DNA of 64,000 bases from Oikopleura dioica (lineage: Eukaryota > Animalia > Chordata), in assembly GCA_907165135.1 (NCBI GenBank), contig OU015569.1:9548001-9612000 (forward strand). Direction: 5' to 3'. The notes beneath the pieces were generated by a model. That model was not told where the DNA came from, did not search any database, and saw only the letters and a program-made list of their open reading frames with translations. Position numbers and translations under genes: made by a program. How positions within the stretch are numbered: position 1 is the stretch's first letter; every line of letters begins with the position of its first letter. Shown here in pieces: positions 1 through 64,000 of the stretch.

Positions 1-2459
1 AAATATTTTAACTTGGATAGCGGCGCTTTAGATTGTGGACTCCAATCGTGGATCTAAAATCATTTTTTCGTCTTATCAGAAATTTGTTATCAAAGCCGGG
101 AGAGCAGCCTTCCAATGATACTTTGGTATAACAAATTATTTGATCTTGCGATTTTTGGCAAAACAACTTCGACTGTCCAGACGCTCTTTTAAATTGCCCT
201 ATGTTAAACAAATACGGCAATATTCAAATTTCTGCTCAAAGGTTCTTGCATCATCCTCTAATAAAACACGCGTAAAAACGTCACTGACAGTCAAATTTTG
301 CCGCTGCAACTACTGTAACTAAATTTGTCTTAATGACTCTTATATATTTCTATTTTTCGCTACATTTGCTCATGGAAGACTGTAGGAACCGCTGCACCAC
401 TACAATCGTGTTCATCACCGCAATGCGGCGCTACATAAACTCATATTAAAGCACAGGCACGACTTTATTGAAAAAGAAGGAATTATTGAAGAAATTCAAA
501 ATGAGAATCGCTTTTTTCGCTCCTCTTTTCTTGCCAACGGGTTGAAATCTAAGAGACTTTACTTAATAAAAAACTACCAATAAAAAAACCAAATCTACAG
601 GCTTGTAATTACAATAATATCGTTTTGAAACTGTATTTTAACCCGTTTTCCGACTGTGAATGCTGTCCGTTCCCGACATCACCACGCAAGCTCGCATGTT
701 TCAAAAAAGTCCAACTTTGAATCCTTCCCGATAAGTCAGCTTTTATTTTTTTTTAAATAATTAACGAGCCAATTTAGTTGATAATTTGGACGACGACGTT
801 GTCAATTACCTCTACTCAATAATGAACGATGGCGAGGCAGCAAAGTATAACTGAATATCTTTTAAGACGAAAATACATCTTATTTTATCATATTTGATTA
901 TTCTGACTCTTTATTTCAATGTCCTTGTTAGATCAGCAGATTTTCTTTAGAAAATATAGAGGACTCGATAAGGCTCGACAGAAGTGACGGATTTTAAAAG
1001 CCTTTCACTAAAAGCTTTTCGGCGAGTATCGAGACACAGTCCCCGAATAACCGTATTTCCGATAAAAGGAACTCATTCCGTGTCGTGCAAAAAGAGCTGG
1101 CTTGAGAGGTATCCCTCTATTGCACGGCGCTTCTAAACCCGATACATGGCTGACTCCTTCTGGATTAGGAGTGATCTTTCTACTTCTAATTGTTCCCGAT
1201 CCTCCCTAAAGAGATGATCCAACAATCTTCTAAACATCGAAATTGGAACCCTCTTTTGTCTCTTTCACGATTAGTTTAAGAAAACACAAGCAAACGCGAG
1301 CCAACTTTCCCATCCCTTTTATACAACTACTGGTATACTCTCTTGGATTTTAAATTTCCGAAAAGGAGTATAAAAAAACGCAGAAAAAAAAATTCTTTTA
1401 AAAAGTTCCCGAAAGTCTCTTTGTAGTACGGCTGGGTAAAAGCTGAAAATAGGTTTAGCCGTGCACTTCCTGGAGAATAATTTCTATTAGCCTTTTTTAA
1501 GTAACAGAGTTTGCTACGCCTCTCAATAGAAATATCCTGCTTTCAAGCGGTGAAAATCGAGAAAGAGGTTCTTCGAATCGCAATTTGTGAGAAATATCAT
1601 TCTTTTAACAAGCTAGAAAGAGCCGAACATAAAAGGCAGCGGGGATTTTCGGGTGAAAGTGCTTTTCGAAAGCATTTTTGATATCGTGGAGATATTTCCG
1701 ACGTGTACGATTTCAAACAATTTAGATTTCGCCTTGTTAAACGAAAGCCCCCCGAATTAAAGATAAATGCGCATTAAGGGTCTCCCCGAGGAAACGTGAT
1801 TTTATGGCTTCGTTAAAAAACTATTTTTTTTGACGAAGACTAACTTTATTAAGTTGGAAAGGAAGCACTTCCGCTTCGGGATTCGACGTGATTCAAGATT
1901 TTTGACGCATTTTTTGAGATAATTACTTTGCTGAAATGCGATTCTGGGGCCCGAACCATCCGAAAATGGCAAAATACACTGGAGAGGGCAGTCTTGATTC
2001 CACGAAGATTGAGCTGCCAGAAGATACGTCAAACGGCGACTGCAGCAACGTCGAGCATTTTGTGGTGTAAGTTGAGTTAATAAAAAATGCCTTTGGAAAA
2101 ATTTGAATGCAAGCTGCTTATTCTGAAAATTCAAATGAGCGAGATCCGCTGTTGTCAGCTTTGTCTAGCAGTTGCTTTTCAGAAAAAAAGTTCACCTCGG
2201 CGGCTCGATCTCGGAACCTTTTGTATTTGGGTTCATAAGGATAATCCCGCGTTCCTACTCTCAAACAACTTGAAAATCCTCTTTCTTAGGTGATAAAGTG
2301 CATTCGCATTATTCTCGTTCTTTTCTTGTTACTGCGATTTATACTTATATTTTACTATTTCAGCTCTGACAGACACAGGTCCAAGCTAGTTATTGACGCG
2401 TCTTTAAATCAGGAAAGGCTTTAATTAGGGAAGCACTAGAGAGATTTTGATTTGTTGAA

Positions 2460-4044
2460 ATGCCTCTTGAGAAAGAAGCGACAATTCTAGCTGCGACGTC
2501 GTCCATCGCGACACGGACGATCATGGCTCCCGTGGAACGTGTGAAATTGATCCTGCAGCTACAAAACGAGTTGATAAAGCAGGTTTGTCGCCTCGCCAAT
2601 AAAAAGAGGACAGAATCGAATTAAAGCCAAAATATCGCCCATGATCGGATTTAATGTTCAACTCGTTTTTTATTATTTTCGAAGAACGTGATTTCCATGT
2701 CTCAAGTGAAATCGATAAAAGTTCATTTGATGTATCAAAATTCAGGGACGTTTGATTGAGCCGTACCGCGGATTTCGTGACTGCTTCCGGCGGATCGTCT
2801 CGGTTGAAGGAGCTCAATCACTCTGGAGAGGTTGTTTCAAGAATACAAGAAAGAAGTTAACTGTTAACCCGTTCAGGCAACATCGCGCAAGTCGTGCGCT
2901 GCGTCCATACCCAAGGAACGTTACCCGCTTTTGTGATATTTGAGCAACGGAATTCCGTAAAAATAATTATCTTATCAAGTTTGCGTCGCTTTTAATCCTC
3001 TTCAAACAAACTCGATTTCGGAAAAAAGGAGACGTCACCTAAGGTGCACTAATCCTGACACGAGATTTGTAAGAAGAGAATTCGGAATGAAGCAGAACTT
3101 GTTTAAGAAATCAATTTGATGTTCAAAGACCGGATTCTTCGTCTCTTCTCGATAAACTGTGACACGAGTGCAAGTCAACTCATGTTGTTTAACATCGCAG
3201 CTGGTAGGTTGACCGATAAGGCGCACACAGCTGATAATCTGCGAGTTTTTTGTTCGAAGGCTTCTCCTAAGTTCGAACGAACATCCACCGCCGATAAGAT
3301 AATCTTTCTTCAGGAGGACTGGCCGGCGTCCTCACCGACTGCTTCCTTTATTCCTTCGACTTCGCAAGGACCGCGCTCGCCGCTGACGTCAAAGGTAACC
3401 GAGTTTCAACCATGCAAGCGACATTAAAATGTTTGGCGAATGGAGACCGAGTATTCAAGCCGCCGCTCGTCGCGGAGATAAGGCGATGTAACTCAAAAGC
3501 AAAAAATATTATTTAGATCCGTTCACTCACAAGCGCGTGTACGAAAACGGCTTCAAAGATGTCTTAAGCACGGTTTACAAATCGGATGGCATACGCGGCC
3601 TCTATCGCGGCTTTTTTGTCTCCTCGTTTGGCCTGTTTATTTACAGGGGCTTGTACTACGGGATGTACGACTCGTTGAAGCCGCAGTTGCTGGATGAAAA
3701 TAGCAGCTTTGCGCGGCGATTCTGCCTTGCATATTGCGTCACCATTTTTGCCATGCAAATGTCATATCCTTTCGACACTCTGAGGAGACGAATGATGCTC
3801 ACTTCGGGCACTGGAAGGCACTACCCAAGTTCGCTCCATTGTTTGAAGGAGATTCGTGAGTACTCACAGCGCCCTTGCGATTTTACTCTCCTTAGTCAAA
3901 TACGAAGGCAAAAGCGCGCTGATGGTGGGTTCAACCGCCAACATTATGCGAGGCACCGGAGGAGCGCTTATTCTAGCTGGATTTGATCACCTCAAACAAG
4001 TCTACTTGAAATGGAAGTTCATGATAGATCCAGGAAAGAGCTGA
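2460..4044 (+). CDS. SLC25A4-like: ADP/ATP translocase (mitochondrial carrier, ANT/SLC25A4-6 family), divergent, multi-exon
   Basis: Exons translate to [78 protein letters not shown] and [13 protein letters not shown]. These match the three carrier repeats and the RRRMM signature. The middle exon boundaries (2916-3300) are uncertain. Confidence 0.9.
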
Positions 4045-7000
4045 TAAAAAATTTAAACGAAGCGTGTAAAAGTTCAATTGAGAAGGCTCTTAAAAGTGAA
4101 CGCGTACTAGAAATGGAGAACATACGTTTTATACTAGGAAATTCTATTTTTACTATTTTTTTTTCTGAATTCGTTGTAAATAAAATCAAAAACGAACAAG
4201 GTCAGTGTTGGAAAAGCGGCTGAGCTGTGGCGGCTATGGCGGTCGAAAAATGAAAAAAGCTGCTTTCCCATAAACAACTAATTCATCCGACAGCTCAGAG
4301 ACAAACAATGCCTAAACTGCCATCCTAAAGAAATGTTGAATAAATTATTTTTTTGCCCAAAGTTTTGAACGGAAAGAAAAATTTTGAAGTGGCTGATGGA
4401 CGTGTTCGCGCTTTTAAATGCTTGCCTGAGAAAAATGAGTAATCATCGTTTTTCGTGGTTCATTTTAAGCGAACCGCGAGCTCCTGAAGTCGGTTTCCAA
4501 CTGGTCCCAGAAACTTCCATTTTCTAAAGACAGGATTAACTAACAACCACTCAAAAGCTATTTCTGAGAGTTCCAATCGACCAAAAGCCAATTTTACACC
4601 CTTATTTTTGCAAATCCGGTTCCTCGCTCCTTCTTTCCATTACAAAATACTATTTTTGACGTCGACAAAACAGATTGAAATTTTTATTATTTTTTGGTCA
4701 GTCGTAACAAGCCGTTCAACTTTGAAATCCTCAACCAAATGGAAAAGCTGTTGACTGCTTTGCCCGAAATGTGTTGCGTCAGCTAACGCCAGGAATCCGT
4801 CAAAATGCCACGACCAGATCAAGATTCGATTTTCATAATGTCGCTTTACCGGATGTCGAAAAGAGGCACCTTCCAAAATCGAGCAGTTCTAAGGTCGCCC
4901 GTTGTTTTTGTCAAACGACACTCACGTTCAACGCCCCTGCTCAATGCAAATTTACTCATCTTCTTTCCCAACATGATGCTTTCAGCCTATTTTAACGATC
5001 AAATTATTATAATACTATATGATGCACTATGTTCGATTCTATATCATACAAAGAAAGTCAAGATAAAGAGCCATTTTGAGTAAATTTTCTAGGAACGAAA
5101 ACCGAACAGAGAGTGCAAAACCAAGACGTATTGGAAGCAACTACCGTAATTTATGAAGTGAATTATGGGCGAACCTAAAGCACTTAGAAGAAACCGCAAT
5201 GGGGGCATTTGAAGTGCTTCCATCTCCGTCTAATTCTGCGCTGGCCTTTCTTCAAAGCAGCGAAAAGTTTGACGCAACAATCTCGCCACGTCAAAATAGC
5301 AACCAGCTCTTCGACCCAGAGTTCTCATCTCATTCTCGTCCTCACCGATTCCGACCTTGAAATATTAATTGCGTTTCTGAGCAAAAACTTCTCAGAAGAG
5401 AACACGCCGGATTCCTCAGGAGGCGGAATCGAATTTTATGTAGTTTTAACAAGTCGAACGCGGGCGAGTTAACGAGCATCTACGAACAGCTGCTTTACCC
5501 TGCATTTTCGAATTCCCGCCTTTCATTATCAGATTTGTTCTTTCTCTAATGAAAGTTCATCTTGAAGGGTCTTTTAGCGCTACGAAACAAATTTTGCAGT
5601 GTCCTTTTTTTGTTGCCAAAACTTGTCTCATCAGCTTCTCACGTGGGATGAATCTTGTACTCAAATTAACGGGCTTGGAAAACAACAAGACAGATATTAC
5701 ATTAGGACTTGGGAGAAGATGATCTTTTTGCCTCGCTGAGAATTGAACTGAGATTGTGCAAGGCAGTCGTTAAACAATCAGATGCGGGCTTGGGAGATAC
5801 ATTACGCCGATTCTGGCACCGCGCCACGTACCTCTTGTGTATCTCTTCTTTGCAAGCTACAGTACCGGTTAGTGACCCATCCAATTAGTAGCCTAGAAAA
5901 GTCGATTAAGGTTGTCTTTGCTTTTTTACCATTAAGCGTCCAATCGCGGTCGGATTAAATCGCATACTCTGACCAAACAGAGCGAGAACTATTTCCTAAC
6001 TCGAGTATTGACAACACTGTATTGTACCATATTGGAGATTTTTACCAGTTTTATTTGAAAATTAAGCGTTCACATGATAATCAGTTGATTGCTTTCTCAT
6101 TCTACAGTATGACCTCGATGGTGAAAGCTCGGCTGGAGAGACCTCTAGATCTCACTCTCGCGGAGAAGAGTCGGTGGGACTGTGGCGCTCGCGCGCGCTC
6201 CGATCGCGACTTCTCCTCTCGACTCTCGCGCGCCCTCTCTGTGGCAGTAGTACCATCTTCCATAGTGAGATTTTGAAGCGGCCAATCAACTGGCACGTTC
6301 TATTCCCTCGGCCAATCGGCGCTAGGCAGTAAAAACGGAGGACCCATCTGTCGTCAAACGTGCTGAGACGGTGTCGGAGCTTCCCTAACAAAGCTTCGGG
6401 GCCAATATTTTTGTAATTTTTGCACTTTATAGAGTTTTAACCGCGACTTAGCATCGGTGCACGCGTTTTATAGAGAACTTTACAAAACGCCTTTTGCTCA
6501 AGCACAAACTCAGCAAGGAATAAAGAGACTAGTATTCCTTTAGAGATTTTCGCCGATCTAACTAGAGACTTGAACATAGAAAAAAGAACCGACCCACTTG
6601 AGTGGATCCAATCGACGAGTTTTTTGTCCATCAGGTAACTTCAATTTGCCAAAGCAGCAAAAACGTGTGCTTAATTACTTTGTTAATTAATTGTTAGTTA
6701 TTCACTAGGAGATTCGAATTCAACTACCAGAATTACTGTTTCATTGTTGAATCCAATATCTGTATTTCGAGATACTACAGTGGTATTAGTACCTAGCTAG
6801 TTTACTAAAATCGACCTGTTGTACTATACGATCTTATTTTTGGATCCTTCGCAGTTCGTATTTCTAGTCAAATATTTTAGACAAATTCTTTAAAAAATAA
6901 TATAATAAAGAAGTCTAGACTGGATTAGTTTTAGTGACAGTATAAAAAAGTATTTTCTAGCACGTTTCTAACCGCTCTCTTTTAGATCCTGTCGGCGTTC

Positions 7001-9137
7001 TGTGATCCTAAAATTTAGGAAAAGTCATATTCTTGTCGCATTTAGCGGAAAAGGTCGACCATCCTTCCTATTTCTGCCTTTCGCTTTTTATGTATAAATC
7101 TGCTTAAAAAACTAAAAATTCCAATTTTTGTCAAAACTTGCGTTCTATCGACAGAGAGACTTAAAACATAAAGGAAAATTGGTTAAAAACTAATTCTAAT
7201 CAAATTCAAGGAAAACGCTCATTTTCGCTGAAACAAGGGTTAGGGCCTTTTGAGCTTTTTTCCACTTTTTTCATAAGCTTTGAACTTTTTCTCCGCCCGA
7301 GCTATTTTTTTAACCAGCCAAAGCAACGGGTATAATTATTTTGATCAATTTCTAGTCACCTTTTTGCGAAAGAAATTTCTTTTCAGCCATAGAAAATTGT
7401 TGTTTACCCTTTGAAAAGTCACAGTAGGGTTGCTCAAAATTTATTTTTTCTTTCAATTTATTGATTAATAAGTTTTCTCAAACCAAGGTCTTTTTGGCGT
7501 ATTTTTTTGTCAACCCTTGCCAGTTAGGGATGCATAGTTTTAGAAGTTATTTTAGTTTGTTGTTGGTGTAGTCTAGTTTTCATCTCGTAATTGCGTTATC
7601 ATGTTTTCATCCCATATTGCCACAGGATGGTATTAAAATCATCATAATTTTATGCACCTACTTCTTGCTTTGTTTCTTTTTTTTTTTTTGCTAAAAACGA
7701 AGTTTTGTGATTTTAAAACCCGAATGGTATCCAGGGAAAGGTCAACATCATTTTTATTTTTCCCTATTCTTAAGTTTTCGGGACTTTTTTTTTCCAAAAA
7801 ATGCTATTTTGTAGTTTTGTAGTATTGACCTTAAAATTATCACCAGATCGGGATTCAAATTTGTTTTTTTTTGCTCATTTTTTGAAATTTACTGAAAAAA
7901 AAATTCTTGATTCGTTAGAATCTCTTTTAAATCCCCTTGTATCCAGTTAGGGTTATACAGTTGTCAATGATAATGATTTATTTTCTAAACCTGAAAATCA
8001 TAATTAAAGCATAAATGCCTTAAAAATTGATGATAACCCCACTTTGCCTTCTACATTTCCAGAGAAGGGTCTAATAAATTTTTGCGTTTGAATTTAGATG
8101 TTTTTAGCGGCCCTTTTCTAACGCTTTTTAATTAACAAATATTAAACCCTATTCACTCATCGAGCAGTGAAAGGCGGGATAAAAATTCTCTAATTCAATC
8201 ATTGAATATTTTTTAATTTTGTTGTTTTAATTAAAGAATCAAACATTTGAGTTTTTCATCCAAAAAAGACAAGGTAACATATCGCATACTTTTCGAGCAC
8301 TTTTCACAATTCAAAAAATAATTCTTTCGAATTTGCCGATCTAAACAAATTTCCTAGCCTGGTTTGTATTCGGGTCAAAAAGAAGCATCTTTCTAACTAA
8401 ATTCTAGCACTTTCCAGAAAAGGATTCAAATCAACTGCCGAACGAAAGCTCTATTCAATTTGCAGATTTTTAGACTAGCTCTTTTATTTATAAAGTACGC
8501 TATTTTAAAAAAGAAGCCTGATTTTCAATCCAAAATAACCAAAAAGGAGAGGGGAAATTTTTCAGCGCAAGTTGTGACATTCTACATGCTAGACGAGTCC
8601 GCTTTGAAGCATTTTGTGTGCCGCAAATATTTACCCTAAATAGCCCAACAGATCATCAGGTATGCCTTGCAAAATTATTATTTTCGACCGCTCGAAAGTG
8701 TCTAAAATGCCGGCCGAATTTTAAAATTGATTATAGAGGGTCCGCGACGCGTTTCAGTTGCCAGTTTTATCGAGTCGCATATCAATCGTTTGTTTGAATC
8801 AAATATTGCTATATTTCATTCGAATCTGAATATGCAGGTGCGCCTGCGCATATTCAAATGATAAATGGATTTTCTGATTTGCTCAGGCATAATTTTCTTT
8901 TCCGTCTCTAAGTTCTTTTCGTAAATTGATATGCGTAATCCATTTAACTGAACAACGCGAAACTGACGAATCGAGACTGAAATCAACAACGATCGAAGAC
9001 GCAAGCAATCCCAAACACACCACTTCCAAAGCGCATCCAGACGAGTTCCCGTTTTTAGTGGAGTCTCCACGTGGTAAAATTTCACAAACGCCCAATCCAG
9101 TCAATACAAATAGCCGGTTCTAAATATTATTTAAGGA

Positions 9138-11300
9138 ATGACTGACTTCGGCGGCAACGGGCAAGGGGCCGCCGTCGCGGAGTGCGAGCTCAATCTGCCG
9201 CACTCGAATAAGCTCACGTTGACGTCAAGCGACTTGAACGAGCTCGGCTGCACCACCTCCACCTCAGCGAAGTCGACAGTCTCCAGCTCTGGCGTCAGTT
9301 CAGGCGCAAGTAGCTCAACAAACTCCAAATGTCAAAATGCGAGTCAACACAGACGGAGTTCCGTCAAATCCGGCAGCATGCTCTCAGTCTTTCGCAAATC
9401 GCGTTCTGTGAGCCATCACGAGCACGCTCGCCGAGTGCTTCAAGAGAATCGGAGCCGCAGTCGCAAAACTACCAAGGATAATAATGCTCCGAAGACGCGG
9501 CGAGCGCGTTCTAGTTCCCGCATCTTCATCGAAATATTGCGCACGCTGAGTAAAGGATTCTCAAGCTGTAGGTCCGACAGGGAGCGGGATCACACCCAGA
9601 CTCTTGACAAAAACGACCAGAGTACTGGCGGCGGTCGACGTGGCTCCCGCTTTTCGGCAAACCACCTGGAACCCAAAGGAAGACGCAAATCACACGACGC
9701 GTCACACGACGGAACAAACGGCTCTGACTCAACATCGACGGGCTATGTTTCCGATTCCTCAAATGAAAAGCATGATCATGAACAGTCTAAGCTACAGAAT
9801 CAAAAGACACTCTCTGCGATGTCCGACGTGGCTCAAAATCATCAAACAGATGCAGTAGTCTGCCCATCAAAGATACATGCCTGGGCGGAAAAAGTGGTAA
9901 ACCAGCTGGACATAAACCCGCCGGCAATCGAAAATGTCGAGCTAGAGGTCCCAAAAAATCGCGTTTATGTGGCTTCAAGTTGTTCTGATGAGGATTTCAC
10001 GGAAGCTAGCGACGAGTCCTTCTACACGAGTCAATCTGACTCTGTATCTAGCGATTATGAATCGACTTCGACCTACGATGAGGACACAGAAGATAAAGAA
10101 ATCAAGAATGAACTCAAGCAACTGAACATGACTGAGCTGAACAAAAAAGAGCTTGGAATCATCAAGGAAGAAGACGAAAAAGAAGTCCAAGACGAAAATG
10201 TCAATAAAAAAGTGAAGCGACGCAAGAGCACTCTCAAGCGAAAGAAAACCGTGAGAGGCGACGAAGATCAAGCCAGACCAGTCCGGAAGAAGGCAGTCCA
10301 GAAGGTCGAAGAACTCGACAACATAAGCAGATCAGGAAGCCTGAAGGACATGATATTGCAGTTTGAAACGACAATGGCGGAACTGAACATAAATGTCGAC
10401 AACGCTAAAAACATTCAAGAGCAGCTGGAAGTCAAGGATTCGCCGCTTTTAGGGGTCAAAGGTATGATTCTAGTAAAGTATTGAGTTCTCATTGTATCGT
10501 AGCAATTGCTAGAAAAATACAGGAGCAAACAGAATTTGACTCGATGGAAGTTGAGTGCATGCCTCCCAGTCAAATTTTGAAGCTCAAGCAGGCGCTTGAC
10601 CTTGAACCAAAAGAAGATCTTTCCCAACCAGTTCCCCTCTCCCGGCGCTCAGAATCCAAAGTCGCCCAAATCGCCAAGCAAATCGCGGATGCGGAGCGAG
10701 AGCGTCAAAAACTGGAAAAGGCGATGGCACGTTCCGGGAAATCACCAAAGGTTTACTATGTTTTTTTTTCATTTTGACATGAATGACGTCTATTTTAAAG
10801 TTTAATTCAGAACAATTTTTTAACGCAAAATTTCAATCACTATATCTAAGGCATCGAAACGACAACAATCAACGTCGTTTATAAATGAGCTTTTGGAAAT
10901 GGCTCGAGCCGAAAACTCGGCCAAGAACTCAACGGAGAACTCACCGTCTGGTTCCGCACCGGATTTCAAGCAATCATTGTTGGCGGCGCGGAAGAAAATT
11001 ACCCAAAGAGACGAGCAAATAACTCCTGGCTCCTTAGTAGCACCAGATGACAAGAAGATGGAACCCCTTCCACTTGCACCCTCGGTTTCCACTTCTTCTA
11101 CCGAAGGCGGTGCGCCTGGTGGACCCAACGAAGTGGTCGACCCTTTTGTGCAAGAAGTGCTCACCTCAAAAAACGTGCCCGAGCCGGTGAAGCAGAAAAT
11201 TCGCATAGAATGCTGGTCGCTGTTCAACGATCCGCGCACACCTAAAGGCGTCAAACAGTGCATACTCGCCACGATGCTCAGCAAAGTTCAAAACGAATGA
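9138..11300 (+). CDS. Uncharacterised Ser-rich/acidic, charged coiled-coil protein (3 exons)
   Basis: A 448-aa ORF joins in frame through GT-AG introns at 10462-10502 and 10751-10850 to exons ending at the stop at 11300. The sequence is low-complexity S/R/E/K and I recognise no family motif. Confidence 0.75.
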
Positions 11301-11998
11301 TACCGCGCCATATAGGCCCACATTCAAATTTTTCTGTCTGTACACTTTGTGAATTTATTTTTCCTTGACACCCGCGTGGCTTGCTACGTTTTGACAAAAA
11401 TTGTCCCAATTGAATTTTTCAAAATTTTATAAAAAACCAAACGAGGCAATGACATCTTTTCATCCTCGACTGGGCCACGACGGTTTCCGTGGCCAGCGCA
11501 TAGGCGGTGAGCACCCTTAATATCCAGCGTGTACTGTCCCGTAATTGCTTAAAAATCAAACGCTGCAATAATTCTTGCTAGAACTCAACACTTTCAATTA
11601 CAATAATAGTCATCCATGATTTCGATTGATTACTGGACAGCTACTCACAGGATCACTTCTCTAAACTTAATTTGATTTACTTTGTGTAGCTTTTAAAGTT
11701 AAACAAATGATCCGAAGCGGCAAATTTTTGCGAAGATAAAAATCATAAAAACAACGACGACACCAGCGACTTAAAAGTCAAGGATGATTAAGAGAATTTG
11801 TAATTTTGAATAAAAATAACTTGCGTCCCGTCGCATTCGGATTCTTTTCGAGTTTTTTTACACTGAAGCAAATCAGAGCGTCTTTTCTAGTTGTAAAATA
11901 ATAAATACGACCCTATCTTTTCTTAATCCTTCGTGTTTCGTTTTCTTGCAAGTCTTCCTCAATTTCAAAGGCTAATTTATTGCAACTTGAAAATAACA

Positions 11999-14552
<2,554 letters not shown>

Positions 14553-15393
14553 GAGTATCTTGTTCTTGCTGATATAAAATTTAACAAGTGTCAGTTTCTG
14601 GGCAATGTCGGGTTGAACTGAAATACGAAAAATTGAAAGCGGGCTGTATCTATCAGGGGAATTAAATTACTCATTTATCGACTCCAAGACCTGATGCTTG
14701 CTCTCCCTTTTCCCTAATCAATTTCTAATAGCCTCGCGATTATTTCTTTACCTTAAAATTTACTCCACCGCGTAAGAAAGAGAACTCTTATTGAAATCTA
14801 ACTCTTTTTTGTTTTCAACTTTTACAAAAACAAAAGGCGTTCTAGGGCTACTTGGTTATATTTTTTGCCCTTTTCTATAATTGATTAATAAGAATATCAG
14901 AATTAGCGTTAATAGCTTTTTCGCTAAAACCGAATCTTGACCAGATTCTGGTTGTCGATTGCTAAGTTAATTACTGAAGCTCAATGATTGCCTGCAATAA
15001 AAACTCAATTCAACCTCTTCCCCGAACAGGAGGAGGAAGACTCGCAGAGTGGAATTTTCGAAAATTTTATTGTTTTTCTCGAAGGCATTTGAACATTTTT
15101 GAATGAACGTGAAAGAAAAGTGCACGCTTGAACAGACTCCGAGAAACTGTGGAAGATTTAGTGTTATAATAGGAATTTAAAACCTCAAAACGAGATCATT
15201 CCAAAATTTCAAAAATAGACTCGTTTGAAAAAGAAGGAGCGAGGCGCCGGTGCGGGCAAACAGCTTTAATTTTGGATATGTGTTGGCCAGGATTCTTTTG
15301 TTTAGATTAGCTTAATAAGGCAAGTATAGTCACGGTAAAACAGTGAGTCAAACAGTTATTGTTAGAAAGAGCAACATCCTGAGCGTAGATAAG

Positions 15394-16104
15394 TTTCGAA
15401 AAATGTTTTCAGGCCAAAAATCACTTTTTAACTGTTAGTGCCATCTTCACCGCCGTCTCAAACCGAGTCGAACGGTATATGTATCTCTTGAAAATTCTAG
15501 AGTTTCGGGTACTTCCGGTCAAATTTACGAAATTCTAGTATTCCACTGCCGTTTTTGATACAGATATGGTACTATGGCATATAGCATATCAAAATGACCG
15601 CTAGGACGTGAGGAGTGCAGGGGTTTCAAAAATAAGTACTTTTGCAAAGAAAAGTACCTAAAAAATTATTTTGTGATTTTTAGCACTAAAAATATCAAAT
15701 TTCAAGAAATTTTCGATTTAAATGTAGTTTTCTTTGTAGATTTATTTATAAGAGATAAAACTTGATTATCCATCTGCTTTCTGCCCGAAAAATAATAATT
15801 GATATTTTTAGTGCTAAAAATCACAAAATAATTATTTTTAGGTACTTTTCTTTGCAAAAGTACTTATTTTTGAAACCCCTGCACTCCTCACGTCCTAGCG
15901 GTCATTTTGATATGCTATATGCCATAGTACCATATCTGTATCAAAAACGGCAGTGGAATACTAGAATTTCGTAAATTTGACCGGAAGTACCCGAAACTCT
16001 AGAATTTTCAAGAGATACATATACCGTTCGACTCGGTTTGAGACGGCGGTGAAGATGGCACTAACAGTTAAAAAGTTATTTTTGGCCTGAAAAATTTTTC
16101 GAAA
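15394..16104. repeat. Long foldback inverted repeat (about 305-bp arms, 100-bp spacer)
   Basis: 15394-15698 is the near-perfect reverse complement of 15799-16104, with a few small differences. No ORF of note and no TSD found. Confidence 0.95.
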
Positions 16105-16112
16105 ATCATCCG

Positions 16113-19100
16113 TAGGGTTTTTCACGGGAACGGCGCGGCGCGCTCCGGGCCTTCCACCGCCAAAATCGAACTCTTACTTTTTATCAAAAATGAAAATTTA
16201 AATTATCAAACGTACCGTGGGCGAGAGATTTCACGACGGAGGGCGAAATAGATTGGGGCATTTGCGCGTGTTTTTCTCGTCCCAATCTTTTTGCTCTTTT
16301 TGGCGCGCATCTTGCGCCACGTGGGAGTGGGTCCTCCGCGAAGAACAACAACAACCCCCCGTCTAGAAACATTTTTCACAATTCACCTCTCTCAATAACT
16401 GACCTAAGAAACTTCTTCTTCCTTCAATTATTATAACTTTGATTTTGTTTTAATAATAATGAATAAACTTAATAATAATAATTTGTAAATAATAATAAAA
16501 GGAAATCTTTAGATTGAAAAAATAAATTCAAAACCATAACATTATTGAAAACTTTGTCAATTTGAATTTTAAAAACGATGGGTGTGGGCGGGGTTGGGGA
16601 CTGAGATTGATCACCTCAGAGTTCCCAGCCATTGTCAAGCCCCTTAAATTTAAAAATCATGGAACGGGGCTGAAACGGCCCGAAGGGCCGTCAAGCCCCT
16701 TAAATTTAAAAATCATGGAACGGGGCTGAAACGGCCCGAAGGGCCGTCAAGCCCCTTAAATTTAAAAATCATGGAACGGGGCTGAAACGGCCCGAAGGGC
16801 CGTCAAGCCCCTTAAATTTAAAAATCATGGAACGGGGCTGAAACGGCCCGAAGGGCCGTCAAGCCCTTAAATTTAAAATCATGGAACGGGGCTGAAACGG
16901 CCCGAAGGGCCGTCAAGCCCCTTAAATTTAAAAATCATGGAACGGGGCTGAAACGGCCCGAAGGGCCGTCAAGCCCTTAAATTTAAAAATCATGGAACGG
17001 GGCTGAAACGGCCCGAAGGGCCGTCAAGCCCCTTAAATTTAAAAATCATGGAACGGGGCTGAAACGGCCCGAAGGGCCGTCAAGCCCCTTAAATTTAAAA
17101 ATCATGGAACGGGGCTGAAACGGCCCGAAGGGCCGTCAAGCCCCTTAAATTTAAAAATCATGGAACGGGGCTGAAACGGCCCGAAGGGCCGTCAAGCCCT
17201 TAAATTTAAAAATCATGGAACGGGGCTGAAACGGCCCGAAGGGCCGTCAAGCCCTTAAATTTAAAAATCATGGAACGGGGCTGAAACGGCCCGAAGGGCC
17301 GTCAAGCCCCTTAAATTTAAAAATCATGGAACGGGGCTGAAACGGCCCGAAGGGCCGTCAAGCCCCTTAAATTTAAAAATCATGGAACGGGGCTGAAACG
17401 GCCCGAAGGGCCGTCAAGCCCTTAAATTTAAAAATCATGGAACGGGGCTGAAACGGCCCGAAGGGCCGTCAAGCCCCTTAAATTTAAAAATCATGGAACG
17501 GGGCTGAAACGGCCCGAAGGGCCGTCAAGCCCCTTAAATTTAAAAATCATGGAACGGGGCTGAAACGGCCCGAAGGGCCGTCAAGCCCCTTAAATTTAAA
17601 AATCATGGAACGGGGCTGAAACGGCCCGAAGGGCCGTCAAGCCCCTTAAATTTAAAAATCATGGAACGGGGCTGAAACGGCCCGAAGGGCCGTCAAGCCC
17701 CTTAAATTTAAAAATCATGGAACGGGGCTGAAACGGCCCGAAGGGCCGTCAAGCCCCTTAAATTTAAAAATCATGGAACGGGGCTGAAACGGCCCGAAGG
17801 GCCGTCAAGCCCTTAAATTTAAAAATCATGGAACGGGGCTGAAACGGCCCGAAGGGCCGTCAAGCCCCTTAAATTTAAAAATCATGGAACGGGGCTGAAA
17901 CGGCCCGAAGGGCCGTCAAGCCCCTTAAATTTAAAAATCATGGAACGGGGCTGAAACGGCCCGAAGGGCCGTCAAGCCCTTAAATTTAAAAATCATGGAA
18001 CGGGGCTGAAACGGCCCGAAGGGCCGTCAAGCCCCTTAAATTTAAAAATCATGGAACGGGGCTGAAACGGCCCGAAGGGCCGTCAAGCCCCTTAAATTTA
18101 AAAATCATGGAACGGGGCTGAAACGGCCCGAAGGGCCGTCAAGCCCCTTAAATTTAAAATCATGGAACGGGGCTGAAACGGCCCGAAGGGCCGTCAAGCC
18201 CCTTAAATTTAAAAATCATGGAACGGGGCTGAAACGGCCCGAAGGGCCGTCAAGCCCTTAAATTTAAAAATCATGGAACGGGGCTGAAACGGCCCGAAGG
18301 GCCGTCAAGCCCTTAAATTTAAAATCATGGAACGGGGCTGAAACGGCCCGAAGGGCCGTCAAGCCCCTTAAATTTAAAAATCATGGAACGGGGCTGAAAC
18401 GGCCCGAAGGGCCGTCAAGCCCTTAAATTTAAAAATCATGGAACGGGGCTGAAACGGCCCGAAGGGCCGTCAAGCCCTTAAATTTAAAAATCATGGAACG
18501 GGGCTGAAACGGCCCGAAGGGCCGTCAAGCCCTTAAATTTAAAAATCATGGAACGGGGCTGAAACGGCCCGAAGGGCCGTCAAGCCCCTTAAATTTAAAA
18601 ATCATGGAACGGGGCTGAATTTTAAGGGTCTTCCATGAAGGCCGGTCTTCCACCAGAAAAGGTCCTCCAGGGGTCCTCCAAGAGTCACATGATCAAGATT
18701 TTTCAAAATTATTATCTATTTATTAGTTAAAGATTAATTTATCTTAAATAGCCTAGGTTAGACCTTTCTTCCATCAATGGGGTCTTCCACCAGATAAAAG
18801 TCCTCCATCAGCCATGGGAAAATACTTGAATGTGCGCGAAATATTCAAAACCCCGGCCCGGGCCCTCAGACTCCGTCGTGATATCTCTCGCCCACGGTAC
18901 TAATTAAAGGTCGCAGATTCCAAATATCGAATTTTTATTCTATAAAAATGTCAAATTATGCCGAAAAATCACTTTTTGCACAAATTTTCTTACTTTTCTC
19001 CCGGAGTACACCAAAATACACCTCTGATTTTGAGATATGATTGATAATAGACCTTTATCACTTATCTCTCAAAAATTCAGAATTCAGCAACATTCAGCAG

Positions 19101-19329
19101 ATACTCAAACTGAGGGTTAACTAATCGGAAGGGCCTGGGCGCGCGCTTATTTACAGAGCGCCCGGGGAGCAGTCCGAACCTCTTTGCTCAAGGTGACAAA
19201 ATCAGGTGGTTCGATGCTGGAATCCGGGGATTTCTGATTTCGGTATTTTGGAATCAGCGGGTCAAATTTAGTCTACAGTGTGAATTTCAGAAATATAGCA
19301 TAACTTTGAAATTCCCGTGAGAAACCCTA
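16113..19329. mobile_element. Non-autonomous hAT-type DNA transposon (3.2 kb) carrying a satellite array
   Basis: 18-bp TIRs TAGGGTTTTTCACGGGAA (16113-16130) and TTCCCGTGAGAAACCCTA (19312-19329) with 1 mismatch. 8-bp TSD ATCATCCG at 16105-16112 and 19330-19337. An internal 30-bp inverted repeat lies at 16212-16241 / 18871-18900. No transposase ORF. Confidence 0.9.
16634..18619. repeat. Tandem minisatellite, 56-bp unit, about 35-36 copies
   Basis: The unit GTCAAGCCCCTTAAATTTAAAAATCATGGAACGGGGCTGAAACGGCCCGAAGGGCC starts at 16634, 16690, 16746, 16802 and so on. Variants differ only in C4/C3 and A5/A4 run length. There are no unique spacers. Confidence 0.99.
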
Positions 19330-19693
19330 ATCATCCGTATTGAAATTCTAAAGTTTCCTATAAATTAGCCACAAGATTTAACGGAAAGTGAGCTTGGTTA
19401 AACATCCTTTGCTAATACTAACCAATTGGAAATATTCGAATTTCGAAGCTTTGCAAAAATCGAACAAGAATTATCGTATAAAATTGAAATAAACGAAGAG
19501 TGTACAATTTACATTCCATTCAAGCTTCGCTTAATAGGGCGAGCACAGAGACAGCACCAGGGTTAACTTGCTTCTTTTAATAATATCATTGAAACGAGGC
19601 GTTAGTCATTTAGACTGCAGTCGAATGTTAATTTTTAAGAATTTATTTGACTTGAAGGGAAGCAATGGTAGTGGGGAAATAATATCAATAAGT

Positions 19694-20457
19694 TTATGAA
19701 ATGACGCACTTTTTCTCCTTGGCTTCTCGACCAGTGCCGTTGATAAGCGCCTCAATCTTCTTCACCGTGCCTTCGAAGACTGATTTGACTTTGGTGCCCT
19801 CCTTCGCGCTGACTTCGAGAAACTAAATAAGCCATTAGCATTGTTCAAAATCGTGCGAGGTTACCTGTGCATTCCAAGATCTAGCAATCTGCTGTCCTTC
19901 TTGTTCAGTGACCTGCCGGTTTCCGTTCAAGTCTGTTTTGTTTCCGACGAGGATAACGGCTTTCTGGGAGGAGGCCAGGGAAGCGCCGCGTTTTTGCTCC
20001 AACTTGTCTGAACACACAAATATTAAATCACGCCCTCGCCATATCTAAGCTTTACCTTTTATTTGTTTGACGATGTTGAAGCTTTCCAAGTTGTCTATCG
20101 CGTAAACGAAGACGAACGCATCGTAAACATTGGCGCTGAAGTCTTCTGGAATGAAGGAGTATTCGTCTAGACTCAATTACAGCTCTGTTGATGGTTTTTT
20201 GCTTACCCATTCCAGCACTGTCAAGTATGTCCAGCTCATAGATGGTGTTGCTGACGTTGAGGTTGTACTTGTATGGCGTGTCGATGGTGGGTCGGTAGCG
20301 CTCGACAAACCTCTCGTAGCAGAGCTATATTGACAGTAAGAGTCACAGCTAGTTTTTGTTGAAGTACCTGATTAACAAGACAGGTTTTACCAACGCAGCG
20401 ATTACCCAGAATAAGAATTCGATAGTCTTTTCTCACCACTCCGTCAATATCGTCCAT
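19694..20457 (-). CDS. RHEB-like: Rheb-like Ras-family small GTPase with CaaX box
   Basis: Spliced exons give GNRCVGKT (G1 with the Rheb-type Arg), YRPTID, DSAGMDEY, ILVGNKTDL, FLEVSAK and the C-terminal CVIS. Confidence 0.85.
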
Positions 20458-20727
20458 GGGAAAAGATTAGGAAGACTTTTGGCCGATTAGTTGTCTCTAA
20501 ATGGTGCAAGGTTAAAATGGCAGAACTACTGGTGAAGTAAAAAATCGTAACATGAATGGAATGGGAGTAACATGAGAACACCTCCGAAAGAATTGAACGA
20601 AAAAGATGAACTGAAGAAAAAGGAGCAGAAGTACAATTTTGAAGAGGAAGGGCTGTTTGAAGGTTACTGAGCGGCTCGCTTTTTTCATGGTACTCGCTGT
20701 TTGAGTAAAGGCGATGAAGCGAAATGG

Positions 20728-22678
20728 TCACTGGTCGGAGACGGCTTCGTCACTTTCCTCGTTGTTCGGAGACGGAATGGCGTACTTTTTCAAAGGGCCT
20801 ATCAGATCTTCAAGAGGCTATAAAATAGTCAGTCAGAAGAAAATAAGCTAACTGGGGGGAGATAATCCGCCACTAATACCGTGCATCACTTTATCAGATT
20901 TTCGTTTAGTAAAATTAGTGAAACACGGACTTAGTAGCAGGAGATGGCAGTTACAAAGTTTTATTTGTGAAAAACAGATCTCTTTCAACTTACCAAAAAC
21001 TCTTTTTCGTCCAGCAGATGAAATTTCTCAGCAAAAAGGACGAAGTGCAGCGTTGTCATGCTCAAGTGGCCAACGAGTCCCAAGTCGCAGAAAGCCTGGT
21101 AGTGGCTGTGATAGATATGAGCTGAAAAAAGGGTTGGTTCTGCTCGAGACGCGACGAATTATGGCTAGAGCTAGGAGGGTGGCGACAGAGCTAAAGCCGA
21201 TATTATTGTAAGGGACGTCTCATGGAGGGGATGAAAGAAAAAAGTCTCTAAGACACTACCACGTTGAGAATTTAGCCGATTCTTCACCAGGGCGAGGCTC
21301 GTTCAGCGTGAAAGTGTGGGAGAACTCAAATCGAAGCGTCTATTTATACTGCTGCAAATAAGCGCTCTAGAAAAATCCCGAATAATACCGATAAAAACAA
21401 AACTCTCTAATCGAATCATAAAAATTCTCGATCGTTTCCCTGGGTAAAACGAAAGCAAAATGATTTTGTTCTATAAGGATCGCCAAATCTATATTTAGAA
21501 AGCTCGTTTAGCTCTTAGGGATATAACTTACAGATTACGTGCCAAATCAATCGTAGCATTTTCGAAATCGTGCGGCTAAACTCGTCAGAAAACTTTTGTT
21601 CGTATTTTGTCGGAAAGACGCTTTGGTCGGTCACCATTTGTTGACAGTGGGCCATCGCATAATCTTAAAATCATGCTCACCATTTCGTGAAAACGCTTAA
21701 AATGACAGCTCGAAATTATTTTTTTGAAAAAACAAGATGGTTTCTAGAAATAATTGCATCTAAAGCATTGATGAATACTTCATTTATAAAATAAAATACT
21801 TCAGGTACCTGATTTAGTGTCGCTTTTTAGCTATTTCGCAACCGTTTTCTTAAAAAAGCGACATTGGATCAGGTGGTATTCAATTAAAAGAGCGGTAGTT
21901 ATGGTCTGAGAAAATTGTTATATGCAAAATCGATTCATAAAAGTTCCCATGAGGAGCGAAAAGATATAGTTGCCTATGCTACGTCCTGGAAACTCGCTAT
22001 TCACAGTTGACTAAATTCAAAAACAGTTTAAATATCTTCTCGACGTGAGAAAAGACGAGACAGTATCCTGTATTCTGAAATGTCTTTTGTCTTTCGGTCT
22101 CGCAGTCGGCGAAAACACCGGCACCGATTTACTTTACGGGCGAGAGATCGATTTCTCATCATGGGAGAAGACACTCCAGTCGGAGCGACAGAAAAACACG
22201 AGTTTTGTTTTTCTCAAGCCGGAATTCTACGAGACGCTAGCTCAGCTCTCCCGTCTATTTTCAGGAGAAGAAGTTACCTATGTACTGTGGCGCAGTGCAT
22301 TTGATCTTCTTATTCTTCTCGTCCACCCAAAGAAACGTCGTGTTCTGAGGCCCTTTCATCGTTGGACACGATTCTGCGGTGCATAACTCGCTGATCACCG
22401 AGAAGTGGCGATCAACGTTGTGAAAAATAGCTTTTTTACCGGTTGAAAGTAAAGTTTGTTAGGAAAGTTAGTAAAATTGATGTGAAAACGGGGCCTAAGG
22501 TGTGCGTGGCGAGCCACTCTTGCTCGTCTACTCCCGGCGGCAGAGTGACCATTTTATCGTAATTCGTGTTCAGCTCGGGTCTCCGTACTTCCGGGTGCGA
22601 GTAAATGTTTGGCTGTACTGGCGGCTCCGGAGAGCTTCTTCCTTTGCTGTTCTTGTTGCCGAATGAGAGCCAGTTCAT
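20728..22678 (-). CDS. MOB2: MOB kinase activator (MOB2-like)
   Basis: Exons encode TLPPGVDEQEWLATHTLAIFHNVD..SELCTAESCPTMKGP, DYAMAHCQQMVTDQSVFPTKY, HIYHSHY..LGLVGHL..LHFVLFAEKFHLLDEKEFLPLEDLI. It includes a GC-AG intron at 22431-22494. Confidence 0.92.
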
Positions 22679-23345
22679 TTTATTCTAAAGATGCTGATTT
22701 TATGAAAAAACCTCTGAATTAAAATTGGGAATAATTAGGCAGGTTCGATTGAAAAGTGCTCTTCTGCGCGAACTCCGAAGTTAAACGAAGATGCTCCTCA
22801 GTCAATGTAGCAAGGTGTAAGACATTGCCTCGAAGTCGCCTTCAATAGTCGAGCTTCACGAAGTGCTCTCGTTAGAGGCAAGGAGTTGTAAATGCTGTAA
22901 TCGCGCGAAGTTTCATAAAAATTGAAAAATTATTGTAAATGAAGCATTTTTTTCTTCGAAAGACAAAATTTGGATTCTTTTTTTCAGGATTCAAGGATTT
23001 AACATTGCAAGAGAGTCGACCGGATCTGGCCGAGAACAGAAATTAGTTGAAACTCAAACTAAGAAAATTGAAAATTTTGAACAGAGAAGGTATGGACAAG
23101 GGAATTGCCCTACAACAAGAAAAAATAACGGAAATTATTTATAGTATAGATGCGAATCCTTTTTAGATTGGTAATATTAATATTTTTCTTTGACAGCTTG
23201 AAGAATAGTTATGTAAAGTTTGAACTTGTTTTGGTTCTCTTATTGCTCTGCCTTTGCAGAAAAAGACACCACCGAGAACCTGTCCTTATCGGTTGTAAAG
23301 GTTCATAAATCCAATTTGTCCACGGTAGAAGCAGATGACGAAGCA

Positions 23346-24184
23346 TCAAGCAGCGTACTGAGCTGTCCATTCCCTAGTATTCATTTATAAAGATGTTTGG
23401 ACAGATCGAGAGGGGGAAGAGTTTGGAAACCTAATTTTTAGTTGTTCTTACTTGGCTGTTCTAATGGCTTGGGCTTCGTTTTGTTTCCAGAGCTGAGCGA
23501 CATCGTTGGCGAGCGGATCATCTGGGTTAGGGGCGCTGAGAAGAGCCTGAATGCTCAACAGCACGGTTCGGATCTGGAGAGCAGGCGACCATTTGTCCTT
23601 GAGGATGTCTACAAAGAAACATGAGCTCTAGGGAGTGTCGATTTCATTTACCAAGGCAGATTCGACCGAGCTTGTCGATGTTTGGATGGTAGATTTTGGT
23701 CATGAAGCGCACTTTTGGCGGTGCCATTGGATACTCCTCGGGCAAGAAGAGTTCCAGATTGAAGTTTCCTGAAAAGAAGAGTCTAGAAGTGCTTCCCTCG
23801 AAGCTCATTCAAACGCACTTATTTATTAGGGTTAATAACTCATCTAATTCGATAAAAAAGGTTATTAAATATATATTGCGCAATGAGGTGAAAAATGTCT
23901 GCGAGACGAAAATATGATAAAAAATACGACCACCAGGATAATAAATTGTGACGCAGAAAAGCTGATTTACTAAATACGTACAAATGCTTCATTTACCATT
24001 TTCATATGGAGAGTCCTGTGGTCCAACGACAACAATTTTGAAGTACCTAATGAAACGCAAATGATTCAGACAAGAAGCAAATGAATTACCGGGCATTCGA
24101 CTCGTCTGGTGTCGCTGTAATGCCGGAAACAGGCTCAGACTGGAGCTTCTGGGTCTCTTTTATAATTCGACGAGGCAAAGCCAT
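23346..24184 (-). CDS. UBE2N: Ubiquitin-conjugating enzyme E2 N (Ubc13)
   Basis: [62 protein letters not shown] and [39 protein letters not shown] lies directly before the ATG. Confidence 0.97.
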
Positions 24185-24325
24185 CTAAATAGATGCTCCT
24201 GCGTTAATCAACTGTTCCGATTCATTGTCATTGATAGAGTCAAGCTTCATCTGCGGGAATAAACAACCAAGATTTTTATTGTGCGTTTATTATGATAACG
24301 AAAGAATAGGTATGATTTTGAAGGA

Positions 24326-26603
24326 TTAATTATCGGGAATGATGAGTGGCTTCGATCGAGTAGATTCGAAACGCGATGGAACTTCGATAGAGACGACGAA
24401 GTACAGCCCGAAAGCCAGAATGATGGTGAAAACGACCATAGCGATAACAGTGATCCAGACCATTTCCCCGAAGACGGGAGTGCAATCGATTGCCCGTGAA
24501 AAGTAGGGCTGCGCTTTAGACTCCATCGCAGCTCCGTATTGCACCTAGAAACAACATTAAACTGGCCCATTGAAAGAAAAATCACTTGATAGGGACCAAA
24601 GGCGAGAGTAGTGGTTGTCGTTCCTTGGACATTCTTTAGTTTGGACTTATTGCAAGTGTAGCTAAAGGTAAAGTTGGAAACTTTGTCCCAGGGAGTGACA
24701 ATCGGAATAGTTTGGTTCTTCTCGCCGAAGGTGTTTCCATCAAACTCAACCAAAAAGTTTTTCGCTTGATAGTTGCTTTCCAGATTCGTAATTTCCTCGA
24801 ATTTCAACTTGAGCGCTTTCTCTTCCGATGTAGGAATCGTAATCGTCATGGATAGGGAAACTCGATGAAAAATGAGCTTTTTTCTGGGCTTAGTAGAGAG
24901 GGAGTATAATACAGATTTAGAAAGCCCAGAAGCTGAGCATCATTTTGACTATTTACAGTATGGGGTTTGGGTCATGTCCTGGGGCGTTTTTGGGCGTCTA
25001 AAGTCCGGAAAATGGGGGTAGTTCCAGAAAAGGGATTAAAAAAGTACCGGTAGTCCATCCTAAGAAAGAGCGGCTTAGTGTACGTTGTAGAGGAGGCTCT
25101 GGCGGTTCAGAATCTGTATAGAAACCTATTGGGACCCCCACATTCTAGAGGCGCTAGAGGCTCTAGAAGTTGAGGAAGTTACCTCAAAATCGGTACTTTT
25201 TTACGAAAAATTGCAGTAAGGGTTATATTTTTATCAGAAATCGTCTTAAAAACGTTCCAATCAATTTTTGGATGTCAAAAATATCGTTTGGGGTCATTTG
25301 AGGTTATTCGGGTAGAGTTTCGGCCAAATTCTATTTTTTCTCAAAAAATGACCCCAAGTGACCTCATGTAACCCCAAACGATATTTTTGACATCCAAAAA
25401 TTGATTGGAACGTTTTTAAGACGATTTCTGATAAAAATATAACCCTTACTGCAATTTTTCGTAAAAAAGTACCGATTTTGAGGTAACTTCCTCAACTTCT
25501 AGAGCCTCTAGCGCCTCTAGAATGTGGGGGTCCCAATAGGTTTCTATACAGATTCTGAACCGCCAGAGCCTCCTCTACAACGTACACTAAGCCGCTCTTT
25601 CTTAGGATGGACTACCGGTACTTTTTTAATCCCTTTTCTGGAACTACCCCCATTTTCCGGACTTTAGACGCCCAAAAACGCCTCAGGACATGACCCAAAC
25701 CCCATACTGTAAATAGTCAAAATGATGCTCAGCTTCTGGGCTTTCTAAATCTGTGTTATACTCCCTCTCTACTAAGCCCAGAAAAAAGCTCATTTTTCAT
25801 CGAGTTTCCCTAGTCATGGACGTCTTGTCGCAAGACCACTTGCTTGTGTCACTTTCCACAGTGTAGGTCTTGATATCGTTGTTGTTGAACTCCTCGCCGG
25901 TGTAAACTCATCAACGGCTATGTGCATCGAACTCAAAACACGCAATTAGTGTTGATGAACTATCTAGCCATTCCTTGAACAGTAGGGCCAATTTTGATGG
26001 CGCCACAGTCATCGTCAAACGCTTTCTCGGGATAATTGATCCAACCAGAGTTAGTGGTAGAGGCCTGAAGAATTTTTCGATCAGCGGCGACGGACGAATC
26101 ATCAGAAGATGAAAGTTCCGCTTTATTGTTCGTCTGCGAGTTCCGCTCCAAAAACGGTGTCTTCTAGTCATAATTATTGAAAAGGATATTGAATGAAAAA
26201 TGCGTTGGAGACGCGTTTTGAGAGCGGTTCCTTGAAAGCCTTGCCCAGAAGAATGATGGGTTGACCACTTGATAGTCGATCGACGATAAAAGAGTCGGCC
26301 TCATTGATATTGGCGATCTCCGTTGTTTCTTCGGGCGTCGATTTCAAGAAGTAGAGAGAAGGCGTTTTGCCAGAGAGTTGAGCAGCGGAGAGCTTATTCA
26401 ACTCACCCATCTGAGAATTCATGGTTTTATGCAATAAAAAACAATATTCTTACTGTAATAGGGACGGTCACGTGCACTGCTCCGGGACAGTCCGGAAGCG
26501 TTTCAAGAAACGAGCCAGAAGGCCCATCACTATTTGGGCAGTTCCAAACCAGCATCATCTGCGACGCGGAAATCACCGAAATAAGCCCAAGAAGTAGCTT
26601 CAT
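24326..26603 (-). CDS. ATP6AP1-like: V-ATPase accessory subunit S1 (Ac45)-like type I membrane protein, interrupted by a transposon
   Basis: Signal peptide MKLLLGLISVISAS. The C-terminus YFSRAIDCTPVFGEMVWI-TM-SRFES resembles the Ac45 FSYASDC..F..GIWMG..TM..DRFDD pattern. Removing the insertion at 24853-25812 plus one TSD copy restores ..WSCDKTSMTITIPTSEEK.. in frame. Confidence 0.75.
24853..25812. mobile_element. hAT-type foldback MITE (960 bp; 442-bp arms)
   Basis: The arms 24853-25294 and 25371-25812 are reverse complements with about 2 mismatches. The ends are TAGGGAAACTCG...CGAGTTTCCCTA. The 8-bp TSD GTCATGGA lies at 24845-24852 and 25813-25820. Confidence 0.96.
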
Positions 26604-28241
26604 CCCTGTCTCTAAATTTCACTCGACTTTATTTTCAAACTCAAAGGGCGGCTTTTGCACAGAAATCGATGCTCTCGGGGGAACCAAAGCTCCCCAGGGA
26701 GCCGAAAATTATGTGACGTGAAGAATTAGAAAATTCCTCACTTCGAAAATTACTGAAATTCAAAGTTGCAACTGGATCAAGTCTGGTCTGTGGATGGTCT
26801 CTGATTTCCTTTTCGCTATTTTTTTTCTGTTGCGTTTTCACGCCTCATGCTCAACAAATAAAAGACACAAAGACGATTCGGAGCACTTTCAAATATATTA
26901 TTGATATTTTAACTTGTTTTCGGTTTAAACGCGATTTCACCTTTTTCGTATTGAATTCTGACTCAGCAGGGCAGCAGGTGGATCACACTGTTAACGGGTA
27001 GCCAATTTACATTTTGTCAAAAAGTAATAGTAAGGTGCTAGTGATAGTTAATTTATAACTGATACGAGTCATATTAAAAGAATAATCGGTAAAGGACTCC
27101 TAATTCAAAATAGCTCAACTTTACGGTTAACGGGAATGCTTGAGGGAACAACTTAGGGCAGAGCATAGTACTGTACTTTTAACACACAGTATAATTCATA
27201 TATTGATACAGTCAGTTCTGGATAATACTTCGCGTCTAAGTTGGAAAAGTAAAAATGAACAGTTACTAGTAGTTCAGGACAGTTCAGTTGGTGGGAACTA
27301 AGGAGAAAAAAAAACACGCACAGTTCGCTCATTTTGAAAATTTTGAAAGCTAATTTCGAGTTTGAAAGCAGGCGAAAATAATAATAATGTTGAATAATAG
27401 TAAATACGCGAGAATAGGGACAGAGATTGAAAATCGCCAAAAAGGAAAACGGAAAACTGAAATAAACGACACGCCATTAATTCTTTTAAAGAAGAAATGG
27501 ACATTTTTATATAAAGGATAAGGGATTTATGGAGAGGAAAAGCAGTAAGCGGATCTAGGGCTAGGGGACCTTGCTATGAAATATAAACACAGGGCTACTT
27601 TTTAGCGGAGAAATCGCGAAAACTGCGCCCCAGTTAAAAAGCTTTCAAAAATCATTGACAGCAGAGCGGTCTTAACCCACCGCGAGCTCTGGGCTCCAGA
27701 ATAGGTTAAGGTCTGTCTGCGTGGACGATTGACGTCTATTCTTGGATAGCCTAAAAGAGCGCACACCCATTACCAAAAAAATCGTTGAGATAACAAAAAA
27801 CACCTTGTTTGCATTTGTAGGACGATTTCCGCGTTCAAAGGGGCAATAATTAATAACATTAAATATTATAGTTCAGGAACAAGTTTGAAATAGGAAATAT
27901 TGTTCAGTATCTTGATTGGCGAATTAGGGGCAAGGTTGGGAATATTTATATCGCTGGATATATACGTTGAGAATTTTCGGGTAGTGATGGACCTTTTCGA
28001 GTTGAAAAATTTTAAGAGCCAGATTCGTGGTTTTCAGGAATTGGTAAGGAAATTGACTAAAGAAAGGAGAGCGAGACACCTTTTCCGGTTTTTCAGGAAT
28101 GTCTGGTTCGTCGCTCTTGATTTGAGAACTAAATATTGTAATACTCGAATCCGTGATCCAAATGAATAATAAGTATTTGATGATTGGAAGCAACTAGGTG
28201 ATTCAGCATAAAATTCGACAAAGTAAAATAATTAACAACGA

Positions 28242-29828
28242 CTATTGCTGCCATCTAGCGGAGTTTGTCATCATTGAAAGAAAATTATAGACATTTTCGC
28301 CCAGGTCGACCATGGGATTCGTGGAGCTGCGCATCAAGATATCCTTGAATCCGCTCTGATCGCACGGATGTATAAACAATTAAGCATCTTACATACGTTG
28401 CCGGCAATTTTCGGTATCCTCGATCTCTAATTGCGCTGCTTCGAGCATGACATACGCGCTGCCGGTACACTTAGCGAGATACCTAGGTAAAAACGTAATT
28501 ATTTCAATTTTAATAGTTATACATCCGCTCCTTCAAATCTTTTAGGGAGCTGCGGAGGAGAAGGCCGGAGGTGGGTAGACTCGCGCTCAGCTCGGCGATG
28601 TACTTGTTGAACAGATTCCTGAAGCAACACTCAAGGCAGTGAAGAAGGTGGCGAGTTTGTACCTGACTCGATCGGGCTCGTCCAGGTGGACTATCTCCAC
28701 GCGATTCGGGTCGAACATTGAAATCGACATAAGAATGAGAGCCTGCTCCTCGCTGAAATTCAGCCGCTCTGAAAATAACAAAATAATCAAACGATAAGTT
28801 CATGAAAACTGTACCCATTTGGGAAAAGAAGTCGAAGAAACCGTTGACGAAAGTTTGATCGTTGGTACCGAGAAGGAGGGTCTCTCTGGAAATGATTTCG
28901 ACACCCTGGTCGGTGTAGAATCGCCCCTGTCGATAAGTGAAAAAGCACTAAAGAAACAGAATCAAAGCATTACAAGCGAACACAAAAAAATACCTTGACG
29001 ATCAAAATCTCCATGATCGAAGCTTGAAAAAGGGTCTTCTGGTCTTTCTCGCTCAGGGCGGTGTAGTCATCGTGGTTGGAAAAGTACTCCTGCATTGCTT
29101 GAAGCGACTGAAAGAGCGTTGCCGAAACCATATTCGGATTACGTTTACCTGAGCCATCATGTCGGAGAGGCACTCAATGATTCGGGCGCGGTGCTGGATG
29201 ATGCTTGGGCCGCCGTCTTCGTCGTCGGACGCGGTAGGGCTGCCATGAGGAGATCCTCGCTCAGAGACCGACTAAACGCTCAGAATTAGAACAATATCCG
29301 GAGATAGCCCCCGTTCGCGTCCCCGGGAGCCCGAGTGTTTATTTTTGGACAGAGAGTGACGAGGAAGAATGAAGATGACGTTGTCTCATCTGCGGTGAAT
29401 TTGATTGAACAAATGATTAATGATTAAATTAGAGCGGATTGCGAAAGAGAGCTAAAAATACTCCGAAATTCGCGCTTGAAGCTTCACGCGCGGAAGAAAA
29501 GAAAGAAAGAAAGTGACCTTGAGAAGCCACCTGTCAGCTTAGATACCTGACAGCATAGCACAATTAATAACAACGTTCAATTAATGCCTTTCTTGCGAGG
29601 GATTGCGCTGTTGGCATCGTATAAATCGCAAAAGCGTAAAAAACTCATAATTGTTGCTTTTGCGTAAAAATTGAAATAATAAAAAATAGGCGCGTTTCTC
29701 CCGCGCAAAGCTGCGCGTTTTAACTATCTCTGCGCCGTGCTAAATTGCCTCGCGAAATTGCGAAATACGCCCAAGCGAGCACAGAAACACAACGAAACAC
29801 TTACTGGTAACATATCGTCGTCGTCCAT
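28242..29828 (-). CDS. Nuclear receptor ligand-binding-domain protein (NR1-like signature), no DBD seen
   Basis: The LBD signature YFSNHDDYTALSEKDQKTLFQASIMEILIVK is followed by EQALILMSISMFDPNRVEI..EPDRV. The first exon MDDDDMLP has an in-frame TGA upstream. The 3' exons are approximate. Confidence 0.7.
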
Positions 29829-32469
29829 CACTTCGTTTCTAATTTTGCCTTTTTCGAAAACCTCTCTCAAGCGCTTCAGTCACTTGTTGCTATTCTGAGT
29901 TGCTCTCCGCGGGTTTCTATCGTTCTCTATCTCCGCCTCCTCTTTCGAAATGACTGTAACTAGCTTCTCATTCGATCAGTCTGAAAGTTAGGTATCTCTT
30001 AAGATCTTCTGTCCACTCTTCCAGAAAATATTACTGAAAAACCTAAATGAGAATCTACTTTTATCTTGGCGATAATTCTTATCTATAATCAAGCTATATA
30101 ACGATTGCGTTTCAAAATAAGAACGAGCTACTTTCAAAGTTACAGTAATTTTACGAAAATCAGTCTTCTTTTGCTCATTGACTCAGCGTCTCTTTCACCG
30201 AAAAATACTACTTTCGTCAATTGATAAATAAAAATATCTCTACTATAAAAACGACGACGGGAGTTGGTTAAACCACACAAGCGCCCTTCTACAAATTAGA
30301 CTCAACAATTTAGACTTTTGCCTTGTCTAGCCGCCACCTAAAAATCAAAGCCGGCGTCCCGGGGCATTCTCGAGCAGCACGCTCCACCACATCTCAAAAA
30401 TCATTGCTGCTTTTTACCCGGAAATTTCAGAATGGAAAAATATTTTGAAAGCTGGATACTTTCACTCGATTCTTGGAAATAATAAAAATAGAAATAATTT
30501 GACGAGAGGTGAGAAAGTCTTCGTAATGGTTTAAATATGATTCTCTTTCTTAAATTGGAGCAATAAAAACCAATGCTGTGTTGTAAGGGGGTGACCTTAG
30601 GGGCTGGGTAGGCCGCGTGATTTTGAAATGGATGAGCTCTAGCTACTAGTCACGAAGTCACAATTCCAACATAGACGCGCGCTGGTGAGCACACCACGGC
30701 CCAGCGCACGACTACCACTCAAAACTGACCCACAAGCCTAGCACGAAAGCAACACTAACCTCAGCCCTAATTCTAACCCAGGCTGGCCCTCAAACCCGAA
30801 ACGTTTCACTCTCCATCTCAAACGAGCTCATTTATTGTTACAAGCCGTTTTATTGGCGTTGGATTGGCCTCGAGTAAGTCGCTCCAAGTGAGGAAAAAGG
30901 AGTGTTTCTCGGGTCCGAATTTATTCAGTCAAATACCGTATTGCAACAATTAGCGAAGGTTGCTTTCAACTGACGACGAAGTTCAAGGGTGGCCTGAGAG
31001 GTCGCGTACCAGCCCGTCTCGCGCTTCGTTGTTCCCCTCGGCCAAAGCTAAACTTGAACCACCCTCAGCCACCACCGCGTAACCATAACGTAAAATCCAA
31101 AAAATGGAGCAGACTCGCTCGTGCCTCACAAACGAGAGTGATCACTTTCTTCGCAAAACAACATCTCTTTTCGAAATTAACTAAATAGTATTCGCAATAA
31201 AGATAAATCCGATGAAAAAATCTATTCCTTTCTTTTTTCGAAAAAAAACGAAATTCTCTTTCTTTTTTTATCATCTAAGCCGGATTTGATATATGGCGAT
31301 CCTACGATAAAAATTGTAGCACTATAAAAATGTGCTGATTTTTAGTGGCGGAGATTTTCAGTTACGAAATTTCATTTATCGGGTTATGTTGAGTCGATGT
31401 CAGGAAACAGACCCGCTCGGCTATTTGATCTTTCAATATTTGGCCCGGTGGAGTCCTCGTCTATTTAAGTCCAGTCTATCATCCTCATTCATTTAAAAAT
31501 ATCCACAGAATTGCGGGGTAGAGAGGCTGGGATTGAAAATTAACACTGGGAAATAAGTTGCTGAAAATAGCCATGTTTTGATCGTAGAAAATTGCGAGAA
31601 TCGGTCTGAATGCCGGTAAAGAAAGATCTTTTCGACGTCGTTAGCGTAAAGGGAAACTCCATCCTACCATGTCCCGTTCAAAATATCCAATCACGCCAAT
31701 CACATGTTCCTGTCGATTACGCGGTATAGGACTCTATTTAAAAAGATAAAAAAAGGGAGAGAGAAAAATATTATTTTCGAAAATTCAAAATAAAATGAAA
31801 TGTTGAAAATGGAATGAAAGGAAGAAAAGCGCCGGAAAATATGCGCCGGTCGGGAAGATAGAGCCTCATGTGTGGGAAGCGTCGACATTACTTAAGTTAT
31901 GATCAGAATTTCGAAATAAGAAGCCGGTGTCTCGGATGGAATGGAGGAAAGATTAAGTTTTATTCCACTTCGTATATATTGATTTGATTGCGGGCAAGAT
32001 ATGAAGGAAAGATGATGAGACAAGCTTTTGATTTTTGATTTCTTTCGGAAAACTGGATACGATTGCCCTCAATTTTCCGGGACTCTAACTTTCTAACTAA
32101 GCAAGTTACAGTTGAAGACCAATATACATTAGAAGGTCCTTGAAGAATGAGTTAAGAGTAATTGTTTCCCTTTTCCATGCATTAAATACAGATAATAATG
32201 ATAAGAGGAAAAATAGTTATGAAGGAAATAATAGTTGATCAGGAGAAAAATTGTTACAAGTTTTTATTTCTCGATGAATAAGGCTCATTTTAGTTTCAAA
32301 GATAGTATTAGGATTCTGATTGGATTGAGAAATACCACATCAACAATAATAATAGAGGGTTGAACTGTTTTGGCACGAAAGAATAAACAGGATAATAGTT
32401 GAAGAATAGATAGACTTGTTGAAGAGAGATGGCGGAGTTAAATAAAGCGAGTTCTGTCGGTTACTTCAC

Positions 32470-33919
32470 TCATGTCAAGTCCGGCTCCACAGCCGGCCCT
32501 GCTTGCAGCGCGGCGAGGTCCTCCGTCGACTCGTCCAGCCCAGGTACTTTGTTGAAGTCGAGAAACTCGTTCAAGTCGAAGTTGATCTCGTCCTCCACGG
32601 TGAAGTATTTCTCCTGAATAAAATAACATAAATCCCCTTGACTCCAAAATCTAGGCATTTCCAACTGATAAATTATCCATCAGTATTAACGATATTGATT
32701 ATTAGGGAGAACTCGAGTGAATTACCTGAATGACGTTGACTAAACTGCGAGTCCATGCATCCAATCTCGTACATTCCTCGTGTTTGTCCACTGACTTTTT
32801 CCTAGTTTTTCAAGATTTCAAGGCTTCGTCTCGTTTTTGAAAAAAAACCGGCCTTAGTATAGTCCCTGTAGTCGAGCTTCTTGACCGCATTTATGAGATT
32901 CGCGAGGAGCCAAGCTTCCCGAGTATCGGCAAAGGCGGGATAGTCTTCACTTTCAAAGGTAATATAAAACTGCCACATTAATATCAACGCGAATTAAGAA
33001 GATATAGAACCTTTCCAATATTTATTGAAACACTCATGCGCATGATTGCCATCTTGCCACAATTTGCAGAGACCAGCTCGGAAGTAATGATCTAAACGGA
33101 TTCGAGAAGGCGACTTCTTCGGTTCTTACTTTTGGCAGAGTACTTGAGCAGCTTCTCGTTCGCGCAATAGTTCGCTTCTAACTCGTAGACTTTGCCCGCT
33201 TCGAGGTATTTCTTGCCTGGAAGGACCATCAGATTCGCTCGTTCGATTGACACTCTCGACGCGCTGCTTCGTGCTTTTCTGAACTCTCATTTAACGATTC
33301 TCGTGGCTGCAAAAAGACCTTACCCGTCTTTTCGGAAGAGATCGAATGCCTTTGAGTAGAGCTTCTCAGCCATCTCGGCCGCTGTTTCGTCCTTGTCCCG
33401 CATGAACTTGCTCCTGTACGCGTCCGCTAGGCACTGTTTTGATTCTGCTATACTCGTCAACTTCTTTACCTATAGGAGTCAACTCTTTCGCCGCGCGCAC
33501 AAGTTTGTTCAGGTCCAAATAGAGCTCGCTAGCCTGCAAGCCTAGCCGCTCGGATTCCTGCACATTTGGGACACTTCTCCAGCTCTGACTTGCTTGCGAC
33601 AGATTCTAAACCAGAAAGATATCAATAAAATTAATATTTCTTCAAAAGGTATTTACCTGCACTTGTCCAAATCTGTCCTCGGCCGAGTGGTACGCCTCTG
33701 CGGCCAATTCGTACGTCCTAGCAGCTTCTTCGTACTTTTGCTTGATTTTGTACTTGGTGGCCGCTGCCGCGTACATTTCTGCCGCCTTGGAAATCTTCGC
33801 CGTCGGCGGCTTAGAGCGAAACTGGTTGAAAAACTTGGAAACGGAAGACGTCTCCTGTCCGAGTATGCCAGCAGCTTTCAAACTAGAAAACATCAATTAG
33901 GGAGATAATTGATCCCCAT
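32470..33919 (-). CDS. NAPA-like: Alpha-SNAP (NSF attachment protein)-like, divergent
   Basis: SKFFNQF..KISKAAEMYAAAATKYKIKQKYEEAARTYELAA, PAFADTREAWLLANLI, RLDAWTRSLV and a C-terminal DLT, compared with alpha-SNAP DLR. The start codon is uncertain. Confidence 0.75.
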
Positions 33920-33992
33920 CCTCGGATAAACTGTAAATGCGCGGCTAAATGCGGCTAATACTCTTTCGCCAGGGTTGAATCAGCAGCGATTA

Positions 33993-34247
33993 TTACTGTG
34001 CATTCCTGTACATCGCATCAATATTAATGCCGCATAAATAAATAATACGGGCTTACCATAATTCCTCAGGCGAATCTGAGTAGTTCTTTGACGGGTCTAT
34101 CGGCTCCGTCAGCGCGGCCAAGTTGCCAAGCTTCTCGCCGCGCTCGTGAAGTTTCTCGCGCTGGTCGAAGATCGACGAAGACGCCGCCGCGGCCTGCCCA
34201 TTGAGAGGAGCTTGTGGCCGCTGTGGCCCTTTCCGCTTATCCGACAT
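33993..34247 (-). CDS. Small protein or terminal exons with an R-SNARE-like motif (tomosyn/amisyn-like)
   Basis: MSDKRKGPQRPQAPLNGQAAAASSSIFDQREKLHERGEKLGNLAALTEPIDPSKNYSDSPEELW|NAQ*, with a GT-AG intron near 34007-34057. LHERGEKL is typical of R-SNARE helices. Confidence 0.5.
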
Positions 34248-35641
34248 TACATCGACTATTTCTCTGAATAACAAAACATTAAGAATTCTTGAGAAAACTC
34301 TTTTTTCTCTTTCTTCTGCGAGCTTCTCAATTTATCTAATTAAGTGGCAAAAGAGCGAAATCAAGAAGAATGAGTGCAAGGTTAGATTATTAATCATAGT
34401 GTATTTCCCTTGGGTAATATAGTATCTTATACTGTGATCATTAAATTAACACTCATTTCGCGCGACAGACTCGCCAAACATCCCTCCATTTTAGAAAAGC
34501 AAATTGAAATCAAGTAGAAACAGAAGCTCGTCACAAATTGACTCTTAAATAATCCATCTCGGAATAAATATTAATTTATTTATCACCTAATGAATTCAAG
34601 AACTTCTGTCAAGTTTATCTTTTTGTCAATAATTGCTTAATAATAAACTTTACTGAAAGACGGTAGCTGGCAAAAAGCTCAAGGCGTCAATTCTATCCAA
34701 ATAAATTTTACCGTTTCTCAGAAAGTTAGTTGTCTCTCTGATAAGCGTGAAAAGGATGCTCTGAGGTGTGTCCCGGTCAGTCTGCTAGGCTCTCGCCAGC
34801 GGGCAAGTCGTATTGATCCCATCTTTTCCCACGCACGCCACGAGCCCAGCTTGTCAATGACAAGTACTTTGCTCGATGTGTTATTTTGATACGTTGCTTT
34901 ATTAATGTTTCGATTTTAAGTTTCATTTTTTTCAAGGAGGAAATCAATTTATAATTATCGAAGAATAATTTGGGAGATAACTTTTCGAAATAGAATCAGA
35001 CAGATTTTCTTTTCGCTTCTTTTCTCTGGCTCAACATAGAAGGTTAGCTTCTCTGCGCGAATGTTTAAATTAAATAAATAAAATAAATTTGACCGAAGAG
35101 CATCTTCGCCGCAGAGCTTGCGGTCGGCTGCGAGAGAGAGGCGCTCATTGGCTCGAAAAGGTGGAAGAGCGCCCATCATAGAAATAGAACACTGGAAGAA
35201 TGGATTCAACGATAATTTTCAGTATGGATTCATCTTCCGAAGTTTTACTTCTTTCGCCAAAATAGAAAGTCTCTAGATATTGAGGTGTTTCCCAGGGTGT
35301 TTCCCACTTGCTGTTTTTCTTTTCTCACTTACTTCCTTCATGCAAACAAAAAGTTTCTAGAGCTCAAAGTGTTTCTCACCTTGTTTCTCAGCTAAGAAAC
35401 TTAAGCAAAACTGGGAATTTCTAGATGTCCTAGTGTTTCCCACTTTGTTTCTCAGGCAAGAAAACATCCCATTTCTTATTTTTAGGGCCTTATTTATCGA
35501 AAAATAGGTTTTTTGCAGCAGCATAAATCCAATAAAAATAGTTTATTAAAATTTATTTTGATCGTTGGTAATACCAACTTTGTATCAGAGGTAATAACAG
35601 CTTAAATAACTAAGTAATTGGTACAGAGTCTGTGGCACAGG

Positions 35642-36517
35642 TTAAAGTTTGGTTGGCTTCTTCGTCTTGCGGATGTTGTTGGGGGCTTTTCCTTGATTTG
35701 GCTTCTTCTTGCTTTTCTTGTTCTTCTTGTTCTTCGATTGCTTGTTGGTATCATCGGGTTCTACTTGGTCGATAGTCTGCAGTTTTTCGTTGTTTGCCTT
35801 TTGGAGAGCTTCTTTCACTGAAGTCGGAAGACCTTGTGTTTTCTTGGGTTTCTTTTGGTGATGAATCGTTGGACTCGACGTACGCTGGAGATGCTCGAGA
35901 ATATTTGAGTCTTCACAAAGATAATCGAGTGCGTCCACGAAATCTTGCGGGGTAAGAAGAAATTCATTGATGGCACTTTTAAAAAAACTTTTAAAGCACG
36001 GGCCAGGACCAGTGAAAAGAGCCTTGAACATCACTTTCCAAAACAGATCGTTTCCAAGTTCGAACGGTGTAGCAGTTGGATTTCTCATCCAGATTGCTTT
36101 TCTTTCATCGACGAGAAGCACAATTTTCCGGATCTGCAAATGGTCTTTTTTGCAGAAGACGTGAGAAGTTGCCTTGTAGTCGGGATTTTTCCAATGTGAT
36201 TCCTCCAATTTGATGAATTTTCCACCACAGACAGTCTGTAGCCAAAACATGGCTTCAAGGTATAGCGATTCAGGGAGACTGTTCGTAATAGTGCAATGGC
36301 ATGAGAGGTGAAGATGATATTGACCATTTTCCTGCGTAATTCGGAGTTGGGCATCAGGGTGTGGTTTAAGGTTTTCAAATTTCAACACTGTAATTTCTTT
36401 CATTTTTTGTTTTATGCTGTAATCGTAACTCGTCCAAGATTTTATACCAGTTCCGGAAGAGTGTCCAAAAGAGTGCGCTACGTGTGCGCTCAGCGGGAAA
36501 TCGCATGTATCCCCCAT
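35642..36517 (-). CDS. Intronless orphan ORF, 291 aa, Lys-rich C-terminus
   Basis: A long uninterrupted ATG-initiated ORF in a region where genes are otherwise split into short exons. No family recognised. Confidence 0.65.
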   Translation of the reverse strand: MGDTCDFPLSAHVAHSFGHSSGTGIKSWTSYDYSIKQKMKEITVLKFENLKPHPDAQLRITQENGQYHLHLSCHCTITNSLPESLYLEAMFWLQTVCGGKFIKLEESHWKNPDYKATSHVFCKKDHLQIRKIVLLVDERKAIWMRNPTATPFELGNDLFWKVMFKALFTGPGPCFKSFFKSAINEFLLTPQDFVDALDYLCEDSNILEHLQRTSSPTIHHQKKPKKTQGLPTSVKEALQKANNEKLQTIDQVEPDDTNKQSKNKKNKKSKKKPNQGKAPNNIRKTKKPTKL

Positions 36518-36966
36518 GGCGTGTGATTATCTTCGCGATCATATCTTACCGTCCCAAACGAGGCGTTTTTACTATAGCTAGCCGTCTGCATTGAACTCTC
36601 GAGGTCCTCGAGTCGAAGAAACCAGGCCATTTTTGGCAGAATGAAAGATCTTCAACTCTAATAATCTGTAATATCTAAGTTACAGTAAGTATTTTTTATC
36701 TAGATAATTATGTTGCTCCTTGTTTATTAATCTTGAATGATAACTTAATTGATTTTTGTAATATTATCTTTGAAGCAATTGCCACCGTCTCAGCTGGGTG
36801 ATTTGTGCTTTCTGAAGCGATGAAAAAATTTGGTGGTGGTGCGGCCTCGAGCTATTGCTGGAGTATTCACTATTCTACGCCAGCATCGTTCGAACAAAAC
36901 TAAGACGACTTCACTCCTTCGCCTAGACGCATTTTTAACAAGAGGGTTTCAAGAGAAGAAGAGAAT

Positions 36967-37919
36967 ATGGGAAGTCCGGGAATGCAGCTGGCAGGCTTCA
37001 TCCTCGGCACCCTCGGAGGTAAAAATACCTGTAAAAACTCGTATCAAGGCTCAAAAAGTGTATCAAACAAAAGAAAAAAGCCGTTAAAATATTTGAAATT
37101 AGGTTGCGGAACTTTGATTACGTGCGTAATGCCAGAATGGCGACGACAGGATATGGCTGGTGAAGTTATCGAGATGCAAATTCGAAAGCAGGGAATCTGG
37201 TGGAACTGTATGTACTTCTCTACTGGTCAAGTAAGCGCTATTTCCGATTCAAACTTTTCAAACTTGCTCATAGTGGCATTGCGACGACTTCGACAGGATT
37301 ATCGTTGGTCTACCTCCAGAGCTCCAAGCGGCTCGGGCGTTGATGGTTCTCTCTTGCATTCTCGCCTTTGGCGGTTATTTCATCGGAAACATGTCGCTCA
37401 GCTGCACGACATTCATGTCTGATAATCCAACAGGCAAGAAGAGACTCTGCATTACCTCGGCGCTTCTACTTGGCCTATCTGCTCTCATGACTGGCGTATC
37501 TGTTTCGTTTTACGCAGCGATCGTTGTTCAAGACTTCTATCTTTCTGGAGGAATGGCAGCTACTGGCCTCAGTTCTAGAGGAGGCATGGGTGGAGGAATC
37601 GGCAATGTTGGCGGCAGATATGTCTACGGAACAGGAACGAGTCTCAGAAATAAGAATAACATTTTACCTCTCTAAATATTTCAATAACAAAAATTTGTAT
37701 TGTAAATTACTTCTCAACTCGTCAAAAGCTCTTTTCTTCGGTTGGGCGTCGATGGGACTTGGTCTCTTAGGCTGCGTTCTACAGATCATGGGATCGCGTG
37801 GAATGGACGAAGACGACGACGAGTATGAAGATAGCGGCCGAAATTTCATGGCCCAAAATAACGCTTACAACAATCCAGCATTCGCTACAAAAGGCCGAAC
37901 TGGCACCGAATACATCTAA
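36967..37919 (+). CDS. CLDN: Claudin
   Basis: Four TM segments, W..GIWWNC..(G)QWHC in extracellular loop 1, LQAARALM, ALFFGWAS and a PDZ-type tail EYI. It contains a GA-AG intron at 37635-37728. Confidence 0.93.
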
Positions 37920-38039
37920 CTCACTCTTATAACAGTTGAAACTCCTCGTTTGTAGTACATTCCCTATTCGAAATATTTGACCTCAATCCTGCATGTCCTG
38001 ATGAATAAACAAAACAGACCCTCGTAATTTTTGTCCCAT

Positions 38040-38850
38040 TTATTGATTGAATCCCAAATTGTCGAAAAATAATAAATAAGTCAAATAAAAAGAAAATCCA
38101 AAGTTCCCACTTTTGCCTTCCGGAGAATCGTCTTCTTCAGACGTGAAGAAGCTTTTCGACGGAGGAATCGTTCTCGAGCTCCAGGTGAGTACCCATTTGA
38201 GCGATCGAGCACTGGTGGCAGAAGAATGTGAGCAAGCAGCTGTGGCAGCAGTTGTTGAATCCACGGAGCTTGTCGAATCGGCGTCGAAGGCAGCACTAAA
38301 CTTGATAAGACTCACTTCATCTAATGGGAAGCTTACCATCATGATGAGCCAGATAAAAGTGAAGATGCAGGCAATCAAACCGATAGACAAGCTCATGATA
38401 GCGAGGTACCATTCTTCCTGCTCGATGGGAACAATGTTGACATCATCGGTGGTTGGCAAAGCAGTAGATGTTTCGATAACCTAATCAAGCTTTACTTGTC
38501 GCCTTGTTGAAAAGGTGTACCTCGGCAAGTTTGCCTTGGTAGATCAAGGAGATCGAGTGGCCGATGGCAGACAACGTGAGGAGCGTGATTCCAAGAAGAA
38601 GGTACTTGAGAGGTCGATTCACTTCCATTCGACGGGCAAGGAAGCAGGAAGCGATCGGGGATGGCAACTAGAACAATTTTTTTGCGAGAATAGTTAGATT
38701 TTGACTTACGCAGAACCACTTGCACCAGGTCTCCGATCGTGCCTGCCAAAGTCCTTTGAGGATGGAGCGTCGCTTCTCCATCAGCTCGTCGAGGTTATTA
38801 ACCGAGTTCGAGCAGGTGGAGGGACACTGAGTCAAAGGAGCCTTTTCCAT
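38040..38850 (-). CDS. Uncharacterised small two-TM membrane protein
   Basis: In-frame GT-AG joined exons: MEKAPLTQCP..KWFC|LPSPIASC..YLLLGITLLTLSAIGHSISLIY..|VIETST..WYLAIMSLSIGLIACIFTFIWLIMM. The 3' end is approximate. Confidence 0.6.
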
Positions 38851-38925
38851 TTCTAAAACTAGGCAACTTTAACTTTTAGTCTGACGATCTGAATCATAAG
38901 AATAGGATTGAAGAGGTATTCAAAG

Positions 38926-40620
38926 TCAGTGTTTGCTTTGTTCGTAGGGACTCTCATAAACAGGGTCCTTGTTGACTGCAACACTGTAGTAGTCTGACTC
39001 ATCGTACACTTCCGCATGAACAGCTCTTTGAATATTTGGATTTTCAACAGTAATGTAACCGCCAGTGCTGTCCGATTCGCTCAATTTTTGCACCGGTGCC
39101 GAACGTGGTTGGAGATAGACATCATCCGTTGAGTTGTTTCGCACCCGGCTGATGTCATTCCTGTCGATAACTGAAAAGTGCTGGAAAGTCGGATTCAGCA
39201 CTCCTCGTTTTTTCTCAGCTTTTGCGCATTTTCTAGTCAAATTCATTACAATGTCGTTATTGAAATAATTAATACTTTTTTATTTTTGATCGGCAGCTGG
39301 CTAATTTCGCTGAAATAACTTTGATGATATACGCAGAGATATTTCCGAAGAAAATCCCAAGTAAAAACGCAGTCAAAGCAATGACATTCCAAAGACCGCT
39401 GACGGCAAACAGCACTATGTTGACATCAAGGAAGATCTTTATGCCTAGGATCGACGAGCAAAAAATCAACCCCTAAAACCCCTTCAGGTAACTGCCCGAA
39501 ACTTTGGGACTATATGTATTTTGGCCCATCTTAAAAAATTGTAATTGAAATTTTTTTGGTATGATCACGTGATCATGTGATACGGACCCTCGAAAAGCTA
39601 GAAAAGCTTGCCAACCTCGATCCCCTGACTGCAGAGAATCATAATGTAGCTCACATGAAAGAGCACAAAAAGTTCTTCCTATAGAATCCAAAACATTTTT
39701 GGTAGCAAGATCACATGACTCGCTAGAGGGAAGTGAAGCGTCCAAAATGGCCCTTTTTGCGATGTGTTTTGGGCTGAGTAACCCGTGAAACCTGGATTTT
39801 TACCTCAATTTTAGCGAGTTTTGAGTCCTTATATAGCTTCTAGCATGTCCTGTAAAGACGACACCAAGAATTTTTTTGACTAAACCACTAGAACAAACCA
39901 AGACCTTTCTTTTTGGCCTAACGAGAAGATGATGCCATAAGGGGATCAAGCTCGGCAAGCTTTTCTAGCTTTTCGAGGGTCAGTAACCCGTGATCACGTG
40001 GTCAGACCAAAATATTTTCAAGAACATTTTTTTTAGTTGGGCCCTAATACATATTGTCCCAAAGTTTCAAGGCTTTACCAAAAAGGGTTCTTGGGGTTGA
40101 ATTTTTGCTCGTCGGCCCTATTTATGCCTAAAAGTGATATATTTTTGACTTGATTTTCCCTTGATTATTTACATTTAAAGATTAAGCACAAAATCATCTG
40201 GAACGATGTTTCCGGCTTCTTGGAATCAAGCATGCGGCAGAGCATCGTCCTCAAATACGCGACTGCAAAGACTCCGATTAGATACAGAATTTTTTCAGGA
40301 CGAGTAGACAGTGGACTACCCCAAAGAGTATAATGCGGCAGCTCTGTGGAAAACCTATAAAAAGTAAAAAAAAAATTCTACGTTGTGAGCGAAATTACCT
40401 ATTTCCCTGGGCACAGGCTGAGTGCTTCCACTCTTTCAATTCGTCAATGCATTGTGCTTCCTCATCAGTCATCTTTTCCTCAATGACAAGTGGAGGTCTA
40501 AATTTGCGCATAAAAGTGTATGCGCGTCTCTCAGTGTAACTCGGCACTGTGGCAGTGGAAAAATCGCAGCAGAGAAGACGAAGCCTCGCGCCAGGTGTCC
40601 CTGGAAAGCGGGACCAACCA
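38926..40620 (-). CDS. Uncharacterised single-pass membrane protein with a Tyr-rich cytoplasmic tail
   Basis: Exons 40620-40400, 40350-40170, the TM exon 39444-39273 (IFLDVNIVLFAVSGLWNVIALTAFLLGIFFG) and 39230-38926 join in frame. The 5' end is not defined. Confidence 0.55.
39446..40120. mobile_element. hAT-type MITE (675 bp, imperfect TIRs of about 170 bp)
   Basis: The ends are TAGGATCGACGAGCAAAAA / TTTTTGCTCGTCGGCCCTA. The 8-bp TSD TTTATGCC lies at 39438-39445 and 40121-40128. Shared blocks such as GACCCTCGAAAAGCTAGAAAAGCTTGCC occur in both arms. Confidence 0.92.
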
Positions 40621-41832
40621 GCTATTTATTTCTAAATATGGAAATTTCTCCGACAAATGACCGCGAGTTTTTCCATCAGATCCGTTATCTTGCTCACGCT
40701 TTTGCGAGATGCAAGTTGCATTACCCGAAATGAACTTTCAAATCGGTTTTCTCAACAATCAAGATTAGGTCCGACCTAATAGGTCGTACTAGTTTCAAAA
40801 ACAGAAAAATTCAGATCTCCTTGATTTGATCTTTTCGATGGAAAAAGCCTGCTTGTCCATTAATTACTAAACTCTAATTTCTAATTCCAGCGAAAGTGCG
40901 TTAATTTTGTAACAAGATAAATTCGAATAATATTTTGTGTGGTTAGTCTACTGGTGTGAATAGCTTTGGGTGGATTGGCGTCGATAGCACAAATCTTTTT
41001 CATTTAATTAATGTAAAAAATGTGTGAATTAAATATTATTGTGTGACCCGAGGTCGAGAAACCCAAAACAAATCATACCGGTTATGAAAAATGCGCAACA
41101 GATTAAACAAGCAACGTTTAATTAGACCAACTGAGACATATTGTTGGAGCAACAGCTTTGCAAAATCAGTGAAATCAGGACCGCGCCCTTTGATTTTGTC
41201 ACAAAAAAAAACGGCTGAAAATATATGAGTTGAACAAACATTTTTACAAATGATGATTTTTGCAGAAAAAAATAAACTCGCTCGTCACTTTCAAAGACAT
41301 GCTCGCTCAGACAGGTGTTTTCTTCACATATATCTTGAAAAGTATTGCTCTGCAAAGGGCTTAGGTTAATTGACTTAATTGAAGGCATTTCTACCTTGTA
41401 ACACATATTTACGAGTGGTGTTAAGCTCAGGTGGCTAAACAATTAAGTTTGTGTAGTTGACATACTAAATGCGGATCCTTTTTTTTTTCGAAGAAGTTTT
41501 TTTTTTCTTCTTTCAACCTTTTTGGGCAGTCGATTTTGAAGTTACAACTAATGTATGTTTTAATTATTTATTCGGCAAGTATACAGTGAAGCTTTACACA
41601 TTTGTAATCCAGATTCGGATCATTACGATTATAACAGGAACATAACACGCAGTAAGATAAGATACAGCACGAGTTGAAAAGCTGTTCTCATAGATAAGAT
41701 TTAAAATAAAGAGGGTCACAATCATGCGTTAGGTGGAACTTGTGCGGGGACTGGTACAGGCGACGGTAAGAAGGACGACGTCACGACTGGATTCGTGTCC
41801 AGCAGGTCTAAACAGGATCTTATTATCTAGGT

Positions 41833-47764
<5,932 letters not shown>

Positions 47765-50179
47765 TTTCTCTCGAGTATTTTGCTTCTTTCTAGCGAGTTT
47801 TCGTGCTTCAATTATCTCTTTGCTTCGACTGTAACTCTCTGTTGTAACAGATTTTTCTGGTTTTGGGCACGTCAACTACGCGTTGACCGTGAGCCAACTT
47901 TTGCCTCTTTTCACCTTACTGGGCCAAGTTTGGCGCTTAGGTCACCCGTAGGGGTCAGCTTGTACGACTTGGGGTTAAAAACTTGAGAGGCTTGAACCTG
48001 TGAGTGTCTCGAAAGCTTGGTGATGGAGAGGGAGAGGAGAGACAGCTAGAGACCTTAGCTCCACCGAGAATGGGAAAATGGCGCTCCCTGGCGCCTCCGA
48101 GCGCCTCAGCCAGATTGGTCCCATCGCCACGCACGCGCGCTCGCTGCTTACCAGCGCCACACTGCGGCGAATGGAATTTTACTTTGATATCGCTCTTAAT
48201 GAAAAATTTCGCCAAATTACTAGGAGTTGATGCTTCTTCTTTATACCATAAAATCTTCAATTCGATCACAGATCAGATTCCTTTTGTAAAGACACACGAG
48301 GGAAGGGGTTTTTCATTAACATTTTCTATGCGATTAGATTTTGATTAATAATGATTGCAATCGAAATCAGTGAGCGGCGAGGATTAAAAGAAGAATGGCT
48401 GCGCGGATTAATTATATTTCTCTCTAATTTAGCAGAGCGAAATAACGTTATTGAGTTCGATCGTAGAAGATTAATTAAACGAATCGAAAATAGTATTTTT
48501 AGGCTGGTTGGTTGTAAACCGATATTGCATATAAAATGAGTATTCGCTAAAATAAGCAGCACAAAAAAAGAATATCGGCAAAGAATTCAAAATCCACATC
48601 TAAAAATAGTTGCTCGAAACTCTTTTACTCAACCTGTGGAGATAGAAGCGCTAGCTCTGCAAGGGTGTATCAGTCCAAGCAATACGTATTTACACTATTC
48701 TGTGTTGATCTCGAGAAATTATTTAGGGCGGTGGTGCAACTTGGTGCAACGTGCACTGGAGAAGCGCGGCGCAATTAAGAAGTCGTGGTGTAATAGAATT
48801 TGCGAATTAAGACACCCAGACGATCATCAAAGGTCAGAACTCGATTAGCGCGATTGACACGAACGTGCACAAGAAAACATTAAAGCGTAATTCGAAAACG
48901 AACGAATAATCGCAGCACCCCAACTTGTCGGTTTTGGCTTCAAAGCAGCGCACCTTTGATCCAATTTCGGCCGCTAATGAGCTGTCACGTGAGGAACCAA
49001 AAGCAACATAAGTTGCTGCTATATTTTTCGAATCAATTAACACTTTGTTTTTGATGGACGAAAACGGAAACTGAAATTTTATCAAGTGAAAAGTTTCTTC
49101 AGGTTTTTGCAAAGCCGCGAGCAAACAGCTGCGCCACGCGTTTTTGCCTTTTTCCGCTGCATATAACCTTAATTTGGAAATCATTTCCGGGTCACGAGAG
49201 GGAAGAAATTTTATTGCCACAACAAGCCTGGTGCATACTTCCATCGACAGAAATAGAACGCAGACAATGGAGTCAAATAAGGAAAATCAAATATGAAGAT
49301 GTCCCTTCCCTCATTTTGCGTGAGAAGATTTTCCTTTGGAAAATTGAATCAGACATTCCACAGTACTTAACGGAGCACTTGACAAGTTAGAGATTTTTCA
49401 CCAAATACCTTCTAGCGCTCCATCTTTGAACAAAGCGGAAACGGCTGACTTTGATGTCGCAGAGCTAGGTCAAAATCTTCAAGTGCAAAAGCCAATAACA
49501 CAGATTTATCACCATAAGATTCTAAGCATCCGATTTTGAGGTTTTTTTTTGGATTTTAAAATTCTATTTCACTCGCGACGTGTAAATCGCGCTTGTCTGC
49601 GTATTTTTGGTAAAATATTTTTGAAAAATACGGAAAATAAAATCACAAAACAAAAAGGGAATATTCGGTAAGCTGGGCAGATCAAAGCCGACCCGTCCAT
49701 AATCCGTCATCGGTGAGAAAATAATCCGCCTCGGCTAATTGAATCTAATTGTCATTTCAGTCACTAGCAGTAGCCCGGAAGAAAAAGTAAACCTCGCTCA
49801 GTTCAAAGGGATCACTCAGAAGGACTCCGATCTCTCTGCGAAAATAAATTCTAGCGCACGTCCCATAAACAAACGCCAAACCCATAAAGGGCTTATCGAG
49901 AGTTGGCTTCCCACCTGTGCGATTTTTCTGAAGGTTTCTCGCTTTTATTCCATCTCTTGGAAGAAAAACTAATGAAGAAGATTATGAGAGAGCTAAAACG
50001 AATAAGCTATGATAAACAGTGCCAGGCAATGCATAAACAAATTCAATATCCGTCGCAGCACGTCCAGTAAATTCAACACAGCGGATGGCTCTGAATTTGC
50101 TGCATTTTAGGAGTAGAGTATCATTCTCTCCTTTATTCTACGGAATTTCTAGATAAAAATAAAGATTTTGTTTGTTTGT

Positions 50180-50195
50180 GGCCCTTAAAAGGGCC
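50180..50195 (-). terminator. Histone 3' stem-loop (H2A)
   Basis: GGCCCTTTTAAGGGCC on the minus strand, about 30 nt after the H2A stop. Confidence 0.93.
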
Positions 50196-50224
50196 GGTTT
50201 TGAAGAAACGTCTAAAAGACGTCC

Positions 50225-50592
50225 TTAGTTCTTCTTCTTGGGAAGAAGGACGGGGTTGATGTGGGGAGGACACCACCTTGAGCGATGGTGACTCCGCCGC
50301 AGAGTCGCTGCAGCTCTTCGTCGTTTCTGACGGCGAGCTGGATGTGTCGGGGGTTGATTCGGCTCTTCTTGTTGTCCCGGGCGGCGTTGCCAGCCAGCTC
50401 GACCACCTCGGCGGTGAGGTACTCGAGGACGGCGGCCAAGTAGACTGGAGCACCGGCGCCGATTCGATCAGCCCAGTTGCCGTTGCGAAGCATTCGGTGC
50501 ACTCGGCCGACGGGGAACGCAAGTCCAGCGCGGGCGGAGCGGCTCTTCTTGCCAGCCTTGGTCTTCTTGTTGAGGGATTTTCGTCCGGACAT
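50225..50592 (-). CDS. H2A: Histone H2A (divergent), with an apparent 1-nt frameshift near the C-terminus
   Basis: [74 protein letters not shown]. Adding one C in the C-run near 50264-50267 gives [15 protein letters not shown]. Confidence 0.95.
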
Positions 50593-50883
50593 GTCTTGCA
50601 CTTTCAGAGTCAAAAGTGAGAATGAGCAGCCCCGCCTTCCCGGGCCCTTTATATAGGCACGGGTGGGAAGAACAACAGCCCGCTCTAGAAACTTTTTTCG
50701 CTGAAAAGAGAAAAACAACAACGACCAACGCGCAGAATCTCTCGAAAGCGCGGAGAGAAAAACAAATTCTCTCCAGAAACTTTCTAGAGCCGCGTAGGCG
50801 GATCCTTCAAGCAAAATGTATATAAGGCCGCGTTTGAGCGAGATTTTCACAGTCCGACAATTGAAAAAGTCGAAAACTCCAAA
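50593..50883. promoter_or_regulatory. Bidirectional H2A/H2B promoter
   Basis: About 290 bp between divergent ATGs, with a TATATAA-like box facing each gene (about 50649-50655 on the minus strand, 50819-50825 on the plus strand). Confidence 0.7.
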
Positions 50884-51222
50884 ATGGCCAAGACTACCGC
50901 CAAGCCCGCCGCCGCTGCCACCCGTAAATACAAGAAGGCCCGAAAGGAGTCCTTCTCGATCTATATTTACAAGGTGTTGAAGCAGGTCCACCCCGACCAG
51001 GGCATCTCCTCCAAGGCGATGTCCATCATGAACTCTTTTGTTCGTGATATCTTCGACCGTGTCGGTTGCGAAGCTTCCCGCCTGGCCAAAAACACTAAGA
51101 AGTCCACCATCTCTACCCGAGATATCCAGACGGCCTGCCGTCTCCTTCTTCCCGGCGAGCTTTCCAAGCATGCCGTCTCCGAAGGTACCAAGGCGGTCGC
51201 CAAATATAACGCTTCCCGGTAA
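50884..51222 (+). CDS. H2B: Histone H2B (divergent)
   Basis: [56 protein letters not shown]. Intronless. Confidence 0.97.
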
Positions 51223-51248
51223 ATCTTAATTTACGGGAAGATAAAACA

Positions 51249-51264
51249 GGCCCTTTTAAGGGCC
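51249..51264 (+). terminator. Histone 3' stem-loop (H2B)
   Basis: GGCCCTTTTAAGGGCC, 27 nt after the stop. Confidence 0.93.
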
Positions 51265-51645
51265 ACAATTCCATCAGCAAGTTCTCTTTCGAGCGCAGTC
51301 TCAAGAATTCGCCCGCGCGAGGAGCTCCTCTCTTCGCCCTTATTGGTCGAGAGCGCTCATGTGCTGACATGCGCCTCGTCTTTACGAGCGCAATGTAGAG
51401 AAAATCATCATTTTCATTACTTTGAATCCTTGGAAGGTAACCAATGCCACAGCCATTCTTTTATAAAGCTTGGGCATTGCAGTTCATTCCACGGATTTCA
51501 GGTTACATTCGACGGTTTGGTTTTTAATTCCATAATTGGTAACTGCTTTTGAAAGCTATTCTTGAGTTTGGCAATTTAGAGCTTTATTTTCAATAGAATT
51601 AGAATATGGCAGTCTGTTATAAGAAGATGAATAGTCAGTATACGG

Positions 51646-53087
51646 TTATTGAGTGGATTCATCGCTGTCAGTCTTTGTCGAGTTTTCAGACACTTTTTGA
51701 ACTGCTTCTTCTGGAGCCTTCAGCGTGTAGCGCCAAACAGTTGTATCGTCAAAGACGGCAACAAGTATCCCGGAATCAGGCGAAAATGCGACTTGACGGC
51801 ACTGCGAGAAGATCTTGGGATGGTGGACGGTTATGTTGGGCTCTTTGCTTATTGTGTCCAAGTCCCAAAGAGTGATCTTTCCGACTTGGTTGCCGATGGC
51901 CATGAATCTTTTTTGTCGGTCAATTCCGAAGCGCACATACCAATTCGGACACTGGGGGACAGGATATGACATCGCACAAAGAATAGGAGGGCTCGGATTA
52001 ATTTCAGTTGGCTGGCTGAGATCAGGCTCCCAGATCTAATAAAATACCTTATACGAATACTTCTGGAATATATTTACCTTTATCTCGCTTTCGCATGATT
52101 TCGATATGATGAAGGACTCATACCACCGAATACAATCAATATAATTCGAGTGCACTTCTTTCGTAATGAAAACAGGAGTAAGTCTAACCGTAGGAAACGG
52201 GCGTCTTGATGTACTGCTTTCATACACATTTGAAGCTTCGAGAGCCACTTTCGCAAGTCGCCCAGAGATGTCCCAGATTATTACGCTGTGATCCATCCCT
52301 GTAAAACATTTGGAGTGAAGACCAAAAAATAAATGGTACTCACCTGACGAAGCACATAGATTCCCTTCTCTATTCCAATCACAGCTTAGCACCTCATCTT
52401 GATGTCCGTACAGTCCTCCATGATTGTAAACCTGTACTTCTGAGATTATATTCCAGGTAATCAAAGTTCGGTCTTTCGAAGCGCTAGTCAGCAGCTCGTG
52501 ATTATTGGGATGAAATTTCAATTCGTTGATGCTTGATCCATGTCCGATGAAATGGCGGAATACGTGACCAGTGTTGAAGTTGATTATGCGAATTGTGCCT
52601 CTCATTCCGCCTACAGCAAGAAGGGGGTCACCCTTTGACTTTCCCCACGCCGCAGTGTAAAAGCCTTCCTCTTCGTCAGCATCTTTATAAACTAATACCG
52701 GCTTAGTTTTTTCCTTGCTGCATTCGTAAACTGTGATCGTGTTTCCACCGACTGTTGCGAAGAATGAATTTCTCCATGGAGCGGTAAAAGGGCTCAAGAA
52801 GGGTTAAGAATCGGTTGTATTCGCACGATCTATTTGATTCGAACACCTGGGCTGAATGCAACGGAGTAAAGCTGTTCCCCATGATCCTCTTTTATCGCCG
52901 AATGCAGCGTAAGCGAGTACGTCGTTCGTTTCTTTCTTTCAGTCAAGTTGAAAAAATATTGTCAAATTAAATCGATGAATTAGATAATCGGTTAGTCGGT
53001 ATTTTCAACAGTCCCTATTTTTTACTTTAGGTGCATGCTCTTCTTCCCCCGTTTCTTCGAGCTCTTTTTCTCACACTCTCGTTTCAT
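51646..53087 (-). CDS. EED: Polycomb WD40 protein EED/ESC
   Basis: KEDHGEQLYSVAF, DADEEEGFYTAAW, LLAVGGMRGTIRII, GHGSSINELKFHP, LLTSASKDRTL, GHQDEVLSCD, VHSNYIDCIRW, ISKSCE and NWYVRF match EED, including the aromatic-cage positions. Confidence 0.93.
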
Positions 53088-53376
53088 GCTTCAGTAGCGC
53101 GTATTTGAGTTCCAAATGAGTTTCGGCTAGGATTTTCATACTACGATGCTTGAATTGTGATTCGTCTAATACAGCTCCTCCAGGTGCTATTGGCCGCCGC
53201 CAGCTCATAGTAAAACGCGCACTTTTTTAATACAGCGCCGAATCGAGGCGTTTTATTTATTATTTGTACCCCGTAAAAAATATGTATTGAATCGAAATTT
53301 TATTGTTGTCCTTGCATAAATAAATATCTGGCAGGCGTTATTTTATTATTCTAGTTGAGTGTAATTGACGGGAGTG

Positions 53377-55098
53377 TTATTGAGGTACAGATTCGTAATC
53401 CACATTGAACGATTCGTCGCACTCGTTTTCGTGAAATTTTTCTTTATAGACGAAAAACTTTTTAGAAAGTGCCATCTTTGCCCATTTTCTATCTTCGTGA
53501 ATTGGATCGTCAGGCTTTTCATCAACAGCCACGGCATAAAAATCGTCGATTTGATAACCGAAAAATACGAAGTCACTGAAATTTAATTAAAAAACATCTC
53601 GAGCATCTACTGACCTGTAATAGATCCTGTAGAGCTGTTCAATTACAGCCTTTGGGATGCCTTTGTAAAATTCTATGACATCGTCGTAACCCTTCAGCGC
53701 AGTTGTGTATTTGCCTGGGATGTGCGTCGACTCTGCCACATTCATTGCTTTGAGTATAAAGTCTTGTTCTTCTGAGCCCTGTTCTTGATGAACAACAAAG
53801 TCGAATTCGTTATGACAAGGACCGCTAAAGCATAATTTGAGTTTTGGATTGAGCACTGGTCTCACCAATGAAAAGTCATTGTTCTCCAGTGCTGATCGCG
53901 TTCGAAGTCGTATTCGGCAGCTGCTGCTAACTCCAAGAACGCGGGAAACGAATATTCAAACATCTATATTTTGAAAAACAAAGCTAGAAACACAAGTGTT
54001 ACCTCAACATCCATATTTTTCTTTTCAAATTTTTTCAAGACGAAACCGAATTTCGGCTCCACGATCTTCATCCAAGGATGTCCTTTTCTAAACTTGTCGC
54101 GGTAAGCACTGAGCAATCGGCTAAAAGGATGTCGAACATTGATCATCGTCAAGTATCCGTTGGAAGGTCCTCGCGAAGAGCGCTCTTTACCCATCCCAAT
54201 TTTAGGATAACGATCCAAATCGTAGAATATCTCGCTGTCGTCCAGTTCTTCCGGAGTTTTTTCACCCATTTTGACCAATGAAACTGAATGTCCGTGTTAA
54301 AGAAGTCAGCGAAATTGAAATGTCAATGTTGAATTTCAATCCAAATATTATTCAGGATAGCATTTTCTCCCAGAAGAGTTATCAATTTTCAAGCGTATCT
54401 AATTCGAGAATAATCCTAGAATTATCTTCGCACGTGGACTTATAAAACGCACCAAGACCGCGCTGCCAATTGGTACAACCAGTTTTCGTTGGGAGACAAA
54501 CGGAGAATTTGAAAGTATCGTTGAAGAAGTGCTCTTGTTTCTGGCTTTTATCAGCAAGCCTAGGCACGCATAAGGTTTCATCGGGCAGCGCTGAATTGAA
54601 GTCTAAAATCTGTTTCTGGAAATTCAACCGCTCCGTGTGTGTCTTTTGTTACTCAAAATAAGCTTTGAAACCATCACAGAGCTTATGTTACTGGCTTTTT
54701 CAATAAAATATTGAGTACTTTCCTGATCTCTCGAATTAAGAACACGTCGAGCCACGCTACAGGATCGGTCCAATATGCGTTTCCTCGTTTGAAAATTTTC
54801 GAATACTTTCGTATTCTTGAGTTCTTCGGGTAAAGCAAACTTAATCACACCGTGATCCACAACTTTTTTGGAAATAAAAGTCCGCTTCTCAGCTTTGGCA
54901 CATGCCTAAATTTACTTTTACGCTTGAATTTATGAACGTCCTAACTGGAACAACGGCTGGCTGCCAAGAGATCGTCAAAACTCCATTGCCTAATGATTTG
55001 CTAAGCAAAACAAAGAAAACCGCAGTCAGAAAAGCAAAAATAACAATTTGTTGTATGCCTCCAAAACTGGCGCCGATTGCCCTCGAATAAACACGCAT
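53377..55098 (-). CDS. Golgi carbohydrate sulfotransferase (CHST8-14/HNK-1ST, Sulfotransfer_2 family)
   Basis: N-terminal signal anchor, 5'-PSB-like CLPTKTGCTNWQR, 3'-PB-like VRHPFSRLLSAYRDKF, PCHNEFDFV and LYRIYYRSDFVFFGY. Confidence 0.88.
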
Positions 55099-55575
55099 TT
55101 CTCTATCCCACGATTTCAATCAATCTCTCTGTATTTCTTGCGTACATTAATTTCGCTCAACAAATAACTTTCTTTCAATGAATGCTTTAAAAAAACATGC
55201 ATCTCTTGATATTGACCGGGGGGCAACGCAGTGCGCTGGAAAATTAAGTTTTGCATGTCTATAATCGGACTGATTGTTCCAATTATATCCGATTACGAGG
55301 ACTAGCTCGTACCAATCAATCTCAATTTTATATTTTAGTAAAATGTTGCGTTGAGATACACTGTCCAAAGTCTAAAATTGAAACTCTGAACGCAATTTCC
55401 TCTTCAAACTGTTACCTCTTATTATTAGAAAGAATTATGATAAATTCACACGCTTTAGCCTGCTGATAGTGATTCCTAGAATGAAAAAAAGAAACTTTAG
55501 ACAGTGGACCATGGGAATTTAGCATATGCTTCGCGTAGAAAACAACAGAACTGTAACCAAAAAGTCATAGCGAGA

Positions 55576-58141
<2,566 letters not shown>

Positions 58142-59090
58142 CTGTGCCTATGTTTGCTCGTTTATCTCAGCTTGTTGAGAATAAAGTGTTGACAATTCAA
58201 AATAAAACAGACGAAAAAGATAGATTTTTTTTGAAATATATTTTCTTGAATAACTGAACCATAGTGACAGAAAAAGCAATACAGAATTTGAACAGGCTAC
58301 TTATTTTGAATAATTCTGATTTGCTACGAGAAAATGGAAATAAAAATAAATGGAACAGTAGATTGAATTTTTATGAGAACTTACTGTCAAGTCAAATAAG
58401 GACTTTAAATGAATAGTTCTCAAATTGACTTGACACCGAGGTTTGGAAATTGGAAACGGGTGCCAAGGACGAATGTTTAACTGATTATGTTACAGTTGAG
58501 TAGGTTGTTAAAGATCATGAGTTAAAATAAACCTTTCGTGAATACTACGGTTATTACACATTGCTTCTTCGGTTTTCCCTGTGATTGAGGGTCAAAATAT
58601 TTATTTACAAAAAATAACCGCAGGAAAATCCTATCTAGCATTAATTTGGAAAATAGTCAGGAAATGCGAAAAGGGCTGGTTGTGGAACTAGTTAATTAAA
58701 GCTTCCGCTTTTCAATCAGAAAAGAGTTCCAGTTTCATGCGAAATTCTAGTAGTGTATTCTGATGAAACAGGCAAAGAGCTTAGGGAGGTTTCAAATCTT
58801 GCGGACGGAAAAAAAAATTTTTTCTCAGATTTTTGTTTCATCTGAAAGAGCGTGAAAAATGACGCAGATTGATGGTCGAATGATCGCTCCTGCAAAGATA
58901 TTTTGGGAGAAAAGTCATTTTGAATGTTCAAAAATGGGTCAACTGGTCACCGTCACTGTGACTCATAGAAAACAGGTACTTTTATTTACTTATATTAAAA
59001 TTTTTTTTTCCGTCCGCAAAATTTGAAACCTCCCTTACGTTTGGTTAGGATATGGTAGTGCTTATTTGAAGGGGTCGGGTTTCGAGTGGC

Positions 59091-60920
59091 TTACGAGTCA
59101 TTTATGGTCACTTCGCGGACGACTGTTTGTTGACCAGATGCGTCCGTTGTTTGGACCGATTGCAGCGGAACAGTTTGAATAACTTTGATGGGAATTTGCT
59201 TTGAGATCGCATTTGAAAGTCCCAAATCGTCCATCGGCGATTGGAGTTTCAGCTCGATCGCTTGACCATTTGCATTCGTTAGGATTTGCCTTGCGCTCTC
59301 CTGTCCAGTGCTGCCAGCAACGGATACTGTCCCATTGATTTGATTTAGGACTAGGTGCGGCGTCTGGTGGGAGTTCTGTGGTGATTGCTGTTGTACCGGG
59401 CTGTGATTCGAAGGAGAAGAAGTGTGGTTTTTGTTAGTGTCGAACTTTGGTTTTGGCATGGCTTTCTTGATTTCCTCCTATAAATTTCATTATAGAACTT
59501 CGCAAGTGACTCCATTAATAACTTACAAGAGTTCCGTCGCCTTTTTTGACGTGCGTCTTCGCGTGCCTTATGCGTTCATCACTTCTAGCAAATCCACGGT
59601 TGCATATGGGACAGACATAAGGCTTTTCTTTCGTGTGGCATCGTGTATGTGTCCTCAGATGGTCCTTTCGCGTGAATTTCCTCGTACAGTATTGGCAAGC
59701 TGAATCAGTAATTTGGAAGAGTCTTCCTTTGTGTCTTACCAAAAGGGCGCGTATCTGTGTGAATTCTTTCGTGACGTTTACATTCATCTGCTCGAGCAAA
59801 TCGTTTGTAACAGAAGGAGCAGGAATGGGGTCGATCTTCATGCGGAACCTTGAAAGAGAAGTTACTTTTACTATCCAGCCAACTCCACAAACATTTACCT
59901 GAGAGAAGGGACTTGGATAGATATGAGCAGTCGACACTTCCTTATTGAACTCGACACGCTGACCAGGTGGAATGAGCGTCGTCTGTGTCGGTTTTATTCC
60001 CGCAATTCCAGCAGCATCTTCCACCAGATTTATCGAGCTCGAATTCTCAGAAACTATAAACTTTGAAAATGGATTCTCCTCGTTGATTTCTTACCTTTCA
60101 CAACTTTAACTTTCTGACTCGGGCTGACGGGGTTAGAAGTTGTCGTCTGGTTCGCCTGTGGACTTTGAAGAAGAAGAATTTGTTGACCGCCATTTTGACC
60201 ACCTGTAAAAGTCTTTACGGACATATAACTATTTAGCTTAGTACCTTGCTGAGGAATTACAAAAATACTGTTCTGCGGGATGATCATGATCTGACTTGTT
60301 TGCCCATCTCCATTTTGAATCTGGAGTATCTGCTGCGTCTGATTAGTTTGAGGAATTTGTATGAACTTCTGGTTGGAAGAATTCGACACTAGAGCCAGTA
60401 TCAATAGATGCACTTTTGGAGACTCCTACCTGTTTGAAAAGTGATATTCTGGCTAGATGCGTCTAGAACACGAGTCTTGGTGGGCGGTTCACATTCCTCA
60501 GATGTGATCAGTTCGATACCGTCTTCGTCGTTCTCACCAATATGCGTTCCATCATTCTCATCGATATACGTGATTTCGTGGCCGGCTAAATTGTCTCGAG
60601 TCAGTATACTGATAGACTTTTCTGCTAAAGGTCGGGATGTTAACACTCACATGCAGCTGAAATCGGTGTCGTATAGATCGTAACGTTTTCTTGCGAGCGG
60701 GGACGGGCTCATCCTCAAACTGAACGGGCTGACTTTGCTGAAATTGGAACGTTGTCTGGCTATTCTGAAGGTTTCCGGAGGTGCCCGGGTTGACAGAATT
60801 CGGCGTGTTTATCACGAAACTTTCTATCTTCGGAGTGTTTTCGGCCTTGCCGCACTCTACGAGCTCGACCGTTTGACTCAGTTCATCGTCCGTCTTCATT
60901 GACTCGATCGTGGTCATCAT
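59091..60920 (-). CDS. EGR-like: EGR/Krox-type C2H2 zinc-finger transcription factor
   Basis: Three fingers with recognition helices [16 protein letters not shown] and RSDERIRH, preceded by PHEDRPH. Gln-rich regions. A further upstream exon at 61626-61808 may join in phase 1. Confidence 0.88.
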
Positions 60921-62737
60921 GCTGGGCACTAAAATTACAGTGAATTAATGGAATTTTTTGACGTTATATTGATACGAAAATTTCGCTGAGTATTCTTACG
61001 GTCTGGAAAGTCGAAGAACATTTTAATGAGAAAAAATTATCAGGCGTCGAGCTTTCTCGTTTCTTATTATTTTAATTTAGATGCTCTGTGAATATATGAT
61101 CATTCACAAATAGTTCTGATAGCGCATTTAAATGGATGTGCTTGGCGAAGCACAAAAGAAGAGACTATCGCTCAATATAGCGTCCAATTGTTATTTTCCA
61201 TTGTGTTCAACATTGCGAAATGATGATGATAGAAAATATACATCGTCTCTCGTAATCAGTAAATTTAGGCGAGCTACAAATAATTAAATGAATGGATCCA
61301 AACGAATGAGTTCTGAATCTGAATTTTTGAGGTCTGTTCTTATTTTGTGGAAGCCCCCAAAGAAAAAGTACCAATTCTGTTAGTCGGTTAAAAAGTCTAA
61401 TTCAGAAAATAATGATTTTAGGCGACTTTCTAAGGATAAAATTAGATGGGAAAAACAGGTGGGAAACAACTTCTCCTTTTTTCTAGATTGAATTGTGTTT
61501 CTCAGTGAAATTTACGACGAAAACAAAGGGAGAAGCAATGTGAGAAACACTCTAAAATCTAGAAAATATTCAAGGAGTGCTTCCCACTGAATAATCGCCG
61601 ACAATAAATCGATGAGTGAGATTACCTATTTCGGACTGCGGCTCGGACTGAATTTGAATTCGTTTGGTTTGATGAAAAGGAGCGTGTCCAGTGATTTGCT
61701 CTGCATTGCGATTGTGATGAGCATTGACGGATTCTTTTTGAATGTCTTCATCCCTGGAAACAACGTTTATGGAACTGACAGAGCATCGAATGAGGGAAAT
61801 GATTGGAGCTGAGAATAAGGACTCGAGGCACGAAGAGAGATGGAAGCGATGAGAGCAAGAGTGATGATGTACTCACTTTTTGGATTGATTAGACATTCTA
61901 GATCGCCGCGGCCGCTGAGGTAGGCGAGTTCGGCTGAGCCACGTGGGCGGGAGTTGAGGCACGGGCGGATCCGTTCAGGACAATCTAAGGGTCTCTTTTG
62001 GGGGTCTCTGTGTGGGGTGTAGGCTGCAAAAGTGTGGGCCTGGGCTGGAGCTGGGCCCTCCTCCGTAATATAACCCCCGCTGTGGAGAGCAGCCAATCAG
62101 CAGCGCGGATCGACCCATGCCTACGCAACGAGAGGAACGAACCATCGCACCAAATGCGCGAAATGAGTCATCACATTGGAGAGCGCGCGACGCAACTCTC
62201 TCTGGTAGAAAATAGACAGAGCGGAAAATAGACATGATTACGGTCCCCAGGGCACAGAGCTGGAAGAGCAACAGTTAATATCTAACCAGTCGATAAAGAG
62301 ACAATAGAGACCCATCAACCCCGGCGCCGCACGAAAACGATGAACGGCCCGATTGACTACATCAGCGACGGACATGGACAGTTCTCATCTACCACCGCTA
62401 GACATTCTAGCGTCCCGCACAAATCCAAAGGAACCAGTTCTTCTATAATCAGACATAGTCAGGGTGCGTTTAGTAATCTTTATTCGAAATAGTTAAAAGC
62501 CCTTTCTTTCTCGAGATTTTTCTATCCTTCCGGCCTTATCGTTTGAAATAGCGAAGAGTAAGAAGGAGGTTAATTCAAAGATCGTCCCCAAATATTGTCT
62601 TAGGATTATCTAATAGTTATTTATTAGTGGTAATGGCTGGACAATAGTATTCTTTTCTTTTATTGCTTTGTCTGGGGCAGTAAATCAGTTCCGTTAGCTT
62701 ACATTCGTACATTTTTTTGTTAAATATAGACAGAGAA

Positions 62738-63770
62738 ATGAGCACTGAAGGTAAAAAACTGGATGAAGGGAAAGGAGAAGGAAAGTCCCGGAAAGATGCG
62801 AAGCCATGTCATGATGAGGCTCAGAAGATCATCGACTATCTCCAGAAGAAGTATAACTACCACCATTTGCCGTACGGATCGTCCGCCGACGATGGTCACC
62901 AGACGATCTTGACAAAGTGCAAGAACTTGCAGAAAGAGATTCTCTCCGTCTGCAGAAGAATCAAGCGAGCGAATCGCTCTTCAAAGTCCTTGCTCGACGT
63001 GCTCAACAACGAGGACGAATCCATCTGCCTTGTTATCAAAAGGAACCAGGTAGGAAGCGCAACATAAACAGTGCTCACCAACAGCGGAAGCTGGCATAAT
63101 ATTACTGGCATAATATTACATGCACCGTCACGTATTCAACCCGTTAAAATCTCGTTTCATTTAGGATGGTAGAATTCAAGTCGATGGAAGAAAAGTCTGG
63201 CCCCATGCGTTTATGTTTCATCTTTACGCGCTCTTCATCAAGGTCCGGGTTTCAAAGTGTCAGCAGGTCACTTAGTATCTCTCATTCATGGGTGCTTGAG
63301 TTCGATGGAACCTGGAAAAGGGGGACAACACCCGTGAGCAATGTGGAAATCATTCTGAGTTGCGAACGAAGGAAAACTTGAAAACTCCATGCAGCTACCC
63401 TTTTGCGGCGGAATGGGCGAACGGAGAAAATCTGCTTTGCATCAACCCTTTCCATTACGAAGAAAAACTAAAGATTGAAGTAAACTCGCTGGTTAAGCGA
63501 ACACCACTCACGAAAGGTCCTCCTTCGCGGCCGTCAACAGCCTCGTCGGTGAGAACCGAAGCTTCAGGAAACTCTTTGATGATAGACTCTAATTGTCTTG
63601 AGAAGCTTTCGCTCTCCAAGAATCTGTGGGAAGTGCCTAACAGACGCGAGCGCAAATTCGGCGATGATGAGCTGAAGAACGCCAAGGGTATCATCAAATT
63701 CGAAGAGACAGTCTCGAAGGCACACGAGAAAAGAAACATGCACAACACGAGAAGCAGAAGTCCTAGGTAA
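62738..63770 (+). CDS. SMAD-like: Smad MH1-domain protein (divergent); no MH2 in the window
   Basis: CLVIKRNQ|DGRIQVDGRKVWPH and PCSYPF..LCINPFHY retain the MH1 Cys/Cys/Cys/His zinc ligands. The last exon ends at AG/GTAATT, which is either a stop or a splice donor. Confidence 0.8.
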
Positions 63771-64000
63771 TTTTTATTATAACGTTCTATTTACTAAAAT
63801 GTACAGAATTTCATTAGCACTTTTTGTTATTGAGTAGGCAGAACTTGCTTAATATATAAACATATTGCTTTAATAAATGTTAGATGAGAATCAATTTTTG
63901 AAGAAGGTCTATAATTTTGTTGTAGACAATGTAACACAACCGGTCGTCAAGTTGCGTCAGATTTGCTAATAAACTATTGACTCAATAGCTACGAAAGCTT

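Follow-up and report, generated by a model that had tools for sequence, protein, structure and literature searches.

A 56-bp satellite array in Oikopleura dioica apparently carried by a TA-flanked element nested within a hAT-like MITE

Introduction

Arrays of tandem repeats inside MITEs and other DNA transposons are already documented, and the locus analyzed in this work is a further example of the link between transposons and satellites. Among the tandem-repeat MITEs of bivalves, which include the pearl-type elements and DTC84 of Donax trunculus, DTC84 is non-coding and is composed of an arm, a central array of core repeats in variable copy number and a second arm, with inverted repeats in the arms; a palindrome near the unit junction is proposed there as a hotspot for length change, and the flanks are viewed as a "cassette" for repeats (PMC3879986). 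Tetris, a foldback transposon which supplied a satellite in Drosophila virilis, is a DNA transposon whose internal tandem repeats also form arrays at other places in the genome (PMC4079207), and the satellites of Crassostrea gigas that sit on Helentron-type non-autonomous elements form short dispersed arrays tied to mobile elements (PMC8268682). Among elements lacking coding capacity, the Stowaway-like MITEs derived from Tc1/mariner are short, have TIRs and a TA duplication and are mobilised in trans (PMC3814204), and hAT MITEs of the BniHAT type combine an 8-bp TSD and short TIRs with the lack of any ORF and with several size classes for the same TIR (PMC7385995).

A preliminary description of the window, i.e., of the whole stretch of 64,000 nucleotides of O. 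dioica DNA that was analyzed, had proposed that positions 16113-19329 represent a hAT-type transposon with a satellite array of about 2 kb as cargo, and that the array is mobile and spreads by transposition. In this work the locus was compared with the window's own assembly, which consists of 64,281,565 bases in 19 contigs and in which the contig of the window is C2.

Results

The features of the locus are collected in Table 1. The two outermost 18-nt inverted repeats differ at one position and are the sole two matches in the window at up to three mismatches, where 0.06 would be expected by chance; both are adjoined by the same 8-bp direct repeat, ATCATCCG, just as the preliminary description had it. 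The second inverted repeat that had been noticed inside this structure is equally real (16212-16241 and 18871-18900, 30 nt with one mismatch, 0.00 expected in the window), but is the TIR of the actual, TA-flanked vehicle of the array: its outermost G/C and TA are target-site bases, and the element's own TIR is made up of the remaining 27 bp. The array of about 2 kb was resolved by TRF into 35.7 copies with a period of 56 bp and 98% matches. Comparison of positions 15400-19700 with Rfam at E-values up to 0.1 gave no match.

Table 1. Features of the locus, with positions in the window
Feature	Position	Strand	Evidence
Left TSD copy of the outer hAT-like MITE, ATCATCCG	16105..16112	.	Identical to 19330-19337; other copies have different 8-bp duplications
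Left TIR of the outer hAT-like MITE, begins TAGGG	16113..16130	+	Inverted-repeat search; 74 genome matches
Left part of the outer MITE, through the TA used by the inner element	16113..16214	+	L020-L023, L025 and L027 at 91-98%; collinear with intact L079 and L080
Left TA target-site duplication of the inner element	16213..16214	.	TA...TA bounds 17/17 full copies; single TA in L079 and L080
Left TIR of the inner TA-flanked element, begins CCGTGGGCGAGAG	16215..16241	+	47 genome matches vs 0 for control
Left arm of the inner element; last 130-190 bp are the fixed flank travelling with the array in other element families	16215..16633	+	
Satellite array with a hairpin-forming 56-bp unit of variant A, GCTGAAACGG; 35.7 units	16634..18619	+	TRF; unit variants uniform
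Right arm of the inner element, with right TIR 18871-18897	18620..18897	+	
Right TA target-site duplication of the inner element	18898..18899	.	TA-flanked copies; empty site
Right part of the outer MITE, with right TIR 19312-19329	18900..19329	+	97% to C1:15789408-15789846 and C4:12909973-12910412
Right TSD copy of the outer MITE, ATCATCCG	19330..19337	.	Direct reading

Searching the genome with the flanks of the array (536 bp on the left and 731 bp on the right) separated two kinds of sequence. Within the left query bases 9-111 match one set of loci and bases 108/109-536 match another, present in 13 copies at 94-100%; the right query likewise splits into two repeat families, and on both flanks the switch of homology between independent families falls exactly at the inner inverted repeat. 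The genome search also found the two halves of the outer element contiguous at C1:15789309-15789846 and C4:12909866-12910412. When two intact outer copies of 533 bp (L079 and L080) were aligned with the window, they read AAACG-TA-CTAATT across the insertion point where the window reads AAACG-TA-[insert]-TA-CTAATT; this single TA thus represents a true empty site for the inner element, with a 2-bp duplication of TA in the window. At the other loci compared, array and hAT TIRs do not occur together: these TIRs are present at 0 of 22 other array-related loci (16 further full copies of the inner element and six other loci), and the 56-mer is present at 0 of seven other loci of the outer family. 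The region is therefore very probably made up of two non-autonomous DNA transposons that are unrelated to each other and one of which is nested in the other, a TA-flanked carrier of the array inside a hAT-like MITE. What stands of the proposed hAT-type transposon is the outer, hAT-like element with its 8-bp TSD; the array belongs to the element nested in it.

Without its insert the outer element (positions 16113-16214 plus 18900-19329) is about 533 bp long and non-coding. Its 18-bp TIRs start with TAGGG, which fits YARNG, the consensus of the ends of hAT TIRs, themselves short at about 10-25 bp. L079 and L080 have 8-bp TSDs of their own on both sides (TTCATATA and ATAATCTA, respectively), perfect TSDs were also found for L082 (CAGATGAC) and L083 (TCCATACG), and that of L081 is offset by 1 bp, so that five out of six outer copies have perfect and mutually different 8-bp TSDs. 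The TIR was matched 74 times across the genome (13 times for its reversed control) and is common to size classes of about 533, 690, and 1000 bp. Its termini and its 8-bp TSD mark the outer element as genuinely hAT-like. The hAT C-terminal dimerisation domain PF05699 has nine matches in the genome, and in none of these cases does the outer TIR, searched at up to four mismatches, lie within 1.5 kb, the one exception being a short repeat in L093 that does not form an element end; the loci L086-L092 are without this TIR. In L093 a TIR-like 18-mer lies 400 bp downstream of the PF05699 match, and this locus was rejected as an autonomous hAT since the 18-mer belongs to a set of short repeats local to this place and does not have TAGGG at its end. 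Unfortunately, no autonomous hAT with the outer TIR, which the preliminary description had set out as an element to look for, was found in the genome sequence examined.

The inner element (positions 16215-18897) is non-coding and has 27-bp TIRs with a single mismatch, which is the same in all young copies; this TIR has 47 matches in the genome vs. none for the control. All 17 full copies, that of the window and 16 further ones, are bounded by TA...TA with unrelated DNA beyond, and a 372-bp deletion derivative (L077) is also TA-flanked. The mobility of the array, and its spread by transposition, were correctly anticipated. The arms of the element total about 700 bp and the copies hold 1 to 50.7 units, with 5.7 to 50.7 units in 14 of them. 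Three single-unit copies (L073, L074, and L076) are older, measure 772-783 bp, have their unit at the same place and lack the junction motif. Candidate longer copies are present in the genome at C2:12858500-12868000, at C3:438300-441100 and at other positions.

In a maximum likelihood tree of the concatenated arms, L073-L076 make up an old clade and 13 copies a young clade, within which three starred or near-starred subclades coincide with the unit variants A, B, and A'. Since the unit variants track the subclades of the arms, the arrays must be passed on through transposition. The window copy and L061 have arms that are identical over 702 columns, yet they hold 35.7 and 14.7 units, respectively, and by this comparison array length within the inner family is labile. 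L064 and L065 also have identical arms, with different flanks on both sides, and hold 50.7 units each; large arrays can accordingly move intact. Within arrays the diagnostic variants are uniform, and in L067 the hairpin loop is TTC in 37 out of 37 units as opposed to GAA in its sisters L066 and L069. Such array-wide fixation argues for contraction followed by re-expansion, or else for strong homogenisation. L075, with 22.9 units, is sister to the single-unit copy L076 inside the old clade (support 100/99), and because of this relationship and of the array-wide fixation we lean towards reading the single-unit copies as collapsed arrays and not as ancestors. It should be noted that the unit lengths of 54, 55, and 56 bp differ at homopolymer runs (CCCC/CCC and AAAAA/AAAA) and may partly reflect sequencing error in this Nanopore-based assembly.

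When folded as single-stranded DNA, a dimer of the satellite unit reaches a predicted -28.4 kcal/mol, compared to -14.9 +/- 2.6 for shuffled sequences (z = -5.1). The predicted fold places a 7-bp stem, ACGGCCC-GAA-GGGCCGT, precisely over the junction of two units, and in a second stem AGCCCC pairs with GGGGCT. A 33-nt core pattern of the unit has 4,278 matches in the genome, compared to 0 for the control, which corresponds to roughly 240 kb; about 340 of these units are held by the tabulated copies of the inner MITE, and the loci with about 85% of the units lie outside the carriers characterised here. Each array has a single left junction, and this junction, with several diverged variants among its matches, was found at 93 loci (0 for the control), so that the satellite is present at no fewer than 93 loci; there are also arrays, for example C1:382903-387098, that have no match to either TIR or to the junction pattern. 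A metagenome scan for the unit gave 0 matches. With tandem repeats of 1.4-2.6 Mbp reported for the OKI2018_I69 assembly (PMC8008620), the satellite amounts to about 9-17% of the reported tandem repeats, a sizeable fraction for a chordate genome of 64 Mb.

A second family of carriers (family 2; L024 and L028-L030) has nothing in common with the inner MITE but the array and the 130-190 bp with which the left arm ends. These elements are about 2.3 kb long without the array, are TA-flanked in unrelated DNA and carry 1.7-20 units of a variant unit; they have no coding capacity, their longest ORF being 97 aa. Their termini start with CCGTTGCG, related to CCGTGGGCG of the inner MITE, both being of the CCGT type. 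About ten family-2 pairs were found, mostly on contig C3. This contig of 2.9 Mb also holds 29 of the 93 junction loci, i.e., about 10 per Mb vs. about 1 per Mb in the rest of the genome (binomial p = 6.5e-17). Judged by size, C3 is presumably the Y-specific region, and C2, on which the window lies, would be the X-specific region.

An autonomous partner of the inner element was not found in the genome sequence examined. A Tc1-like ORF of 639 aa, present in two copies that are 99% identical (L095 and L096), is at the level of a lead, with DDE_3 at E = 6e-5 (below the cut-off), SB100X at E = 4e-4 and atlas feature matches of up to 0.88, and about 250 bp upstream of this ORF there is a 47-bp piece of the inner MITE's right arm. 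In the stretches compared, the ORF and the MITE have no common sequence, and the predicted terminal 12-mer is absent near C1:17,032,015, as judged from the list of all 53 genome matches; on these two grounds L095/L096 was rejected as the partner.

Discussion

The data suggest the following order of events. A hAT-like MITE of about 533 bp, with the TAGGG TIR and the TSD ATCATCCG, would first have integrated at the border of a foldback element; later a Tc1/mariner-type TA-flanked element, with 27-bp TIRs starting with CCGTGGGCGAGAG, would have landed at a TA inside this MITE, bringing the 56-bp array with it. Both superfamily assignments are provisional and are made from TSD and TIR features only, because an autonomous element with either TIR was not found. 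The inner family would move by cut-and-paste with a transposase from elsewhere acting in trans, a source that we infer because no partner was found. The array would be carried along with the inner element, and its length would shift fast in place through slippage or unequal exchange, changes which the 7-bp-stem hairpin across each unit junction probably favours; on the folding model, this hairpin may promote slippage. The array, together with its fixed left flank of about 130-190 bp, would predate the inner MITE family.

The origin of the array could also be placed within the inner MITE family, with birth from a single-copy sequence, L073, L074, and L076 as ancestral copies and the other carriers acquiring the array from the MITE. 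We consider this unlikely but deserving of some weight, as these three older copies have exactly one unit, at the same position and without the junction motif. It has to contend with the 22.9 units of L075, sister to one of the supposed ancestors within the old clade, and with a GGGCCG junction common to L075, the young clade and family 2, which argues for one origin and subsequent contraction; moreover, the census of left junctions contains many more diverged variants outside the MITE, and the array-wide loop flip of L067 shows that an array may shrink to very few units and then expand again. A bolder proposal would be that the satellite and its flank of about 130-190 bp are a hitch-hiking module that has repeatedly entered unrelated transposon families other than by plain nesting, e.g., by template switching at hairpins. 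We regard this as improbable; were it true, the ten-fold pile-up on C3 would represent a transposon-borne satellite building sex-chromosome or centromere-like repeat DNA. We know of no centromeric satellite identified in O. dioica.

There is likewise a small chance that the inner element belongs to a TIR superfamily other than Tc1/mariner, or that its insertion falls between T and A and duplicates nothing, a mode which sequence cannot distinguish from TA duplication. A Tc1/mariner transposase gene to match the element did not turn up, the sole Tc1-like ORF examined lacks the predicted terminus, and the inner element terminates in CCGT, unlike the CAGT that is the common terminus of Tc1-like elements. 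A TA-specific 2-bp duplication is, however, the hallmark of Tc1/mariner/pogo among the eukaryotic TIR superfamilies: filled and empty sites share exactly these 2 bp, TA flanks are found in 17 out of 17 inner copies and in the family-2 copies, and neither the 3-bp TWA of PIF/Harbinger nor the TTAA of piggyBac fits the empty site. An assignment to the Tc1/mariner type therefore remains the preferred one.

That the array lengths and unit variants are artefacts of long-read assembly is very unlikely. The differences in unit length do fall at homopolymer runs, and the error rate of the assembly is estimated at 1.3% (PMC8008620), but arrays of 0.3-2.8 kb are far below the read lengths (99% of the reads of the assembly are below 42.8 kb; PMC8008620), the diagnostic substitutions are array-wide and follow the phylogeny of the arms, and the arrays of L064 and L065, which sit at different loci, are equally long. 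A single hAT transposon spanning 16113-19329, with the satellite as internal cargo and the inner inverted repeat as a mere internal feature, is scarcely credible even though TIRs and a perfect 8-bp TSD enclose the full 3.2 kb, given that the other outer copies of 533 bp have no array, that the 16 further full copies of the array-bearing unit each have TA flanks of their own and lack the hAT TIR, that flank homology stops exactly at the inner TIR on both sides and that the empty site in L079 and L080 refutes it for this locus. Copies of the 56-mer free of hAT TIRs had been named beforehand as an observation that would speak against the preliminary description; they do so for the array as hAT cargo, but not for the mobility of the array.

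The locus is a clean case of an apparent "hAT with cargo" that is resolved as nesting, and the annotation lesson is that nesting should be excluded before an array inside TIRs and a TSD is called cargo. It also provides an unusually clean record of the spread and resizing of a satellite by a transposon, comprising an empty site that is proven, sister copies whose arms are identical but which hold 15 vs. 36 units, two independent insertions of 51 units and an array-wide flip of the hairpin loop. The satellite carriers of Crassostrea gigas are reportedly elements of the rolling-circle type, whereas the two carriers characterised here, which likewise tie dispersed arrays to mobile elements, have TIRs and TA duplications. 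In Tetris the repeats lie within long TIRs (PMC4079207), whereas here they are central and lie between short TIRs. The outer element is matched in TSD, TIR length, lack of an ORF and number of size classes by the BniHAT-type MITEs, and the inner element resembles the Stowaway-like MITEs in its TIRs and TA duplication; the latter are typically shorter than 600 bp and have no array (PMC3814204), in contrast to the inner element, the arms of which add up to about 700 bp and enclose as much as 2.8 kb of satellite. The organisation of the inner element is that of DTC84, from arm, central array and arm to the palindrome at the unit junction, which here takes the form of a hairpin spanning the junction in arrays of 1-51 units. 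The repeats of DTC84 number five at most, its array adjoins a microsatellite at one end and its putative duplication is a conserved AA (PMC3879986); the inner element has up to 51 units, no microsatellite beside its array, 27-bp TIRs and a proven TA duplication, and there is no sequence relation between the two. Nor does the locus have any sequence in common with Tetris or with the oyster satellites. The inner element is thus organised like DTC84 but is not a member of that group.

Carriers and distribution of the satellite

The 56-bp satellite and the fixed flank that precedes it in the inner element are also present in a second family of elements, family 2, whose copies are TA-flanked and non-coding, measure 2.3 kb plus the array, have termini beginning CCGTTGCG and contain 21-bp repeats arranged in inverted blocks. 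This family numbers about ten copies, the majority of which lie on contig C3, as do the four copies tabulated here. It should be noted that this 2.9-Mb contig holds 29 of the 93 array loci found by genome-wide matching to the left array junction (p = 6.5e-17), a density roughly 10 times that of the other large contigs. An excess of this kind would fit the build-up of repeats on a non-recombining Y-specific region, which C3 putatively represents.

The satellite block on C1 comprises about 60 units among the matches listed, with a single 0.9-kb gap. No match to the terminal inverted repeats (TIRs) of the inner family or of family 2 was found there, and the canonical left junction was absent nearby; the block may be a free array or may belong to a different carrier. 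Within the inner family, the deletion derivative L077 has kept the right arm and the two TIRs, together with a portion of a single unit and 44 bp from the left arm. In another copy, L067, the hairpin loop is inverted in every one of the 37 units of the array, reading TTC instead of GAA with the stem retained, a pattern suggesting that the inversion arose by a template switch at the palindrome and was later carried to all units of the array.

Neighboring element and candidate transposase sequences

The two arms of the foldback element in the window are 97–99% complementary, and at its right end the element extends into the 8-bp site in which the hAT-like MITE inserted; three transposons are thus stacked at this locus.

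Seven identical matches to the hAT dimerisation domain were identified on C1, C4, and C5. Those on C1 include two pairs, each with a spacing of ~4.86 kb, which suggests a hAT-like gene or element in tandem or clustered copies. The repeat represented by L095 and L096 is at least 3.2 kb long; the two copies are 99% identical and their ORF is intact. Because this ORF gives weak Tc1-family signals (DDE_3, HTH_Tnp_Tc3_2, and Sleeping Beauty), the repeat may be a recently active Tc1-like transposon.

Location of the elements, arrays, and domain matches
Feature	Description	Location
L024	Family 2 copy	C3:635267-638411
L028	Family 2 copy	C3:1938378-1941507
L029	Family 2 copy	C3:893734-896861
L030	Family 2 copy	C3:1094287-1097414
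L067	Inner-family copy, inverted hairpin loops	C4:7274700-7278500
L077	Inner-element deletion derivative, 372 bp, TA-flanked	C4:13599786-13600157
Satellite block	At least 4.2 kb	C1:382903-387098
Foldback element	~720 bp; arms 15400-15698 and 15799-16099	window 15388-16110
L086-L092	hAT dimerisation-domain matches	C1:636914, 641782, 732634, 737494; C5:13847453; C4:380299, 393172
L095	Repeat copy, 639-aa ORF	C1:17028308-17031535
L096	Repeat copy, 639-aa ORF	C5:1319280-1322507
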